Source of the DNA: Candidatus Woesearchaeota archaeon
GTDB lineage: Archaea; Nanobdellota; Nanobdellia; Woesearchaeales; ARS49
DNA length: 64,000 nucleotides
Direction: 5' to 3'
NCBI GenBank assembly: GCA_038868995.1
Contig: JAWCRZ010000005.1
Coordinates: 4,632-68,631, forward strand
Shown: in pieces, positions 1 through 64,000 of the stretch
How positions within the stretch are numbered: the first letter of the stretch is position 1
How the letters are laid out: every line of letters begins with the position of its first letter
Program-made: the position numbers and the translations under genes
Notes under the pieces: model-generated
What the model saw: only the letters and a program-made list of their open reading frames with translations
Told to the model about the DNA's origin: nothing
Databases searched by the model: none

Positions 1-1
1 C

Positions 2-289
2 AAACCCAACCCCGACGCCTTGCCCGAAGCTTATAGCGTTCCAGTCATTATTTACAAGGATCGTTTCAACCTATTGAGAGAACCTATTAGGGGCTTTAGG
101 CCTGTGCACAAAATTGCCATTATTCGAAACAATGATGAATTGAGTTTTTACATAGATCAGGCTTTTGCTCGCTTAATGAACAGCTCTGCATTCCAGGAAA
201 TACGAACGAAATTTGGGAGGGACTACGCGCAAACAACAGTTTTCGGTAATGCGCTTTTCATTAATTACCTTAATCAAGAAACGCGATAA
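2..289 (+). CDS. hypothetical protein, 3' fragment (frame open to window edge)
   Basis: The frame is open from nt 2 to TAA at 287-289. No motif recognised. Confidence 0.35.
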   Translation, partial: KPNPDALPEAYSVPVIIYKDRFNLLREPIRGFRPVHKIAIIRNNDELSFYIDQAFARLMNSSAFQEIRTKFGRDYAQTTVFGNALFINYLNQETR

Positions 290-376
290 AATATTTCAAC
301 ATCGTTCGCCTTCCACTACGGTGTGGGTTTTGCTCGTTTAAATATCCTTCTGGCGGTTTTTTTAAAGCTTTGAATT

Positions 377-535
377 TCAGCCCAGGCCAGCTTCGAGGAG
401 AACCTGCTTTTTCTTGAGGAATACGTCCTCGCTGATGTCTCCTGAGATGAACTTTTCTGCAAGCTGTGCCAAGGCGCCTTTCTCGGCTTTTCTGACCTTT
501 CGCTGAATTAATGTGAATTGCTTGCCTACTTTACT
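377..535 (-). pseudogene. SHOCT-like C-terminal module, out of frame directly after the 548-aa ORF
   Basis: Translation ...GALAQLAEKFISGDISEDVFLKKKQVLLEAGLG* resembles the SHOCT short C-terminal domain. The frame opens after a TGA and has no ATG/GTG, only an internal TTG at 472. Confidence 0.35.
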
Positions 536-2172
536 TCAGGAACGTCCTTTATGTACCGCAAATTATCTGTCCTGCCTTCAAAATACTTCTTCTTTTCAGC
601 AGGAGAAAACAATTTGCCTGCCTTTTGCTGGTCTCGCTGAATTTCATCGTAAATTGCATCAAACATATCCTTGCTCATCTCATAAGTCGTGCTTCCGAAA
701 GTCACCATAAACCTGCCTTGATACTGCTTAAAGGTCTCATGGGGGACGCTCTCTTCAATCAGGCCTGATGGTTTGTAAAACAACAATGCGCCGGCGAGGA
801 AAGCAGCGGCAGACGCGCCAGCAACAATACCCCATCTCTTTCTACGCGCGCTCAAAAGCTTGCTTTCCAACTCATCGGCACGCTTCGCCTCTGCCTTTTT
901 ATTTTCCCATATTTTTCTCACACGCTCTCTGAATGAGACAAAAACCCTCTGCGTTTTATGATAATGGTTGAGATTCTCATCCCGGGTAATTTCTGCCTCG
1001 CGCTGCCTGCGCAATGCATCGTCGCGCTCTGCTTCAACATCCTTAATGTGCTTCGCTTTGCGCGCATTGTCCTCCGACAGCACAGCATTTTTATTTTTCA
1101 ACCTGTCAATCTCACCTATTGCCCTGCCGTACATCTCCTTGAACACCTCTTCAACGTGCAGCATGTTCTTGTACAGTTCGTTGAATTTCTTCTGCGTGAA
1201 ACTAAGAGCGGCTGCGGTTTTCACAAATTCCGCATGTTCAAGCTCGCGAATTTTTTTGAACTCGTCAGGCGCTGCGCCATCAACAGCATCAAGATATTCC
1301 TGCAATCTGCCGCGCATTTCAGCAAGCTGCTTTTCAGCCGTTTTAAGCAACTTTGAAAATCCTTCCGCTTCTTTTGCAGCTTTTGTTGATGTCTGGCTCA
1401 AATTCTTGATTTTCTCCTCATATTCAACGATATCTGTGGCGTGCTCGCTGCCCAATCTTTTGAATTCATCAGCCAGCTTTTCTACAAGGTTTTTGTATTC
1501 CGCCAGCTTGCGCACATAATCGCGCATTTCACCTTTCACCAAGCCAATCCGCCTAAGCTCTTCGTTCACACGGTCAGCGATAATTTTTTCCATCCGGGCT
1601 TCCAAAGGAAGATTTTGGTGGTAATTGGCGCGCAGCATGTTAGCCATTGACTGAATAATCACAGGCATATCTGGTGATGGCACAAGTATGTTCATGCCCT
1701 CAATTGAACTGTGCAAGAGCATTTCAGCAGTCATGTGTTCTTTCAGCGCATTTTCCAAAGAGCCAAAATGCGCAATAGCTGTCTGAATGCCGTATGACTG
1801 CACTTCCAGACGAATACGCGCACCTCTTATCAACTCATTCTGGTGAAGCATCCATGCGCGCATTTCTTCAGGAGAGAGCTTCCTGATTTCCTCCTCAGTT
1901 AGCTTTTCAACAGGCTTTGTAGCCCTATGTGCAAACCACCTTTGGCGCAAAGCATGCCGCGCATTGGAATAGTCAATTTTTTCAATTTCTTCAAGAGTCA
2001 AAGTATCAACTGCGCCTGTTTCAATGCGGTAATACTCCCTGAGTGCGTCGCGCATCTGCTCGACAGAAAGCTTCTCGATATCATCAACCGAGCCGTTTTC
2101 AAACGCGACTATGTCAAAGCGACTCCCCATAATTTTAACCGAACCGTTTCCTCTTTTTAAATCTTGCGTCAT
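526..2172 (-). CDS. coiled-coil protein with a C-proximal transmembrane helix
   Basis: 548-aa ORF with long K/E/R-rich heptad-like stretches and a hydrophobic segment WGIVAGASAAAFLAGALLFY near the C-terminus. Confidence 0.6.
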   Translation of the reverse strand: MTQDLKRGNGSVKIMGSRFDIVAFENGSVDDIEKLSVEQMRDALREYYRIETGAVDTLTLEEIEKIDYSNARHALRQRWFAHRATKPVEKLTEEEIRKLSPEEMRAWMLHQNELIRGARIRLEVQSYGIQTAIAHFGSLENALKEHMTAEMLLHSSIEGMNILVPSPDMPVIIQSMANMLRANYHQNLPLEARMEKIIADRVNEELRRIGLVKGEMRDYVRKLAEYKNLVEKLADEFKRLGSEHATDIVEYEEKIKNLSQTSTKAAKEAEGFSKLLKTAEKQLAEMRGRLQEYLDAVDGAAPDEFKKIRELEHAEFVKTAAALSFTQKKFNELYKNMLHVEEVFKEMYGRAIGEIDRLKNKNAVLSEDNARKAKHIKDVEAERDDALRRQREAEITRDENLNHYHKTQRVFVSFRERVRKIWENKKAEAKRADELESKLLSARRKRWGIVAGASAAAFLAGALLFYKPSGLIEESVPHETFKQYQGRFMVTFGSTTYEMSKDMFDAIYDEIQRDQQKAGKLFSPAEKKKYFEGRTDNLRYIKDVPEVK

Positions 2173-2410
2173 TTCACCACTTAAAAGTAGGAATATTCTT
2201 TTTGTACTTGCTATTTGATTCTGCGGTTTGATTTATATTAATTTCGCACAGAATGCCTTTGTGAAGTTATTGAAAAATTAAAGCAACACGTCTGCCGCGT
2301 GAGTGGGGGTAGAACGCCGCACACCACAAACAAGAACAACGACCACTATTTAAACCTGCCATGTTGAAAGTAAAAGCAAAACCGCTTGTCGTGTACGAAA
2401 TTATCGGGAT

Positions 2411-3859
2411 TCACAAGCCAGCCAAATAATCCTTGATAAGCATTGTAGCACGTACGTCATCCTCGTTATAATCAAGAATTCTTTTCAGCAACTCACTTTC
2501 CTTTGTTTCCAAAAACTGCAAATAAAGAACAATGCTTTCCTGCGCATCAGCCATACCCCTGTACTTGAAGCCCAAAAATTTGCTTACTTCCTTCAATGAC
2601 ATCGTCATCGTAGGGAAGATGACATGCTTCCTGACCAATGCCAGCACATCAACCATATTATCAAGAACATGAGAAAGGTCAAGCTTGTATTTCTGGGCAA
2701 GCGCAGCAATATGCGTCCTTTCATACGGCCCATAATGGTATATTGGCGCTCCAGGGAACTTTCTTATAAAAGCGAGAAAATTGTGAAGCATCCTGCCCTC
2801 ATCTGCAAGCGTTTCAGCAACAAACGGACGGAAATGAACACCTTCCCTGTCCTTTACAAGAAGCCCTATCAAATAGTCCGTCTTAACCATCCCTTCCTCT
2901 GTCTCCAGCTCATCAGTGCCTTCAAAATCAAGAAACAGTTCCACATCAGCTTTTGGCAGCTTGGGCTTTGAAAGAATAATGGGCTTTTTGTCAACAAATG
3001 CCTGCGCGTACAATCTTATCTTTTTCAGCGTGGCATCAGGAATGTCAACCTCAAAAGGCTGCGTGGCAAGCTGGCGCACTGTAAAAATTCCTGCATCATT
3101 CAACTTCTTCTTCAAAGCAGGTCCGACATGCGGCAGGATTGAAACATCATCAGCAGCCACTGCCAGCTTGTTGCAATACGCCTCCCAAGGCCACTTGCAC
3201 GCCTTTGCAGTTGGAGAGATTTTTTTGCCATTAAAAATTTCCCTTATGTCAGCAAGGGCAAGCATCAATGACTCCTTGTAATCATCATAAGAATATTCCG
3301 TCTCCTCATTTTCCCTATTTATAAGATAAAATTTTGAAGGAGTATAACCCTGCACCCTGCCCAGCAGATAAGTGTAGAACGCGGTCTGCATTATATATTC
3401 ATGCTTGATATTCTTCGCGCTCTTGATTTCCTTGACAACATAATAATAGTTTCCAAACACGCTGCTATGGTCGTTCCTCCTTTCCAAAACATCAAGAATT
3501 CCATACATGTCCTCCTGCAGGAAAAACAAAGGCGCACCAGTTATTGCTTTTACACCCTTTTTGCACTCATCAAGAACCTGCCTGAAACCTGTCTCAAAAG
3601 ACAAAATGGGAATTTCAACAGCATCCCTGAAAAGTTTTGTACGCACTTCCTTCTCGTGCTGAATTCCGCGCTCGAACAGCAAATGCATATACCTGCTCTC
3701 CGGCTCGCGCTCCTCAGGAGGCGCAAAAGCATCGCACCAAACCAAAAACGGGCTGATGCAGTACTTTAGTACAGTATGCCCGGTAATGGTGAATTTGGAA
3801 CGGCGCTTTCCGGCCAGACACTGCTCAAACAGCTCCATAACACCGGCGCTATACAACAC
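2411..3859 (-). CDS. RecB-family nuclease, TM0106-like (PD-(D/E)xK half plus RNase-H-like exonuclease half)
   Basis: 482-aa ORF with motifs LDVLERR...YYYVVKEIKSAK, LFLDFEGTD and YHYGPYERTHI, typical of this family as I recall it. Confidence 0.65.
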   Translation of the reverse strand: MLYSAGVMELFEQCLAGKRRSKFTITGHTVLKYCISPFLVWCDAFAPPEEREPESRYMHLLFERGIQHEKEVRTKLFRDAVEIPILSFETGFRQVLDECKKGVKAITGAPLFFLQEDMYGILDVLERRNDHSSVFGNYYYVVKEIKSAKNIKHEYIMQTAFYTYLLGRVQGYTPSKFYLINRENEETEYSYDDYKESLMLALADIREIFNGKKISPTAKACKWPWEAYCNKLAVAADDVSILPHVGPALKKKLNDAGIFTVRQLATQPFEVDIPDATLKKIRLYAQAFVDKKPIILSKPKLPKADVELFLDFEGTDELETEEGMVKTDYLIGLLVKDREGVHFRPFVAETLADEGRMLHNFLAFIRKFPGAPIYHYGPYERTHIAALAQKYKLDLSHVLDNMVDVLALVRKHVIFPTMTMSLKEVSKFLGFKYRGMADAQESIVLYLQFLETKESELLKRILDYNEDDVRATMLIKDYLAGL

Positions 3860-3903
3860 CTTTATAAAATGTTGCGGCTTTCATACGGCAAAAAGAGGCA
3901 CGT

Positions 3904-4590
3904 ATGAATCACCATTTGCTGCTGTTTTTGTGCATTGGCATTGTCATATTTTTCGCATTAATGCACGTTGAGATGCTGTCACTGACTGGCGCTGCGATTG
4001 TCAAAGATTACACAGGCAAGGAATCGTATGCAATGAACATGCACGCCACTGTCTTGAAATTTCTTCAAGTAGAAGGCATAACATACCCGCATCACGTATG
4101 CACTGAAATCGCGAAAGAACTTTATTTGAACATCGCCCAGCCCTCTGCTGTAGTTACAGCCGGCTTTGCAAGCTCAGGGCCAGAGCGCGTGGCAAGCATC
4201 AACTTTGTCACGGAATGGGACGATGTTTACGGCACCATCGATATTATTCATGGCAAAGAAATACTTTCTGATTACGATGCAGATACAATGATGAGCATCA
4301 GCGTAGAATCGATAGTCCGTCTGCCAAAAAGGGCGCGTGCAAACTTTTTCAGCCTGGACTTGTTTGGCTTCAGCAGGGACAGGTTTTACATTACAGAAGG
4401 AAAGTTTTCAACTCCGAGCTTTGACTGCTACTTTGGCAGAGAAAACGGCGAGTTAATGTGCGACTGCGACGCACACCCGATTGCAGGCATAGAAATAGCG
4501 GGCATAACCGGAGTAAGAGCACCCCTTGATATACGTGCAAAGCTGCAGGAAGAATTGGAGATTTCTAAACTTCAGCGTCAGAAGGGTTAA
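3904..4590 (+). CDS. hypothetical protein with N-terminal membrane anchor
   Basis: 228-aa ORF with N-terminal hydrophobic helix LLLFLCIGIVIFFALM. The stop codon TAA (4588-4590) lies inside MITE copy 1. Confidence 0.55.
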   Translation: MNHHLLLFLCIGIVIFFALMHVEMLSLTGAAIVKDYTGKESYAMNMHATVLKFLQVEGITYPHHVCTEIAKELYLNIAQPSAVVTAGFASSGPERVASINFVTEWDDVYGTIDIIHGKEILSDYDADTMMSISVESIVRLPKRARANFFSLDLFGFSRDRFYITEGKFSTPSFDCYFGRENGELMCDCDAHPIAGIEIAGITGVRAPLDIRAKLQEELEISKLQRQKG

Positions 4591-4714
4591 GTCAAGTTTC
4601 TGGTGCTAACTTGCCTTGGTCCTCTGGACTCATTTTTCGCAGGTGCGGAGGAGAGAAAAATAAACTCGGCAAAGCCGAGACAGAGAGGCCAGCACCATCA
4701 AGTTGACAGCACCC
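4585..4714 (+). mobile_element. MITE-like element copy 1 (subfamily A, 9-nt deletion variant)
   Basis: 130 bp, GGTTAAGTCAAG...GTTGACAGCACCC, flanked by GTCAGAAG / GCCAGAAG. Confidence 0.85.
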
Positions 4715-4727
4715 GCCAGAAGTAAAC

Positions 4728-4735
4728 TTTAAATA
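4728..4735 (+). promoter_or_regulatory. TATA box (TTTAAATA) for the 4764 gene
   Basis: AT-rich octamer 13 nt after the MITE end and about 29-41 nt before the candidate starts. Confidence 0.5.
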
Positions 4736-4763
4736 CTCCTGTACAAAACCATATATAACCTGT

Positions 4764-5057
4764 GTGAGTGATGCAATGCCGGTTTTAGAAAGGACAAAAA
4801 TAACAAAAGAGGATTTGGGCGAACTTGCCAATGTTTTTCTTGCTGAAATACCTTTTGAGTTAAAAGGGCAGCTGCCAGTTGCACATTTCTATCTTGTTGG
4901 GTGCGAACTCTGCATTGAGGCGCCTGACTACAGCGCACTTGTGCTTGCAGAACCCAATTATGTTAAAAAGTTTGCAAGCCCAAAATTTGTTGCAGTATAC
5001 GACAGTACATCTGAAAACGGCACACATCGTATTGCCATATACAGAAAGAACGAATAA
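4764..5057 (+). CDS. hypothetical protein
   Basis: 97-aa ORF (GTG at 4764, alternative ATG at 4776). It lies between two near-identical MITE copies. Confidence 0.5.
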   Translation: MSDAMPVLERTKITKEDLGELANVFLAEIPFELKGQLPVAHFYLVGCELCIEAPDYSALVLAEPNYVKKFASPKFVAVYDSTSENGTHRIAIYRKNE

Positions 5058-5295
5058 TGCCAACAACACACATTGAGAATCTCATTCAATTATATCTTGT
5101 TAATGTCTTGTCAATTCGTAATTATCAAAATCTCTTGTAAATCACCATCCCTGAAGATATAGACGCTTCTCTTTAATAGTGTCGGGACATCACGTACACT
5201 GTACGCAAGATGCAAAACCCTTTCAGATGCAAATAATTCACAAAGCACTGCCCATAAAAACAACAGGGCTAATTTCAATGTACCCATGCCAACAG

Positions 5296-5425
5296 GGTTA
5301 AGTCAAGTTTCTGGTGCTAACTTGCCTTGGTCCTCTGGACTCATTTTTCGCAGGTGCAGAGGAGAGAAAAATAAACTCGGCAAAGCCGAGGCAGAGCGGC
5401 CAGCACCATCAAGTTGACAGCACCC
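5296..5425 (+). mobile_element. MITE-like element copy 2 (subfamily A, 9-nt deletion variant)
   Basis: 130 bp with 3 mismatches to copy 1. Perfect 8-bp flanking repeat GCCAACAG. Confidence 0.9.
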
Positions 5426-5438
5426 GCCAACAGTAATA

Positions 5439-5446
5439 TTTATAAA
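5439..5446 (+). promoter_or_regulatory. TATA box (TTTATAAA) for the pilin-like gene
   Basis: Lies 13 nt after the MITE end. GAGGTG Shine-Dalgarno at 5478-5483 and ATG at 5490. Confidence 0.5.
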
Positions 5447-5489
5447 GGCAAAACGTAATCACGTTCTTTAGACAAAAGAGGTGTATGTA

Positions 5490-6137
5490 ATGTCGAAGAA
5501 AGGAGCGCTTGAGCTCTCCATCACAGCAATCGTTGTTCTCATCATCGCCATAACCGTACTGGGGCTGGGCATAGGATTCATCAAGAAGCAGTTTGGTGCA
5601 GGCACCGAACTTGTAACAAAAGAACTGTCAAACATCAAAGAACAGCTCAAGGAACAGGTGAGGACAGGAGGGGAACTGCTGGTGTTCTCTGTTCCCGAGC
5701 AGGTAGCCATCGGAAAGCCACAGTCGGTGCTCATAGGAGTCAGAAACACCGCCATGAATCCTGACGGAGACCGCGTCTGCTTCAGAGTAGAGGTTGTGTG
5801 CATAAAGCCATTCACTCCAAACGCGCCCTGCGTTTCAGACCAGCCAGGGCCTCCATACGATCCAGTGGCAGTCGGCGGTTATGACACTGAAAACAATGAT
5901 TTTGTCACCGGCAACCGCAACTGGTTCAAAAGCATACTCGGACAGTTCGACCTGAAAAACTTTGAAGGCGATGTCTATGACGCAACCATGCTCGTCCGCG
6001 GCATAAAGCCAGATGCATACCAAATGGAGATAAACGTGTACAAGGAGCCCAACGACAAATCGTGCAGAGACCAAGGCTTCTCGGACCCGGCAAAAGAATT
6101 ATACGCAAGCAAAACATTCATTTTGAACGTGGTGTAA
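5490..6137 (+). CDS. type IV pilin-like protein (class III signal peptide)
   Basis: N-terminus MSKKGALELSITAIVVLIIAITVLGLGIGF has a K-G / A-L-E cleavage-type motif followed by a hydrophobic helix. GAGGTG lies 6 nt upstream of the ATG. Confidence 0.65.
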   Translation: MSKKGALELSITAIVVLIIAITVLGLGIGFIKKQFGAGTELVTKELSNIKEQLKEQVRTGGELLVFSVPEQVAIGKPQSVLIGVRNTAMNPDGDRVCFRVEVVCIKPFTPNAPCVSDQPGPPYDPVAVGGYDTENNDFVTGNRNWFKSILGQFDLKNFEGDVYDATMLVRGIKPDAYQMEINVYKEPNDKSCRDQGFSDPAKELYASKTFILNVV

Positions 6138-6138
6138 A

Positions 6139-6360
6139 ATGGCAAAAAACAAAAGACGGCTGGCAGCGCACGAAGAATTCGAGATAATGAAAATAGTCCT
6201 TGACAAGTTCTTATGGATAGGCGCAGCGCTGATGTTCTGGGGAATATTCAAAAGCATAACAGACAGTTTTGTTGACGGATTCTGGTACATACTCGCGGGC
6301 GCTCTTGTCATGCTCGTGTTTGCATGGGTCATTATCAAGGAATTTGAAGCGATACGGTAA
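6139..6360 (+). CDS. small membrane protein (two predicted helices)
   Basis: 73-aa ORF starting 1 nt after the previous stop, with hydrophobic segments FLWIGAALMFWGIF and FWYILAGALVMLVFAWVII. Confidence 0.55.
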   Translation: MAKNKRRLAAHEEFEIMKIVLDKFLWIGAALMFWGIFKSITDSFVDGFWYILAGALVMLVFAWVIIKEFEAIR

Positions 6361-6420
6361 TATTCTTCTATGTTTATTCTTAATTTACCATAGAAAACTT
6401 TTCAATGCGCCCTCTTCTCA

Positions 6421-6545
6421 GGTTAAGTCACTCTCTGGTGCTGGCCGCACTGCCTCGACGTTGTCGAGGTGACTTTTCTCTCCCCGCACTTGCAAGGGGA
6501 GAAGAAAAGTCAGGCCAGCGCGGCACCATTAAGTTGACAGCACCC
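6421..6545 (+). mobile_element. MITE-like element copy 3 (subfamily B, interior inverted relative to A)
   Basis: 125 bp, GGTTAAGTCAC...GTTGACAGCACCC, flanked by TCTTCTCA / TCTTCTCG (up to CCCTCTTCTC on both sides). Confidence 0.85.
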
Positions 6546-6557
6546 TCTTCTCGTAAC

Positions 6558-6566
6558 TTTTATAAA
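6558..6566 (+). promoter_or_regulatory. TATA box (TTTTATAAA) for the lipoprotein gene
   Basis: Lies 12 nt after the MITE end and 24 nt before ATG 6590. Confidence 0.5.
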
Positions 6567-6589
6567 CAAGACAGTCAGTACATCTGCTT

Positions 6590-7969
6590 ATGGAAAAGAG
6601 GTCGCTGGCATTTATTCTTAGCATTGCACTTCTCTTAATTCTTGCAGGCTGCGGCGGAGAATGCAAGACAGCTGCAGACTGCAAAGGAAAGCCCGCATCA
6701 GCATTCAAAGCAGAATGCACAGACAAAAAATGCGTCTATACCCCAATTCCTAACGTCTGCGGCAACGGAAAATGTGAGACAGGCGAGGACAGGGGAAACT
6801 GCGAGATTGACTGCGGTCCTTGCAAAGGTGCCGTGCCCGGAAGCAAATACCTATTCTACACAAAAGTCGGTGACAAATGCCTTGAAGACGTGGAGGCAGG
6901 CAGAATAAAACCGGTCTACAGCACTGCAGAAATACCATCTGGAGGCGACAGGTTCAAAATAGACACGGTATACAACCAGCCATTTAATCTTAAGAGAGAT
7001 ACGTTTGGAATCACAATAACTTTGGGAGAACAGGGTGCAGCAAACAGGGACGAGCGCATTGTATCGGCAGAGCTCACTGCAACAACCAAAGACAGGCGCA
7101 CAATAACAATTGCACGGCAGACCATAGACAAGTACTTATGGACCGCGGGCAGTGCGTTGAAGGAAGATATCATTCTCGACTTCCCCACTGTTGAACTTGA
7201 AGGCGAATTAAGCAACCTCATACTTAAAATACAATATGAATACTCCATAATACAAGCAGGAAAGAAAACACAAAAACAGGGCATACTGCAAAATAGATAC
7301 AAGGAGAATTTCTTTTTTGTCAAACCAAGCACAGCCTATCCCTGCCCAGCAAGCTGTGATGACAAAAATCCGGGCACAAGGGACTTCTGCGGGCCACAAA
7401 CCAATTATTTCTGCAGGCACGAGCCCATCCCCAACATGTGCGGCAACGGCAAATGCGATGGAGCAGAAAACAAATGCACCTGCCCGCAGGACTGTGGCGT
7501 ATGCGCAGGCAGCGCGGGAACATATCTTGAATACAAATGCGAAGGAAGCATGTGTGTCACGCAATTAAAAGCAGGCACAACTCAACAACCCAGTACTTTG
7601 TTTGATGACAGAAGCATAGGACCCGTACAGCTGAACAACAACTACAAGTTCAAAAACCCCTTCAACATCAAAACAGACAAATTCGAGTTTGATTTCAAAA
7701 TTTACAGAATAGACCCTGCTGTCTCAAATGTAAAAATAGACACCATACGGCTGCTTGAAGGACAGGAGCAAATAACAGAGGTTAACGTGGGCAAGGAGCT
7801 AAGCGACAAAACAACTACTGTTGAAGCCACAATACCTTCAATCGCCGAGCCGGAAGAAGAGCACAACATACTTCTCGGAGTATGGTATAGTTACACGCAA
7901 AACAACCAGGAAAAGCAAGGCAGTTATCAAAAGCCGCTTGGCAAGATAACGCTGATCAACCCAGGATGA
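6590..7969 (+). CDS. Cys-rich lipoprotein with an internally duplicated architecture
   Basis: Lipobox LLILAGC. It has two copies of PIPN(V/M)CGNGKC...C..DCG.C followed by a beta-rich region. Confidence 0.65.
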   Translation: MEKRSLAFILSIALLLILAGCGGECKTAADCKGKPASAFKAECTDKKCVYTPIPNVCGNGKCETGEDRGNCEIDCGPCKGAVPGSKYLFYTKVGDKCLEDVEAGRIKPVYSTAEIPSGGDRFKIDTVYNQPFNLKRDTFGITITLGEQGAANRDERIVSAELTATTKDRRTITIARQTIDKYLWTAGSALKEDIILDFPTVELEGELSNLILKIQYEYSIIQAGKKTQKQGILQNRYKENFFFVKPSTAYPCPASCDDKNPGTRDFCGPQTNYFCRHEPIPNMCGNGKCDGAENKCTCPQDCGVCAGSAGTYLEYKCEGSMCVTQLKAGTTQQPSTLFDDRSIGPVQLNNNYKFKNPFNIKTDKFEFDFKIYRIDPAVSNVKIDTIRLLEGQEQITEVNVGKELSDKTTTVEATIPSIAEPEEEHNILLGVWYSYTQNNQEKQGSYQKPLGKITLINPG

Positions 7970-8601
7970 AACGCGGATTTGAGTTGGGAATTGGGATGAT
8001 AGTACTGATAATTCTCTCAATATTAATATTCTCGCTTTCATTATATTTCCTCTTCAAATGGTTCGGTTCTGCAGAAGAACTGAAAGCAGAGATTGACAGA
8101 TCAACAAGAGAACAAATCATAACAGCTCTAAAGTCGGGCAACCAACTGGTTGCAATACCAAACGCAATACGCGAAACAAAGCGCGGAAGTGCAGCGACTT
8201 TTGGCGTAGGCATAAGAAATCTTGCAGCAGAAAAACAGTTCAGCATGGCAGCAAGCTTTTCAGGAGCGTATATGCCAAATGGAAATGTAATTTGCCGTAC
8301 AGGAGAGCCGTGCGCGTTCTACATAGAAAAATACTGGCTAGGCGGGTTTGCAACAACGCCAACATTCACGCTGAAAAAGAACGAGGAAAAAGTCATCCCG
8401 CAACTGATAAAAGCAGACCTCAATATTGACGAAGGCAGGACAACGCCGAAAGGGGATTACACATTCAACTTATGCGTTTACGACGCGCCGCTAAGGTCTG
8501 ATGGCTCGCCACCAGCACCCTGCACTGCAGGACAGTTCAACAACAACCCTGCTGCATTCTACACGGCGAAGATATATCAGGTTACTGTGAAAGTCGTTTA
8601 A
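7966..8601 (+). CDS. type IV pilin-like protein (class III signal peptide)
   Basis: N-terminus MKRGFELGIGMIVLIILSILIFSLSLYF. ATGA overlap with the upstream gene. Confidence 0.65.
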   Translation: MKRGFELGIGMIVLIILSILIFSLSLYFLFKWFGSAEELKAEIDRSTREQIITALKSGNQLVAIPNAIRETKRGSAATFGVGIRNLAAEKQFSMAASFSGAYMPNGNVICRTGEPCAFYIEKYWLGGFATTPTFTLKKNEEKVIPQLIKADLNIDEGRTTPKGDYTFNLCVYDAPLRSDGSPPAPCTAGQFNNNPAAFYTAKIYQVTVKVV

Positions 8602-8861
8602 CACATCCTGCCTTTATGTGTCACAGGACGGTTTTTGAACTTCTTTCTCAGAAAAAGCATGTCGGCAGTAGCTTTCTGTACAGTTTCCTGGTCTTTTGTA
8701 ACGTTTCTCAACTGAAGCAATCTTCTGACAACAGTCGCGTAACTGTCGCGCTTGACCAGTTTTTCAAGAATTTCACGGCGTTTTGACTGCGGCAGTTTCT
8801 TGCTCCAGCCGCCAAGCTTTCCACCCTCAAAATGAGCCCACTTGCGGACGTATTTTTTCAT
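8598..8861 (-). CDS. hypothetical basic protein
   Basis: 87-aa K/R-rich ORF. Its start overlaps the stop of the upstream signal-peptidase gene. Confidence 0.45.
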   Translation of the reverse strand: MKKYVRKWAHFEGGKLGGWSKKLPQSKRREILEKLVKRDSYATVVRRLLQLRNVTKDQETVQKATADMLFLRKKFKNRPVTHKGRMC

Positions 8862-9322
8862 CTTACGGTGCCAACCATAATGCCTTTAACATTATCGTAT
8901 GGAACAAGCCACGGGTCTGCCTCTGGATTTGCAAGTCCTTTTGTCTTATAGAATGTGCCTTCGTTTGCATCAAGCACTTCAATCACTGCGTGGAGCACAA
9001 TGGCATTTTCTGACGGCTCGTAAAATGAAATTACGTCGCCAACCTTGATTTCATCAGGTGATTCCGGAACCTTCTCAAACACAACTGACTTATCTGTAAT
9101 AATGGGAGCCATCGAGTTTGAATTTACAGTTGCGTAGTTCAGACCGGCGTAACCAATCTCCACCCTATCCGCATACACCTTGATGGATTCAAAAGGTATC
9201 CGCTGCGTGCTCTCCACTTCTGCATCAGTCGTGGCAAGTCGTGTTTCAGCAGGGAGAGGCACTGCGTGCAGCGAGAAACCTAAGATAAAGAACAGTACTG
9301 CTATTACTACCCCTTTAAACAT
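8858..9322 (-). CDS. signal peptidase I-like (S26 family) membrane protein
   Basis: N-terminal TM helix, then NSNSMAPIITDKS...VGDVISF...VLHAVIEV, which resembles the S..M.P Ser box and His box of S26B peptidases. Confidence 0.5.
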   Translation of the reverse strand: MFKGVVIAVLFFILGFSLHAVPLPAETRLATTDAEVESTQRIPFESIKVYADRVEIGYAGLNYATVNSNSMAPIITDKSVVFEKVPESPDEIKVGDVISFYEPSENAIVLHAVIEVLDANEGTFYKTKGLANPEADPWLVPYDNVKGIMVGTVR

Positions 9323-9476
9323 ATATAATTACCCCCGAATAGTCAATGCAATGATGCGTTAAAAATATTCATTGTCACGACACAGTGAACTGATAACAAT
9401 TCCTGTACCAGTATACAAAAAAGTAACCTTTTTATAGTACGTTGCTTCATACTGCAAAAAAAAGAGGAGTGATTAA

Positions 9477-11336
9477 GTGAAGGCGGCAACCTTATTGATA
9501 TTATTGTTGCTTGCGACAGCAGCGTACGCGGCAAATGCAACCTTATCGCCGGCAACAGTATATGAAACAACAAAAGCGTGGCAAACGCTGAGTGTCGACA
9601 ACTATAAAGGCAGTTCTGTGATTTCAAAAGTTTCTGTAAGCTCTCCATCCCTCCAAATTACAAATGCCTCACTGTACTCCGGCTGGACAACAACCCAAAC
9701 CACAACGCTTGCAGAATGGAAAGACGGCACTATTGAAACAAATGTCAAAAATGCCGCATTTGAGTTCGAAGTCAGCGCAGGAACGGTGACAGATAACCTT
9801 ACAGTCAATGTCAGCGTGGCACTTGATTCTGCAGCAACAACGCTTACCATCACAATCCTCAACGATTACACGCCACCACTAATAACCAGCGTGACTCCAA
9901 ACGCTTATGCAAAAGCAAATAATCCCGCACAACCTGTCACTGCAACAGTCAGCGACCCGGAAACCGGTGTTGCATCAGTAAGCTATTCCTACAACAACTG
10001 CCTTGGCGGAGCAGATATTAACGTCACTCTTGCAAAAACAGGTGATGTTTACACCGGTGTGGCGGACTTCAGCTCATTTGACGAGGGAATGAAGGCATGC
10101 TACAAAATAACTGCAAAAAACACGCCGGGTGAAACAACAACGGTTACAGGAGAGTTAATCTTCGACGGAACACCGCCAACAGCAGTCATAATATCTCCAA
10201 CAACATTTGCGACAGAAACAACCACGTTCATCTTCAACGCATCGGACAACCTGGCAACCGTCTTAAGCTGCGAGGTCGCTGTTGGCACCATCACGCTGGC
10301 AACCCTCAATGTCAGCAACGGCACCACTGCTTCCACAACGCAAAACCTTACCGGCTTCCCTGAAGGAAGCACAAGCTGGAGCGTCACCTGCGCTGACGGC
10401 GTAGGACTAACAGTTACCAAGGCACAAGCAATCTTGCTGGATGTCTTCCCGCCAAGCATCACCCTTGAATACAATCCATTCCTTCCAAGAACAGTCACCA
10501 AATCATTCCTTGCAACAATACTGGACACAATCGGCCTGGCAAGCGTTGAAGCAACTTTTGATGGCAGCGACGTGCCACTAACGCAATCTGGAGACGCCTT
10601 CACAGGAAACATTGTTTCAAACACACTCGGAACAAAAACACTTTCTGTGGAAGCAATAGACGATGCAGGCCATATTGCAGTGAAAGAAGTCAATATAACC
10701 GTTGTGCCCAACCACATACTGACACTTGCACTGTCGCCAGGCACAGCCAACCCAGGAGAGACAATAACTGCATCAGGTAGCTTGGCAATTGACGGCAATG
10801 CCACGATAAATGAGATAACACTCAAAGAGCCCGGTGGCAATGAAGTCGTTGACATTGCAAACGGAACATACAGCACTTCATTCACCGCTCCAGAGCCGGG
10901 AAGCTACACAATTACAGCAGAATTCACCGAAAGCGGGTACACGTACAAGGCAGAAGCAACACTTACTGTTGTTGAAGCCGGTTCAACACAGCAAACGTAT
11001 TACAGCAGCGGAATAGGCGCAGAAGCGTGGAGAACAAGCGGTTACGTGAAGCCGGATGAACAGGAAACTCAAAACCCTGACGGCAACAGCAACCAGCAGA
11101 CGGAAGAAACACCGCCACCAGCTCCTGCTGAGTATGAACCATTGCAACCGGAACCACCCCGCTCAGGATTAACACCAAAGACAACAGGCGTCTTTGACCT
11201 TGACGGAACAATAAAATGGATTGCAATGCTTCTCGCGATGGCACTGCTAATAGGAATAGGCGCCTATGCCTGGAACAAGCGCGGCAAGAAAGAAGAAGAT
11301 GGCATTGACTGGAACGGCTATTTCAAAGATTCCTAA
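9477..11336 (+). CDS. secreted Thr-rich surface protein with Ig-like repeats and a C-terminal TM anchor
   Basis: GTG start after GAGGAG. Signal peptide MKAATLLILLLLATAAYA, many N-x-T/S sequons, and C-terminal WIAMLLAMALLIGIGAYAW followed by KRGKK. Confidence 0.7.
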   Translation: MKAATLLILLLLATAAYAANATLSPATVYETTKAWQTLSVDNYKGSSVISKVSVSSPSLQITNASLYSGWTTTQTTTLAEWKDGTIETNVKNAAFEFEVSAGTVTDNLTVNVSVALDSAATTLTITILNDYTPPLITSVTPNAYAKANNPAQPVTATVSDPETGVASVSYSYNNCLGGADINVTLAKTGDVYTGVADFSSFDEGMKACYKITAKNTPGETTTVTGELIFDGTPPTAVIISPTTFATETTTFIFNASDNLATVLSCEVAVGTITLATLNVSNGTTASTTQNLTGFPEGSTSWSVTCADGVGLTVTKAQAILLDVFPPSITLEYNPFLPRTVTKSFLATILDTIGLASVEATFDGSDVPLTQSGDAFTGNIVSNTLGTKTLSVEAIDDAGHIAVKEVNITVVPNHILTLALSPGTANPGETITASGSLAIDGNATINEITLKEPGGNEVVDIANGTYSTSFTAPEPGSYTITAEFTESGYTYKAEATLTVVEAGSTQQTYYSSGIGAEAWRTSGYVKPDEQETQNPDGNSNQQTEETPPPAPAEYEPLQPEPPRSGLTPKTTGVFDLDGTIKWIAMLLAMALLIGIGAYAWNKRGKKEEDGIDWNGYFKDS

Positions 11337-12148
11337 TGGTATTGGAACAATTCCTTGACAGAAAAATAGTCGTAAAGCACTCGTTATTTGTCTTTGTTCT
11401 CAGCGCCATCTACGTTTTTATCGCTTATGCCGTGCAGCAACTTTTTTTCCCGGCAGATCAGGGACTGGCAGTTGTGCTGCTCGTCACCATACTGCTCGTT
11501 CCAAGCTTGCACCACTTAATCATCATCGAAGAAAAGCTGGAAAGCAGAGGGGCCGGCAATTTCTGGAAACGCCACAGGACAATCATCAAATGCTACCTTG
11601 GGGCATTCCTCGGGCTGCTTGCCGGCTTCCTGACCATGGGTTTTATTCTGCCAGGCACGCTTGGCTACCAGCAACATCAACTCTCACTTGAGCACCTTAA
11701 ACCGGAAACAATAACAACATTCCTGGGACAGCCATATACGCCGGACACAACCACAGCACTTGCGCTTTTCTCCCACAATCTAATGTACTTGCTATTTGGA
11801 TTTGTACTTTCAATCTTCTACGGAGCTGGCGCGATATTCCTCGTGGCATACAACGCCTCTTTCTTTGCCGCATTTGTTGTAGAACTCTTTGCAAGATGGT
11901 CGTCAGCAGCACAGCTTACAGCAGTATCGTTCGTGCATCTGCTGCCGGAAAGCGCTGGCTATATCCTTACTGCAATTGCCGGCGCGGAAATATCGCGCGC
12001 TCTAATACATGAAAAGCTTTCAGCCCAGCCATTCAGAAACGTGCTGAAAAACTGCTTTTTACTGTTGGCATATGCCATCCTGCTGATTCTGCTGGCGGCA
12101 TTTTTGGAAGCGTACGTGACTGCGCCTTACTTCCACAGAACAATTTAG
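11336..12148 (+). CDS. SpoIIM/DUF95-like integral membrane protein
   Basis: Multiple TM helices and motif HLLPESAGYILTAIAGAEIS. TAATG overlap with the upstream gene. Confidence 0.55.
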   Translation: MVLEQFLDRKIVVKHSLFVFVLSAIYVFIAYAVQQLFFPADQGLAVVLLVTILLVPSLHHLIIIEEKLESRGAGNFWKRHRTIIKCYLGAFLGLLAGFLTMGFILPGTLGYQQHQLSLEHLKPETITTFLGQPYTPDTTTALALFSHNLMYLLFGFVLSIFYGAGAIFLVAYNASFFAAFVVELFARWSSAAQLTAVSFVHLLPESAGYILTAIAGAEISRALIHEKLSAQPFRNVLKNCFLLLAYAILLILLAAFLEAYVTAPYFHRTI

Positions 12149-15021
12149 CGCTTCAGAACTTCCTCGGCAAGCTTTCCATACCCTGCCGTGCGATACGCCT
12201 CGCTCAACGTCTTCAGCAATTCAGGGCGCGCTGGATCGTCTTTATTCACAACCTTCTTTTCAAGGTCAATAATTGCAAGATACATTTCAAGACCTGCCTT
12301 GTCAGCAAGCATATTTAGCGTTTTTTCCGCTTCATCTAGACGGCTGAAGCCGATGTAAACGCGCACCAGGTTTGAAACCGCACTGCGCTTTTCGCCATTT
12401 GTGCCATCTTTTGCCTGCTTAAGCCAGGAATTGTATTCTGTGATTTGTTCATCAAGCTTCTGAAGTCGGCCGGCATAGCTGGCTATCTGCGCTTTTGCGC
12501 TTGCCAGCGCTTCAACTGTCAAATCTATCTTGTCGTATTCCGACTCTGCCGCATTCAACGCGGCCTTTGCCGCAACAATCCTTGTGGCAACCGCAGGTCG
12601 TGTGTAATCCTCAGCGTCCTGCAATGCATCGCTTATCTCACGCGCCTTCTTTCCAAGATAAGTTGCCAAGTGCGCATTCATCATAGTTCTCAAACCTAGG
12701 ACGTCCTGCTTTGCCGCCTTGACCGCCTCAACTTTCCTCGTATATTCATCCCCGATAGCGTATTCTTCAATTCCTCCAAGCTTGGTCAAAATCTGGTCAA
12801 GCGTCTCATCAATCGCATTAATTTCAGCCGGCTTGACAAACTTGTCTGCCTTTACCTGCTCGCCGATCTTCCTGTAATCCGCCTGCACCTTGCCGAACAA
12901 TTCCATCAAACCTTCATACATCTTGATTTCCGCCTTATAAACTGTAATCTTTCCTTCATCCTCCTTAACTTTTTCAAACATGGCATCCGCCTTTGCCTTA
13001 TCATCGACCACTGTGGCGAGCAATTCCTTGATAAGCTCAAGGCCGTTAGAGGCATCCGAGAAATTCCGGCTTTCAAGCTGTGCTTTCACAGCAGAGTAAA
13101 TCTCGCCAGCCAATGCAACCTTTTCAGAATCAAGCTTTCTCTTCAACTCCCCGTTTTCCAGCCGGGCCTCCAAACTCGTTGCATTCTTAAGCGCGGCTTT
13201 TGCCGCAACAAAATCCTTCAATGCAACAGCATTCACCATTCCAATGTAAGTTCCTGATGCCTTGTCATATGTTTCGTGGTTTGCAAGCAAAACTTTCAAT
13301 TCGATTATGCGCCTGATTTTCGGCGATGAGGACGGCATGTCTTTTGCTTCCTCCATTGCCTTTTCAAGTTCCCCGCTGGCAAAGGCATATTTGCCTTCCC
13401 GTATTGATTTCTCAGCAAGCATAATACTGTTGTCAATGCGCACGCCGCGCTGGTGCTCCTGATAGTAATGATTGCCTACCACTGCTGCCCCGAGAATCGC
13501 TGCTGCCGTTGCTGCTGTCACCAGTGCCGTCTTCTTGTGGTTTGCCGGAAGATGTACTTTGCGCTTTGCGCCCAAGTGATTGAGGCGCCGGTATTCAAAC
13601 GCAAGATTCTTCCGCACTTTTGCAATGCGCGCATCAAGCTCATCGGATGGCAAAGCGGTCTGGCCGGTCATTCGCTTCAAATGCATATAGCCGGATAACG
13701 CATTCTCCAGAGCATCAATACGTGAATTAACTTCCTCTGCATTGCGGGCGTGCAACTGCGCAAGTTCCTCATACAACTCGCCCAGCTCAGCAAACTTGCG
13801 CGCACCAAAGCGCCAACGCTTGACTGCTTTCTGAACACCTCTTATTTGCTCTTTTCGTGAGGTTTCATCCCTCTCGCTCAACGGCTGATGCGCAACAAGG
13901 CCTTCTTCAAGCAGACGCTTCAATTCATCGCGTATTTCATAAGTTGTTGGACGCTCTGTAGGGTTCTTTGCAAGCATTTTCATAATAAGGTCTTCCAAAT
14001 CCTGAGAAACAGTCGGCTTCACATTGCGTATCCAGACAGAATTGTCATCGGGCGCTGCAATATTTGCAACAATCTCCATCCACGCCTTTTCCTTCGATTT
14101 CTCGATATGCGACTGGCCTGTGATAAGATGGTAAAGAGTTGCTCCAAACGCGTAAACGTCCGACTCCTGCGTCGCCTTTGAAGCGCCTCCGCGCGCCCGC
14201 TCAGGGTCCATAAACAACGGAGTACCCATCAATTGGCCTGAAGCAGTCATTTCCTTCGCAGTCATGCTGCTTGAACTGCCCTGCAAAATCTTTGCAAGAC
14301 CGAAATCGGACAACTTAACTTCACCTGTCTTTGAATAAAGAATATTTGATGGCTTTATGTCACGATGCAGCATGCCCTTCTCATGCACGTGAATAACCCC
14401 CTCAATTGCATTCAAGCCAATGTAAACCGCCTTCTCGATAGTCGGCAGCGGCTTTTCACCGAGATGCTGGGCAACATCAACATATTCCATAACTGCAAAA
14501 TGCAAAGGAATAACCTGCCTTATTTCGTCTGTGCCAATGTGCAACTCTGTAAGGCCTGTTTCAAGCACGCGAACAATGTTTGGATGCTCAAGTTTTGACA
14601 AAATCTTGATTTCCTGGTTGAAGCGCTCAACGTGGCGCTTCCTGTCTTCTTCGCTGTATTTCGTGTTTGTAATAAGGTCTGGATCAAGAATCTTGATTGC
14701 ACGGCGCACATCGCTAAGCCTCTGCTGCGGTGCCAGCTTGTCAACCAGCTGCTCATATTCTTTCTGCAATTCCCAAGGCGGCAGGGTCCGGCACTTCTCA
14801 CGGAATTCGGCAGAGTGCCTGCTCATATTCTCAAAAACCATCTTTTTGGTGTCGGCATCCTTGATTACATCACAAGTGCTGTCTTTCAGGCGCTCATACA
14901 AGTTTGCATATGCCTCAACAACAAAGCCCATGCCGCCCTGACCCAACATTCTGGTGACTACATACTTTCCTTCGCCCAGTTCGTTTCCAACAAGCCGCTT
15001 CACGATTTCATCAATGTTCAT
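12145..15021 (-). CDS. Ser/Thr protein kinase with TM helix and long helical-repeat C-terminal region
   Basis: Motifs GQGGMGFV, AIKIL, HRDIKPSNIL, DFGLAK and GTPLFMDPE. TM segment ALVTAATAAAILGAAVVG. Confidence 0.85.
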   Translation of the reverse strand: MNIDEIVKRLVGNELGEGKYVVTRMLGQGGMGFVVEAYANLYERLKDSTCDVIKDADTKKMVFENMSRHSAEFREKCRTLPPWELQKEYEQLVDKLAPQQRLSDVRRAIKILDPDLITNTKYSEEDRKRHVERFNQEIKILSKLEHPNIVRVLETGLTELHIGTDEIRQVIPLHFAVMEYVDVAQHLGEKPLPTIEKAVYIGLNAIEGVIHVHEKGMLHRDIKPSNILYSKTGEVKLSDFGLAKILQGSSSSMTAKEMTASGQLMGTPLFMDPERARGGASKATQESDVYAFGATLYHLITGQSHIEKSKEKAWMEIVANIAAPDDNSVWIRNVKPTVSQDLEDLIMKMLAKNPTERPTTYEIRDELKRLLEEGLVAHQPLSERDETSRKEQIRGVQKAVKRWRFGARKFAELGELYEELAQLHARNAEEVNSRIDALENALSGYMHLKRMTGQTALPSDELDARIAKVRKNLAFEYRRLNHLGAKRKVHLPANHKKTALVTAATAAAILGAAVVGNHYYQEHQRGVRIDNSIMLAEKSIREGKYAFASGELEKAMEEAKDMPSSSPKIRRIIELKVLLANHETYDKASGTYIGMVNAVALKDFVAAKAALKNATSLEARLENGELKRKLDSEKVALAGEIYSAVKAQLESRNFSDASNGLELIKELLATVVDDKAKADAMFEKVKEDEGKITVYKAEIKMYEGLMELFGKVQADYRKIGEQVKADKFVKPAEINAIDETLDQILTKLGGIEEYAIGDEYTRKVEAVKAAKQDVLGLRTMMNAHLATYLGKKAREISDALQDAEDYTRPAVATRIVAAKAALNAAESEYDKIDLTVEALASAKAQIASYAGRLQKLDEQITEYNSWLKQAKDGTNGEKRSAVSNLVRVYIGFSRLDEAEKTLNMLADKAGLEMYLAIIDLEKKVVNKDDPARPELLKTLSEAYRTAGYGKLAEEVLKR

Positions 15022-15023
15022 TG

Positions 15024-16151
15024 TCAGTCGATATACCGCGCTTCCTTGCGCTGCGCGCTTTCGTACGCCTTGCTCAATTTGTCCGGCAAGCCAGCCTTGA
15101 TTGCCTTGTCCCTTGTCTTTTCCCAGCCGGCCATATCGAGCTCAATAATCCTTACATCACCGTCCGCCTCCGGATTCCAGATGCAATATGTTGCCACGAA
15201 ATTCTCCCGTGGCAGGCCAACAGAGCCCACATTGGTAATTACAATACCAGGAAAATTCTTGTTTTTGTAAATGCCTGGAATATGCGAATGACCGAAAAAC
15301 AGGCGGTTAATGCCCTGTTCCTTCAATTGTGCAAATGTGTTGTCATCAATAAGATATGCGTTGCTTGTCAGCTGCTGGTGCTCAGCATCCAGCAGATATT
15401 TCATATCTCCCGGGTTCACGTGATTGTCGTGCACAAGCATAACACCTTGAATGGAGTTGATTTTCACAGGCAGCTGCTGCATCGACTGCGCTGCCATGTG
15501 GCCGCGGTCAATAATATCAATTTTTTTGTAATAATCACGAATGACCTGGCCATCGTGCGGGTCCATCATCACCTGCTTGTGCGCGCTTTGGGGAACCTCT
15601 ATTTCCTTGCTAAACCGGTCGCCAATTGAAAGAGGAATGCGCGCCTTGACGCGCAAAAATCTGCTATGCTCGTCTGCAATCGTTTCAAGATAATTCGGCG
15701 ACTGAACGCGGTTAAGCAGTTCCTGCGTTAATTTTTCCATCGCTTCCTTTGCAGTTTTGCCTTCTGATGTCCTTTCAATTGGTGCATCGCATCCATATAA
15801 CTGCCTTACAGTCCAATGAATTCCCTCTTCAGCGCCTTTTCCAGTGAAAAAATTTGACAAGCCGATAGACGGTGTATTAATCTTGGTGCGCGTTGCGAGC
15901 TCGTGGTTGCCTGCAAGCACAAAGCCGGGGTCACAGACCTGCATGACGCGCTCAAAACACTCTAAAGGTTGCGGGCCATAACCTACTGCATCGCCCAAAA
16001 ACCAGATATGGGCAATCGGTTTGACGTTTGCCTTGCGCTTTGCCACTGCATTGCGATAGGCAATATCATCAAGCACTGCCTCCAATGCTTCCATATTTCC
16101 ATGCACGTCCGATAACAGGGCTACCCTGCCTTTAAGTTCTGCCATTGCCAT
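15024..16151 (-). CDS. calcineurin-like metallophosphoesterase (possible partner phosphatase)
   Basis: Motifs LSDVHGN, GDAVGYGP, GNHE and GHSH. Its stop lies 2 nt upstream of the kinase start. Confidence 0.75.
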   Translation of the reverse strand: MAMAELKGRVALLSDVHGNMEALEAVLDDIAYRNAVAKRKANVKPIAHIWFLGDAVGYGPQPLECFERVMQVCDPGFVLAGNHELATRTKINTPSIGLSNFFTGKGAEEGIHWTVRQLYGCDAPIERTSEGKTAKEAMEKLTQELLNRVQSPNYLETIADEHSRFLRVKARIPLSIGDRFSKEIEVPQSAHKQVMMDPHDGQVIRDYYKKIDIIDRGHMAAQSMQQLPVKINSIQGVMLVHDNHVNPGDMKYLLDAEHQQLTSNAYLIDDNTFAQLKEQGINRLFFGHSHIPGIYKNKNFPGIVITNVGSVGLPRENFVATYCIWNPEADGDVRIIELDMAGWEKTRDKAIKAGLPDKLSKAYESAQRKEARYID

Positions 16152-16268
16152 CTAACACCACACACCAAGAATTCCCCTTTTTAACCTACAATAGTGCGCG
16201 ATGCTGTATATATAGCTTTTGACAAAGACCTATATAAACCTTTCGGCATATTTACTACTGTGTAGTTA

Positions 16269-16919
16269 TTACATTAAGCCTTTGACGAGTTGCGCCAGCG
16301 CAGTTCCCGGGCTTTTTGCATTTGCAACACCGGAAGAAACCAAAATCCCCCTCACGCCCAGTTCAACTGCCCTTTTCACGTCCTCCGTTGTTCTTATCCC
16401 AGCGCCGCAAAGAATTGGAACATCCCGTATGCGGCTGGTCGTATTCGCAATAACCTGCGGTCTTGCCTTTGAAACAGAGATATTTCCACCAATCAGTTCA
16501 GGCGGCTCAATCGCAATCGCATCAGGATAGAAATCAGCAATCTTCACAGCCATTGAAGGAGTGCCTGCGCAGGCAACCGATACCATTCCAAGCTCGCGCA
16601 GGCGGCGTATGGTTTCCTTAATCTGAGGCAACGGTATTGGATGCTCAGAATGATTCACCAAACTTCCCACCGCGCCTGCCATAACAACGCTCTCAGGCAG
16701 AATCCACCCGGTATTCGCACCGTATCTTATCGCGTCAACGTGCTGGGCAATCACTGGAATTGAGACATTTGAAGCGACTGCAAAAATGTCAGCCGGCTGG
16801 ACGGCAACAGCGATGTTGGCTTTCTTTTTTTTGGCGACTTTCTCACAAATTTTTGCCAACCTGATTGCATTAAATCCGGAAGAATTCTCATAAGCCTTGA
16901 AATTGATTATGGCAAGCAT
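16269..16919 (-). CDS. tpiA: triosephosphate isomerase, archaeal short type
   Basis: 216 aa, NFKAYE, LVNHSEH and EPPELIG motifs. Confidence 0.85.
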   Translation of the reverse strand: MLAIINFKAYENSSGFNAIRLAKICEKVAKKKKANIAVAVQPADIFAVASNVSIPVIAQHVDAIRYGANTGWILPESVVMAGAVGSLVNHSEHPIPLPQIKETIRRLRELGMVSVACAGTPSMAVKIADFYPDAIAIEPPELIGGNISVSKARPQVIANTTSRIRDVPILCGAGIRTTEDVKRAVELGVRGILVSSGVANAKSPGTALAQLVKGLM

Positions 16920-17230
16920 CAGCTTAGTATGGATGCCAGCTTTTTTTTCAGGGTTGCCTCATCCTGGAAGCCGACAACACGGTCAACCTCTTCGCCGTTT
17001 TTGTAGACAATGATGCAGGGAATGCCAAGCACGCCGTTCTGCTGGGCAAGATTTGTGTTTTCATCAACATTAAGCTTTGCAAATTTCACGTCTTTCATTT
17101 CTTTAGAGAGTTTTTCAAAAACCGGCGCAATCATCTTGCACGGGCCACACCAGGGAGCCCAAAAATCGACGACAACCGGCCTGTCGCTCTTCAATACTTC
17201 TTTTTCAAAATTGTCTTCATTTACTTCCAT
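16919..17230 (-). CDS. trxA: thioredoxin
   Basis: WAPWCGPCK active site. Start placed at MEVNEDNF; a longer ORF to 17257 is possible. Confidence 0.85.
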
Positions 17231-17789
17231 TTGTAACACCCATATGGTGAGTTTCAACTTCCTTGTTAACTGGAAGCTTTTTTACCGGCTTGATTAAATA
17301 CCTTTTCGTGTTCTTGTCAAGGTCCAAAAAGTCATCTGCCGCCTCAATCGACTTTGCGCTCGCGCTCTTGCCAAAAGCGACAACCTCAACACGGCAGCCG
17401 AGCGCGCGCCTGAGGTGCTCTATCAGCGGGACAAAGTCTCCATCCCCGCTAACAAGCACTATTGTGTCCAGGCGTGGCGCAAGCTCAATGCAATCCATTG
17501 CAATGCCAATATCCCAGTCGCCCTTTTTAGCACCTCCATAAAAAATCTGGAGGTCCTTTGCACGAATTTCAAAGCCAATATGCTGCAACGCCTCAAAAAA
17601 CTTCTCCTTATTGATGTCTTCCGTCTTTATGACGTAAGCAAGCGCGCGCACCAATGTCCTGCCCTTGACAGCGTCATGCAAGATTGCCTTGAAATTGACG
17701 TGCGCATTATAAACAAACCTCGCAGAATAGTACATATTCTGAACGTCAACGAAGACGCCAACGCGCTGTGCCTTATGTATTTCACTCAT
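17217..17789 (-). CDS. NYN-domain (LabA-like) protein
   Basis: [14 protein letters not shown] ... [14 protein letters not shown] motifs. Confidence 0.75.
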
Positions 17790-17948
17790 TGTTTCACCAT
17801 TGCTTCAAAACCGCAACCATGGCATGCAAACCTGTGGCAGTCGCAATCATACTGCAGGCATTTTTGCTGCAATGCGAGCAAGGCCTGCTCAATACTTCTC
17901 CGGGAATAACAGCCAATGCTGAATGCCCTGATGCTTTCCAGTTTGATG

Positions 17949-18083
17949 TCATGCTCTCAGTTTCGCTTCATAGCCGCAGGCGCTGCATATCATCCTGCGT
18001 GTTTCAGGGTCAAAAGACAAGGTCATCTTGTAACACTTCGGGCAGCGCTGTGCGCCTGGCAGTGCCTCTTTTGGGAATGCCAT
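17949..18083 (-). CDS. 44-aa zinc-ribbon protein
   Basis: MAFPKEALPGAQRCPKCYKM...ICSACGYEAKLRA has a CxxC...CxxC pattern. Too short for the ORF track. Confidence 0.4.
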   Translation of the reverse strand: MAFPKEALPGAQRCPKCYKMTLSFDPETRRMICSACGYEAKLRA

Positions 18084-18185
18084 TTACTGCGATGCGCATC
18101 TGCATTTTAAAAAGGTATCGAATGGAATTGTCATTACCACGTGGGAGTGATTATGGATAAATTTATATAATGCTCATTCCGCGCA

Positions 18186-18938
18186 ATGAATATGACTGCT
18201 ACAATAATACACGCAGACGATGACGCGGTAATATGCAATCTTGTCAAGCGGCAAATAGAAATTTTGCAGAAAGAAATTGAGCAGCCAATAGAAGCTCTGA
18301 GCGCCCAAGACGGAATTGAGGCAATTGCGTTATATAATGCCGCTCGTGAACAGGGCAGAAATATTGCGCTTGTCATCACGGATTACAACATGCCACGTGC
18401 AAACGGAGCAGATGTTGCAAAGGCAATACAAGCCAGCAGCAGCGTTCCTGTTATTTTCCACTGCTCTGAAGCAGACAAATACGCAAAAGATTTCAACGCC
18501 GAATATGCCGTGAAAGGATGTTCTGATTTGACAGGATTACTGCGCAAATACCTGTCACCAAAGCCACGGCTGCTTTTGGTGGAAGACAACAATGACGTCA
18601 GAGATGCCCTTGCAGACGGCTTTGATGCATATGGCTACACTGTTATTCAGGCAGAGAATGCCGAAAATGCAGTTCCCAACATCCACACCGTGCACGCGAT
18701 ACTCAGCGATGTAAATCAGGCAGGCAGTATGGGCGGTTATGGACTGCTGAAAAAGGCACGCGAAAGATATTCAGTTGAGAAACTTCCATTCTTTCTTATG
18801 AGCGCTGGAATTATAGACATAAAAAAATGCATCCAATTTGACGCTTTTCCAGTTCATAAAGAAAAAGGATTTACAGAAATTGAAGCGCTCATCAGGAATG
18901 TCCTTCCACAACATTTAAAACCCGCAAAACAGCAGTAA
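18186..18938 (+). CDS. tandem receiver (REC-REC) domain protein without an output domain
   Basis: The first half has HADDD ... VITDYNMP. The second half has LLVEDNND ... ILSDVNQAG ... FFLMSAG. Confidence 0.65.
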   Translation: MNMTATIIHADDDAVICNLVKRQIEILQKEIEQPIEALSAQDGIEAIALYNAAREQGRNIALVITDYNMPRANGADVAKAIQASSSVPVIFHCSEADKYAKDFNAEYAVKGCSDLTGLLRKYLSPKPRLLLVEDNNDVRDALADGFDAYGYTVIQAENAENAVPNIHTVHAILSDVNQAGSMGGYGLLKKARERYSVEKLPFFLMSAGIIDIKKCIQFDAFPVHKEKGFTEIEALIRNVLPQHLKPAKQQ

Positions 18939-18943
18939 TTCTG

Positions 18944-21346
18944 GTGAAAACAAGCTTTTATCCAACGGATATCACGTATACAGTCAAGAACGGCAAGGCA
19001 ATCATACAGTTATACGGCCGGACAGCTGAAGGCAGGCAGATATGCGTTCTTGACGACACATTTGAGCCGTATTTTTATGCTGTCGGCAAGGTTGACGAAT
19101 CGGCACTTGCGGCATTAAAGAAGGATGATTATTCTGTTGTCCGTGTTGAAAAAACAAGAAAAAACTTGAATGAGCAGCCGGTTGAAGCATACAAAGTGTT
19201 TGTCAACATCCCAAAAGCAGTGCCTGTGCTCAAAGACCTGGCAAAAGAACTTGGAACTGATGTTTACGAGTATGACATCCTTTACACGCGCAGGTATCTA
19301 ATAGACAAAGGCATCATTCCTCTGACTTTGACAACTGTTGAAGGAAGCGAAGTGCCATGGAAATCAAGAGTGCCGTGCATCAAGGCAGAAAGCATATGCG
19401 CTGCAGGAGAAGAAGCGCTAAATCCGAAAATTCTTGCAGTCGACATAGAAACATACAATCCCGACAACAAGGTAAACGCGAAAAAAAACCCAATACTGAT
19501 GATTGGGCTTTATGGAAAGGATTTCTCACGCATAATAACTTGGAAGAAATTCCCGACTGATGAAAAGTATATCGAGTTCGTGCCAACAGAAGCAGACATG
19601 CTTCAGCGATTTGTCGAACTGGTTAATGATTACGGTCCGGACATGATAGTCGGGTATTTCACAGACGGATTTGACTTCCCTTACATGGACGACAGGGCAA
19701 AAATAAACAAAGTAAAACTGGACATAGGGCTCGACTACAGCACACTTGAGATTACAGGAAAACAGCAAGCAGAGGCGAAAATCACGGGACTGGCGCACGT
19801 TGACATTTTCAAGTTCATCAAAAAAGTCATCGGAAGAACGCTCAAAACGGACAGCTACTCGCTTGATTCAGTAGCAGGAGAACTGCTTGGAGAAAGAAAA
19901 CACAAAGTAGACATGGAAAAATTCTTCAAGGCATGGGACAAAGGCGGAAAAGAACTTGAAGAATACTGCAAGTACAACCTGCAGGACTGCGTTATCACGC
20001 ACAAATTGGCTGAAAAAATAATGCCAAACCTGGTGGAATTTGTACGGATAATACGCCTGCCACCATACGACATAAACAGAATGACATTTTCAACATTTGT
20101 GGAATGGTACCTGATGAGCCAGGCAAGCGCGCACAACGAAATACTTCTAAACAGACCGAACAAAAAAGACGAATTGGCGCGAATGGGCGACAGGATAAAA
20201 GGTGCATTCGTGTACGAGCCAAAACCCGGCTTTTACCAGAACATTGCGGTATTTGACTTCAGAAGCTTGTACCCAAGCATCATCGCCAGCCATAACATGA
20301 GCAAAGGAACACTGAACTGCAACTGCTGCAAAAACGCTCCAAAAGTGGAAACAGAGAGGGGCACATTCTGGTTCTGCCGGAGAAAAAAAGGATTGTTCAG
20401 CACAGTCATATCCGACTTGATTGTAAGAAGAGGAGAGTTGAAAAAACAGATTAAAACAAACAAAGACCCATTGCTGGCAGCAAGAAGCGAAGCCCTCAAA
20501 GTACTTGCAAACAGCTTCTACGGCTACATGGGCTTTGCACCCGCAAGATATTACAGCATAGAATGCGCAGAAAGCACGACTGCCTGGGCACGCCACTACA
20601 TACAAAAAGCAATAGAGACAGCACAGCAGGCAGGATTCACAGTGCTTTATTCAGACACCGACAGCTTATTCCTGCTGCTTGACAAAAAAACAAAAGAAAA
20701 CGCGCTTGCCTTAATGGAGAAAATAAATAAAGACCTCCCAGGGCTGATGGAGCTTGATTACGAGGGATACTATCCTGCAGGCATATTTGTCTCCCTGAAA
20801 GCAGGAGAGTCAGGCGCGAAAAAGAAATACGCCCTCATAGACGAAAAGGCAAACATGAAAATCAGGGGCTTTGAAGCGGTCAGGAGAAACTGGAGCTTCA
20901 TAGCAAAAGACGTGCAGCGCAATGTCCTTGAAATCGTTTTGAAAGAACATAATGCAAAAAAGGCAAAAGAGTACGTCAGGAAAATAGTTGAAGACCTGCG
21001 CAAAAACGCAATCCCCCTTGAAAAAGTGGTAATTCATACCGCCCTGTCAAAAGGCACAGGGGCATATGCGGCCGTAGGGCCACACGTCGCGGCAGCACAA
21101 AGAATGGAATCAAAAGGACTGCATGTAGGGGCGGGTACAGTCATCCATTATGTTGTCACAAAAGGCAAAGGCAAAATACGCGACAAGGTGAAACTGCCTG
21201 AAGAAACAACGCAGGATGAATATGACGGCGAGTATTACATACAAAACCAAGTCCTGCCAGGCGTTGAAAGAATCTTTGCAGTACTGGACATAAGCGTGGA
21301 TGACCTTGTGAGCACCACCAAGCAGAGCTCACTGGCCGGCTTCTAA
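18944..21346 (+). CDS. polB: family B DNA polymerase
   Basis: Exo motifs DIETYN and YNLQD. Pol motifs SLYPSII, KVLANSFYGY and YSDTDS. GTG start. Confidence 0.9.
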   Translation: MKTSFYPTDITYTVKNGKAIIQLYGRTAEGRQICVLDDTFEPYFYAVGKVDESALAALKKDDYSVVRVEKTRKNLNEQPVEAYKVFVNIPKAVPVLKDLAKELGTDVYEYDILYTRRYLIDKGIIPLTLTTVEGSEVPWKSRVPCIKAESICAAGEEALNPKILAVDIETYNPDNKVNAKKNPILMIGLYGKDFSRIITWKKFPTDEKYIEFVPTEADMLQRFVELVNDYGPDMIVGYFTDGFDFPYMDDRAKINKVKLDIGLDYSTLEITGKQQAEAKITGLAHVDIFKFIKKVIGRTLKTDSYSLDSVAGELLGERKHKVDMEKFFKAWDKGGKELEEYCKYNLQDCVITHKLAEKIMPNLVEFVRIIRLPPYDINRMTFSTFVEWYLMSQASAHNEILLNRPNKKDELARMGDRIKGAFVYEPKPGFYQNIAVFDFRSLYPSIIASHNMSKGTLNCNCCKNAPKVETERGTFWFCRRKKGLFSTVISDLIVRRGELKKQIKTNKDPLLAARSEALKVLANSFYGYMGFAPARYYSIECAESTTAWARHYIQKAIETAQQAGFTVLYSDTDSLFLLLDKKTKENALALMEKINKDLPGLMELDYEGYYPAGIFVSLKAGESGAKKKYALIDEKANMKIRGFEAVRRNWSFIAKDVQRNVLEIVLKEHNAKKAKEYVRKIVEDLRKNAIPLEKVVIHTALSKGTGAYAAVGPHVAAAQRMESKGLHVGAGTVIHYVVTKGKGKIRDKVKLPEETTQDEYDGEYYIQNQVLPGVERIFAVLDISVDDLVSTTKQSSLAGF

Positions 21347-21442
21347 TTTTATATAAAATTCAAGGATTAAATATAAAACACTGAGTATTATTTAATTTTC
21401 AACTAAATCTGAAAAAGAGGGCAGTACTGGAGGGAGTAAACA

Positions 21443-21589
21443 ATGGAGCCAATAAAATATTTTGACGCAGTAGACCTTGTAGAGCCGCATTGCAAAGGAT
21501 GCCAGCACATTATACATTATGACCGCGATACTACATTTGACAACAAGAAACAAGTTTTGACGTGCAGGTACTGCGGCTCGGCCCTATAA
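21443..21589 (+). CDS. 48-aa zinc-ribbon protein
   Basis: MEPIKYF...CKGC...CRYCGSAL with GGAGGG 8-9 nt upstream of the ATG. Too short for the ORF track. Confidence 0.5.
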   Translation: MEPIKYFDAVDLVEPHCKGCQHIIHYDRDTTFDNKKQVLTCRYCGSAL

Positions 21590-21602
21590 ATTGCTTCTAT
21601 GG

Positions 21603-21740
21603 GGTTAAGCCAAGTTTCTGGTGCCGGCTGTGGCCATGTCTTCTGGACTCATTTTCCCTCCTCCTCGCAGACTGGAAGAGAAAAAATGACCTCAGCGAAG
21701 TCAAGGCAGAGCTGCCCGCACCATTAAGTTGACTGGACCC
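21603..21740 (+). mobile_element. MITE-like element copy 4 (subfamily A, most diverged)
   Basis: 138 bp, GGTTAAGCCAAG...GTTGACTGGACCC, flanked by TTCTATGG / TTCTATAG. The internal hairpins are partly decayed. Confidence 0.8.
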
Positions 21741-21753
21741 TTCTATAGAAAGC

Positions 21754-21763
21754 TTTAAAAATA
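21754..21763 (+). promoter_or_regulatory. TATA box (TTTAAAAATA) for rpl15e
   Basis: Lies 13 nt after the MITE end and 22 nt before ATG 21785. Confidence 0.55.
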
Positions 21764-21784
21764 CCCCACTATAACCGCAAAACA

Positions 21785-22348
21785 ATGGGCATTTACAAAT
21801 ATCTTGTGCAAAACTGGCGCAAAGAAGGCATGCCGGCAGACCTGAAAAGGGAACGCTTGATAGCGTGGCGCAGGGAGCCGGTAACCAAAAGAATAGAAAG
21901 GCCCACGCGGCTTGACCGCGCCAAAGCACTTGGCTACAGAGCAAAGCAAGGCGTCTTCCTGGTAAGACAGCGCGTTTCAAAAGGAGGCCACAAGCGCCCT
22001 GACTGGAGCGGAGGCAGGCATTCACACAACATGGGAACACGCCTGAACCTGAGAAAAAACTACAAGTTAATAGCAGAAGAGCGTGCAAGCGTCGCATACC
22101 CGAATTGTGAAGTTCTAAACTCGTACTACGTTACTGAAGACGGCAAGCACTATTGGTTTGAGGTAATACTCGCCGACAGCGCGCACCCTGGAATTGCTGC
22201 TGACGAAAGATTTGCAGCAGCAAAAAGGCAGGCCAGAGTCCACCGCGGATTGACAAGCGCGGGCAGGAAAACAAGAGGCATGCGCCACAAAGGAATGGGT
22301 GCGGAAAAAGCACGGCCATCACGCAGAGCGCACTTCAGACGATTGTAA
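21785..22348 (+). CDS. rpl15e: 50S ribosomal protein L15e (eL15)
   Basis: MGIYKYLVQNWRKE... is a typical eL15 N-terminus; the protein is basic throughout. Confidence 0.9.
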   Translation: MGIYKYLVQNWRKEGMPADLKRERLIAWRREPVTKRIERPTRLDRAKALGYRAKQGVFLVRQRVSKGGHKRPDWSGGRHSHNMGTRLNLRKNYKLIAEERASVAYPNCEVLNSYYVTEDGKHYWFEVILADSAHPGIAADERFAAAKRQARVHRGLTSAGRKTRGMRHKGMGAEKARPSRRAHFRRL

Positions 22349-22371
22349 AACCGGCACAGAGGTGGTTAACC

Positions 22372-22560
22372 TTGCCTAAAAAGAAGGAAGAAAAACACGA
22401 AGAATTTGACAAAGAAGACGAAAGCAACGACAACTATGCTGAAGATGAAGACGAAGATTTGGCAGTCAAGGACGATGACGTTGAATACGAGGAAGATTTG
22501 GAGGTTTCCGACGATAACGAGGAAACCGAGGAATCTGCTGAGGACTGGAGCGACGAATAA
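22372..22560 (+). CDS. extremely acidic 62-aa protein
   Basis: TTG start 8 nt after GAGGTGG. The sequence is dominated by D/E. T-rich tract after the stop. Confidence 0.5.
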   Translation: MPKKKEEKHEEFDKEDESNDNYAEDEDEDLAVKDDDVEYEEDLEVSDDNEETEESAEDWSDE

Positions 22561-22721
22561 CTTTTCACTTTTTTCTTAATGGCCATTATAAATTGCCTGT
22601 TTATATAGCTTCTAATATATAGTATTTGCCACTTATTTATGTTGTCACTTGTTAGTGCTAAAGAAACGAAACCTTTATATACCGGATGATATTTTACTCC
22701 TATCTGGGGGTATCAAAAACA

Positions 22722-24152
22722 ATGGTTAAAGATACAAAGCAATCACTTGAATCAGCAATGTCAAATTTCTTAAGAAAAGTAGCAGCGCCAGTTGCGATGG
22801 CAGCAGGCCTTGCCGGATGCTTCAACGCAAGCGGCTATTACGAGGCAACTCCAGAAGCACGTGCACGTGTAAGACGCGTGGTTGAGCAGCAGGATTACAA
22901 GGCAACACTTGAAGACGTTGCAAAAAACCATTTCTCAAGAGAAGCAATTGAAACCCCAATCTGCGCAGAGTACGTGCTTCCGGCAGTGCTTGATGCGGCA
23001 GTTGACACGGCTGCAAAAAACGGCATTTTTGCCGCAACAGGACCAGAAGTTGCAACCTACAACTCAATCAAGGAACAAAACAAGATTCTAAACGAATTGG
23101 TGAAAAGCGCAGGAGTAAGGCGCACAATAGTAACAGACCTCCAAAAAAACGTCCAATACGATGCAGTGGCATTTGAACAACCATCAAAATCAGAAATAAT
23201 GCAGATTGAATACAACCTTAGGCGGCTGAGAACTGAAGTTGAAAAGGCCCCGCACGAAGGCAGAAAAGCACTCGCGGAAAAGCTTGCATCCAACAAAGAT
23301 ATGCAAGCAATGCTCAAGTGGAATGCTGACGCGCTTGCTGCAATTGCACAGCTCGCAATCGCGCGCGCTGACATAAACCACCACGAATTTTACTTTAATA
23401 CGATTGCTGAAAACCAGCTGCTTGCAGGCGCAATCCACAAGAGTTTGACAGGAATTGACATTTACACGGCAGGGGAAAATGTTTGGCAGAAAAAAATCGC
23501 AAATGAGAACGTCAAGGACATCATAGACCCGGAAAGCCCGGTTGGCAGAGAATATTCAAACTTTGGCAACAAAAAGGTTTCTGAATTATACACTGCCATC
23601 AAAGATAAAATACGGGAAGAGGCAGCTGACTTTGGCAGGCATTCAAAGCACACAATAGGACAATTCCACTACTTCCACGCCAAAAGCATACTTGACCAAG
23701 CACACGCATTGAACGTATTAACCGATGAAGAACTCGCGGCAGCAGAAAAATACCTGACACGGGACATAGCAAGCATAATCAACGGCAACCTGCCGGATGA
23801 ACCAAGCGTAAGCGTATTGGAACACCTTGCCTCACTGCTTCCTGTCTGGCAATTCTATGTTGCTTACAGAAGCGCCGGTCCGGCGTTATCAAAAGACACT
23901 GCACACTACCTTGCTGCAGCGAAAATTCTGGAAGACGGAGCAGTGCAGCGCTATGGCGCAGGCACCGGCTACAACAGAAAAGGCAGCACCTCTGCTGACA
24001 TCGTGGACCTTGTTTTATCAACCGGCTCAATCGCCGTAGAAGCAGGCACGACCTACTTGCTGCTCAACAAAAAGAGCAAGGACAGCGGTTCAAGCTCAGC
24101 CACACAATCTTTCGGTGACGACAGCATCTCACCGGGAATAGGACCAAGATGA
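22722..24152 (+). CDS. hypothetical lipoprotein
   Basis: Lipobox AAGLAGC. The start is moved to MVKDTKQ because a TATA-like TTTATATA (22675-22682) sits only 4 nt before the longer ORF's ATG. ATGA overlap with the next gene. Confidence 0.55.
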   Translation: MVKDTKQSLESAMSNFLRKVAAPVAMAAGLAGCFNASGYYEATPEARARVRRVVEQQDYKATLEDVAKNHFSREAIETPICAEYVLPAVLDAAVDTAAKNGIFAATGPEVATYNSIKEQNKILNELVKSAGVRRTIVTDLQKNVQYDAVAFEQPSKSEIMQIEYNLRRLRTEVEKAPHEGRKALAEKLASNKDMQAMLKWNADALAAIAQLAIARADINHHEFYFNTIAENQLLAGAIHKSLTGIDIYTAGENVWQKKIANENVKDIIDPESPVGREYSNFGNKKVSELYTAIKDKIREEAADFGRHSKHTIGQFHYFHAKSILDQAHALNVLTDEELAAAEKYLTRDIASIINGNLPDEPSVSVLEHLASLLPVWQFYVAYRSAGPALSKDTAHYLAAAKILEDGAVQRYGAGTGYNRKGSTSADIVDLVLSTGSIAVEAGTTYLLLNKKSKDSGSSSATQSFGDDSISPGIGPR

Positions 24153-27100
24153 AAAAATTACTTTTGGCATTACTGGCATTGCTGATTGTTCCTGCAGTTC
24201 ACGCAGCAGTTGACGTTACTTATGTTTTCAACCAGAACAATGTAGAAGTCAGCATGTACAACTGCCTTGACGCAAGCTGTTCACAGGTAGCGCCATTCTC
24301 CGGCAGCATAATCAAGGGTCCATCAGCAACAGATGGCAAAATAACAATCAGATATCCTGATTCACTTGCAACACCATTCGGCTATGCCGGATTTTTTGTC
24401 AGCAAGGGCTACAGACCACTTGAATTAAGGTCAACAAGACACACTGGAGGAGCAGGAGGCCTTGCGCCACCTATAACTGTAAATGCTGAATTCACCAAAT
24501 ACCCAATCGTCTGCCGCGCAGTTGTCTCAGAACTGAACTTTGTAAATGAACTCGCACCAAACATGCCTCTTGTTGTCAATACGACAGCAAAGCTTGATGC
24601 CTCAACAGCATCAGCATTCCAGCTGACAGACAATGACGTCAATTTCATACCTCCGCAATACAAACAGGAGTATTACGGCGCAGACACCATCGTCAAGATG
24701 GAAGTCCTGCAGTCCGGAAGCGTGGTACACTCACAGCAGAAGGAATTCAGCGCGGTGAAAGGCAACGCATTGATTGCAGACAGCGCAGTGCCTGTACAGT
24801 TTACATACCTTCCAAGCTCAACAGGCGACTTTACAGTCAAGGTAACAGCACAAGTCGTGGATGACCAGTGCGCATCAACAGAAGACCAAAGCGCGAACGG
24901 CGCCTTTTCAGTCCTCGCAAGCACACCTTCAAGCCAGTTCTATACTATACTCAATGGACTGACAGTAAACAACACGCACCCGCGCGCTGGACAGCCGGTA
25001 ATGGTCAGCTACAACAAGATAACCAACCACGCAGACGGAGTACTTGGACCATTGACACCAGTCCAGACAGACGTTGTCTACACCGTAAAGAACGGCGCAA
25101 CAACCGTATTTACTTCAAGCCAGACGCTGTTTGCAAACCCTGACGCTGTCTCACCAGTAACATACTCATTCGTATTCACGCCAACATCAGCAGGCGTACA
25201 CACAATTACGGTATTTGGCAAGGCAAACTCAGCACTGCCAACAAGCAAACCAGAAATCACAGACACTGAAAGCTTCCAATTGAACGTTCTCGGCTCAATG
25301 AACTATAAAGTGGTGTTCCAGGTAAGCGACGCATCAACAGGAAACCCGATAAGCAATGCAACAGTCACGCTTCCAGGCATCGGCACACTGAACACAACCA
25401 TAAACGGCACGGCAACATTCCCCTCTGTACCAGAAGGCAACTATGTTTACACCGTATCAGCATCAAACTTCAGCTCAAAAAACGGTGACATTAAAGTCAA
25501 ATCAGACGTTGTCAAAGCAGTGCTTTTGCACCCTGGTGAGAATGAATCAGCTGCAAACACTCCACCATACATGAACCTGCCAAGCACATTCCAACTGCAG
25601 CAAAACGTTCCAAGAAGCTTCAACTTCTTCCCATACGTCCAGGACGACCAGGACAGAGACGCGCTGCTCAAACTGGGAGTGGTCGGCGGAAACACAAGCA
25701 TTGCGGTGGACATAAACCCGGACGGAACTGTAACATTCATACCAGCAACCGGCTTCACAGGAAGCAACACAATCACATTCATGCTTAATGACACCCAAAA
25801 CGCAACAGCAGTGGACTCAATGGTTGTGACTGTAGTTGCAGGCGCGTCAAGCGCACCTGTATTCTCAGCAATACCAGCAGTTAACACCACAGAAGACACT
25901 TCAGCAGTCCGCGTATTGAACCTGAGAGATTATGTGACAGATGCAGACACTTCATTGCAGAACCTCGTGTTCAGCGTGATATCGGTATCACCAAGCACGC
26001 TTGCAACAGCAAGAATTGACGACAGACAGTTTTTGACAGTTATTCCAAAGCCCGACGCAAACGGCAACGGAACAATTGCAGTAACAGTTTCAGACGGCAC
26101 AAACACTGCAAACACAACAATCACATTGATTGTTGCGCCAGTGAACGACGCACCAGTTGTCATCTCAATACCGAAGATACCAAACATCAACGAGAGCACA
26201 AACTACACGCTTGACCTTTCATTGGTATTCAGAGACCCAGACGGCGACCCATTGACGTACAACATCACGCCAACACAAAACATCACATTCATCCTCAACC
26301 TGTCAGGACCAGACGTGACCATAGTGCCGGACTTCAACGTCAACGGCACCAGAGCGTTCAACATCACCGCAATCGACCCGTACGGCCTGACAGCAAAAGC
26401 GGCATTCACACTGTTCCTGAACTTTGTAGATGACAAGCCATTCTTCAACGCAGTCATACCAAACATACTGACATTTGAAGAAACACCGAACAGCATTGAC
26501 CTCACCCCGTTTGAAAACGACCCGGAGGAAGGACCGGGCGCAAACGGCAACTCTCTCATCTGGAAGATGCAGCTCGCAAACCAAAGCAACCTCACACCGG
26601 TTACCAGCTTGGACACATCATTGTTCACGGCAACAATCAACACAAGCACAGACTTCCTGCTCATAGTTCCAAAAGCAAACCAGAGCGGAATAGACATGAT
26701 AACTCTTTACTTGTTCGACAGCACAGGCAAAAATATCTCGCAGAACGTCACTGTAACTGTTGTGAACGTCAACGATGCGCCTGCATTTGTCAACTTGTCA
26801 AGCAAGTCAGCAGAAGCAGGACTGCCATTCATATTTGACATCAACGCAACAGACTCAGATCCGACAAACGACACTGTTACATTCGGCTTGATTAACGTCA
26901 CGCCTCCATTGAGCGGACTGGCAATCGACAACACAACCGGCCTGATTAACTTTACACCATCAGTAAACGGTGTCTTTGCAGTCAACTTGCAGACGTGCGA
27001 CAACCTTGGCGCGTGCAGCAACGGCAGCTTTACCTTGACAATAAGCGACACAACCGCCCCAACACCGGGAGGCCAGTTGATGCCTCCAAACCCAAGCATA

Positions 27101-29887
27101 TACGCTCCGGGAGCGAACTACACATTCGGAATCAACTTCACTGACAACGGAAACATAACAAACGTAACATTCATGCTGGGAAGCACAGCTTACACCAACG
27201 TCTCACAGAACGGTTCGTTCTACCAGACAACTGTAAGCGACCTCGCGGCAGGTAACTACACGTTCCAATGGACGGCGAAAGACAGCGCGAACAACACAAA
27301 CGTGAGCAACCGCTCAATATTCACAGTCTTGAAAGCAAACAGCGACTTGCAGTTGACCCTGAATGGCACTGCAGGAAACATAACTGTTCCGCAAGGCACA
27401 GTTGTTTCAGCAGGTGCAAACCTGACAAATACAACCGGCACTGTGTCAATCTATAACAACGGTATTCTTGTAGCATCAGGAGCTTCGTCATTGAGCGCAA
27501 ACATCACATTCCCAATACAGGGCAGCTTCAACATAACCGCAAGCTTCGCAGGAAACCAGAACTACACTGGCAGCAACACAACCTTTGTTGTAACAGTGTC
27601 AGACACAGTCGCTCCTGCATTTGGAACACAGAGCGCAACGCCTGTATCACCAGCGTTGTTCACTTCATTATACAACTTCAAAGTAAACGTGACTGACAAT
27701 GTGGGTGTTACGGCAGTACAACTTTCAGTAAACAACGCTACAATAACCCCTGCATCACAAATTGGCAACACCAGCACCTGGGAAGTCAACCTGACCTCAT
27801 TGTCAGTAGGCAACCACAGCATGGCATGGACAGCCTCAGACGCAGCGGGAAACGTAAACAGCACCGCATTCAACTATACCGTAACGCCGGGCATTGCTGC
27901 ACTTGGACTTACAATAAACGGCGTTGCAGGAAACACATCAGTACAGGTTAATGACACGGTAACTATTGTTGCAAACGTGACCAACCCTGCAGGCGGCGCA
28001 GTAGACCTTTACATCAATGGCACACTGGCAAACACCAGCGCAAGCTCGCCAATGACGCACACAACCAGCTTTGCAGCAGCAGGCACAATACCAATCACTG
28101 CAGTGTTCCCAGGCGATGTGAACGTGTCAGCAGGAAACCTGACAAGATTCCTGACAATCACGCCAATCGTCGCTCAAGCGAACATCACGCCGGCATCAGG
28201 CAGCCTGTTGAACTACAGCTCATTCATAATGACGCTTGACACCAACCAAGTTACCACTTGCAGTTGGAGCTTCTCAGACGTGGCACAAGGAAGCATGAAC
28301 AACAGCTTTGCAACTGCAAACGGCTTGAACCATACAGCAAACATCTCAGGACTTGGCTTGGGTGTAAACCCGGTGTTTGTCGCGTGCAACAACCAAAGCG
28401 CGGCATCAAACACAGACCTTGTCTACACCGCAGTCAACATCCTTGACGGCAGCGTATTAATAGCTCCAAACAGCATCAGCGGAACAATAATGAAATCAAG
28501 CACGCTGAATACAACCACGCTCACAAACGTGACTGGAACTTCAAACACACTCAAGAACGTAACAGCATCAGCGAACTCAGTCATTAACAGCTCAATCCTG
28601 ACAAACTGTGTTATAACAAACAGCACAGTAAAGGATGTCGTAGCAACCGACTGTGTATTCTCGGACAGCTACGTTGACCCAAGCAACCTGACAGGCAGCA
28701 CAGTAACAGCTTCAAGCACAATTGTGGACAGCAATGTAACGTTCAGCACAGTAACAAACAGCACAATCACAAACAGCAGGATAAACGGCAGTTCATTGAC
28801 AGGATGCCTTGTGGCAAACAGCACATTCAGCGGCGCAACAGCAGTTGACTGTGTAATATTGAATATGGTAATCAGCGCAGGAAACATCAGCGTGCCAACA
28901 CCAAACGGCACGTTCACCTACGACGCGAACGTAAGCGGACCAGCAAACCTGTCTGCAATCATACCAGTTCCACCAGTAGCGAACTTCGTGCCATTGAGCG
29001 GTTCAACTGCGCCAGGAACAAATATAACATTTACCAGCACAAGCACTGACGCCAACATACCAGGGCCATTGAACGACTCACTGACGTTCTTCTGGGACTT
29101 CGGAGACGGCACAAACGCAACAGGTCCGGTGGTGTCAAAGGCATACAACGCAACAGGCACATACACCATAATGTTGACAGCGACTGACAGCTTTGGCTTC
29201 ACAAGCACAAAGACCGGCACGCATACAATCGCAATAACGCCTCCATTTGTACCAAGCTCAGGCGGTGGCGGAGGTGGAGGCGGAGGAGGCGGCTCAAGCG
29301 GCCTTGCACGCATACCACTTTCAGAAACACCAGTCAGCAGGGTAATCTACCAAGGCTCAGCTGTCCAGTTCACAATCAACGGCAAATTGCTTCCATTGAG
29401 CGCGACATTACGAAGAGTAAATTTCGTGAACAGCTCAACAGAATGGGTAATCAACGGAGTGTTCTACACACTCGCGAAAGGACAGAGCAGGCAGTTTGAC
29501 CTGACGAGAGACAAGACGCCAGAGCTTGACCTGACAATCGGCGAAATCAGCAGAAACAGCGTCACAATAACCGCAAAACTGGCAGGCACGGCAGCTGTCG
29601 TACAACCGCCATTGCCAGCATTCAACTTCACTCCAACAGAGCCGGAAGTTGTAAACCAGCCAGAAGAACCAGTTGTCAAGCCGGTTGAAGAAACCGAAGA
29701 GACAACTGTTCCAGTAACAGCTGACGTTGAACAGAGCAAGATGCAGAAGTTCATGCAGAAAGTCAAGGACTTGTTCACCATCAAGCTCTCAGCAAAGTCA
29801 GCAGCCGTGAAGGCAGGCATAGTTATTGCAGTTGTCTTGATCGGCCTGATTGCCTATGCACTATTCGTGCGATGGGAAAGCTTTTAA
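24149..29887 (+). CDS. giant (1912-aa) secreted surface protein with cadherin/Ig-like repeats, PKD domain, Gly11 tract and C-terminal TM anchor
   Basis: Signal peptide MKKLLLALLALLIVPAVHA. Repeated VNDAPV/F boundaries, PKD-like WDFGDGTNATG...YTIMLTATD, and C-terminal AGIVIAVVLIGLIAYALFV. Confidence 0.8.
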   Translation: MKKLLLALLALLIVPAVHAAVDVTYVFNQNNVEVSMYNCLDASCSQVAPFSGSIIKGPSATDGKITIRYPDSLATPFGYAGFFVSKGYRPLELRSTRHTGGAGGLAPPITVNAEFTKYPIVCRAVVSELNFVNELAPNMPLVVNTTAKLDASTASAFQLTDNDVNFIPPQYKQEYYGADTIVKMEVLQSGSVVHSQQKEFSAVKGNALIADSAVPVQFTYLPSSTGDFTVKVTAQVVDDQCASTEDQSANGAFSVLASTPSSQFYTILNGLTVNNTHPRAGQPVMVSYNKITNHADGVLGPLTPVQTDVVYTVKNGATTVFTSSQTLFANPDAVSPVTYSFVFTPTSAGVHTITVFGKANSALPTSKPEITDTESFQLNVLGSMNYKVVFQVSDASTGNPISNATVTLPGIGTLNTTINGTATFPSVPEGNYVYTVSASNFSSKNGDIKVKSDVVKAVLLHPGENESAANTPPYMNLPSTFQLQQNVPRSFNFFPYVQDDQDRDALLKLGVVGGNTSIAVDINPDGTVTFIPATGFTGSNTITFMLNDTQNATAVDSMVVTVVAGASSAPVFSAIPAVNTTEDTSAVRVLNLRDYVTDADTSLQNLVFSVISVSPSTLATARIDDRQFLTVIPKPDANGNGTIAVTVSDGTNTANTTITLIVAPVNDAPVVISIPKIPNINESTNYTLDLSLVFRDPDGDPLTYNITPTQNITFILNLSGPDVTIVPDFNVNGTRAFNITAIDPYGLTAKAAFTLFLNFVDDKPFFNAVIPNILTFEETPNSIDLTPFENDPEEGPGANGNSLIWKMQLANQSNLTPVTSLDTSLFTATINTSTDFLLIVPKANQSGIDMITLYLFDSTGKNISQNVTVTVVNVNDAPAFVNLSSKSAEAGLPFIFDINATDSDPTNDTVTFGLINVTPPLSGLAIDNTTGLINFTPSVNGVFAVNLQTCDNLGACSNGSFTLTISDTTAPTPGGQLMPPNPSIYAPGANYTFGINFTDNGNITNVTFMLGSTAYTNVSQNGSFYQTTVSDLAAGNYTFQWTAKDSANNTNVSNRSIFTVLKANSDLQLTLNGTAGNITVPQGTVVSAGANLTNTTGTVSIYNNGILVASGASSLSANITFPIQGSFNITASFAGNQNYTGSNTTFVVTVSDTVAPAFGTQSATPVSPALFTSLYNFKVNVTDNVGVTAVQLSVNNATITPASQIGNTSTWEVNLTSLSVGNHSMAWTASDAAGNVNSTAFNYTVTPGIAALGLTINGVAGNTSVQVNDTVTIVANVTNPAGGAVDLYINGTLANTSASSPMTHTTSFAAAGTIPITAVFPGDVNVSAGNLTRFLTITPIVAQANITPASGSLLNYSSFIMTLDTNQVTTCSWSFSDVAQGSMNNSFATANGLNHTANISGLGLGVNPVFVACNNQSAASNTDLVYTAVNILDGSVLIAPNSISGTIMKSSTLNTTTLTNVTGTSNTLKNVTASANSVINSSILTNCVITNSTVKDVVATDCVFSDSYVDPSNLTGSTVTASSTIVDSNVTFSTVTNSTITNSRINGSSLTGCLVANSTFSGATAVDCVILNMVISAGNISVPTPNGTFTYDANVSGPANLSAIIPVPPVANFVPLSGSTAPGTNITFTSTSTDANIPGPLNDSLTFFWDFGDGTNATGPVVSKAYNATGTYTIMLTATDSFGFTSTKTGTHTIAITPPFVPSSGGGGGGGGGGGSSGLARIPLSETPVSRVIYQGSAVQFTINGKLLPLSATLRRVNFVNSSTEWVINGVFYTLAKGQSRQFDLTRDKTPELDLTIGEISRNSVTITAKLAGTAAVVQPPLPAFNFTPTEPEVVNQPEEPVVKPVEETEETTVPVTADVEQSKMQKFMQKVKDLFTIKLSAKSAAVKAGIVIAVVLIGLIAYALFVRWESF

Positions 29888-29901
29888 TTCTTTAATTTCA
29901 C

Positions 29902-30102
29902 TTATTCCACCGCATACTTCCACATAAGCACTGCAAGAGTTCCAGCAAGAAAGACAGCTATCCAGCTAAGCCAAAATGGCGCAACCCAGGTGCCGATAAC
30001 CAGAGGCCAGCCAAACGCAAGGCGCAAGGCGTGGACAAAAGTCACTATTGTAAATACCGTTGCAGCAACAAAATGAAGCGTCTTATCACCTTTTTTTGCC
30101 AT
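29902..30102 (-). CDS. small two-helix membrane protein
   Basis: 66-aa ORF with two hydrophobic stretches. Confidence 0.5.
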   Translation of the reverse strand: MAKKGDKTLHFVAATVFTIVTFVHALRLAFGWPLVIGTWVAPFWLSWIAVFLAGTLAVLMWKYAVE

Positions 30103-30166
30103 ATCTGTCAGGTTTGGTACATAGTTTAAATACTTTCTTGACTACTGCCTGGAAAAAAGGGAAAAT

Positions 30167-31111
30167 ATGATAGAACTTATCATTCTCATCATCGGGCTGG
30201 TTGGACTGTGGATTGGTTCAGAATTGGCAATAAACGGCGCAAAAAACATAGCAAACCATTTCAGAATATCATCCGGCTTCTTCGGGCTCACAATACTCTC
30301 AATCGGCACGAGCGTGCCTGAAATAGCAGTAAGCATTGCAGGAGGCATTGAGCGCATTTCAGGAATTGAAACATCAGGCATAGTAATCGGCAACATAGTA
30401 GGCAGCGCTGCAAACCTACTGACAATACTCCTTGGCGCCATAGGCCTTTTTGGCGCACTATGGATTTCACCAAAGCGGTTGTTACGAGACGGACTGATGC
30501 TAATCGGCAGCGTAATTCTTCTTGCCGTACTGTCATTAAACGGGCAGTTTTCAATCATAGACGGATATCTTTTAATCGCCATATATTTTATCTACCTCGC
30601 AGACCTTGCCAGAGAAGAGAAACTGTATTCAAAAGTAACTGGAAGAAAACCACAACTGCATCTTGCGCTTGATTTATTGCGCCTTGTTGGAGGACTGCTG
30701 CTTGTTGTCTTTGCCAGCGACCACGTTGTCCGCAATGGAATAGAGCTGGCAAATGCCTGGGGCGTCACCCAGGCCTTTGTAGGCGTATTCGTCGTGGGAT
30801 TGGGCACAGGGCTGCCAGAGCTGGCGATATCCATCTCAGCACTCCGGAAAAAGCAAGTGCAGATGTCAATAGGCAACCTAATCGGCAGCAACATATGCGA
30901 CCTTTTGTTCGCCCTTGGCGCAGGCGCAGTAATTTCAGGATTTGTTGTGTCGCAGCAAGTGATTTTCTACGACCTTCCCGCACTGCTTATTATAGCATCA
31001 ACAGTGCTATTCTTCTTCAGGCGCGGATACAAATTGACAAAGTCAGAATCAACAATTCTAATCCTGATGTACATCACCTACATTGGAATACGGTTCTGGC
31101 TTTTCGGCTAA
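30167..31111 (+). CDS. Ca2+/cation antiporter (CaCA, YrbG-like)
   Basis: Two alpha-repeat motifs GTSVPEIAVSI and GTGLPELAISI, with about 10 TM helices. Confidence 0.85.
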   Translation: MIELIILIIGLVGLWIGSELAINGAKNIANHFRISSGFFGLTILSIGTSVPEIAVSIAGGIERISGIETSGIVIGNIVGSAANLLTILLGAIGLFGALWISPKRLLRDGLMLIGSVILLAVLSLNGQFSIIDGYLLIAIYFIYLADLAREEKLYSKVTGRKPQLHLALDLLRLVGGLLLVVFASDHVVRNGIELANAWGVTQAFVGVFVVGLGTGLPELAISISALRKKQVQMSIGNLIGSNICDLLFALGAGAVISGFVVSQQVIFYDLPALLIIASTVLFFFRRGYKLTKSESTILILMYITYIGIRFWLFG

Positions 31112-31509
31112 AGCTGCAGCAAACGGTCAAGCTCTTCTGCAGCACGCTTCATCTCGTCCATCGCACGCTGCATGTCACGCTGCAGCTCTTCGACGAGCAG
31201 TGTAAGGCGGTCACCACGCATTACATACAGGTTGCCCTCGTGGTGTATAATGCCCCGTTCCATCAGTGTATTCAAATGATGGATAACGGTGGCTCTGGTA
31301 AGTCCTAAGCGCTCTGCAAGCTCGTCGCTGGTCAGTCCGCCGGCTGCCTTAATGGCCTTGATTAATTCAATAAAAATACGAAAACACGATTTGTCCTTGT
31401 CGCGCTCTCCAAAAAGCCCCAACGCGCGCCCAAACCACTGAAGCTCTTCATTTACAGAGACTTCCTTAGGGCGCCGTACGTTGACTATTGTGATGCGACG
31501 GACAAACAT
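31108..31509 (-). CDS. winged-helix (ArsR-like) transcription regulator
   Basis: LTSDELAERLGLTRATVIHHLNTLMERGIIHHEG helix-turn-helix plus a C-terminal coiled coil. Confidence 0.6.
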   Translation of the reverse strand: MFVRRITIVNVRRPKEVSVNEELQWFGRALGLFGERDKDKSCFRIFIELIKAIKAAGGLTSDELAERLGLTRATVIHHLNTLMERGIIHHEGNLYVMRGDRLTLLVEELQRDMQRAMDEMKRAAEELDRLLQL

Positions 31510-31512
31510 GGC

Positions 31513-31869
31513 TCACCCCATATATGTCGGTATTTCCGGGGCCTTTTCGCCTAATTGCTTCATCAGCTCTTTCTGCTTCTTTTCAGCTTTAACAAGCGCT
31601 TTTGGCTTCTCAATCTTGCCAAACTCGTCCTCGTACTTCTTTACAACGCTTGCCAGAACTTCAAGAAATGCCTTCGCATGCCACGGGTCCATCATGACTA
31701 CATTATGCTTTAAATGGAAACTGGGCTTTTTGCTCCTCGGGTCGGTCCTTGGAGTAATGCACTTCATGTCCAACGTCATCTGGGTTGGAGTAAAGTTTAC
31801 CGTAACTTCATGCGCAAAGAAGGGCTCTCCTTCGCTTATGTTCAGATTGATTTGCTCTTGTGCCATCAT
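31513..31869 (-). CDS. DUF3467-like protein
   Basis: FAHEVTVNFTPTQMTLDM ... MMDPWHAKAFLEVLASVVKKYEDEFGKI matches my recollection of DUF3467. Confidence 0.5.
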   Translation of the reverse strand: MMAQEQINLNISEGEPFFAHEVTVNFTPTQMTLDMKCITPRTDPRSKKPSFHLKHNVVMMDPWHAKAFLEVLASVVKKYEDEFGKIEKPKALVKAEKKQKELMKQLGEKAPEIPTYMG

Positions 31870-32002
31870 GTTTCACCTCGTGTGTTGCTTCTGACATGTG
31901 ATGCAGGTATATAAGCTTTCCCTTTTTAAACGAAAAGTTTATATATTAGTATTGTATTTTATCAACTTCGTTGATGTAAGGTCAACTAAGTGGGATGGGA
32001 AA

Positions 32003-32545
32003 ATGAAGAAAGAAGACAAGAAACAACCATCAGAGGCAGAGCAATTGAAAGCAGAACTGGCAAAAAGCCAGGCAGTAATTGCGGACTACACAGACCATTT
32101 GAAACGCCTGCAGGCAGAATTTGAAAACTACTGCAAGCGCGTTGAGAAAGAACGCAAAGAATACGCAGGATTAGCATCAGAAAAACTGATTGTCAAACTC
32201 CTGCTAATCATCGATGACTTTGAGCGCGCCCTTGCAACGCTCAAAAACATGCCAGAAGAAGCACGAAAAGGCATTGAAATGATTTTCAAAAATTTGCACA
32301 AAATCTTGGATGAAGAACGGGTTGAGCCAATACAGTCAGTCGGGCAGAAATTCGACCCGTACAAGCACGAAGTAATACTCAAAGTTGAAAATGACCAGCC
32401 GGAAGACATCATTGTGGAAGAGCTCCAAAAGGGCTACACAATGAACGGCAAAGTCATCAGGTATGCCAAAGTAAAAGTAAGCAGTGGCAAGCAGATATTG
32501 CCAGCAAATGCTGGAAAAACCAGCGGAGGTAACAAAAATGGCTAA
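32003..32545 (+). CDS. grpE: nucleotide exchange factor GrpE
   Basis: [18 protein letters not shown] and C-terminal [12 protein letters not shown]. Start at MKKEDKK downstream of a TATA-like GTTTATATA. Confidence 0.9.
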
Positions 32546-34358
32546 AGAAAAAATAATTGGAATTGACCTTGGAACATCAAACTCAGCAGCATCTGTGTTA
32601 GAGGCAGGAAGACCGAAGATAATTCCGTCAGCAGAAGGAGTCAGCATGTATGGAAAAGCATTTCCATCATTTGTTGCTTTTACAAAAGACGGGCAGCTGC
32701 TTGTTGGAGAGCCGGCAAGACGGCAAGCTGTCTCAAATCCGCAAGGAACCGTCTACGCTGCAAAAAGAAAAATGGGCACAAACTTCAAGTACCAGATTTA
32801 CGGCAAGGAATACACCCCCCAACAGATTTCTGCCTTTATCTTGCAGAAAATCAAGAGAGATGCAGAAGCATTCATAGGCGAGCCAATCAAGAAAGCAGTC
32901 ATTACAGTGCCAGCATACTTTGACGACAACCAAAGGCAGGCAACAAAAGACGCAGGAACAATTGCAGGACTGGAAGTAGTCAGAATTGTCAACGAGCCAA
33001 CAGCAGCAGCACTCGCCTACGGCCTTGACAAAGCAGACAAACAACAGAAGATTCTCGTGTTCGACCTTGGAGGCGGAACATTGGACGTCACAATAATGGA
33101 CTTTTCAGAAGGAGTTTTTGAGGTCATCAGCACATCAGGAGACACACAGCTGGGCGGCACAGATATGGACAATGCAGTGATTAACTACATAATCAGCGAG
33201 TTCAGAAAAGAATCAGGCATAGACCTGAACGAAGACGCTGTTGCAATGCAGCGCATCAGAGAGGCAGCTGAGAAAGCAAAGATAGAACTCAGCACAGTGC
33301 TTGAAACAGAGATTAACCTGCCATTCATCACTGCAACACAGGCAGGACCAAAACACCTGCAGATGAAGCTGACCAGGGCAAAACTTGACGAACTGGTAGA
33401 CCCAATAGTCAAAAGATGCAAAAAGTCAGTCGACCAGGCACTCTCAGACGCAAAACTATCAACAAAAGACCTTAACAAGGTTATACTTGTCGGAGGGCCA
33501 ACCAGAATGCCAATCGTGCAGAAATACCTGGAACAATGGTTTGGCAACAAAGTGGAAAGAAGCATCGACCCAATGGAGTGCGTAGCCATGGGAGCAGCAA
33601 TCCAGGCAGGAGTCCTTGCCGGAGAAGTCAAAGACATTCTTTTGCTTGATGTTACGCCATTGAGCTTGGGCATTGAAACACTGGGAGGCGTGTTCACCAA
33701 GCTGATTGAAAGAAACACAACAATCCCAGTAAAGAAAAGCCAGACGTTCAGCACAGCTGCAGACAACCAGCCGGCAGTCACTATCAGAATTGCACAGGGA
33801 GAACGCCCAATGTTTGCAGACAACAAACTCCTTGGACAGTTTGACCTTGTAGGCATTCCGCCAGCACCAAGAGGAGTGCCTCAGATTGAAGTCACGTTTG
33901 ACATTGATGCAAACGGCATATTGAATGTAAGTGCAAAAGACCTTGGAACTGGAAAAGAGCAAAGCATGAGAATAACCGCTCCAAACAAACTTGATGCCGC
34001 AGAAGTTGAGCGCATGAAAAAACAAGCAGAAGAGTTTGCAGAGGTTGACAGAAAAAAGAAAGAAGAAATAGAAACAATCAACCAGGCAGATACTCTTGTA
34101 TACACTGCAGAAAAGCAGCTCAAGGACTTTGAAGGCAAAGTAAGCGAAAAAGAAATAAAGGAAGTCAAAAATAAGGTAGAAGAGCTTAAGAAATTGCTCG
34201 CAGAGTCACCACGCGACGCTGGAAAAATCAAGAAAAAGCTTGATGAAACCAACCATGCATTGCACACAGCCGCAACTGCTTTATATCAAAAAGCAAGTTC
34301 CAAGGGCAAAGCGCAGACAAAACCGGCAGATGACGTAGTGGACACGGAAACAGCATAA
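32538..34358 (+). CDS. dnaK: chaperone DnaK (Hsp70)
   Basis: [20 protein letters not shown] and [17 protein letters not shown] lies 7 nt before the ATG. Confidence 0.95.
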
Positions 34359-34516
34359 TGGACTACAGAATAATCGGATATGTTGCATTGGGGATGTTGG
34401 CACTATACATAGGGTTCTGCCTTATGGAAAGGTACGCTTTGCGGAAGCTTGCACAGATGGAATATGAACGCATTCTGAACAGCGATGAACACAAAGTCAA
34501 GGGAAGATATGAATGA
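34358..34516 (+). CDS. 52-aa membrane protein between dnaK and dnaJ
   Basis: TAATG overlap with dnaK and ATGA overlap with dnaJ. One hydrophobic helix, [18 protein letters not shown]. Confidence 0.45.
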
Positions 34517-35580
34517 GCAAGGACTATTACAAAATACTCGGCGTGGAAAAAGGGGCTTCTCAGGAAGAAATCAAGTCCGCATACAAAAAATTAGCCAAGA
34601 AATACCATCCTGACATCAACAAAGAAGCAGGCGCTGCAGAAAAGTTCAAAGAAATCAATGAAGCAGCTGCAGTTCTCGGAGACCCTGAAAAAAGACAGCA
34701 ATACGACCAGTTCGGCACAGCAGGATTTAATGGACAGCAGTTCTCTGGCTTTGACTTCAGGGATTTTGCAGGCAATTTCAACTTCGACGAGATATTTGAC
34801 AATTTGTTCTCAGGATTCGGCTTCCGTACAGGAAGGCGTGGAAGACCGGGCAGGGATCTGGTGGCGGAAGTTGACGTAACAATGGAAGAAGTTGCAAAGG
34901 GCACAATGAGAGAAATAGAAATGCAAAGAATGGTTCAATGCGACAGGTGCGAAGGCAAAGGCGGAAGCGATTTCAACACTTGCAACACCTGCCAGGGACA
35001 AGGAATGGTAAGGCATGCAAGAAGAACGCCATTCGGCATGTTTGCAACAACTTCCACCTGCAACAAATGCAAAGGAACCGGTGAAGTTCCGGAAAAAATC
35101 TGCTCTGAATGTGACGGAGAAGGAAGAATAGTCAGCAGAGAGCCGGTAACAGTCAAAATTCCGCCAGGCGTTGAAGACGGCATGCGCTTGCGCGTGGCAG
35201 GAGCAGGCGAAGCAGGCGCAGAAGGAGCTCCAGCAGGCGATTTATACGTCATGGTTCACGTTCTTGACGACAAAAGATTTGTCAGGGAAGGCACAGACCT
35301 TGTTGTAGAAAAACAAATCAGCTTTGCAACTGCCTGCATAGGAGGAGAAACAACAGTGGAAACATTGGAAGGCAAGAAAAAAATCAACATAAAACCAGGA
35401 ACACAGAACAATTCTGAAATAAGATTGGAAGGAGAAGGACTTCCAGACATAAGAAGCGGCAGGCACGGCGATTTTGTAATCAAACTAACAATAGAAGTGC
35501 CCAAGAAGATAAGCAAAAAGCAGGCAGAACTGCTCAAAGAATTTGAAAAAGAAGGCAGGAAAAAGTGGGGATTGTTTTAA
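34513..35580 (+). CDS. dnaJ: co-chaperone DnaJ (Hsp40)
   Basis: J domain with HPD, G/F region, and four CxxCxGxG zinc motifs. Confidence 0.95.
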
Positions 35581-35768
35581 GCCAGGCTTTCAACATAATC
35601 CCTCATCTCATGCGCTTCATGCCAGTCAATCCTGCCAGCCTGCAGCAAAGTGCTGATAGCCAGCAAATCGTCGCTGAAATTGTTGTATTTCATGCTTATC
35701 ACCTCAAAAATATCAGAGACACGCATTTTTAAATCAATTATGAAGAGCTGATAGAGACCCTGAATCCG

Positions 35769-35907
35769 GGTTAAGTCAAGTTTCTGGTGCTAATTTGTTT
35801 TGGTCCTCTGGACTCATTTTCTCTCCTCCTCGCAGGTGCGGAGGAGAGAAAAATGACCTCGGCAAAGCCGAGGCAGAGCGGCCAGCACCAGAGAGTTGAC
35901 AGCACCC
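35769..35907 (+). mobile_element. MITE-like element copy 5 (subfamily A, most intact)
   Basis: 139 bp, flanked by TGAATCCG / TGAATCCA. Perfect 13-bp hairpin at 35817-35852 and 7-bp hairpin at 35857-35873. Confidence 0.9.
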
Positions 35908-35921
35908 TGAATCCATAAAGC

Positions 35922-35928
35922 TTAAAAG
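35922..35928 (+). promoter_or_regulatory. TATA-like box (TTAAAAG)
   Basis: Lies 14 nt after the MITE end and about 22 nt before ATG 35951. Confidence 0.4.
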
Positions 35929-35950
35929 GAGAAGAAAAGGCATTTTGCAC

Positions 35951-36601
35951 ATGGTTAACGTCTATGTACATGGACCAAAATGGTTCTTTGGAGCTGATGC
36001 AATACTTGTCGCATTTGCGGCGCTAATTGCCATATGCGTCGCATTTGCATCATTCAGATTATACCGCATGACAAAAGAAAGAAAATACGCCTTCTTCACT
36101 GCCAGCTTTGTCCTGCTGACGCTCAGCTTTCTCGCACGCGCCATAACTGATACAATTCTTGAAGAGATATTCTTCAGCGTTCCCGTGCACTATGCGGGTT
36201 TGGTATTCTTTTACGGATATGTTGCGCACATATTGCTTGCTTTGACTGCATATTTGCTGCTAATTGTAATAACACACAAGATAAATGACAAACGCATAAT
36301 TGCATTATTGTTCCTTATCTTAGTGCCATGCCTGCTCATCAGCAGCAGCTATTATCTGAGCTTTTACTGGCTGAGCGCAATTTTCCTGACATTCATAAGC
36401 ATAGCCTACTACCAAAACTACCGAAAAGTTTGCACGGTATCATCCTGTCTTGTCTTCATTGCATTTGTATTACTGTCGCTCGCACAAGTACAGTTCCTGC
36501 TTGAAGCAGTCAATATTTCCTTTTACGTCAGCGCGCACATCACGCAGGCAATCGGCTTTTTGCTGCTGCTGATGGCATTGATTAGAACACTGCTCAAATG
36601 A
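35951..36601 (+). CDS. polytopic membrane protein
   Basis: About 6 hydrophobic helices. ATG at 35951 (the track ORF begins at TTG 35945). Confidence 0.6.
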   Translation: MVNVYVHGPKWFFGADAILVAFAALIAICVAFASFRLYRMTKERKYAFFTASFVLLTLSFLARAITDTILEEIFFSVPVHYAGLVFFYGYVAHILLALTAYLLLIVITHKINDKRIIALLFLILVPCLLISSSYYLSFYWLSAIFLTFISIAYYQNYRKVCTVSSCLVFIAFVLLSLAQVQFLLEAVNISFYVSAHITQAIGFLLLLMALIRTLLK

Positions 36602-36864
36602 AAAGAACAAAATTAGACATCGTGTACGATATGCTTCGGGCAATCGAAGACAAAGGAGGAAAAATAATCCCAACACACCTGCTATACAAATCAAACCTTT
36701 CGCACCAGCGCATGAAGTTGTATGTTGAGGAATTGAAGCAGAAGAACATGATAACAGAAACACACTTCAAGGATAAGCTGTTCTATGAATTAACAGATGA
36801 AGGCAGAAAATTCCTGCAAAATTTCAAGCAGATGAAGCAGTTCACAGAGGCATTTGGGCTGTAA
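36598..36864 (+). CDS. small winged-helix protein (HTH_45-like)
   Basis: DIVYDMLRAIEDKGG...THLLYKSNLSHQRMKLYVEELKQKNMI. ATGA overlap with the upstream gene. Confidence 0.5.
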   Translation: MKRTKLDIVYDMLRAIEDKGGKIIPTHLLYKSNLSHQRMKLYVEELKQKNMITETHFKDKLFYELTDEGRKFLQNFKQMKQFTEAFGL

Positions 36865-36868
36865 GCAT

Positions 36869-47600: not shown

Positions 47601-48598
47601 CACAAACAGGTACAGACCAGGCACCTCAAACCGATTCAACACAATTCCAGACACAACAACAAACAAGCACACCTGAAGGAGCACAAACCATTAACCAACA
47701 GGCCAATCAAAATGATGCACAAAACGTGCAGACAGGCGGGGTAATTTTGCCAGCGGAACAAAATAAAGAAGAACAGATTCCGGAACTTGAAGTCGGAATA
47801 ACGGTGGCAGGCAAGAAAGTCATCAATGGCGAGTCTGTGAAAGTCAAGCCAGATGATGGATTTAGCGTAAAAATCGACCTGAAAAACAATGCTGCAGTTG
47901 AGAAGGAAATAGAAGTTGATGTTGGGATTCCAGATCTTGACCAGGAAGACGGCGATAGCGCTACCATTGCACCAGGTGATGAAGAAAGATTAACGTTTGA
48001 ATTTGAAATCCCCCGGCTTACTGACGATGACGAATATCCGCTGGAGATAAGCGTGAATGAGCTTGAATACGAAATAACGCTGAAAATTGAAAAGCCATCG
48101 CACGAAATCAACATCAGAAGCTTAACAATAGAGCCGGAAACAGTCCCTTGCGAGCAGACGAGTGCAAAACTCGGAATAAAAATAGAGAATACAGGCAAGG
48201 ACGACGAAGAAGGAAAAATAAAAGTGGAAAGCAGCACGCTGAATTTGCTTGATGAATGGCCATTTGACCTGCCACAAGGAGAAGTGCAAAGATTTGAAAA
48301 AACAATCAACGCTCTTGTTACAGGAAGCCACTACATACTCGTCACTGCATTATATGGAAGCAGAAAAGCGGAAGCCAGCAAGCAGGTTACTGTTGAAGAG
48401 TGCGTTCAACAGGAAACAACTTCAATGCAAATCGCGCCTGATGAAAGAATTGCGCTTGCTCTTACCAACAAGCAGGCAGCAGTCCCTGTAACTGCAGAAA
48501 CAAGCACAGAGAAAACAATGACTATAGTATTTCTGGTATTGACAGCCATATTCTCACTGCTGATTCTCGCGTTTGCAGTGCCGAGGATTCTCAGGTAA
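44624..48598 (+). CDS. giant (1324-aa) secreted protein: C25-like N-terminal region, cadherin-like repeats, low-complexity linker, CARDB-like region, C-terminal TM anchor
   Basis: Signal peptide LIVWIIVFALIINPALA. LLSYALYGNPF, repeat boundaries NRAPV/NRPPN/NRPPV with DPDN/DEDGD, and C-terminal IVFLVLTAIFSLLILAFAV. Confidence 0.75.
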   Translation: MNKLIVWIIVFALIINPALALSSVYESASVSRIVGDSPNEMLKQLKRNDLNLQSAGLFDSSLSPAVYALLYNSFPQSYAQNPANNWLQNSGKTLLVYNSQSPENTHTSNTFITTSSLPPIPNPESLAVVNTQYAGMALPKIDAFGDRLSAKATLIAPLSYSSTRFLEALLCNIGRNGGLPIGETFRLARNNYHWNTQDNSEIIGLGLLSYALYGNPFAEAKVAKFDNPARNAHCKNRLADFTVSTLASSQIISTPEGYQQTHTFGIQDYTIEQVYNYEIINSTDFELLYEPGEMVLPYKSLIFQFPLKTIITGYDVVFSDPVDIIADIPDWTGENYTSRTCNSKEQNQSATLDQVHSSDAQLVIAKINPVAVTDCEQGQFTLHKTVTITLTYYPYSPIRITGIDAPQEALPSEVKTIKVSIENTQNTPTTGTLVLKKNQEIISVKNISTTQSQHTLELYTPAEEGKYAYTIEFVQNNDAKTSTTFSTDVTILQARLEIPEGVEDSAEIKTYISNKMPSSISSTVTAHLIKKGQIISQESKNVQLGPGENLVSFEFTGLQKTEQQYDVLVTIPYENKIKTMAGILFTNHPPAIRNTNMIFKEGDIIKIDPIASDEDGDALTIAIVRQPFALDGSHTLDYDSSGEYTYTVEASDGTATVQQTFGILVQNTNRAPVLTTPERINGKENQTIIIQATATDQDNENTVDNDDNNVSITYGYPFDENGTYTPSYDESGEFDIIITASDGELSDSKIVRISIENVNRPPNLDDLTDITIKEGESIDLWKGSDPDNENEVSDDDNTLQFYFSGGPDGGPIDHFGRWQTDYEDSGAYPITVQVEDGELKAGKAITVTVLNVNRPPVISAPDVVHASGSVDLSQYVTDPDNINSVANDDNALTITYTSPFDSSGKWTPSQPDSAAQATITVSDGEFTVSKTIMVMVDVVGVQPAQSPPVPPEAPEANHENTSPPATTGTSAEQTTQQKSSADANDTEPPAQTTQTGTDQAPQTDSTQFQTQQQTSTPEGAQTINQQANQNDAQNVQTGGVILPAEQNKEEQIPELEVGITVAGKKVINGESVKVKPDDGFSVKIDLKNNAAVEKEIEVDVGIPDLDQEDGDSATIAPGDEERLTFEFEIPRLTDDDEYPLEISVNELEYEITLKIEKPSHEINIRSLTIEPETVPCEQTSAKLGIKIENTGKDDEEGKIKVESSTLNLLDEWPFDLPQGEVQRFEKTINALVTGSHYILVTALYGSRKAEASKQVTVEECVQQETTSMQIAPDERIALALTNKQAAVPVTAETSTEKTMTIVFLVLTAIFSLLILAFAVPRILR

Positions 48599-48629
48599 CT
48601 AACAAGCTTTTTATAGTACAACGTGCACA

Positions 48630-49280
48630 TTGGCAACCATGCAAAAAGAGCTGCTGATGATACTTCTCATTGTAGGACTTCCGACATTCTTCATTATGAG
48701 CTTTGGGCCGGCATTATCAGGCGCAGTTGTGAACGAGGTCTCAGAAATGCGAGTTGAAAGAATCAACCTCGCGCTGCAATTCCCGCAATATACCATACCG
48801 ATGCTCAAACAGCCAACATACGACACGCGAAAATATCTGATACAAGGGGCAAATGAACGCTATTACGGACCACAAGGACTAATTGATGCCCAAGGATTTT
48901 TCTTTCAGGAAATGCAGCTTATTCCAGCACTTTTGCAGCTAATGTGCCTATACCAATACGGCGAGCCAAACCAGGGATTATACACAAGCATACAAGGAGT
49001 TCAGGTGCATCTCATCAACAATATGTGGTACAACAAGCAAATACCTTATCTCGGAAAAGTGATATGCGATCCAATAGCGCAGGACGCGGCACACCGTACG
49101 CTGTCAAAAGTATTTGAGAACGACTTTAAACTTGTAGCATACACAATAGAAAAGAGCAACTGTCCTGAACCTGCAAAAGCAGTCCTGCAGACATCAAAAG
49201 AATATTACTCAATGGGAGAGTATGAAATGGCGCTTGATTATCTGAAGACAGCAGTCACAAGGGCAAGCGCGTGCACATGA
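48630..49280 (+). CDS. hypothetical protein with N-terminal TM helix
   Basis: 216-aa ORF (TTG at 48630 or ATG at 48639) preceded by TATA-like TTTTTATAG. Confidence 0.5.
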   Translation: MATMQKELLMILLIVGLPTFFIMSFGPALSGAVVNEVSEMRVERINLALQFPQYTIPMLKQPTYDTRKYLIQGANERYYGPQGLIDAQGFFFQEMQLIPALLQLMCLYQYGEPNQGLYTSIQGVQVHLINNMWYNKQIPYLGKVICDPIAQDAAHRTLSKVFENDFKLVAYTIEKSNCPEPAKAVLQTSKEYYSMGEYEMALDYLKTAVTRASACT

Positions 49281-49846
49281 AGTTTTCACACATTGAAATT
49301 CACGAATTGTTGAAAGCATGGATAGGTGTTTCACTGGTATTTGCAATAGCAATGGTGGGGCTGAAAAGCGCCCTTTTTGTTGCACTGCCTATTGCGCTGG
49401 TAACAGGAGGAATAGGGTTTCTGCTTCATGAGCTTGCGCACAAGTACGTCGCACAGCGGTACAGGTGCTGGGCGGAATTCAAGGCAAACAACGGAGCACT
49501 GCTGATTGGATTGATTTTAAGCTTTTTTGGTTTCATTCTTCTGGCGCCAGGTGGCGTCTATATACGCGGCGCCACCAGAAGCCAACACGGAAAAATAGCG
49601 CTTGCGGGGCCTTTGATGAATGTAGTGCTGGCAGTTTTGTTTATCTTGGCTGGCAACTTTTCAGCAGGAGCGCTAATGACTGAAATAGCACAATTCGGAG
49701 CGCAAATAAACTCCCTGCTTGGCATATTCAATTTAATACCGATTTTTCCGTTTGATGGCAGGAGTGTCTGGCAGTGGAACAAAGCGGCATATCTTCTTTC
49801 GGCTGCTGCTGCAGGGGCGTTGACACTTTTTTCATTAGCAGTTTAG
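49271..49846 (+). CDS. site-2 protease-like M50 metallopeptidase
   Basis: HELAHKY zinc motif and NLIPIFPFDG motif in a polytopic membrane protein. Confidence 0.75.
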   Translation: MHMKFSHIEIHELLKAWIGVSLVFAIAMVGLKSALFVALPIALVTGGIGFLLHELAHKYVAQRYRCWAEFKANNGALLIGLILSFFGFILLAPGGVYIRGATRSQHGKIALAGPLMNVVLAVLFILAGNFSAGALMTEIAQFGAQINSLLGIFNLIPIFPFDGRSVWQWNKAAYLLSAAAAGALTLFSLAV

Positions 49847-50162
49847 CTATCAAGGGTTCATATTTCTTCAACTTAACATTGTCGATATTGTACAATTGAA
49901 TCCATTGATAAATCATCCTGCCAGCAGCAACCTGCTGTGCCGCATGGCGCAAAGCATCACACGCTTTGCCAATATCCTTCACAACATCAGCACTCGTGTT
50001 CATGTCAACAAGAACGTACTGCTCAACACGTTCAGGAGTCCTTATTTCAAGGTCAATATTTGGCAAACCTTTGGGAATTTTGTATTCCGGATTATGGTTG
50101 ACATATGTCGCAGCAGAACCATACCTTTTGATTATATCATCGATGCATTCATGCTTGTTCAT
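49728..50162 (-). CDS. hypothetical protein
   Basis: 144-aa ORF with ATGA overlap to the upstream TPR-like gene. Its 3' end overlaps the convergent M50 gene by 119 nt. Confidence 0.45.
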   Translation of the reverse strand: MNKHECIDDIIKRYGSAATYVNHNPEYKIPKGLPNIDLEIRTPERVEQYVLVDMNTSADVVKDIGKACDALRHAAQQVAAGRMIYQWIQLYNIDNVKLKKYEPLIAKLLMKKVSTPLQQQPKEDMPLCSTARHSCHQTEKSVLN

Positions 50163-51325
50163 TTCTTTTCATACCTGGCTTTCAATACCTCGTAAAATTT
50201 CTCTGGTTTGTCAACAACAATGCTCTTGTTCCGTATCATAACATGATAATACTGCCTGTCAAGGCGAGGCAAACCATTGTTCAATCCCCCATTAAGATTC
50301 TCATACACTTTTTCCAAACGCTGCAAGGCAGCTTCACGCTTCTCATCATTTTTAGCTATCTGATAATCAACCGTGCCTGCCAAAAACACCGCATACAGCG
50401 GCCAGGTAAAATTCCGGTCATTCCACTTCTCTTTTTTAAGCTCAACAGACCATTTCTCTTCAAACAACAGATAGAACAGCTCCACTACTTTGCCGTCATC
50501 GTCCTTTCTGCTGTTAAAAACCGGCAATCTGCCCATTTCACGCATCTCGTCATACGCGGCAATAATGCCATCTGCGAGTTTTGCACGCTTTATTTCTGGC
50601 TTGATTTCCTTCAAACGGTCGAGCTCATCCATAACATTGCCGATTTCCCCCTTTGCAGAGTACATCGCTACAATGAATTTGTAGCCATCAACATTCTCCG
50701 GCTCCAACCGGACATATTCACGCATTGCTTCAATCGCCTCGTCAAATCTCGCAAAACGTGATAATGAAATCCCCATGCACCTCCATGCCCGCGCGTTATC
50801 CCTGGACGAATGGACGATTTTCTCACACTGTTCAATGGCAGTTTCATACAATTTCTTCGCAACAAAACGCGCCTGCTCTTTTGTCTCAATTCCATACTTC
50901 GCAAGAGTTTTCCGGGTTTCAGCATCATTCTGGAAATTCCAGCAAGCCTGCGCAGTTCCAAAACTCACCGATGCAACTGTTTCACGGCATTCCAGAAGCT
51001 TTTTCTCATATTCAGGAACTTTCTTTGCCTTCAGCACGCTTTCCCAACGCGGAATTGCGAGAAAATGGTCTATTTTTGCATTGCCATCGCCCTGAAAGTT
51101 GCGTTCGGTGTAAATCTGAGCGACTAATTCATCGATTGCCAGCGATGGCCTGGTTTTCTCTTCTTCGAGGAGCAGCTGCAGGGCTTCATCATACTTTTTC
51201 TGCTTGTACAACTTATCCGCCTCATCGACTTTGCCCGCATCCTGGATTAAAATACAGTGCGCCGGGTGCGCAATTACCGGAGAACCAAGAAACATTGCGC
51301 TTGCAAAAATTTCAATCAGCTTCAT
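50159..51325 (-). CDS. secreted TPR-like helical-repeat protein
   Basis: Start re-assigned to MKLIEIFASAMFLGSPVIA (signal-peptide-like). This places the ATG 36 nt downstream of the TATA box at 51361-51368. Confidence 0.6.
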   Translation of the reverse strand: MKLIEIFASAMFLGSPVIAHPAHCILIQDAGKVDEADKLYKQKKYDEALQLLLEEEKTRPSLAIDELVAQIYTERNFQGDGNAKIDHFLAIPRWESVLKAKKVPEYEKKLLECRETVASVSFGTAQACWNFQNDAETRKTLAKYGIETKEQARFVAKKLYETAIEQCEKIVHSSRDNARAWRCMGISLSRFARFDEAIEAMREYVRLEPENVDGYKFIVAMYSAKGEIGNVMDELDRLKEIKPEIKRAKLADGIIAAYDEMREMGRLPVFNSRKDDDGKVVELFYLLFEEKWSVELKKEKWNDRNFTWPLYAVFLAGTVDYQIAKNDEKREAALQRLEKVYENLNGGLNNGLPRLDRQYYHVMIRNKSIVVDKPEKFYEVLKARYEKK

Positions 51326-51360
51326 CCCATCACCCACTATGCGGTTGGTAAATTGGACAG

Positions 51361-51368
51361 TTTTTAAA
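51361..51368 (-). promoter_or_regulatory. TATA box (TTTAAAAA on the minus strand)
   Basis: Lies 13 nt from the MITE copy 6 end. Confidence 0.5.
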
Positions 51369-51381
51369 GCTTGCGACATAA

Positions 51382-51513
51382 CGGTGCTGTCAACTTAATG
51401 GTGCCGCGGCTGGTCTTTGACTGACTTTTCTTCTCCCCTTGCAAGTGCGGGGAGAGAAAAGTCACCTCGACAACGTCGAGGCGCGCGGCCAGCACCAGAG
51501 GGTTGGCTTAACC
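51382..51513 (-). mobile_element. MITE-like element copy 6 (subfamily B)
   Basis: 132 bp. The reverse complement reads GGTTAAGCCAAC...GTTGACAGCACCG. Flanked by CGACATAA / CGACAAAA. Confidence 0.85.
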
Positions 51514-51538
51514 CGACAAAAAATATTAAAGCAGCCCT

Positions 51539-51976
51539 GTGTGCGTTTTTGGCATGCGTGAAAAACCAAAATGCTATTGGGCGTCAATGAAGACAAATGA
51601 TTTGTTTGAAAAGCGCGCCATCCGAGGAGATGCTTTTGTTTTGCGCCTGACAGCAACAAATGCTGATTTGAGGGTTAAAGCGTGCTATGATTTCAAAACA
51701 GACAGCCTTGCGCTGCTCTTCGGTTGCAATGGGGATTTCAAACTTCTTTCAAACATGGAAAGCGTGATAGCGAATTGGGAGCGGTCAGGGCGCAAACTGC
51801 CTTTTCATCTTTACATGAAAGACATAAAGAATGATTTGGAGCGACGCCTTGAAATTGAAAAAATACACTATTCGGATATTGCATCAGCAGCCACCCGCGA
51901 TGTGCCTGAAGGCTATTGCGCATATTTCACAATTTCATTACATGATCTGATTGATTTATACTTTGATTTGTCATAG
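51539..51976 (+). CDS. hypothetical protein
   Basis: 145-aa ORF. Internal ATGs at 51554 and 51587 are alternative starts. Confidence 0.45.
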   Translation: MCVFGMREKPKCYWASMKTNDLFEKRAIRGDAFVLRLTATNADLRVKACYDFKTDSLALLFGCNGDFKLLSNMESVIANWERSGRKLPFHLYMKDIKNDLERRLEIEKIHYSDIASAATRDVPEGYCAYFTISLHDLIDLYFDLS

Positions 51977-52056
51977 CACTGGGCAATCTCGCGCAAACTT
52001 TTTATAACGCCCGAATGAAGTGGATTGCAGTGCAGCAACTATTAATTATTTTCAAT

Positions 52057-55000
52057 ATGGAAAGTAATAAATTGTTGACGTGGAAGGAAAAGCCCAACAC
52101 CAAGGCAGAGGTAGATGCCATACTCAATCCAACAATCAAAAAATGGTTCTATTCCCGCTTCCCAAACTACTCGCTACCGCAGTTGTATGGAGTTCTTGAA
52201 ATACATTCGCGCAACAACATACTGGTTTCAGCACCAACAGGAGCGACAAAAACGCTCACAGGATTTTTATCAATTCTGAACGAACTTGTGGACTCCGCAG
52301 AAAAAGATGCTTTGCAGGACAAAGTATATGCGGTGTACATATCACCATTGAAAGCGCTCTCAAACGACATTTCAAAAAACCTGAAAGAACCGCTTGCGCA
52401 AATCGAGGAAATTGCTGGCAGGAATTTAGGCATCCGCGTAGCAGTGAGAACAGGAGATACCACAGCTACGGAGAAAAGCAAAATGCTCAAACACCCGCCC
52501 CACATACTGATTACAACGCCTGAAAGTTTGAGCATCATGCTTGCTTCACCAAAATTCCGGGAGCATCTCAAAAATGTTGAATGGTGCATTGTAGATGAGA
52601 TTCACGCCCTTGCAGAAAACAAAAGAGGAGCGGATTTGTCATTATCCCTTGAAAGATTGCAGAACTTGTCAGGGCACATGTGCCGAGTCGGGCTGTCTGC
52701 AACAATTGCACCAATAGACCAGATTGCGCATTATCTCGCAGGCAACGGCAGGCCGTGCAAGATTATTGAAATACAATTTCTGAAGAATCTTGATTTGAAA
52801 GTTCTTTCTCCTGTTGACAATCTAATAGATACTCCCCATGGAATTGCGCACAATGCAATGTATGCTTTAATTGATGAATTAATTCAGCAGCACAGAACAA
52901 CGCTTGTCTTTACAAACACCCGCGCTGCCACAGAAAGAGTTGTCGACCATTTGAAGTCACGCTTTCCAAAAAAATACGTCGGCAACATTGGTGCCCACCA
53001 TGGCAGCATGAGCAAGCGCATGCGCCTTGAAATTGAGGACAAACTGCGAAAAGGAGAACTGAAAGCAGTCGTCTGCTCAACATCGCTTGAACTCGGCATT
53101 GACATCGGTTATATCGACCTTGTCATCTGCCTTGGCTCGCCAAAATCAGTTGCGCGCTTTTTGCAAAGAGCAGGCAGAAGCGGTCATAAACTGCATGAGA
53201 CAGTCAAAGCGCGCATTATCGTAATGGACAGAGACGACCTTGTTGAATGCGCTGTATTATTGAAATGCGCCATTGAGAAAAAAATAGACAAAATACACAT
53301 TCCAACCAACGCGCTCGATGTACTCGCACAGCAGCTAATAGGAATGGCCTTAGAACAGGTCTGGGAAGAAAAGGAACTCTATGATGTCGTGCGCAAAAGC
53401 TACTGCTATCGTGATTTAAAATTAAATGATTTCAACCAGATTCTCAGCTATCTTGCAGGTGAATTTGCAGACCTTGAAGACAGAAGCATCTACGCAAAAA
53501 TCTGGCGTGAAGATGGCAAAATCGGCAAAAGAGGAAAAATGGGCAGGGTCATCTACATGACGAACGTTGGCACAATTCCAGATGAGACATTTGTGACTGT
53601 GAAAGTCGGCACTGAAACAGTAGGAATGCTCGACGAGGGATTTGTAGAACGCCTGAAACCAGGAGACGTATTTGTGCTTGGCGGTGAAACATACATGTTC
53701 AAATTCACACGAGGCATGGTCGCCCAGGTCTCAACATCTGTCAACAGACCTCCAACTGTACCTTCATGGGTAAGTGAAATGCTTCCACTCAATTTTGATT
53801 TGGCAAATGAAATCGGACGCTTCAGAAGATTAATGATGGAACGGTTTGCTGCAGGAGAAAATAAAACTGCCATAATCAATTTTATCAATGAACATTTGTA
53901 TGTTGATGAAAAAGCAGCAAATGCAATTTATGAATATTTCAAAGAACAATATGATTACTGCAAGCAGATTCCAAACGATAAAACAATCCTGATTGAATAT
54001 TATAATGACGAGCGCGAACAAAAAATAATATTTCATTCACTGTTTGGCAGACGCGTAAATGACTGCCTGAGCAGAGCTGTTGCATTTGCGCTTTCAAGGA
54101 CTGAGCATAAAGATGTCGAAATTGGCATAAATGATAATGGATTTTATATTAGTGGAACAAAAAAACTTAATCCCGTAAAAGCAATCAAACTGCTGAAATC
54201 AGACAAATTAGACATGGTAATGAGCACTGCCATAGAAAAAAGCGAAGTGTTCAAAAGACGATTCAGGCATTGCGCAACACGCTCGCTCATGATACTGCGC
54301 AATTATATGGGCAGGCAGAAAAGAGTCGGCAGGCAGCAGGTTAGTTCAATGATATTGATGAACGCCCTAAAACAGCTTGACCCTGATTTTTCAATTTTGA
54401 ATGAGGCGAAAAGAGAATGCCTTGAAGACCTGATGGATATAGAAAGCACCAAAAAAGTCCTGCAAGGCATAGAAAATGGCACTATAAAGCTTGTTGAAAT
54501 AGAAACAAAAATTCCATCGCCATTCGCTTTGAACTTGGCTTTAATGGGCTATATGGATGTTCTCCGTATCGAAGACAAATATGAGTTTTTGCGCAGAATG
54601 CACGAACAGATTCTGGCGAAAATATCAGGCAAGGAAGCGAAAGCGGTAAGCGGCAGCTCGTTTGTAGAAAAATCAAAAGAAGAACGCAATGAATTTAAAG
54701 AAATATTGAAACGTGAAGCGTGGAACCTGAAAAAAGTCCCGAAATTCGCAAAAGCAGAATTAGTAAGAATAATTGACGGTGAGCGAAGCAACATAGACCC
54801 GCACTTTATCGAAGGATGTAAAAAATACCAAAAAGAAATAGAAGCAAGCTGGCCTGAAGAACTCAAGAAATTCTTGTTTACAGTTCTTGAAGACCTGAAA
54901 ACAGGAGATTTTTCCTACGAGGACTTCTGGAACGAAGAAAGCGCCAAAGAAGAAGAAAAAAACGAACAGGAAAAGCAAAAATTATTCGAGCAATTCAACG

Positions 55001-55191
55001 AGGCAGCGAAAAGGGCAAAATTGGACCCGCAAATACGCTATGATGTCTACAAAATGATAGCTGGCGACAAGGAAGGATTCAGGGATGATACGATAAAATG
55101 GATGAAACAATTGTTCTCCAAAGCAGTGCCACGAATGTGGCATGATGACATAGCCAGATTCTTGCAGAAAAAACTAAAGGAATTATCTTAA
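52057..55191 (+). CDS. lhr: Lhr-like large ATP-dependent helicase
   Basis: APTGATKT, VDEIHAL, SAT, HHGSMS and QRAGRSGH, followed by a long Lhr-type C-terminal extension. Start moved to MESNKLL downstream of TATA-like CTTTTTATAA. Confidence 0.85.
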   Translation: MESNKLLTWKEKPNTKAEVDAILNPTIKKWFYSRFPNYSLPQLYGVLEIHSRNNILVSAPTGATKTLTGFLSILNELVDSAEKDALQDKVYAVYISPLKALSNDISKNLKEPLAQIEEIAGRNLGIRVAVRTGDTTATEKSKMLKHPPHILITTPESLSIMLASPKFREHLKNVEWCIVDEIHALAENKRGADLSLSLERLQNLSGHMCRVGLSATIAPIDQIAHYLAGNGRPCKIIEIQFLKNLDLKVLSPVDNLIDTPHGIAHNAMYALIDELIQQHRTTLVFTNTRAATERVVDHLKSRFPKKYVGNIGAHHGSMSKRMRLEIEDKLRKGELKAVVCSTSLELGIDIGYIDLVICLGSPKSVARFLQRAGRSGHKLHETVKARIIVMDRDDLVECAVLLKCAIEKKIDKIHIPTNALDVLAQQLIGMALEQVWEEKELYDVVRKSYCYRDLKLNDFNQILSYLAGEFADLEDRSIYAKIWREDGKIGKRGKMGRVIYMTNVGTIPDETFVTVKVGTETVGMLDEGFVERLKPGDVFVLGGETYMFKFTRGMVAQVSTSVNRPPTVPSWVSEMLPLNFDLANEIGRFRRLMMERFAAGENKTAIINFINEHLYVDEKAANAIYEYFKEQYDYCKQIPNDKTILIEYYNDEREQKIIFHSLFGRRVNDCLSRAVAFALSRTEHKDVEIGINDNGFYISGTKKLNPVKAIKLLKSDKLDMVMSTAIEKSEVFKRRFRHCATRSLMILRNYMGRQKRVGRQQVSSMILMNALKQLDPDFSILNEAKRECLEDLMDIESTKKVLQGIENGTIKLVEIETKIPSPFALNLALMGYMDVLRIEDKYEFLRRMHEQILAKISGKEAKAVSGSSFVEKSKEERNEFKEILKREAWNLKKVPKFAKAELVRIIDGERSNIDPHFIEGCKKYQKEIEASWPEELKKFLFTVLEDLKTGDFSYEDFWNEESAKEEEKNEQEKQKLFEQFNEAAKRAKLDPQIRYDVYKMIAGDKEGFRDDTIKWMKQLFSKAVPRMWHDDIARFLQKKLKELS

Positions 55192-55368
55192 ATGCAAGTC
55201 CTTATGCAGGCAATTCACTCATTTTTACCACCTTAAGCGCAATTGCGCTCTGCGAATCCATTTGGTTCATTTAACAAATTTAGTATATAGATATTTCATT
55301 CTTTGCCACTGATTGGTGATTATATTTGATGTAGCAGGTTAATATAGCCAACAACCAAGTCTTATATC

Positions 55369-56241
55369 ATGATAACAATAGTGGGTGCTGGCAAGTTCGG
55401 GCAGGCGATATCAAAACTTCTGGGCAGCAATAAGCACCAGCTTGTTGACATTGAAAAAGATGGCACGTATTCTCCCGCTACAGTTGAAAAAATCAAGAAA
55501 GCTGATTATCTTGTTTTGTGCGTTCCGTCAGGCAACCTTGATGACTGCGTGAATATGCTTTCAGGCATTGTAAGACAGGACGCGAAAATACTATCCTGCA
55601 CCAAAGGAATATATGACAATCTCAAAACACCAAGTGAAGTCATCAAAACGCAAATAAACAATCCCTTAGCGGCTCTGATGGGACCAAACCTGGCAATTGA
55701 AATAATGGAAGGCAGACCCGCGATGGCGGTAATCGCTGGAGACAACGCTCAAGAATGGGCGCGCTTTTTCTCAGTAAACAACTTCAAAGTAATACTTGGA
55801 ACAGACACTGTCGGAATAGAGTTCGGCGGTGCCATCAAGAACATTGTAGCGCTTGGGGCGGGACTGCTTGATGGTTATTATGAAACCAACACGTGCAACA
55901 CTATGGGGAGCTTTGTTGCATTCGCATTACGCGAAATACAGCATTTGTACAAGCACAAGTCAAATTCTGAAATTCCAGAATTAAGCTTTATCGGTGACCT
56001 TTTTGCCACATGCATGTCTGAAAACTCACGCAACCACCAGTTTGGGCACAAATTCGGCATTGCATTAAGAGAGGGAAAACCTTTACCAAAGCCGGAGCAG
56101 ACGGTTGAAGGTTACAGGACACTGCAAATTGTACAGAAATATTCTGAAAAAAATAAAATTGCAATGCCAACCATAACTGCACTGTACAACGTATTTTTCA
56201 AAAATGGAAAAGTTGAAGATATTATAGCAACATGGAGGTAA
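55369..56241 (+). CDS. gpsA: NAD(P)H-dependent glycerol-3-phosphate dehydrogenase (bacterial GpsA type)
   Basis: IVGAGKFG, GPNLAIEI, GGAIKNIVALGAG and SENSRNHQFG. Confidence 0.75.
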   Translation: MITIVGAGKFGQAISKLLGSNKHQLVDIEKDGTYSPATVEKIKKADYLVLCVPSGNLDDCVNMLSGIVRQDAKILSCTKGIYDNLKTPSEVIKTQINNPLAALMGPNLAIEIMEGRPAMAVIAGDNAQEWARFFSVNNFKVILGTDTVGIEFGGAIKNIVALGAGLLDGYYETNTCNTMGSFVAFALREIQHLYKHKSNSEIPELSFIGDLFATCMSENSRNHQFGHKFGIALREGKPLPKPEQTVEGYRTLQIVQKYSEKNKIAMPTITALYNVFFKNGKVEDIIATWR

Positions 56242-56244
56242 ATT

Positions 56245-57408
56245 ATGTTTACAAAAATACTGTCAACAGCATGCTATGTGCCTGAAACACGCCGCACAAA
56301 CACGGACCTTGAAAAAATGGTTGACACAACAGATGCATGGATTACGGAAAGGGTGGGCATAAAGGAAAGAAGAATAACACAGCAGTTTGAGACACACAAG
56401 TACATGGCTCTTCATGCTGTGAAATCAGCAATTGAGAAGGCAGGCATAAATCCGGCTGGCGCAAGTATAATTTTGACAGGAAACACGCACGTGCCGGACG
56501 TAATACCCTGCCATGCATCCGAGACGGCCGCACAAATGGCGGGCACTGCTGCGTGGGACATAATCGCGCCAACAAGCAGTATTGCTGCAATGGATGCAAA
56601 CCTGCTCTTCGGCTCGTACATTCTTTTATCGAAAAACGGAATGATTACAGGAAAAACCGATGGAAAATGCGCATTAATATATCATCATGTACGCCCAAGT
56701 TTGGCGCAAACAATTGCAAAAGAACTTGGCATGAATGCTGACTTGTCTTATGACCTTGTCGCGGGCTGCGCATCATTCAATTTCGGACTCGCACTTGCAG
56801 ATGCACGAATACAAGGCAAATCACAATACGTTGTTGTTGCGGCGGTTGACAAAATGCTGGACGTGACAAATCCGAAAGACAGGGCAACAGTGGTGCTATT
56901 TGGAGAACTGGCTGGCGCAGCAGTTCTCGGACCGAGCAAGGAAGCCGGCTTTGTCTACCACCACCTTGAAACAGATGGCACGCAACGCAACCTAATAACC
57001 GTAAAAAAGGAAAACGGCTGGGACAAACCGTACTTCTGGCAGGATGGCAAAGCCGTTTACAAATGGGCAGTGCCAAAAATTGCAGAATTAACGCAAAAAA
57101 CAGTAGATACTGCCATTGCAGATATAACGCCGGGACGGGTGTTTATTGTTCCACACCAGGCAAACCCCAGAATGCTGGAAAAAGCACGCGAAAAACCAAT
57201 CTTTGAAAAAGTGCACGGTATTGTCACAACCGGCGAAATGTTTGGAAACAGCTCGACTGCTTCAATAGCTCACGCGCTTGACATTGCGCTAACGCATGGC
57301 TTTCAGTCAAAAAACAGTCAAACCTGCGCAGGAAAACATGACTACATAGGCATTATCGGCTTTGGAGCGGGATTAAGCAGCGCTGTCAACGTCTACCGCG
57401 TTGTCTGA
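56245..57408 (+). CDS. FabH-like beta-ketoacyl synthase III family enzyme
   Basis: TNTDLEKMVDTTDAWITERVGIKERR, AGCASF (Cys), PHQANPRM (His) and GNSSTASI (Asn). Contains an extra internal segment. Confidence 0.7.
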   Translation: MFTKILSTACYVPETRRTNTDLEKMVDTTDAWITERVGIKERRITQQFETHKYMALHAVKSAIEKAGINPAGASIILTGNTHVPDVIPCHASETAAQMAGTAAWDIIAPTSSIAAMDANLLFGSYILLSKNGMITGKTDGKCALIYHHVRPSLAQTIAKELGMNADLSYDLVAGCASFNFGLALADARIQGKSQYVVVAAVDKMLDVTNPKDRATVVLFGELAGAAVLGPSKEAGFVYHHLETDGTQRNLITVKKENGWDKPYFWQDGKAVYKWAVPKIAELTQKTVDTAIADITPGRVFIVPHQANPRMLEKAREKPIFEKVHGIVTTGEMFGNSSTASIAHALDIALTHGFQSKNSQTCAGKHDYIGIIGFGAGLSSAVNVYRVV

Positions 57409-57415
57409 ATCAATT

Positions 57416-57802
57416 TTATTCCACTTTTTCATCAAGCGTACCTGTAAGCTCACTGGCTTTCTGCCTGGCACGAAAATAATACTTCATCCAATAATCAATA
57501 TGTCCTTTCTTGCGCTTCTTCACGTTCTGCATTTGCACAGGTCCGGTATCAGGCTGAATGGCCATCAATCCCGAATACATTGCAATTCCAACCGACAGAG
57601 CTACCGGCACTGCCATCAGATACCAGCGCTTTCCAACAAAATTTCTTGTTTTAACATATCCCTCGCTAATTGCATTTGATGCTTTGTTCGCATGGCGTGT
57701 TACCCAATCATGAAATCCCTCACAGTTGATGCCCATAAACTGCTCTTTATCAAAGAACCGAGACCAGTAATCATTTCGTGATGCATATGCCCCTGTCTTC
57801 AC
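57416..57802 (-). CDS. hypothetical single-pass membrane protein
   Basis: 128-aa ORF with helix WYLMAVPVALSVGIAMYSGLMAI. Confidence 0.5.
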   Translation of the reverse strand: MKTGAYASRNDYWSRFFDKEQFMGINCEGFHDWVTRHANKASNAISEGYVKTRNFVGKRWYLMAVPVALSVGIAMYSGLMAIQPDTGPVQMQNVKKRKKGHIDYWMKYYFRARQKASELTGTLDEKVE

Positions 57803-57855
57803 ATCACGCTCAAAAACATTATGCTTTTTAAATATAGTGACACACGTATGTCATC

Positions 57856-58716
57856 ATGCGCAATTCACTGTTAATGATACTCCTTTTGGCAACAAGCGTA
57901 TTTGCCATGCCACAACCATCCGGCTGGGTTAATGACTATGCAAATATCCTTTCTCTTGAAGAAAAAATGCAGCTCAATGCATTGATTGAATCAATTGAGA
58001 AAAACACAACAGCAGAAATCGCTATCATAACAGTGAAAAGCCTTGAAGGCAAGCCAGTAGAGGAAGTCGCGCTCAATTACCTTACTGCATGGGGCATTGG
58101 CAAAAAGGCAAACAACAATGGAGTTGTTATCCTTGTTGCGCCAACAGAAAGAAAATACCGCATAGAAGTAGGATACGGCGCTGAGGGAGTGATTACAGAC
58201 GCGCGCGCAGGAAGGATAGGCAGGGAAATACTCGCGCTTTATTTCAAGGAAGGCAAATACGGGGAAGGGCTGATTGCGGCAATAGAAGAAATTGGCGGAC
58301 TGCTAAAAAACGACCCTGACATCGTTGCAACTTATTCTCCGCGATATGAATTCTTCAGCGCACTTGCACCGTTCATGTTCTTCTTCGGCTTTGTCATTAC
58401 CATACTAATCAGCATTGCAGCTTCATCGCGCGCAACACCAAAGCAAAAATGGACAACTTTCATGGTATCAGACGGCATTTTTGTCGGCACACTGCTGTTC
58501 ATCGGCTACTGGGCAGCGCATATTGCATACCTCGTTGCCGGCATCTTTTTCCTCATCATAGGATTTATTCTCTTTGTTCAAATCATGGCAGGAAGCTACC
58601 GAGGCAGAAGCGGCTGGATATTTGTAGGAGGCGGGCACTTCGGTAGAGGGCCTGGAGGATTTGGAGGTTTTGGAGGAGGCACGGGAGGAGGGGGCGGAGC
58701 CAGCGGAGGGTGGTAA
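57856..58716 (+). CDS. TPM-domain (YgcG-like) membrane protein with Gly-rich tail
   Basis: GWVNDYANILS...AEIAIITV motif, TM helices, and C-terminal GGFGGFGGGTGGGGGASGGW. Confidence 0.8.
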   Translation: MRNSLLMILLLATSVFAMPQPSGWVNDYANILSLEEKMQLNALIESIEKNTTAEIAIITVKSLEGKPVEEVALNYLTAWGIGKKANNNGVVILVAPTERKYRIEVGYGAEGVITDARAGRIGREILALYFKEGKYGEGLIAAIEEIGGLLKNDPDIVATYSPRYEFFSALAPFMFFFGFVITILISIAASSRATPKQKWTTFMVSDGIFVGTLLFIGYWAAHIAYLVAGIFFLIIGFILFVQIMAGSYRGRSGWIFVGGGHFGRGPGGFGGFGGGTGGGGGASGGW

Positions 58717-58749
58717 GATTTTTAAGCATGCGCGTATAGTGTCAAACAT

Positions 58750-59328
58750 ATGAAGCAGCCATTTTACAAAAAACCAATATTCTGGATTGTTGTTGTCATT
58801 GTTATCTTAGGCCTTTGGTTCTTTTCAAGCTACAACGGGCTTGTAAAAAGAGAAATAGCCGTAGACAAAGCATGGTCTGACATAGAAGTACAATACCAAA
58901 GAAGATTTGACCTCATTCCAAATCTTGTAAATACTGTTAAAGGATACGCAGGATTCGAAGAAAGGGTTATTACTGAAGTTACAGAAGCACGCAGCGAATG
59001 GCAGGAAGCACTTGCAAGACAAAATACTGCAGAAGCAGTCAATGCAGCAAACCGGCTTGAAACCGGACTTTCAAGATTGATAGCGGTTGCAGAAAACTAT
59101 CCTGATTTGAAAGCGTCAAAAACATATCTTGCATTGATGGACGAACTTGCCGGAACAGAAAACAGAGTAGCAGTTGCACGAACACGATATAATGAAGCTG
59201 CAGCTGACTTTAACTATGCCATCAGAAGAATCCCAACAAATATTGTAGCCGGCATATTCGGATTTGAGAAAAAAACACTTTTTGAAGCAAAACAAGACGC
59301 TTCAGAAGTAGTCAAAGTAGAATTATGA
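58750..59328 (+). CDS. lemA: LemA family protein
   Basis: N-terminal TM helix, AWSDIEVQYQRRFDLIPNLV and AENYPDLKAS. Confidence 0.9.
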   Translation: MKQPFYKKPIFWIVVVIVILGLWFFSSYNGLVKREIAVDKAWSDIEVQYQRRFDLIPNLVNTVKGYAGFEERVITEVTEARSEWQEALARQNTAEAVNAANRLETGLSRLIAVAENYPDLKASKTYLALMDELAGTENRVAVARTRYNEAAADFNYAIRRIPTNIVAGIFGFEKKTLFEAKQDASEVVKVEL

Positions 59329-59657
59329 GAGTCAGAGTACTAACCTGGAACAAACCGCGCCAGCCAACCGAAGAAGAATTGCGGGCGATGTTTGCAAAAG
59401 AAGGCATGAAGCCCTATATTTCTGTCATGGAAAAAAATGAGTTTACAGACGTGCATGAGCACAGCCATGACGAAACAAGAATTCTTGTGAAAGGCAGAGT
59501 TGAGTTCTCGGCAGAAGGAAGAAGCTATGTCCTTAAACCGGGCGACAGAATTGATTTAAAAGCAAAAACACCGCATACTGCAAAGAATTTGGAACGCGGA
59601 CAATCAGTAATGCTGTGCGCGACAAAAGGCAAGACCGTCGCTATAGAGATATACTAA
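59325..59657 (+). CDS. cupin-domain protein
   Basis: HSHDETRILVKGRVEF...GDRIDL...PHTA. ATGA overlap with lemA. Confidence 0.65.
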   Translation: MRVRVLTWNKPRQPTEEELRAMFAKEGMKPYISVMEKNEFTDVHEHSHDETRILVKGRVEFSAEGRSYVLKPGDRIDLKAKTPHTAKNLERGQSVMLCATKGKTVAIEIY

Positions 59658-59701
59658 ACATTTAAAAACAACTTCCAACACTTTAGTTCAAGGTGATTAA
59701 T

Positions 59702-60295
59702 ATGCCGTTTGAGCCAAAAAATTTCGACCATTTACTTGGAATAAAGGGATTTTCTGACCAATTGATGAAGAACCACTTTACACTGTATCAGGGTTATGTA
59801 AATAATGCAAACAAACTTGCTGATACACTTTCTGCAATGGTGAAAGACGGCAAAGCAGGCACGCCGGAATTTGCCGAACTGAAAAGGCGCTTTGGCTGGG
59901 AATTCAACGGAATGCGACTGCACGAAGTGTTCTTCATGGTGTTGTCAAAAGAACCAAAAACGGTTTCAAACGGCAATCTGAAGAAAGCTATTGCGCGCGA
60001 ATTTGGCTCGATGGAAAACTGGGAAAAAGAAATGAAAGCCATCTGCACAATGCGCGGCATCGGCTGGGGCGTATTATATTATGACATTTCAACCGGCAGA
60101 ATGTTCAACTGCTGGATAAACGAGCATGATGTGGGGCATTTGGCAACATGCGCTCCGATTCTTGTTGTAGATGTCTTCGAGCACGCATTTATGATAGATT
60201 ACGGACTAAAGCGGGCTGACTACGTTGAAGCCGTGTTCAAGTCAATCAACTGGGCGGAAGTCGAAAAACTGTTTGCACTGGTTGGAGGCAAATAA
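59702..60295 (+). CDS. Fe/Mn-type superoxide dismutase-like protein
   Basis: NHFTLYQGYVNNAN, LHEVFF and DVFEHAFMIDYG correspond to SOD metal-ligand contexts. AGGTGA lies 5 nt upstream of the ATG. Confidence 0.65.
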   Translation: MPFEPKNFDHLLGIKGFSDQLMKNHFTLYQGYVNNANKLADTLSAMVKDGKAGTPEFAELKRRFGWEFNGMRLHEVFFMVLSKEPKTVSNGNLKKAIAREFGSMENWEKEMKAICTMRGIGWGVLYYDISTGRMFNCWINEHDVGHLATCAPILVVDVFEHAFMIDYGLKRADYVEAVFKSINWAEVEKLFALVGGK

Positions 60296-60484
60296 ATGGC
60301 GCGGCTGATAAAAATAACGGACAAGCACCCAGCAAAAATTGAAATTGGAGGGCAGATAAAAAAAATCTGCATGTGCGGGTTGTCAAAAATCAGGCCATAC
60401 TGCGACGGCTCGCACCATCAAACCCATACTGAAGAGGATGGCAAGACCTACGTGTACGAGGATGGTCAGCGGAAAGAAGCATGA
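60296..60484 (+). CDS. CDGSH iron-sulfur domain protein
   Basis: [17 protein letters not shown] motif. Confidence 0.8.
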
Positions 60485-61005
60485 AAATTGCAGTAGGTTC
60501 AATGAATCCTGTAAAAATTGCTGCAGTGGAAAACGTTGTTAGGAAAATCTGGCCAGATACAATTGTTGTCGGAATTGAAGTCGACCACGGAACCAGCTTC
60601 CAGCCAAATTCGCAAAAAGAAGCGATTGAAGGGGCAACAAAAAGGGCGTTCATGTCTTTGCAACAGGCAAATGCAGACCTCGGCTTTGGACTTGAAGGAA
60701 ATACCTGGGACAGCGGGCACGGAATGTTCCTCGACGGCTGGGTGGTCGTTGTGGACAAAAACGGCAGAAAAGGAATCTCAAACTGCGGATGCCTGATGCT
60801 GCCGAAGAAAATTGCTGATGCGGTCAGAAAAGGAAAGGAATTAGGACCGGCAACAGACGCATTTCTTGGAACGCACAACATCAAGCAAAAAGAGGGAACA
60901 GTGGGAATACTGACAAAAGGAATGGTTACGCGCACAAAAGCATTTGAGCACGGAGTCACATATGCCCTTGCGCCATTCCTGAACCCTCAATACTATGAAG
61001 AATAA
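60481..61005 (+). CDS. inosine/xanthosine triphosphatase (YjjX/DUF84-like)
   Basis: [20 protein letters not shown]-terminus and about 170 aa in length. ATGA overlap. Confidence 0.65.
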
Positions 61006-61022
61006 AGTTAATTTGAGAAAAA

Positions 61023-61478
61023 ACGCTTCTTATTACATTTGTCATTGCTTTATTTATTTTTGCCACCGCCGCATTCTATATATACCAGGACCTGAAAGCG
61101 GCAAAAAACATTGAAATCAGCATAAGCGACATAAGCGCAGAACAATTCACTATCAGCGGCTTCCGGCTGCACATTGGATTTCACTTATACAACCCAAACA
61201 AATGGACGGTTACAATAGGAGGATTTACTGCTGATGTTTTCGCAAACGGCATACCGCTCACTCATCTTGAATCTGAAGAATTCACCCTCAGCCCTGGATA
61301 CACCCTTCCACACGGCTATGAGTTCAGCATCCGCTACCTTGACTTGGGCGCAGCTTTAGTCAATGCATTCAGGGAGAAGCAGGTTACTTTTGAAATCAGG
61401 GGAACATATCGCTTGCAGCTTCCATTTGGAATAACTTATCCTTATGCTTTCGACATAAAGCGGGAATGGAAACCCTGA
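61023..61478 (+). CDS. LEA_2/WHy-like membrane-anchored protein, start codon unresolved (possible frameshift)
   Basis: Open frame TLLITFVIALFIFATAAFYIYQDLKAAKNIEISISDISAEQFTISGFRLHIGFHLYNPN...TFEIRGTYRL. There is no in-frame ATG/GTG/TTG for over 100 codons. TTG 61013 is +1 out of frame across an A6 run. Confidence 0.5.
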   Translation, partial: TLLITFVIALFIFATAAFYIYQDLKAAKNIEISISDISAEQFTISGFRLHIGFHLYNPNKWTVTIGGFTADVFANGIPLTHLESEEFTLSPGYTLPHGYEFSIRYLDLGAALVNAFREKQVTFEIRGTYRLQLPFGITYPYAFDIKREWKP

Positions 61479-61545
61479 AATAGTTGTTATTGTATAGTAG
61501 TTAAAAAACAGAAGATTTTTAAGGCAAACTGGCTTATTCCAGTCG

Positions 61546-62271
61546 ATGAAACAATATTTTGCGCCCGAATTGACCGATAGGGTGAACAGCGTATTGTGGT
61601 GCATCGGAAGCGAGCAGCGCGCCTTACTAACTGGTGTAGTGCTCCTGGGACGGCTTCCGGTGCACATAACCGATTTGGCTGACTTTTACGAGGTATGGAG
61701 CGGAGAACGCGACACGCGCAACATAAGAAGGCACCTTGTCGACTGCCTGCAGCCATTAGGCATTGCTGATGCTCAAAAAGACACTGACAACTATTTCCTG
61801 ACCCACTTTGGAGAACGGTATGCCAAGCCAGCTGCCGGAGCAGCCCTTTATTTCACAGCTACAACAGGGATTTCCTTGTCAGAAATATTCCCCCGCTATG
61901 TGCGCTCACGGCGCCGTGTTCCTTTGGCCCGAAACACTGCGGAAACATTCCTGCAGCTTATGACCGGTGAAAAACACCTTGACGAGCTTGTCTGCGTAAT
62001 GGAAATGAGAAATCCGTACACAACAGTAATCAGAAAATCGCTTGATTGTGATTTAAAGCGGCTGTCACGCGCACGATTGGTCAGTTATGAAGATGAAATT
62101 GCCCGTCTCACGTCCCGTGGGCGAAAAGTAATCCCTTTCATATATCAGCTAAAAGATGCGCTGGCAGACGGTACAATGCTCATTTCATTGAGCATAAAAG
62201 CGCGTGACCTGACCGTTCAAATCACCCGGAAGGCAATGCACGTCTACAGGGAAAAATCACCGTATCAATGA
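61546..62271 (+). CDS. hypothetical protein
   Basis: 241-aa ORF with no secure motif. Confidence 0.45.
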   Translation: MKQYFAPELTDRVNSVLWCIGSEQRALLTGVVLLGRLPVHITDLADFYEVWSGERDTRNIRRHLVDCLQPLGIADAQKDTDNYFLTHFGERYAKPAAGAALYFTATTGISLSEIFPRYVRSRRRVPLARNTAETFLQLMTGEKHLDELVCVMEMRNPYTTVIRKSLDCDLKRLSRARLVSYEDEIARLTSRGRKVIPFIYQLKDALADGTMLISLSIKARDLTVQITRKAMHVYREKSPYQ

Positions 62272-62982
62272 GGCAAGAAGTTTTGCACCCTCGATTAACC
62301 TTGGTCCAGGACGATTGAGCAAAGTATCATCGATAACAAACACTTTGTTATTCTTCACCGCCCTTAAGTCCCTCCAACCTACACGTTCAGTAATCTTTTC
62401 TTTCGGAACTCTTGTGCTTACGCCACACCAAGAGATAACGATAATATCCGGGTCGAACTTTTTAACGTCTTCCGTTGTTATCGTGTGACTGACAATGCCG
62501 CTTTTGCCCATACTGATGCCGCCAACAAGCTCAACAATATCAGGCACCCAATTGCAGCTTACTGTCATGGGCCATTCTTCGACGTAAACTTTGACTTTTG
62601 GGGGTTTTTTCAGCTTTGCAAGTACATCCTGCATCCCTGCAACAAGATTATCAGCCTCCAATGTTTTGTCAACACATCTTCCAACAGCAACAAATGAATC
62701 AAACACGGACTGCAGTGTTCTCGGGTCAGTGTGCAATACGTTTAATCCTATTGCCTGCAATTCTGATGCAAGCTTTTCCTGAACAATTGTTGAAGTGAAA
62801 ACAATATCCGGCTTTGCAAGACGAACTTTCACCAAATCGACATCAACCCAGCCGCCCATTTTCTGTTTTGTCGTGGCAGCCAGCGGATAGTCACAGAATT
62901 TTGTAACTCCAACAATCTCTGCATCAAGTCCTAATGCGAACAAAAGTTCTGTTATGCTCGGAGACAAAGAAACAACCCTCAT
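62257..62982 (-). CDS. periplasmic-binding-protein type 2 fold (cobalamin/siderophore-binding-like), no signal peptide
   Basis: MRVVSLSPSITELLFALGLDAEIVGVTKFCDYP is a typical N-terminus for this family. Confidence 0.6.
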   Translation of the reverse strand: MRVVSLSPSITELLFALGLDAEIVGVTKFCDYPLAATTKQKMGGWVDVDLVKVRLAKPDIVFTSTIVQEKLASELQAIGLNVLHTDPRTLQSVFDSFVAVGRCVDKTLEADNLVAGMQDVLAKLKKPPKVKVYVEEWPMTVSCNWVPDIVELVGGISMGKSGIVSHTITTEDVKKFDPDIIVISWCGVSTRVPKEKITERVGWRDLRAVKNNKVFVIDDTLLNRPGPRLIEGAKLLASLIR

Positions 62983-63033
62983 TGCATCGTCGGAGATGCA
63001 TTAATATATAAGTTTTTCAAAACTGCAGAACAT

Positions 63034-63750
63034 ATGCCAACAAAACTCGCTACTGGTGTATATGCGGTAGATGTTTGCACATACCTGCCGGACGCCAAGA
63101 CGCTGATTGTTGCTGACTTGCATTTGGGTTATGAAGAATCATTAGGCCGGCAGGGCGTTTTGGTGCCGAAAACAATGTTCAAGCGCATAATCAAGCGCCT
63201 TGACTGGATTTTAGAACACGTAGCAGTCGAACATGTTGTTTTGAACGGCGATGTCAAGCACGAATTCGGCACAATCTCAACACAGGAATGGAGAGAAGTG
63301 AGAAGATTTGTCGAGTATTTGCAGAAAAAAGGCATTGCAATAACTGTGGTGAAAGGCAACCATGACACAATTCTAGGCCCCATGGCAAGAGTTTTGCAAT
63401 TAAAGGAAGTAAAAGAAGCACGGCACAGAGACATACTGATTGTGCACGGCGACTATGTGCCACAAAAATTGGCGCCAATTATCCTGATGGGGCATGAACA
63501 CCCTGCAATTATTTTACGGGAAAAGGCAAAATCAGAAAAATTCAAATGTTTCCTCAAAGGAAAATACAAAAAATGCACTCTTATAGTTCAGCCGTCAATG
63601 AATCCATTGACGGAAGGAACTGATGTTTTGAAAGAACAGGTTCTGAGCCCCTTAATTAAGGACATTCTAAGTTTTGAGGCATTTATTATAGATGACAAAA
63701 CACACGAAGTATTGCCGTTTGGAAAAATAAGAAAATTCAGCAGTCAGTGA
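63034..63750 (+). CDS. metallophosphoesterase
   Basis: ADLHLGYE, NGDVKHEF, GNHD and GHEHP. Confidence 0.7.
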   Translation: MPTKLATGVYAVDVCTYLPDAKTLIVADLHLGYEESLGRQGVLVPKTMFKRIIKRLDWILEHVAVEHVVLNGDVKHEFGTISTQEWREVRRFVEYLQKKGIAITVVKGNHDTILGPMARVLQLKEVKEARHRDILIVHGDYVPQKLAPIILMGHEHPAIILREKAKSEKFKCFLKGKYKKCTLIVQPSMNPLTEGTDVLKEQVLSPLIKDILSFEAFIIDDKTHEVLPFGKIRKFSSQ

Positions 63751-63880
63751 TGCTTTTTATTGGCGTATGTTCGTCATCGTGCGAAAACCATCGGTCACTG
63801 CCATCTGTGTGGCCGCAGTGCTTGCAGACCGTCTGCATTTCGCTGATTTTCAGTTTTTTGCATTGCGAGCAATAGTTCAT
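63737..63880 (-). CDS. 47-aa zinc-ribbon protein
   Basis: MNYCSQCKKL...VCKHCGH has a CxxC...CxxC pattern. Too short for the ORF track. Confidence 0.4.
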   Translation of the reverse strand: MNYCSQCKKLKISEMQTVCKHCGHTDGSDRWFSHDDEHTPIKSITDC

Positions 63881-64000
63881 CTTTCACCCACGCTTTCCAT
63901 AACACTGTTAGAACTTGCAATATAAAAGCTTTTCTGTGTTTGTCACTATTTGGTAGTCAATAGTTAATTATTTCAGCATTGGGGTTATTCTAAATCCTTG

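Follow-up and report, generated by a model that had tools for sequence, protein, structure and literature searches.

Non-autonomous DNA transposons (MITEs) are well known, and in Neisseria the Correia elements (CREE) duplicate TA on insertion and carry their own promoters. Among insertion sequences, the tips of bacterial IS6/IS26 elements follow a G1, G2, G7 rule, and the IS1016 group has ends GGGgctg and 7-9-bp duplications. Integration at a fixed place is found in the eukaryotic retroelements Ty3 of yeast and TRE5/TRE3 of Dictyostelium, where it is tethered to TFIIIB/TBP at Pol III genes, and in Tn7, which is directed by TnsD/TnsABC to a single chromosomal site, attTn7, with a 5-bp duplication. 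Ty3 is guided by TBP and Brf1/TFIIB, of which archaeal TBP and TFB are homologues. Integron attC sites have RYYYAAC as their 5′ motif and GTTRRRY as their 3′ motif, the mobile cassettes between such sites lack promoters, integrase recombination leaves no target duplications, and integrase-less cassette arrays (CALIN) have been reported in DPANN archaea. Archaeal integrons have been published, Nanoarchaeota included (PMC9668308). Most Correia elements are found just upstream of genes, and their inversion has been reported (PMC10969869), Merlin/IS1595 elements have GG termini and duplicate 8-9 bp (PMC8101967), and IS6/IS26 elements have 8-bp duplications, with MITEs from that family catalogued in ISfinder (PMC6807381).

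Here we describe a family of six small elements in a 64-kb stretch of DNA (the window) from an uncultured Woesearchaeota (DPANN) archaeon with a gene-dense genome of ~1 Mb. Like the prokaryotic MITEs of Neisseria (Correia/CREE), Sulfolobus, Halobacterium and Haloquadratum, these elements are about 100-160 bp long, non-coding, multi-copy and intergenic, with terminal inverted repeats and target duplications, and they probably share the need for a transposase in trans. In contrast to Correia elements, the Woesearchaeote family duplicates 7-9 bp, has no conserved promoter, and occurs in a single orientation, always the same number of nucleotides away from an archaeal BRE/TATA that was there before it. 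Its outcome may be likened to that of Ty3, TRE5/TRE3 and Tn7, namely a fixed distance and orientation relative to a complex-bound site with the neighbouring genes intact, although the targets here are many promoters and the mobile unit a small DNA element, and the likeness is one of analogy, not of membership. To our knowledge, no tethering protein is known for the family. Nothing similar in sequence was found in the collections searched, and the literature searched held no MITE family from Woesearchaeota or DPANN. Relative to the original prediction of this repeat family, three features are new: a constant place beside a promoter in one orientation, the inverted interiors of two copies, and a second insert with a third copy of a target repeat.

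Six Elements with Conserved Ends

Six related elements of 125-139 bp had been predicted, and nhmmer recovers precisely these, at the same coordinates and strands. Indeed, a window-wide search with an HMM built from the six copies returned those six only (E 2.8e-29 to 3.3e-41), dispersed over 47 kb; it detected no additional copy, complete or partial, anywhere in the 64 kb. The proposed ends, (G)GGTTAAG[T/C]CA on the left and TTGAC[A/T]G[C/G]ACC[C/G] on the right, hold except that the base before GGTTAAG in copy 3 is A, not G. Alignment also bears out the imperfect terminal inverted repeat, the 23-nt left and right arms being complementary at 17-18 of 23 positions. The arms are near-invariant across the six copies, and the interiors diverge down to 55-76% identity (pairwise alignment). 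Copies 1, 2, 4 and 5 form subfamily A; in copies 3 and 6 (subfamily B) the interior is inverted, with 74-75% identity to the reverse complement of the other copies versus 55-56% in direct alignment. The element is nearly self-complementary, its reverse complement also matching the HMM (E 1e-10 to 1e-16), and stretches of T4-T6 are found on one strand or both; a very stable hairpin is predicted on both strands (z -3.5 to -8.7). Coding capacity is absent: the only open frames are accidental, span ~31-43 aa and extend beyond the element into the flanks, and a 15-billion-protein collection has none of 10 candidate peptides from them.

Copy 4 with its flanks is reproduced, identical in sequence, in an independent Logan assembly (contig L014). 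Another Logan contig from the same sample breaks inside copy 3, as expected because this copy is a repeat. A within-population empty allele was sought via contigs encoding identical proteins, and only same-sample Logan contigs were returned.

The window had been thought to lack a transposase gene, and in 39 different ORFs no transposase or integrase domain was found (Pfam, NCBIfam). ORF 2411-3859 encodes a TM0106-family RecB-like nuclease, and ORF 36869-37828 has an AbrB/MazE-like N-terminus only and lacks terminal repeats. Rfam gave no match in the window at gathering thresholds, and positions 4400-6700 searched at E up to 10 gave noise only (E at least 0.69). A tRNA/tmRNA scan of the window was empty, and thus the element is not tRNA-derived. 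The two-end pattern matched GTDB species representatives 13 times, each a single match in unrelated bacteria that did not fit the HMM, which is consistent with chance. In the JGI metagenomes the strict two-end pattern had 0 matches and the left end alone had three, none continuing into the element (two in coding sequence and one, L021, without the right end). In IMG/VR one end had 0 matches and the other a single GC-rich chance match, and blastn of one copy against PLSDB plasmids and INPHARED phages gave none. An autonomous element with the family's ends was found neither in the window nor by the end-pattern scans of GTDB representatives, JGI metagenomes and IMG/VR.

Judged by the GG tips and duplications of about 8 bp, candidate partner families would be IS1595/IS1016-Merlin, IS6/IS26-like, ISL3 and IS256. 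The 7-9-bp duplication length is compatible with IS6/IS26 and IS1595/Merlin. Under the IS6/IS26 rule the left tip GGTTAAG fits GG and G7, and the right tip would need its end placed one base further in to fit; the IS1016 ends resemble the right tip GGGTGCTG. We know of no promoter-specific, orientation-specific insertion in any of these four groups.

Target-Site Duplications and Empty Sites

Each copy is flanked by the direct repeats originally proposed, matching at 8 of 8 positions in copy 2 and at 7 of 8 in the others; none of the six lacks one. Matches of at least 7/8 at the element spacing occur at ~1e-3 of random window positions, so the presence of a duplication at all six copies is not due to chance. 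The duplicated sequence varies between copies; its length is constant but depends on how the tips are defined, being 7 bp for GGGT...ACCC, 8 bp for GGTTAAG...CACCC and 9 bp for GGT...ACC. The base at position -9 is C in four of the six left flanks.

Related Woesearchaeota loci, with ~71-82% nucleotide identity, were compared at the orthologous sites of copies 1-5. At these five of the six sites the element is missing from the relatives, the target 8-mer is single and both flanks can be aligned; the family is therefore not a conserved orthologous element, and the empty pre-insertion sites looked for are present.

Copy 1 (subfamily A, 130 bp, nhmmer E 2.7e-38) occupies 4585..4714 (+) and reads GGTTAAGTCAAG...TTGACAGCACCC. 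Its left duplication, GTCAGAAG, lies at 4577..4584 (+), and the right duplication GCCAGAAG is followed by BRE-like TAAAC and the TATA box TTTAAATA of gene 4764-5057 (together 4715..4735, +); the HAANN-YTTAWAWR motif here begins at 4723. The upstream ORF 3904-4590 now terminates at the TAA within the GGTTAAG tip. In relative L022 a single homologous 8-mer, CAACAGAG, is followed by taaatcTTAAATA without the element. Copy 2 (subfamily A, 130 bp, 5296..5425, +, E 4.4e-39), whose interior is 97% identical to that of copy 1, has the left duplication GCCAACAG at 5288..5295 (+), repeated on the right before TAATA and TTTATAAA, the promoter of pilin-like gene 5481-6137 (5426..5446, +). At the L022 empty site, tctCCAACAGcaataTTTATAAAggcaaaacgtaatcacg, the target is single and the promoter and leader are as in the window. 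Copy 3 (subfamily B, 125 bp, 6421..6545, +, E 2.8e-29) has an interior 74% identical to that of copy 5 as reverse complement and 55% directly. It lies between TCTTCTCA (6413..6420, +) and TCTTCTCG, the latter followed by TAACT and TTTATAAA, the promoter of gene 6590-7969 (6546..6566, +); the empty site in L023 reads caaacTCTTCTCGtaataTTTATAAAcaac.

Copy 4 (138 bp, 21603..21740, +, E 6.9e-38), the most divergent of subfamily A, is flanked by TTCTATGG (21595..21602, +) and by TTCTATAG with AAAGC and TTTAAAAA, the promoter of ribosomal protein L15e gene 21785-22348 (21741..21761, +). Empty sites are present in L015, L017 and L018: L015 has gTTCTATAGaaacc once, and in L018 the promoter aaagcTTTAAAAA is present without the element. 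Copy 5 (subfamily A, 139 bp, 35769..35907, +, E 3.3e-41) has the left duplication TGAATCCG at 35761..35768 (+) and on the right TGAATCCA, TAAAG and CTTAAAAG, the promoter of membrane-protein gene 35951-36601 (35908..35928, +). Its site is empty in L033 (agaccgCAAATCCAcaaagCTTAAAAG) and likewise in L025, and in the blastn alignment the gap measures 142 nt on the window side and -5 in the relative, an insertion size of 147 nt (139 + 8). Copy 6 (subfamily B, 132 bp, 51382..51513, -, E 2.8e-29) has its promoter-distal duplication at 51514..51521 (-), CGACAAAA on the + strand and TTTTGTCG in element orientation. The promoter-proximal duplication, TTATGTCG in element orientation, is followed by CAAGC and TTTAAAAA (51361..51381, -), the promoter of a minus-strand TPR gene ending at 50159.

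At the empty sites the BRE/TATA and leader are already present. This, together with the single 8-mer, identifies the flanking repeats as true target-site duplications and the element as an insertion. The flanking genes, which include those for ribosomal protein L15e and a DnaJ-neighbouring gene, are syntenic in the relatives, in unchanged order and without the element. Segmental duplication of a promoter together with the element is excluded, since the promoters pre-exist at the empty sites. No element copy was found in ~130 kb of relatives' DNA, and self-blast revealed no repeat families of the relatives' own in these loci. Presence and absence of the element differ between the window and its relatives, with no polymorphism seen within a population, and transposition itself was thus not observed.

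A third copy of the copy-2 target repeat, (AT)GCCAACA, is found at 5057..5065 (+), directly behind the stop codon of ORF 4764-5057. Between two of the GCCAACA repeats lies E2, a window-specific, single-copy insert of 222 bp (5066..5287, unstranded), giving the arrangement T-E2-T-copy2-T, where T is the target repeat. E2 is absent from L022 and L023, where 8-17 nt separate the stop codon from the TATA box, and no second E2 copy was found in the window or in the relatives' loci examined. At 8 of 12 positions its right tip, TTCAATGTACCC, agrees with that of the family, and E2 is otherwise unrelated to the family. The target repeat is identical for E2 and copy 2 at this one promoter edge.

The relatives, for their part, carry unrelated small inserts at promoters that bear the element in the window.

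Promoter Geometry

At all six copies the duplicated target adjoins the BRE/TATA promoter of a co-oriented gene, and the distance from the element end to TTTAWAWA is exactly 13 nt. The start codons lie 31-53 nt past the TATA start, which matches the expected geometry, and these TATA boxes therefore fit archaeal promoters. The window has HAANN-YTTAWAWR at only 14 places, both strands counted; at six of these the element lies exactly 8 nt upstream, in each case co-oriented with the downstream gene. The orientation bias by itself is weak (two-sided p about 0.03), and the promoter rule is drawn from six copies in one 64-kb window, so that copies elsewhere might break it. Tip polarity is also constant, the GGGTTAAG tip being distal and the GGGTGCTG-type tip promoter-proximal at 6/6 copies. 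Copies 3 and 6 keep this polarity with inverted interiors, and orientation hence follows the tips (the transposase sites) rather than an oriented function of the interior. The downstream proteins are an unknown 97-aa protein, a pilin-like protein, a Cys-rich secreted protein, ribosomal protein L15e, a membrane protein and a TPR protein.

Discussion

The predicted MITE-like, non-autonomous nature of the family is supported by the terminal inverted repeats, duplications, empty sites, Rfam silence and a window without transposase. Very probably these are MITEs that expanded in one Woesearchaeota lineage and insert non-randomly at the upstream BRE/TATA edge. Precise targeting of the promoter edge is the best reading suggested by the spacing and orientation, and we infer that these reflect target choice by the transposition machinery and not later selection. 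Mobilisation was presumably in trans, by a DDE-type transposase. Such an enzyme, encoded elsewhere in the genome, would bind the conserved ~23-bp arms and make a staggered 7-9-nt cut in the target; the element would then be joined in, and gap repair would yield the flanking duplication. The cut would be placed at the upstream edge of the BRE/TATA, leaving the proximal tip (...TTGACAGCACCC) 13 nt before TTTAWAWA and, at each insertion, the GGGTTAAG tip directed away from the promoter. Because the target is duplicated, neither the promoter nor the final codons of the gene upstream are lost. The machinery may recognise AT-rich BRE/TATA sequence or DNA distorted by TBP/TFB. Whether it does read the archaeal core promoter in one of these forms, BRE/TATA or TBP/TFB-bent DNA, and integrates at its upstream edge with single-nucleotide precision and fixed polarity, is in our view evenly balanced.

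A MITE that inserts essentially at random could have acquired the same distribution through purifying selection in a very compact genome, which we consider unlikely. Intergenic spacers are tiny, with 5-17 nt from stop to TATA in the relatives, and at copies 1 and 3 the observed position alone spares the upstream ORF and the promoter: no other position would be harmless there, because the final codons of the ORF upstream lie within the duplication and the BRE-like pentamer begins with the ancestral stop, TAA. Furthermore, the GGT-TAA tip lets the reading frame end again with one codon added, and one orientation could be favoured at these two copies as a result. Copies 2, 4, 5 and 6, however, lie at the identical offset despite roughly 13, 13, 20 and 3 alternative positions that would spare both neighbours, with a rough product that we put at ~1e-4. 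Selection offers no reason for maximal closeness, since a more upstream insertion retains more of the native promoter-upstream sequence. In addition, E2 and copy 2 hit the identical 7-8 nt, and orientation tracks the tips even where the interior is inverted.

It is less probable still that the copies were retained as a promoter-upstream module, either a bidirectional terminator/insulator hairpin or an exactly spaced regulator site, with the geometry produced by positive selection. The predicted hairpin on both strands and the T runs would suit such a role, as would the constant placement between an upstream transcription unit and the next promoter, but the six downstream genes have no common function, and neither the sequence nor the orientation of the interior is conserved. 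To judge from their matching promoters, the relatives would express these genes without the element, and for selection by itself to produce exact spacing, many insertions in a genome of about 1 Mb would have had to fail.

There is very little to recommend structured non-coding RNA genes or cis-elements, for which strong predicted folds and five pairs with double changes (RNAalifold) might speak. The apparent compensatory changes arise because the interior of the palindrome is inverted in two copies, whose RNA sequence would therefore differ, and there is no Rfam family match, no conserved upstream promoter visible in the flanks, and no element at the orthologous sites of relatives, while duplications flank it. 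REPIN/PATE elements insert beside a short specific sequence (3′ of a fixed tetra- or pentanucleotide) without target duplication. Similarly remote is the idea that our elements are hairpins of this type, mobilised in single-stranded form by a Y1 (IS200/IS605 or RAYT) transposase: they do form a hairpin over their whole length with a reverse complement that matches the HMM, yet variable 7-9-bp duplications accompany all copies and the window has no Y1 transposase or TnpB. Finally, integron attC sites, with the three-copy cluster as a CALIN array, are suggested by the size of 125-139 bp, the imperfect palindrome, the single small genes between copies 1, 2 and 3 and the fit of GTTAAGT in the left tip to GTTRRRY, but this identity, the least credible of all, is rejected as contradicted by the target duplication at every copy and the empty sites, and also by a GTTRRRY match at the wrong end without its RYYYAAC partner at the other, by neighbours that are syntenic chromosomal genes each with its own promoter, and by a window without a tyrosine recombinase.

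As MITEs inserted at promoter edges, the elements would form a family that is modest in itself, yet apparently the first from Woesearchaeota, and it is the six independent insertions with one geometry that make it worth following. The element ends could serve in practice as markers of functional promoters in an uncultured lineage. If the geometry reflects target choice, it would be a natural case of promoter-guided DNA integration in Archaea, bearing on whether a transposase can be recruited by archaeal TBP/TFB complexes or bent promoter DNA and whether the enzyme might serve for position-defined insertion beside archaeal promoters. Recognition of the core promoter, if true, would make the family an archaeal DNA-transposon counterpart of TFIIIB-guided Ty3/TRE integration. 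Such target choice would also bear on the survival of mobile elements in extremely compact genomes, where insertion at the promoter edge may represent a safe-haven strategy in a gene-dense DPANN genome of roughly 1 Mb.

A Lineage-Specific Element Family with Target-Site Duplications

The six copies of the original prediction, which lie at 4585–4714, 5296–5425, 6421–6545, 21603–21740 and 35769–35907 on the plus strand (copies 1–5) and at 51382–51513 on the minus strand (copy 6), are real. An nhmmer profile built from them recovers exactly these six in the 64-kb window (E values from 2.8e-29 to 3.3e-41), with zero additional copies, full or partial, and a repeat search of the window found no second repeat family. 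In a MAFFT alignment the ends are near-invariant across the six copies, reading (G)GGTTAAG[T/C]CAA...TCTGGTGC on the left and GCACCA-NNN-AGTTGAC[A/T]G[C/G]ACC[C/G] on the right. The 23-nt arms form terminal inverted repeats that are complementary at 17–18 of the 23 positions. The direct repeats proposed to flank the elements are present at all copies (8/8 matches at copy 2, 7/8 at the others); across the window, flanking 8-mers at that spacing match at no fewer than 7 of 8 positions at only ~1e-3 of positions. Whether the duplication is 7, 8 or 9 bp long is ambiguous, since the G adjacent to the left tip and the C adjacent to the right tip could belong to either element or target. Copy 4 is reproduced in an independent Logan assembly (contig L014), and another Logan contig breaks off within copy 3, as contigs commonly do at repeats.

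Using L15e, the 459-aa secreted protein and the 216-aa membrane protein, we obtained the orthologous loci of related Woesearchaeota, which are largely syntenic with the window at 71–82% nucleotide identity. The element is absent from all ~130 kb of relatives' DNA compared. Empty pre-insertion sites, proposed as a check in the original prediction, were found in relatives for five of the six copies (copies 1–5), each with the target present once. With [E] denoting the inserted element, copy 1 reads GTCAGAAG[E]GCCAGAAGtaaacTTTAAATA in the window and CAACAGAGtaaatcTTAAATA in the related locus L022; copy 2 reads catGCCAACAG[E]GCCAACAGtaataTTTATAAAggcaaaacg, with tctCCAACAGcaataTTTATAAAggcaaaacg in L022; and copy 3 reads TCTTCTCA[E]TCTTCTCGtaactTTTATAAA, with caaacTCTTCTCGtaataTTTATAAA in L023. 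For copy 4, TTCTATGG[E]TTCTATAGaaagcTTTAAAAA corresponds to gTTCTATAGaaacc in L015, and the element is also missing from L017 and L018, while for copy 5, TGAATCCG[E]TGAATCCAtaaagCTTAAAAG corresponds to CAAATCCAcaaagCTTAAAAG in L033 and L025, the alignment gap (142 nt in the window versus −5 in the relative) amounting to 147 = 139 + 8. These comparisons identify the flanking repeats as genuine duplications of the target site and the element as an insertion specific to this lineage rather than a conserved gene.

The same comparison revealed other differences in gene content. Two genes are lost in the window, at 6362–6420 and 35590–35700. The former, of 184–191 aa and upstream of the 459-aa gene, is kept in L022 and L023. 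The latter, encoded on the minus strand between DnaJ and the 216-aa gene and carrying bacterial-type Sigma70_r2/r4 domains, is kept in L025–L034, and its remnant in the window consists of only ~38 N-terminal codons; a sigma-70-like protein is unusual for Woesearchaeota. A further variable spot (36857–37925) holds a 319-aa minus-strand ORF with an AbrB/MazE-like N terminus in the window, a different 184-aa gene in L025 and nothing in L033, and no terminal repeats were found around it.

Elements Abut Archaeal Promoters at a Fixed Offset and Polarity

The right-hand duplication of every copy leads into a 5-nt BRE-like segment rich in A ([T/A/C]AANN) and then a TATA box (TTTAAATA, TTTATAAA, TTTATAAA, TTTAAAAA, CTTAAAAG and TTTAAAAA for copies 1–6), and the distance from the element end to the TATA box is exactly 13 nt in every case. 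The start codon of the co-oriented gene lies 31–53 nt past the start of the TATA box, a spacing typical of archaeal promoters whose mRNAs have a short leader or none. Orientation is equally uniform (6/6), with the GGGTTAAG tip distal and the ...CAGCACCC tip proximal to the promoter. The empty sites of the relatives already hold the same promoters; the promoter was therefore not brought by the element. The motif HAANN-YTTAWAWR occurs 14 times on the two strands of the window; six occurrences adjoin elements, and the eight unoccupied ones also resemble ordinary promoters 5′ of genes. This nucleotide-precise, single-orientation association of the family with archaeal promoters is directly visible, and it is new.

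The last codons of the upstream ORF make up the duplication at copies 1 and 3, where the BRE-like pentamer begins with the ancestral TAA stop; once the element is in place, this ORF runs into the tip as ...GGT TAA, with one glycine added. At the upstream edge of copy 1 (4577–4590), for example, ORF 3904–4590 gains its Gly and ends at the TAA within the GGTTAAG tip. Its ancestral stop, on the other side of the element (4715–4727), was the TAA that opens the BRE-like TAAAC of the next promoter, and thus stop codon and promoter overlap in this genome.

Subfamily B Carries an Inverted Interior

The interior of copies 3 and 6 (subfamily B) matches that of copies 1, 2, 4 and 5 (subfamily A) at 74–75% as the reverse complement versus 55–56% on the direct strand, and the order of the two internal hairpins is reversed. 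Even so, the polarity of the asymmetric 8-nt tips relative to the promoter is identical in 6/6 copies. Insertion polarity therefore follows the tips, the presumed transposase sites, and not an oriented interior function. Subfamily B probably arose when the inverted arms of a master copy recombined, since its left arm (GTCA-CTCTCTGGTGC) is similar to the right arm of copy 5 in reverse complement. For Correia MITEs, too, inversion has been described (PMC10969869). RNAalifold reports compensatory changes in the family, which we reject as evidence for an RNA because, given the inverted interior, aligning a flipped palindrome produces them artefactually.

Other Inserts at Promoter Edges

A third copy of the copy 2 target, (AT)GCCAACA, lies at 5057–5065, directly after the stop of ORF 4764–5057. 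It is separated from the left duplication of copy 2 by a 222-bp insert, E2 (5066–5287), giving the arrangement T-E2-T-copy2-T, with three copies of the target (T) in a row. This is what would be expected if the same staggered cut beside the promoter had received two insertions, one after the other. E2 is absent in L022 and L023, where stop codon and TATA box are 8–17 nt apart. It is single-copy and contains a 58-aa minus-strand ORF (5111–5287) whose start adjoins the left duplication of copy 2; its likeness to the family is confined to the right tip (TTCAATGTACCC versus TTGACAGCACCC in the family, 8/12). Relatives have other small inserts, unrelated to the family, at the same promoter edges, and together with E2 these make it look as if promoter edges in this clade take up insertions repeatedly.

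L022 (Logan SRR30312860) has at ~2238–2348 a 111-bp insert with two hairpins and an apparent duplication of AT (GTCAAGAACCGCC...ATCGTGAC) between taat and TTTATAAA in the promoter of the 459-aa gene, which in the window is the copy 3 promoter; the insert is absent from L023. L015 (~9918–9970) and L016 (JGI 3300037465) carry ~53 extra nt with repeated GAAACC abutting the L15e TATA box. This stretch is absent from L017, whose L15e is identical, and is a small strain-level indel at the promoter edge that bears copy 4 in the window. At ~625–675, L023 has a ~50-nt hairpin and T-run in the 5′ leader of the pilin-like gene, absent from L022 and the window.

Targeting and Selection

The family would be best explained as a non-autonomous DDE-type transposon mobilised in trans. 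Among 39 different window ORFs, Pfam and NCBIfam detected no transposase, integrase or TnpB-like domains, in agreement with the original prediction that no transposase is visible. The window holds archaeal genes for ribosomal protein L15e, family-B DNA polymerase and DnaK/DnaJ/GrpE, as well as pilin-like proteins with class III signal peptides; no tRNA genes were found in it. The L15e encoded here matches that of an NCBI MAG labelled Candidatus Woesearchaeota archaeon without any difference. A 482-aa TM0106-family RecB-like nuclease with Cas4-like and RNase H-like domains (2411–3859, minus strand) lies ~0.7 kb upstream of the three-copy cluster; it belongs to no transposase family, and nothing connects it to the elements.

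From the six copies, we infer that offset and polarity are set by the transposition machinery. The targeting signal may lie in the AT-rich sequence of BRE/TATA itself or in the bend that TBP/TFB impose on the DNA. Selection clearly contributes at copies 1 and 3, where an alternative position is lacking, and might also, less probably, account for position and polarity without targeting. At copies 2, 4, 5 and 6, however, roughly 13, 13, 20 and 3 alternative positions would spare both neighbours, which puts the observed coincidence at ~1e-4 as a rough estimate. Furthermore, the maximal closeness to the BRE has no selective reason, the same position was used twice at the copy 2 site, and polarity goes with the tips. 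For these reasons, we prefer targeting over selection alone.

Relationship to Known Systems

The duplications, the empty sites and the zero Rfam matches of the window uphold the original interpretation as MITEs. The family is a real, previously undescribed MITE family, with the defining features present except for a demonstrated autonomous partner. No sequence relatives were found in GTDB representatives, JGI metagenomes, IMG/VR, PLSDB or INPHARED, and literature searches turned up no account of a MITE from Woesearchaeota or DPANN.

The GG tips and 7–9-bp duplications would fit IS1595/IS1016-Merlin, IS6-like and other families; the right tip GGGTGCTG presumably resembles IS1016-group ends, which is a lead only. 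Correia elements are similar in upstream-of-gene placement and in inversion but differ in duplication length, and the present family lacks a promoter of its own and has an exact offset and polarity. Archaeal CALINs have been published, Nanoarchaeota included (PMC9668308). Integron attC sites are ruled out here because the copies have duplications and no inverse core site, and because the neighbouring genes are syntenic core genes (L15e among them) with promoters of their own. REPIN/PATE elements are ruled out since they make no duplication, and Rfam-type RNAs are rejected by the Rfam result. The nearest functional analogues would be Ty3/TRE5 and Tn7, whose insertions keep a constant distance and polarity to a site bound by protein, a comparison by analogy and not by membership. 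It is the promoter association, whose cause we infer from only six copies, that lifts this family above a routine catalogue entry.

Follow-up and report, generated by a model that had tools for sequence, protein, structure and literature searches.

A miniature mobile element upstream of promoters in a Woesearchaeota genome, with one sublineage carrying its interior inverted between termini of retained polarity

The stretch of Candidatus Woesearchaeota DNA analysed here, 64 kb in full and called the window below, encodes ribosomal protein L15e, a family B DNA polymerase, an Lhr helicase and very large surface proteins. Its L15e and its 459-aa protein match, at 100% identity, proteins listed by NCBI under Candidatus Woesearchaeota archaeon. 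One ORF of 1939 aa (38009-43828) combines a subtilase (S8), MopE-like metal-binding motifs and a C-terminal Scabin/NarE-like ADP-ribosyltransferase domain, a mix that is unusual for a DPANN surface protein. On the minus strand, 2411-3859 encodes a 482-aa protein in which a clear RNase H-like 3'-5' exonuclease domain (E 1e-29) comes after a weak Cas4-like Pfam match below threshold (E 0.0006; 20.4 bits, cut-off 22.7); this protein adjoins the cluster of the first three element copies listed below and is not recognisable as a transposase. Dispersed through the window are six non-coding copies of one element, each 124-138 nt long, and all inferences on the element are drawn from these n=6 copies in one 64-kb window. 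They were sorted into two types, A and B, by the orientation of their interior:

Copy c1, 4585-4713, plus strand: type A, 129 nt; 9-bp target duplications at 4576-4584 (CGTCAGAAG) and 4714-4722 (CGCCAGAAG).
Copy c2, 5296-5424, plus strand: type A, 129 nt, 98% identical to c1; target duplications at 5287-5295 and 5425-5433, (T/C)GCCAACAG.
Copy c3, 6421-6544, plus strand: type B, 124 nt, the locus of the preliminary description; target duplications at 6412-6420 (CTCTTCTCA) and 6545-6553 (CTCTTCTCG).
Copy c4, 21603-21739, plus strand: type A, divergent lineage, 137 nt, 5' of the ribosomal protein L15e gene; target duplications at 21594-21602 and 21740-21748.
Copy c5, 35769-35906, plus strand: type A, 138 nt, the fullest palindrome among the copies; target duplications at 35760-35768 and 35907-35915, CTGAATCC(G/A).
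Copy c6, 51383-51513, minus strand: type B, 131 nt; target duplications at 51514-51522 and 51374-51382.

All six copies begin with GGTTAAG(T/C)C, which abuts the left target duplication, and end with GTTGAC(A/T)G(C/G)ACC, which abuts the right one; the termini read GGTTAAGTCAAG... at the left and ...GTTGACAGCACC at the right. Within each copy the left arm follows the pattern GGTTAAG(T/C)CA...TCTGGTGC and the right arm the pattern GCACCA...GTTGAC(A/T)G(C/G)ACC, and shuffled sequence contained zero matches to the element patterns. The two ends form imperfect 22-nt terminal inverted repeats (left, GGTTAAGTCAAGTTTCTGGTGC; right, as its reverse complement, GGTGCTGTCAACT...TGGTGC) that match at 16-17 of 22 positions when read from outside, and they enclose an interior of ~85-95 nt with two hairpins. 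A single strand folds into a stem, made by pairing of the terminal repeats, with two apical hairpins, and this DNA fold is far more stable than that of shuffled sequences (z = -6.3 for c3, -7.4 for c5 and -6.3 for c6). Covariation in the hairpins amounts to one compensatory pair among only six sequences. No conserved ORF was found in any frame of the copies, and a search with the concatenated translations of the open frames of the element returned no protein homologues.

The element is a MITE (a non-autonomous DNA transposon), given its terminal inverted repeats, its target duplications, its dispersed non-coding copies and the empty sites in relatives. Every copy is flanked by a different 9-bp direct repeat, with eight of nine positions matching in c1-c5 and seven of nine in c6, against a background frequency of 0.002 for a match of at least 7/9 at the same spacing. 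Orthologous sites were empty, with the 9-mer present once, in relatives (L062-L065) for each of the four copies examined: the c1 site in L064, the c2 site also in L064, where it reads CTCCAACAG and then CAATATTTATAAA, the c3 site in L065, where it reads AACTCTTCTCGTAATATTTATAAA, and the c4 site in both L063 (...TGATACCGTCCATACGAAAGCTTTAAAAA) and L062. In the relatives used for these comparisons the L15e proteins are 81-84% identical and the 459-aa proteins 81-82% identical, and ~55 kb of the relatives' DNA yielded no copy of the element. The 9-bp duplication points to a transposase making staggered cuts, a putative enzyme by which the copies would have been moved in trans. A search of the window gave no autonomous element sharing these ends, and its ORFs of at least 150 aa gave no recombinase, invertase, integrase, transposase or Rep-like Pfam domain. 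The left-end pattern GGTTAAGYCAN{3,4}TCTGGTGC was also scanned in genome and metagenome collections, both without this genome, and gave 58 loci, none with the rest of the element; these are single chance matches, mostly within bacterial genes. A viral collection scanned with both end patterns gave nothing, or one chance match, and neither c5, in a BLAST search of plasmids, nor c3, in one of phages, had a match. No Rfam family was reported for the element at gathering thresholds, and the miRNA match that was the only one at E<=1 is spurious (20 bits against a threshold of 70).

The copies share a precise position relative to promoters, the distance from the right end of the element to a TATA octamer being 14 nt in all six:

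TATA box downstream of c1: 4728-4735, plus strand.
TATA box downstream of c2: 5439-5446, plus strand.
TATA box of the 459-aa gene (TTTATAAA): 6559-6566, plus strand, 14 nt past the c3 right end.
TATA box downstream of c4: 21754-21761, plus strand.
TATA box downstream of c5: 35921-35928, plus strand.
TATA box downstream of c6: 51361-51368, minus strand.

The octamers are TTTAAATA, TTTATAAA (two copies), TTTAAAAA (two copies) and CTTAAAAG, and the right target duplication reaches the edge of the BRE, stopping 5 nt short of the box. The boxes belong to real promoters, since the same boxes are present in the relatives that lack the element and they match the promoter consensus found in front of other genes of the window. 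Only 47 such octamers exist in the window (both strands), i.e. 3.7e-4 per oriented position for a pattern that was fitted after the sites had been seen, and at this density the spacing found at six of six copies is not due to chance. Orientation relative to the downstream gene is likewise the same in all six (two-sided probability 1/32).

As the preliminary description had stated, type B (c3, c6) has as its interior the reverse complement of that found in type A (c1, c2, c4, c5); the feature is statistically secure, and the strings that it quoted proved exact (for B, window 6440-6508; for A, the reverse complement of c5, 35769-35906). The match is clearest between 6430-6483 of c3 and 35843-35896 of c5, which are 89% complementary across 54 nt. 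From TGGTGC to GCACCA, type B is 67-69% identical to c1, c2 and c5 when reverse-complemented and 44-51% identical when it is not. After the terminal repeat, type A runs through a spacer, hairpin 2 (TTTTCTCTCC...GGAGAGAAAA), hairpin 1 (CCTCGGCAAAGCCGAGG) and GCAGAGCGGCCA, whereas type B (c3, c6) runs through TGGCCGCACTGC, hairpin 1, hairpin 2 and the spacer; the hairpins come in opposite order and their loops point the other way. It is the loops that decide orientation, because nothing else in the hairpins is asymmetric and the stems look alike both ways. The loop of hairpin 2 is TCGCAGGTGC in type A and GCACTTGCAA in type B, and the reverse complement of the latter, TTGCAAGTGC, matches the A loop at 8 of 10 positions. 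A swap of the two hairpins with no inversion is ruled out, as the loop sequences are reverse-complemented. The termini behave differently from the interior: all six copies keep GGTTAAG at the end away from the promoter and GTTGACAGCACC at the end facing it, again as first described. Two readings that the same description had named as alternatives do not hold. Type B is not a whole-element inversion with mis-assigned ends, since the termini adjoin target duplications in all six copies and the ends are fixed by these duplications together with the empty sites; nor are A and B unrelated families with nothing but their termini in common, since their interiors are homologous once inverted. In c3, the parts of the element are arranged as follows:

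Left terminus: 6421-6429, plus strand, GGTTAAGTC, left-type polarity with TAA at nt 4-6.
Segment that is the reverse complement of the type A interior, by its complementarity to c5: 6430-6522, plus strand, comprising the subterminal block ACTCTCTGGTGC, hairpin 1 (6453-6469) and hairpin 2 (6474-6508).
Right terminal repeat: 6523-6544, plus strand, GCACCATTAAGTTGACAGCACC, right-type polarity.

The extent of the flipped segment differs somewhat from what had been proposed, namely that ~100 bp was flipped between switch points in CTGGTGC...GCACCA while the outer 10-12 nt were kept. The interior is indeed flipped and the termini kept, but what is left unflipped measures ~9 nt at the left and at most 16 nt at the right; the right switch point does appear to lie at GCACCA, while the left one lies further out, at GTCA (nt 7-10). 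In c3 the inverted homology reaches outward to nt 10 through ACTCTCTGGTGC, which is the reverse complement of the right subterminal GCACCAGAGAGT of c5 (the left block of type B, ACTCTC, is the reverse complement of the c5 right block GAGAGT), and only the 9 nt of GGTTAAGTC keep left identity. This left terminus aligns directly with the left ends of type A and not with the reverse complement of their right ends. At the other side, the c3 right end (GCACCATTAAGTTGACAGCACC) matches that of c4 (GCACCATTAAGTTGACTGGACC) at 20 of 22 positions, with an identical subterminal GCACCATTAAGT, and is identical to that of c6; the right subterminal block of type B is the one found at the c4 right end and differs from the left block of type A in reverse complement. 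Left and right are told apart mainly by nt 4-6, GGT-TAA-GTC against GGT-GCT-GTC. Relative to the surviving type A sequences the switch points are asymmetric (nt 7-10 at the left, apparently GCACCA at the right), so a simple reciprocal crossover needs a type A variant that is unsampled. A symmetric crossover within GTCAAC/GTTGAC would give type B exactly, only from an A ancestor with ACTTAA in its left subterminal block; the right switch point appears to be at GCACCA unless the ancestor had this block, and none of the four A copies carries it.

The triplet TAA, which distinguishes the left end, has a further consequence at two sites. At c1 and c3 the upstream gene supplies the duplicated 9-mer with its final three codons, and its TAA stop, directly after them, overlaps the BRE. 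After insertion, the upstream ORF continues into GGT TAA (6421-6426 at c3), adding one glycine before it stops:

GGT TAA of the c1 left terminus: 4585-4590, plus strand, in-frame Gly-stop for the upstream ORF 3904-4590.

This ORF ends ...LQRQKG*, and its original TAA stop is found at 4723-4725, beyond the right target duplication; at c3, the upstream gene of the relatives ends ...NKLFS* and the remnant in the window ...CALFSG*. The left-end TAA takes the place of the displaced stop at c1 and, ancestrally, took it at c3. The rescuing TAA is the very triplet that tells the left end from the right, and the opposite orientation at c1 would lengthen the upstream ORF by 27 residues. Stop rescue offers a selective reason to keep left-end polarity at two of the six sites (c1 and c3); at the other four no upstream ORF reads into the element, so stop-codon selection cannot account for them. 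The gene upstream of c3 has itself been reduced. In L064 and L065 a gene of 184/191 aa lies between a 73-aa gene and the 459-aa gene, of which only the first few bases and the last codons (...CALFSG*) are left beside c3 (window 6361-6420), and L069 is without this gene entirely.

With orientation normalised, the interiors fall into three lineages: c1, c2 and c5, with a mutual identity of 92-96%; c4, 67-72% identical to that group; and c3 and c6, 91% identical to each other (100% over 62 nt), 67-69% identical to c1/c2/c5 and 54% to c4. Each of these lineages has a single orientation, A being (c1,c2,c5) plus c4 and B being (c3,c6), so one inversion on one branch is enough; the lineage tree is unrooted and has three lineages, and repeated flipping is therefore compatible with it too. 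This exact match of orientation to sequence lineage speaks against the two inverted states of the preliminary description in so far as they were meant as switching. The target duplications of c3 and c6 differ, as do their flanks, which implies that type B transposed at least once after the flip. The sequence of c4 is unchanged in an independent Logan assembly of run SRR27730035 (contig L059). Another Logan contig, L067, which carries the 459-aa gene, begins inside c3 where c3 equals c6, an ordinary repeat-induced break that is uninformative on switching.

From these comparisons we infer a single historical event and a mechanism of inversion, as well as the kind of transposase mentioned above. 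Type B probably goes back to an ancestral recombination or template switch within the terminal repeat, inverted once and transposed thereafter, and not to active switching. In its ancestor, the segment from about nt 10 of the left end to the right terminal repeat would have been inverted once, likely through an intramolecular crossover or a replication/repair template switch between the arms of the terminal repeat, while the outermost nucleotides held their places. The rearranged element would then have remained mobile and inserted at at least two sites. Considering the strong fold and its likeness to parvovirus terminal repeats, a hairpin-mediated template switch is reasonable for a one-off event, structures of this sort being where such switching is to be expected, and the flip was probably neutral in an interior that is nearly palindromic. 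The recombination across the inverted repeat suggested in the preliminary description is retained here, a crossover or template switch in the terminal repeat being the simplest origin, and an invertase, one of the two agents that had been suggested for it, or another recombinase, was not found among the ORFs of at least 150 aa in the 64-kb window.

Other origins can be conceived for the two types. In an active and reversible switch, each locus would be flipped by a site-specific invertase or by hairpin transfer (flip/flop) and A and B would be its two states. The inverted repeats (the terminal-repeat arms) that flank the flipped segment would allow it, the stem with two apical hairpins in swapped order is reminiscent of parvovirus flip/flop, and Neisseria Correia elements can invert according to a passage of the review PMC10969869. 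We nevertheless hold such a switch to be very unlikely: with orientation normalised the A and B interiors are still ~31-33% different, whereas within a lineage they are 91-96% identical and in one orientation, window ORFs of at least 150 aa lack recombinase, invertase and Rep-like domains, the interior is without an obvious directional function such as a promoter, and c4 was in the same state in the independent assembly. It could also be that there was no inversion at all and that A and B were derived by separate deletions from an autonomous element whose terminal inverted repeats were long and imperfect, A having kept the interior of the left arm and B that of the right arm, its reverse complement. 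MITEs usually arise through internal deletion of an autonomous element, and such deletions would account for the ends keeping their left and right identity and for the ~68% identity of the A and B interiors, as the arms of an old repeat might show. Against this stands the junction between interior and far terminus, which is the same in both types (c3 has ACTCTCTGGTGCTGGCCGC on its left side and c5 the complement on its right) and is unexpected from two separate deletions; moreover, no autonomous element with these ends turned up in the window or in the genome and metagenome scans (collections without this genome), and we consider this origin unlikely.

The inversion may instead have concerned the whole element, with the outermost nucleotides converted back afterwards by gene conversion, mismatch repair in the terminal stem or selection for TAA. 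Polarity resting mainly on nt 4-6 (TAA vs GCT) would make this easier, the fact that both subterminal blocks of type B are right-type (ACTCTC, ACTTAA) suggests some homogenisation, and a left-end TAA is useful as a replacement stop at c1 and ancestrally at c3. It would however take three adjacent substitutions or a very short conversion tract at both ends, compared to which a single rearrangement is simpler, and the stop-codon selection is not general, as no upstream ORF enters the element at four of the six sites; the scenario seems improbable to us. A more radical doubt is whether the copies are mobile at all: a regulatory unit conserved in front of promoters, or the gene for a structured RNA, could explain the fixed TATA distance of all copies and their strongly structured sequence, with the flanking repeats as a coincidence. 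This is already contradicted by the empty sites, where the orthologous promoters of the relatives lack the element and contain the 9-mer once, and it is at odds with flanking 9-mers that match far over background, with the lack of an Rfam family match and with the position of the copies upstream, not downstream, of promoters. We give it hardly any credence.

Returning to the mobile element with a single old inversion, its fixed position suggests a mechanistic targeting of the promoter edge. The compactness of the genome would explain part of the pattern of position and orientation, not all of it. The intergenic regions of c5 and c6 have space for other insertion positions, and at c1 and c3 a cut 3 nt more downstream would have left the upstream stop codon intact. 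We tentatively propose, as a possibility, an archaeal transposition system that would target the BRE/TATA region (or bound TBP/TFB) with a 9-bp cut ending 5 nt upstream of TATA and in one orientation, reading left and right from the 9 to at most 16 terminal nt, with the in-frame TAA repairing the displaced stop. The decision between left and right would be read from the terminal nucleotides because the B copies, with their flipped interior, are oriented like A. In this respect the earlier proposal that promoter-facing polarity is set by the outermost nucleotides agrees with the orientation of both B copies, yet these are two insertions only and selection for the TAA stop offers an alternative.

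Archaeal MITEs have been described in Sulfolobus, Halobacterium and Haloquadratum (review PMC10969869), and our literature search found no paper on MITEs in Woesearchaeota. Like prokaryotic MITEs, the element is small, non-coding, multicopy and intergenic, has terminal inverted repeats and target duplications, and varies in presence between related genomes; unlike them, it shows one fixed TATA distance and a single orientation for all copies, and in one of its sublineages the interior has been flipped with respect to the element's own ends. The MITE most like it is the Neisseria Correia element (CREE), which has end-sequence variants in every length class and a core with its own direction (PMC2649163), and whose inversion is reported in a passage of review PMC10969869 citing Elbeyioglu 2017. 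Also a MITE, CREE mostly sits just upstream of genes. There is no sequence relationship between the two, however, and CREE is bacterial, has 26-bp repeats and creates sigma-70 promoters. The CREE target duplication is a TA dinucleotide, whereas the element here makes a 9-bp duplication, leaves an archaeal host promoter intact downstream and has an end asymmetry that is constant and not mixed.

Parvovirus (AAV) terminal repeats have flip and flop forms, terminate a linear replicon of single-stranded DNA and flip at each replication round via Rep nicking. They resemble the element in having an outer stem and two internal hairpins, and in that the forms are related by inversion of a palindrome with the outside polarity kept; they differ from it in that the element is chromosomal and intergenic, has 9-bp duplications and no Rep in the window, and holds an orientation fixed per lineage. 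Insertion at a fixed distance from a landmark is known from Tn7 at attTn7 and from yeast Ty3 at Pol III start sites. Common to these and the element are the constant distance to the landmark and a 'safe' position that leaves the neighbouring gene functional, and orientation is constant as in Tn7. The landmark here is instead the archaeal BRE/TATA region, which is present at many genes, the targeting protein or transposase is putative only, and selection in a very compact genome could make part of the pattern. The IS1 family has ends GGnnnTG and an 8-9 bp duplication, and several other IS families also make 8-9 bp duplications; of our two ends, the right one (GGTGCTG) fits GGnnnTG and the left one (GGTTAAG) does not, with a duplication of 9 bp.

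MITEs are ordinary, and one old internal inversion would by itself be a curiosity. A rearranged copy that is mobile and keeps its orientation would mean that the signals by which the transposase recognises and orients the element lie in the outermost nucleotides, the flipped copies serving as a natural deletion/inversion experiment. More striking in our judgement are the parts beyond the inversion, namely where the copies sit at the promoter edge, the single orientation that they share and the stop codon that they carry. If the promoter edge is indeed targeted, DPANN archaea, with their extremely compact genomes, would provide a new case of safe-haven targeting, and the system might help in studying promoter recognition and in building genetic tools for these archaea.

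Insertions unrelated to the element were also seen next to promoters and lend the proposed targeting of the promoter edge some support. Around c2 the target 9-mer is present in triplicate (TGCCAACAA at 5058-5066, TGCCAACAG at 5287-5295 and CGCCAACAG at 5425-5433), and the first two occurrences enclose a single-copy insert of 220 nt (5067-5286), unrelated to the element, which has short inverted ends ACATTGA and holds a 58-aa ORF on the minus strand; this target next to a promoter was apparently hit twice, by different elements. Directly upstream of the L15e TATA box, L060 (9901-9965) and L061 have a hairpin-containing insertion of ~52-63 nt, again unrelated to the element, that is not in L062, the three being strains that share an identical L15e protein yet differ by this insertion. 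Finally, in L064 (2238-2347) a strongly palindromic insertion of 110 nt, AT-flanked and with ends GTCAAG...CGTGAC, separates the BRE from the TATA box at the 459-aa gene, the promoter equivalent to that of c3 in the window, and is absent in L065.

Follow-up and report, generated by a model that had tools for sequence, protein, structure and literature searches.

Miniature transposable elements lie at a fixed offset and in one polarity upstream of predicted promoters in a Woesearchaeota genome

Results

The window analyzed here, a 64-kb stretch of a Candidatus Woesearchaeota metagenome-assembled genome (MAG), carries six copies of a repeat of 125-139 nt, which were located with a regular expression and an nhmmer profile and whose flanks differ from copy to copy (Table 1). 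The profile detected no degenerate or solo-end copies in the window or in related sequences. The two ends of the MITE read GGTTAAGYCA... and, on the promoter side, ...AGTTGACAGCACCC. These ends of 22-23 nt form asymmetric terminal inverted repeats (TIRs) that match each other at 15-18 of 23 positions. In the predicted fold they pair into a long hairpin (z-scores -3.4 to -8.3), alongside which runs of T4-T6 occur on both strands. No reading frame is open through all six copies, so the repeat has no coding capacity. An 8-bp target site duplication (TSD) flanks every copy, matching at 7/8 or 8/8 positions, and the six duplicated sequences (GyCAGAAG, GCCAACAG, TCTTCTCr, TTCTATrG, TGAATCCr, and TTwTGTCG) are all different and share no consensus. 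Together with the empty sites found in relatives, the TIRs and the 8-bp TSDs support the identification of the repeat as a true miniature inverted-repeat transposable element (MITE), as the initial annotation had proposed.

Table 1 Positions in the window of the MITE copies, their TSDs, and the predicted promoters and genes beside them
Feature	Position	Strand	Description
c1 MITE	4585-4714	+	Subfamily A, 130 nt
c1 TSDs	4577-4584; 4715-4722	+	GTCAGAAG; GCCAGAAG
c1 BRE/TATA	4722-4737	+	GTAAAC TTTAAATA CT, 14.2 bits; gene ATG 4776 (ORF listed from GTG 4764)
c2 MITE	5296-5425	+	Subfamily A, 130 nt, 95% identical to c1
c2 TSDs	5288-5295; 5426-5433	+	Both GCCAACAG, 8/8
c2 BRE/TATA	5433-5448	+	GTAATA TTTATAAA GG, 8.6 bits; 218-aa gene, ATG 5490
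Segment without counterpart in relatives	5067-5287		221 nt
c3 MITE	6421-6545	+	Subfamily B, 125 nt, interior inverted relative to subfamily A
c3 TSDs	6413-6420; 6546-6553	+	TCTTCTCA; TCTTCTCG
c3 BRE/TATA	6553-6568	+	GTAACT TTTATAAA CA, 15.2 bits; 459-aa gene, ATG 6590
c4 MITE	21603-21740	+	Subfamily A, 138 nt; copy to which the initial annotation was attached
c4 TSDs	21595-21602; 21741-21748	+	TTCTATGG; TTCTATAG
c4 BRE/TATA	21748-21763	+	GAAAGC TTTAAAAA TA, 13.0 bits; rpl15e (Pfam PF00827), ATG 21785
c5 MITE	35769-35907	+	Subfamily A, 139 nt, between divergent promoters
c5 TSDs	35761-35768; 35908-35915	+	TGAATCCG; TGAATCCA
c5 BRE/TATA	35915-35930	+	ATAAAG CTTAAAAG GA, 5.3 bits (weakest of six)
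c5 target gene	ATG 35951	+	218-aa membrane protein
c6 MITE	51382-51513	minus	Subfamily B, 132 nt, between back-to-back divergent promoters
c6 TSDs (element strand)	51514-51521; 51374-51381	minus	TTTTGTCG; TTATGTCG
c6 BRE/TATA	51359-51374	minus	GCAAGC TTTAAAAA CT, 12.9 bits
c6 target gene	ATG 51325	minus	TPR protein (TPR domains by Pfam)

The empty-site comparison covered c1, c2, c3, and c4. Sites lacking the MITE and keeping an intact promoter were found for c1 (L096), c2 (L096 and L097), c3 (L097 and L098), and c4 (L033 and L034), showing that the element is mobile. For c2, c3, and c4, the box and the leader are conserved in relatives at ~81-84% protein identity; the c2 promoter is kept together with its 5′ UTR in L096 and L097, and all four related sequences that were aligned keep the BRE/TATA and leader of rpl15e. 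As these relatives have the conserved promoter without the MITE, the promoters pre-exist and the MITE inserted beside them. The c2 target was apparently used twice. The 221-nt segment is flanked by GCCAACAa (5059-5066) and GCCAACAG (5288-5295), the 8-bp target that c2 also duplicated, a sequence arrangement suggestive of another insertion event with identical cut positions. Relatives also have small insertions, unrelated to the MITE, at the edges of promoters (L096, 2237-2348; L031, 9915-9962), and no MITE families were found in 20 kb of the closest relative, L031.

A BRE/TATA matrix of 16 nt was derived from 28 upstream regions elsewhere in the window, with non-MITE promoters only, and all six targets fit the resulting archaeal consensus, in which a purine/A-rich BRE comes before an AT-rich TATA box. 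The first TATA base lies 30-31 nt from the start codon, a distance of the leaderless type, for c3 (31 nt to ATG 6590), c4, and c5, and 43-51 nt from it for c1, c2, and c6, which have ribosome-binding sites similar to GGTGA/GAGGTG. The initial annotation had placed a start codon 20-45 nt downstream of the box in the same orientation; the measured distances are slightly longer than that range. The six AT-rich boxes, which it had taken for promoters, are predicted to behave as real archaeal promoters, a view supported by the consensus of the window, the distance to the start codon, and the conservation of the c2, c3, and c4 boxes. All six targets have in common AA-N2-yTTA, and they share A-A at matrix positions 3-4, T at 8, and A at 10 and 12. 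Of the 18 strongest promoters elsewhere in the window, only 8 have the A at position 10. At c1 and c3, the target consists of the final 8 coding nucleotides of an upstream gene. The stop TAA originally used by the gene upstream of c1 falls within the BRE that follows c1, and this ORF (3904-4590) now terminates in the MITE's own GGT TAA. At c5, ~25 nt of spare spacer was available before insertion.

Within 40 nt of the MITE end, the best matrix match starts at offset 7 in six of six copies; the last TSD base is thus BRE position 1, and the TATA box begins 14 nt from the MITE end. The spacing at c5, a weak match, is exactly that of the strong matches. The gaps first reported between the ...GACAGCACCC end and the AT-rich box (13, 13, 12, 13, 14, and 13 nt, made up at every copy of the 8-bp direct repeat plus 4-6 nt) were recounted identically, the values of 12 and 14 depending on which T is taken as the first in TTTTATAAA and CTTAAAAG. 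All six copies turn the same end toward the box, again as first described, and the left flanks of the six copies have no consistent match to the promoter matrix. A distant relative of the MITE in another genome (L086) lies at offset 12, that is, 5 nt further from its TATA box (13.4 bits).

Under a model in which copies land at random sites and in either orientation within the non-coding part of the window after excision of the MITEs, the per-site tail probabilities range from 4e-4 to 1.1e-2. Their Fisher combination, which tests distance and orientation against chance within the window, gives a χ2 of 75.8 (12 df, p = 2.6e-11). If insertion is restricted to a zone of 12 nt and selection fixes the orientation, the probability that five further copies match the offset of the first is p = 4e-6. 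These values exclude chance as the source of so exact a placement and polarity.

The polarity is set by the two unlike ends and not by the cargo. The interiors of c3 and c6 match the reverse complement of c1, c2, and c5 better than the direct strand (0.70-0.74 vs 0.57-0.63), while the ends hold their identity (18-22/22 between 5′ ends vs 15-18/23 between a 5′ end and a reverse-complemented 3′ end). Both copies therefore have an inverted interior, yet present the same end to the promoter. An interior found in both orientations between ends found in only one argues against an orientation-dependent function of the cargo.

The promoter-side end matches the right inverted repeat (IRr) of ISCni1 at 18/21 positions, in register with the terminus (...CACAATTAAGTTGACATTACC in ISCni1, ...CACCATTAAGTTGACAGCACC in the MITE), with a chance probability of ~1e-4 after correction for multiple comparisons. 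The inverted repeats of ISMbu6 and IS1113 are also similar to this end. The direct repeats of IS256-family members measure 8-9 bp, and their inverted repeats span 18-39 bp and terminate in C (PMC3942029); the MITE has both an 8-bp duplication and a C-ending end resembling the repeats of known members. With ISCni1, ISMbu6, and IS1113, it shares similar terminal repeats, the 8-bp duplication, a first G, and a last C; it differs from the family in its lack of a transposase gene, being non-autonomous, and in its promoter-specific choice of target. Judged by these sequence similarities, the MITE ends are of the IS256-family type (Mutator superfamily, p-MULT 1). Insertions of this family in bacteria have been reported to be random, in a survey that applied sigma-A models alone (PMC3942029). 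In Table S2 of the same article, the IR-left flanks of archaeal IS256 members from Methanosarcina show no fixed box by eye. The promoter-side end contains TTGACA, which was considered as a bacterial -35 box and rejected, as it is irrelevant in an archaeon and common to IS256-family inverted repeats.

Pfam searches identified no transposase among 20 ORFs of the window, and no autonomous element with the MITE ends was detected in the window or in pattern scans of genomes, metagenomes, and viruses. The pattern combining both ends had 0 matches in GTDB genomes. The 5′-end pattern gave 28 matches in JGI metagenomes, all by chance, and the 3′-end pattern gave 60 matches in genomes, all by chance except the distant relative in L086; the viral scans returned one chance match and one odd match (L100). 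The concatenated MITE reading frames, used to look for translated copies, had no matches in the protein database. Look-ups of exact proteins from the ends of the window yielded no record, or else a Logan contig confined to the window.

Discussion

We propose that the MITE is a non-autonomous DDE transposon of the IS256-family type, mobilized in trans by an IS256-like transposase that would be encoded elsewhere in the genome. This transposase would choose its target through the promoter and not through the 8 bp that are duplicated. In the cut geometry that we envisage relative to transcription start, staggered 8-bp cuts would fall at -13 to -6 with respect to the first TATA base, such that the duplication stops on the first BRE base, and the ...CACCATTAAGTTGACAGCACCC end would always be joined next to the promoter. 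The complex between transposase and ends would be asymmetric, since the MITE has two unlike ends, and would thereby set the polarity. The duplication would leave the BRE, TATA box, and leader intact, and if an upstream gene has its TAA stop within the BRE, a new in-frame stop one codon later would come from the opposite end of the MITE (GGT TAA G...). With the promoter spared and the stop replaced, the MITE could spread even though the genome has hardly any intergenic DNA. As to recognition, the transposase may dock on promoter DNA held or bent by TBP and TFB, the cut falling in the first free DNA upstream of the TBP/TFB complex; such docking would parallel both the proposal made for TnGBS, which involves the bacterial initiation complex, and the Ty3-TFIIIB interaction.

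It is probable, in our judgment, that the transposase itself directs insertion to promoters, be it through a factor, a structure, or the sequence. Targeting by an IS256-type transposase guided by TBP/TFB or by structure is a narrower claim, which we put forward as a tentative preference. Its most specific form, in which an archaeal DDE (IS256/Mutator-like) transposase is tethered to a TBP/TFB-bound promoter, inserts DNA at the upstream boundary of the pre-initiation complex, and takes its polarity from the BRE-to-TATA direction, is a possibility that we hold slightly more loosely. A choice directed by factor or structure is suggested by the TSDs without consensus, by the weak c5 match at the same exact spacing, and by the observation that the features common to the six targets all belong to the BRE/TATA, which is bound by TBP and TFB. 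Several observations speak against the TBP/TFB version: the A at matrix position 10 occurs in 6/6 targets vs 8/18 of the strongest other promoters, which hints at direct reading of the sequence, the L086 relative is at offset 12, and IS256-family insertions are reported to be random in bacteria (PMC3942029). The census consists of six copies in one 64-kb MAG window and one distant relative.

The transposase, or its DNA-binding domain, might instead read the BRE/TATA sequence or its intrinsic shape on naked DNA and cut at a fixed distance without TBP or TFB. Since AA-N2-yTTA is common to all six targets, such a read-out is possible. It would fit the zero variance of the offset in 6/6 copies and the bases shared at matrix positions, including the A at 10 that only about half of the other strong promoters have, and the different, fixed-looking spacing of the L086 relative is what a diverged DNA-binding specificity might give. 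There is also the case of ISH6, a Mutator-like archaeal IS with a sequence-defined AT-rich target, AANATNTT, which in a passage of the article its authors suggest might bias it toward promoters (PMC3942029). Like the MITE, ISH6 belongs to the archaeal part of the Mutator superfamily and makes an 8-bp duplication; however, it duplicates the AT-rich motif itself, whereas the MITE duplicates a sequence without consensus beside the BRE/TATA and in fixed polarity. Moreover, a reader of sequence would not be expected to use matches as poor as those of c5 (CTTAAAAG, 5.3 bits) and c2 (8.6 bits), it would compete with TBP/TFB for the same DNA, and the targets have no conserved motif beyond the features that define promoters in this genome. 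We consider recognition of naked DNA a possible, somewhat less likely explanation.

The initial annotation had raised the alternative that insertions are tolerated or useful only at this position, for instance as upstream insulators or terminators. Insertion would then be essentially random, and copies elsewhere in so compact a genome, or in the other orientation, would be lost because they damage genes or promoters. The compactness of the genome lends itself to this idea: non-coding DNA makes up 3979 nt (6.3%) of the MITE-excised window, stop codons fall within the BRE or TATA box of the next gene, and the spacers before insertion were ~3-12 nt at c2, c4, and c6. The unrelated small insertions at promoter edges in L096 and L031 point the same way, as do the hairpins and the T4-T6 runs on both strands. 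Survival alone would nevertheless have to account for an offset identical to the nucleotide in 6/6 copies, which even in a 12-nt zone with fixed orientation has the low probability given above, for the use of the same position at c5 despite its ~25 nt of spacer, for the entry of c1 and c3 into coding sequence, and for vacant non-coding stretches of ~94-240 nt, such as 60296-60389, 37829-38008, and 2173-2410. A role of the cargo is also at odds with an interior that occurs in both orientations between ends that occur in only one. Tolerance alone is thus disfavored and in our view improbable, with room for selection as a contributing filter; the genome being so compact, purifying selection must also shape where copies survive. 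It is far less credible that the BRE/TATA is carried within the mobile unit or that the repeat, instead of being a transposon, represents a set of structured RNA genes. The 3′ flank does align across copies and the fold is strong, but the TSD separates the MITE from the box, placing the box outside the duplicated unit, relatives have the same promoters without the MITE, which already contradicts this explanation, and no match to the promoter matrix above 4.3 bits was found inside the MITE. A structured RNA gene was likewise ruled out by the TSDs and empty sites, and the repeat matched no Rfam family and no tRNA.

Directed insertion by the transposase, the reading that we prefer, has close precedents. 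Promoter-targeted, oriented DDE transposition is already known in bacteria, at sigma-A promoters, as is factor-tethered integration in eukaryotes. The TnGBS ICEs, ISLre2, and ISKra4 use bacterial Mutator-like DDE transposases of p-MULT 3/4 (Brochet 2009; Guerillot 2014; PMC3942029) and insert 15-17 bp upstream of sigma-A -35 boxes, in an orientation attributed to the dissymmetry of their inverted repeats (PMC3942029). Guerillot et al. linked promoter targeting to a signature motif that these transposases have between domains N1 and N2. The MITE resembles them in its fixed short distance upstream of the promoter (13 nt to the TATA box, vs 15-17 bp to the -35 box), in a conserved orientation with one particular repeat beside the promoter (offset 7 and the same proximal end in 6/6 copies), in direct repeats of 8-9 bp, and in inverted repeats of 18-39 bp ending in C. 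In contrast to their sigma-A promoters, its targets fit the archaeal BRE/TATA (TBP/TFB) consensus, in a host marked as an archaeon by rpl15e and a family B DNA polymerase. They are also IS or ICEs, whereas the MITE is an element of 125-139 nt, and its ends resemble those of IS256 proper (p-MULT 1), which is reported to insert at random.

In yeast, the Ty3 integrase is described, in a passage of the same article, as interacting with TFIIIB/TFIIIC (PMC3942029). Ty3 integration is likewise precise to the nucleotide and positioned by an initiation complex that contains TBP, TFIIIB being composed of TBP and Brf1, a homolog of TFB/TFIIB. However, Ty3 is a retroelement with a retroviral-type integrase and integrates at the transcription start, unlike the MITE, which lies upstream of the BRE; tethering has been demonstrated for Ty3, and for the MITE it is a proposal. 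Dictyostelium TRE5-A is a similar element that targets Pol III genes. We found no report of an archaeal equivalent of promoter-targeting, oriented transposition in the literature searched, in agreement with the initial annotation, which knew of no such archaeal MITE; it had missed the precedent of TnGBS, ISLre2, and ISKra4 (PMC3942029) and the IS256-like ends. The MITE looks like an archaeal counterpart of the bacterial and yeast promoter-targeting transposons.

If our proposal is correct, Mutator/IS256-type transposases would have adapted the strategy of landing upstream of promoters to TBP/TFB transcription, and a prokaryotic counterpart of Ty3-TFIIIB targeting would exist, with TBP and a TFIIB-family factor guiding "safe-haven" integration in archaea as in eukaryotes. 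It would also account for the multiplication of a mobile element in a DPANN genome that is ~94% coding and in which stop codons overlap the next promoter. As natural markers precise to the nucleotide, the copies would then each point to a functional promoter in uncultured DPANN archaea, with possible uses in promoter annotation and as a starting point for promoter-proximal insertion tools. Whether the transposase binds TFB/TBP or reads the DNA would become a tractable question.

Finally, insertion sequences that adjoin recombination sites offer a further likeness, as their distance from a protein-binding site and their orientation toward it are fixed too, with no sequence-defined duplicated target, although the landmark, the IS family, and the domain of life are different.

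Archaeal MITE copies and their empty sites

The repeat found in the window is a bona fide MITE. A regular expression and an nhmmer profile agreed on exactly six copies (c1 to c6), 125-139 nt long, in a window of 45.5% GC that is ~94% coding by a rough gene map. The window covers 64 kb of a 72.5-kb contig from a Candidatus Woesearchaeota MAG; its rpl15e product has 100% identity to a Candidatus Woesearchaeota protein at NCBI, and a Logan contig from SRR27730035 matches it without difference for 6 kb. The left end reads GGTTAAGyCA...TCTGGTGC and the right end, which faces the promoter, GCACCAnnnAGTTGACAGCACCC; they are imperfect inverted repeats (15-18/23) and clearly distinguishable (5'-5' 18-22/22). 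The predicted fold of either strand is a long hairpin that contains two inner ones (z-scores -3.4 to -8.3), and an Rfam search with the MITE gave no match. Each of the copies is flanked by 8-bp direct repeats matching at 7/8 or 8/8 positions, and the six target repeats are mutually unrelated in sequence. Three copies (c1, c2, and c3) occupy consecutive promoters within 2 kb (window 4585-6545); this clustering, with the 95% identity shared by c1 and c2, suggests local hopping.

Coordinates of the MITE copies in the window and of the related element in another Woesearchaeota MAG (L086)
Feature	Coordinates	Strand	Length	Ends	Duplication	Detection
MITE c1	4585-4714	+				regex, nhmmer profile
MITE c2	5296-5425	+				regex, nhmmer profile
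MITE c3	6421-6545	+				regex, nhmmer profile
MITE c4	21603-21740	+				regex, nhmmer profile
MITE c5	35769-35907	+				regex, nhmmer profile
MITE c6	51382-51513	-				regex, nhmmer profile
L086 element	4811-5008		198 nt	GGTACGGTCAACTTAATGGTGCC, GGCACCCCATTAAGTTGACACTATC	exact 8-bp TSD AAACCATC	

Related Woesearchaeota contigs, with about 81-84% protein identity to the window, provided empty-site evidence for four of the six copies. The orthologous sites carry a single target copy each and are empty in L096 (c1), L096 and L097 (c2), L097 and L098 (c3), and L033 and L034 (c4). These MITE-free relatives have kept both box and leader at c2, c3, and c4, which is the best available evidence for working promoters that would be older than the insertions.

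A fixed distance and polarity relative to the promoter

In archaea, TBP binds the TATA box and TFB the purine-rich BRE directly upstream; transcription runs in the direction given by the order of BRE and TATA. We built a 16-nt promoter matrix (RWAARN TTTWTAWA NN) from 28 upstream regions of MITE-free genes; many training sites start 36 nt upstream of the start codon, the spacing predicted for leaderless archaeal transcripts. When 40 nt outward from each MITE end were scanned, the best match fell at offset 7 from the right end in all six copies (14.2, 8.6, 15.2, 13.0, 5.3, and 12.9 bits for c1 to c6), with far lower scores at adjacent offsets. The first BRE position is therefore the last duplicated base, and the TATA box lies 14 nt from the MITE. 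Scanning outward from the six left ends gave no consistent match, and inside the MITE no match exceeded 4.3 bits. The MITE-to-box gaps of the initial annotation (13, 13, 12, 13, 14, and 13 nt) and its boxes are all present as written. From the first TATA base to the start codon there are 30-31 nt for c3, c4, and c5, and 43-51 nt for c1, c2, and c6, where GGTGA/GAGGTG-like sites precede the codon.

For a null model, every copy was excised along with one TSD, and random positions and orientations were sampled in non-coding DNA. The offset-7 tail probabilities ranged from 4e-4 to 1.1e-2, and for these six copies from one window of MAG source, Fisher's method rejected random non-coding insertion (chi2 = 75.8, 12 df, p = 2.6e-11).

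The same MITE end faces the promoter in every copy, as had been claimed from the sequence alone. The interior of c3 and c6 nevertheless has the opposite orientation to that of c1, c2, and c5. The side hairpin CCTCGrC...GyCGAGG lies in the left arm of the former and the right arm of the latter, and the interiors share 0.70-0.74 identity in reverse complement vs 0.57-0.63 direct, with 89% complementarity over one 54-nt stretch. As the terminal 22 nt of c3 and c6 keep their polarity, orientation belongs to the unlike ends and not to the cargo; this speaks against explaining it by a terminator or insulator function that depends on orientation.

Site choice by the transposase or survival of insertions

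Several facts argue that the transposase, rather than survival alone, picks the insertion site. The offset has zero spread across copies; if survival in a 12-nt zone upstream of the promoter were the sole filter, with orientation fixed by selection, five further copies would share the offset of the first with p = 4e-6. The targets of c1 and c3 are the final 8 coding nucleotides of the upstream gene. At c1 this gene now closes ...AAG GGT TAA, the GGT TAA of the left end restoring an in-frame stop one codon later with a TAA from the MITE, and at the ancestral c3 site the reading frame would be the same. Between the divergent promoters at c5 there were ~25 nt of free spacer, and c6, between back-to-back promoters 3 nt apart, keeps offset 7 at its right end, with its left end at offset 4 from the other promoter. 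Other non-coding stretches of the window, ~94-240 nt long, contain no MITE. Three copies of the 8-bp c2 target lie in tandem, flanking both c2 and a 221-nt segment specific to this lineage, which suggests two insertions at identical cut positions, and this apparent double use also favors choice by the transposase. Selection on where copies survive must matter too in this compact genome, since upstream stop codons fall in the BRE or TATA of the next gene at c1 and in L097 and L096. These stop/promoter overlaps (window 4715-4737; L096 375-384; L097 2161-2171) represent extreme compaction.

As to how the transposase would recognize its target, we lean slightly toward a promoter that is bound by TBP/TFB or bent, to which we give a little less than an even chance. 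This reading draws on the lack of consensus among the target repeats, on the use of the weak c5 match at the same spacing, and on the fact that all common target features belong to the BRE/TATA, the binding site of TBP and TFB. Direct reading of the promoter sequence is possible but somewhat doubtful; it is favored by the exact MITE-promoter spacing and by AA-N2-yTTA with an A at matrix position 10, common to all six targets; among the 18 strongest promoters elsewhere in the window, only 8 have this A.

Relation to known elements

The promoter-side end of the MITE reads ...CACCATTAAGTTGACAGCACC and matches the right inverted repeat of the IS256-family element ISCni1 (...CACAATTAAGTTGACATTACC) at 18/21 positions, in register with the terminus (chance estimate about 1e-4 after correction for multiple comparisons). 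The inverted repeats of ISMbu6, an archaeal IS256 member, and IS1113 (...CTTGACAGACCC) are also similar. Duplications of 8-9 bp and repeats of 18-39 bp with a final C characterize IS256 and other Mutator-like prokaryotic elements (PMC3942029), and the MITE shares both features. No transposase gene was found in the window, from which we infer that the MITE is mobilised by an enzyme acting in trans.

TnGBS ICEs, ISLre2, and the ISKra4 group, all with Mutator-like DDE transposases, insert 15-17 bp upstream of sigma-A -35 boxes with the right inverted repeat adjoining the promoter (Guerillot et al. 2014, PMC3942029). Their orientation depends on repeat dissymmetry, given that insertion goes both ways where the repeats are symmetric; contact with the initiation complex was proposed by analogy with Ty3 and TFIIIB, the promoter models tested were sigma-A only, archaeal elements included, and random insertion was reported for IS256 proper (PMC3942029). 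The MITE behaves like these systems yet falls outside them: it targets an archaeal BRE/TATA, and its ends are IS256-like. Our search of the literature for archaeal MITEs or IS elements that target TATA/BRE, including a 2026 archaeal IS survey, found nothing comparable.

The only real match among 185,579 species genomes was the L086 element. Its TTGACA-bearing end points toward a strong BRE/TATA, AAAAGC TTTATAAT (13.4 bits), ~25 nt before an 849-aa gene, at offset 12 vs 7 in the window copies. This comparison supports a promoter-proximal habit of the element family, but not a universal spacing. In a viral sequence (L100 6300-6345; IMG/VR UViG_3300023284_001128), right-end-like and left-end-like sequences abut as CACCATTAAGTTGACAGTTCC GCG GGTTAAGTCAAATTC, with a 3-nt spacer as in an IS256 circle junction; the pair sits in a 182-aa viral ORF with no other similarity to the MITE.

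Other small insertions and deletions

The 221-nt segment (window 5067-5287; site 5059-5295) is absent from L096 and L097 and lies between GCCAACAa and GCCAACAG, which represent the 8-bp target of c2. It is single-copy, with a minus-strand 58-aa ORF (5111-5287) and no recognisable TIR. In L096 (2237-2348; Logan SRR30312860), a 112-nt element unrelated to the MITE, with ends TGTCAAG.../...CGTGACA, lies precisely between BRE (TAATA) and TATA (TTTATAAAC) in the promoter of the 459-aa gene; it is single-copy in the sequences examined, and no duplication was seen. At the rpl15e promoter of L031 (9915-9962) and L032, a ~48-nt insertion is flanked by GAAACC repeats, which are the BRE itself; it is absent from L033, whose rpl15e encodes an identical protein. 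In this clade, the final ~15 nt before the TATA box look like a hot spot for indels in general.

L031 (about 9687-9745), L032, and L033 also carry a 59-nt insertion in the leader of a small zinc-ribbon gene upstream of rpl15e, with CTGGAGGG repeats at its flanks; the window and L034 lack it. Between the 73-aa and 459-aa genes, L096 (1680-2234) and L097 (1596-2171) encode a protein of 184-191 aa whose gene is missing in the window and L098; the window retains ~60 nt (6361-6420), including the last few bases of this gene beside the c3 target. Finally, the window contains an unannotated-looking minus-strand ORF of ~38 aa (35577-35693), equipped with a strong GAGGTG ribosome-binding site and a TATA of its own (~35723-35736). 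This ORF diverges from the c5-associated gene, and its stop codon and that of DnaJ overlap.
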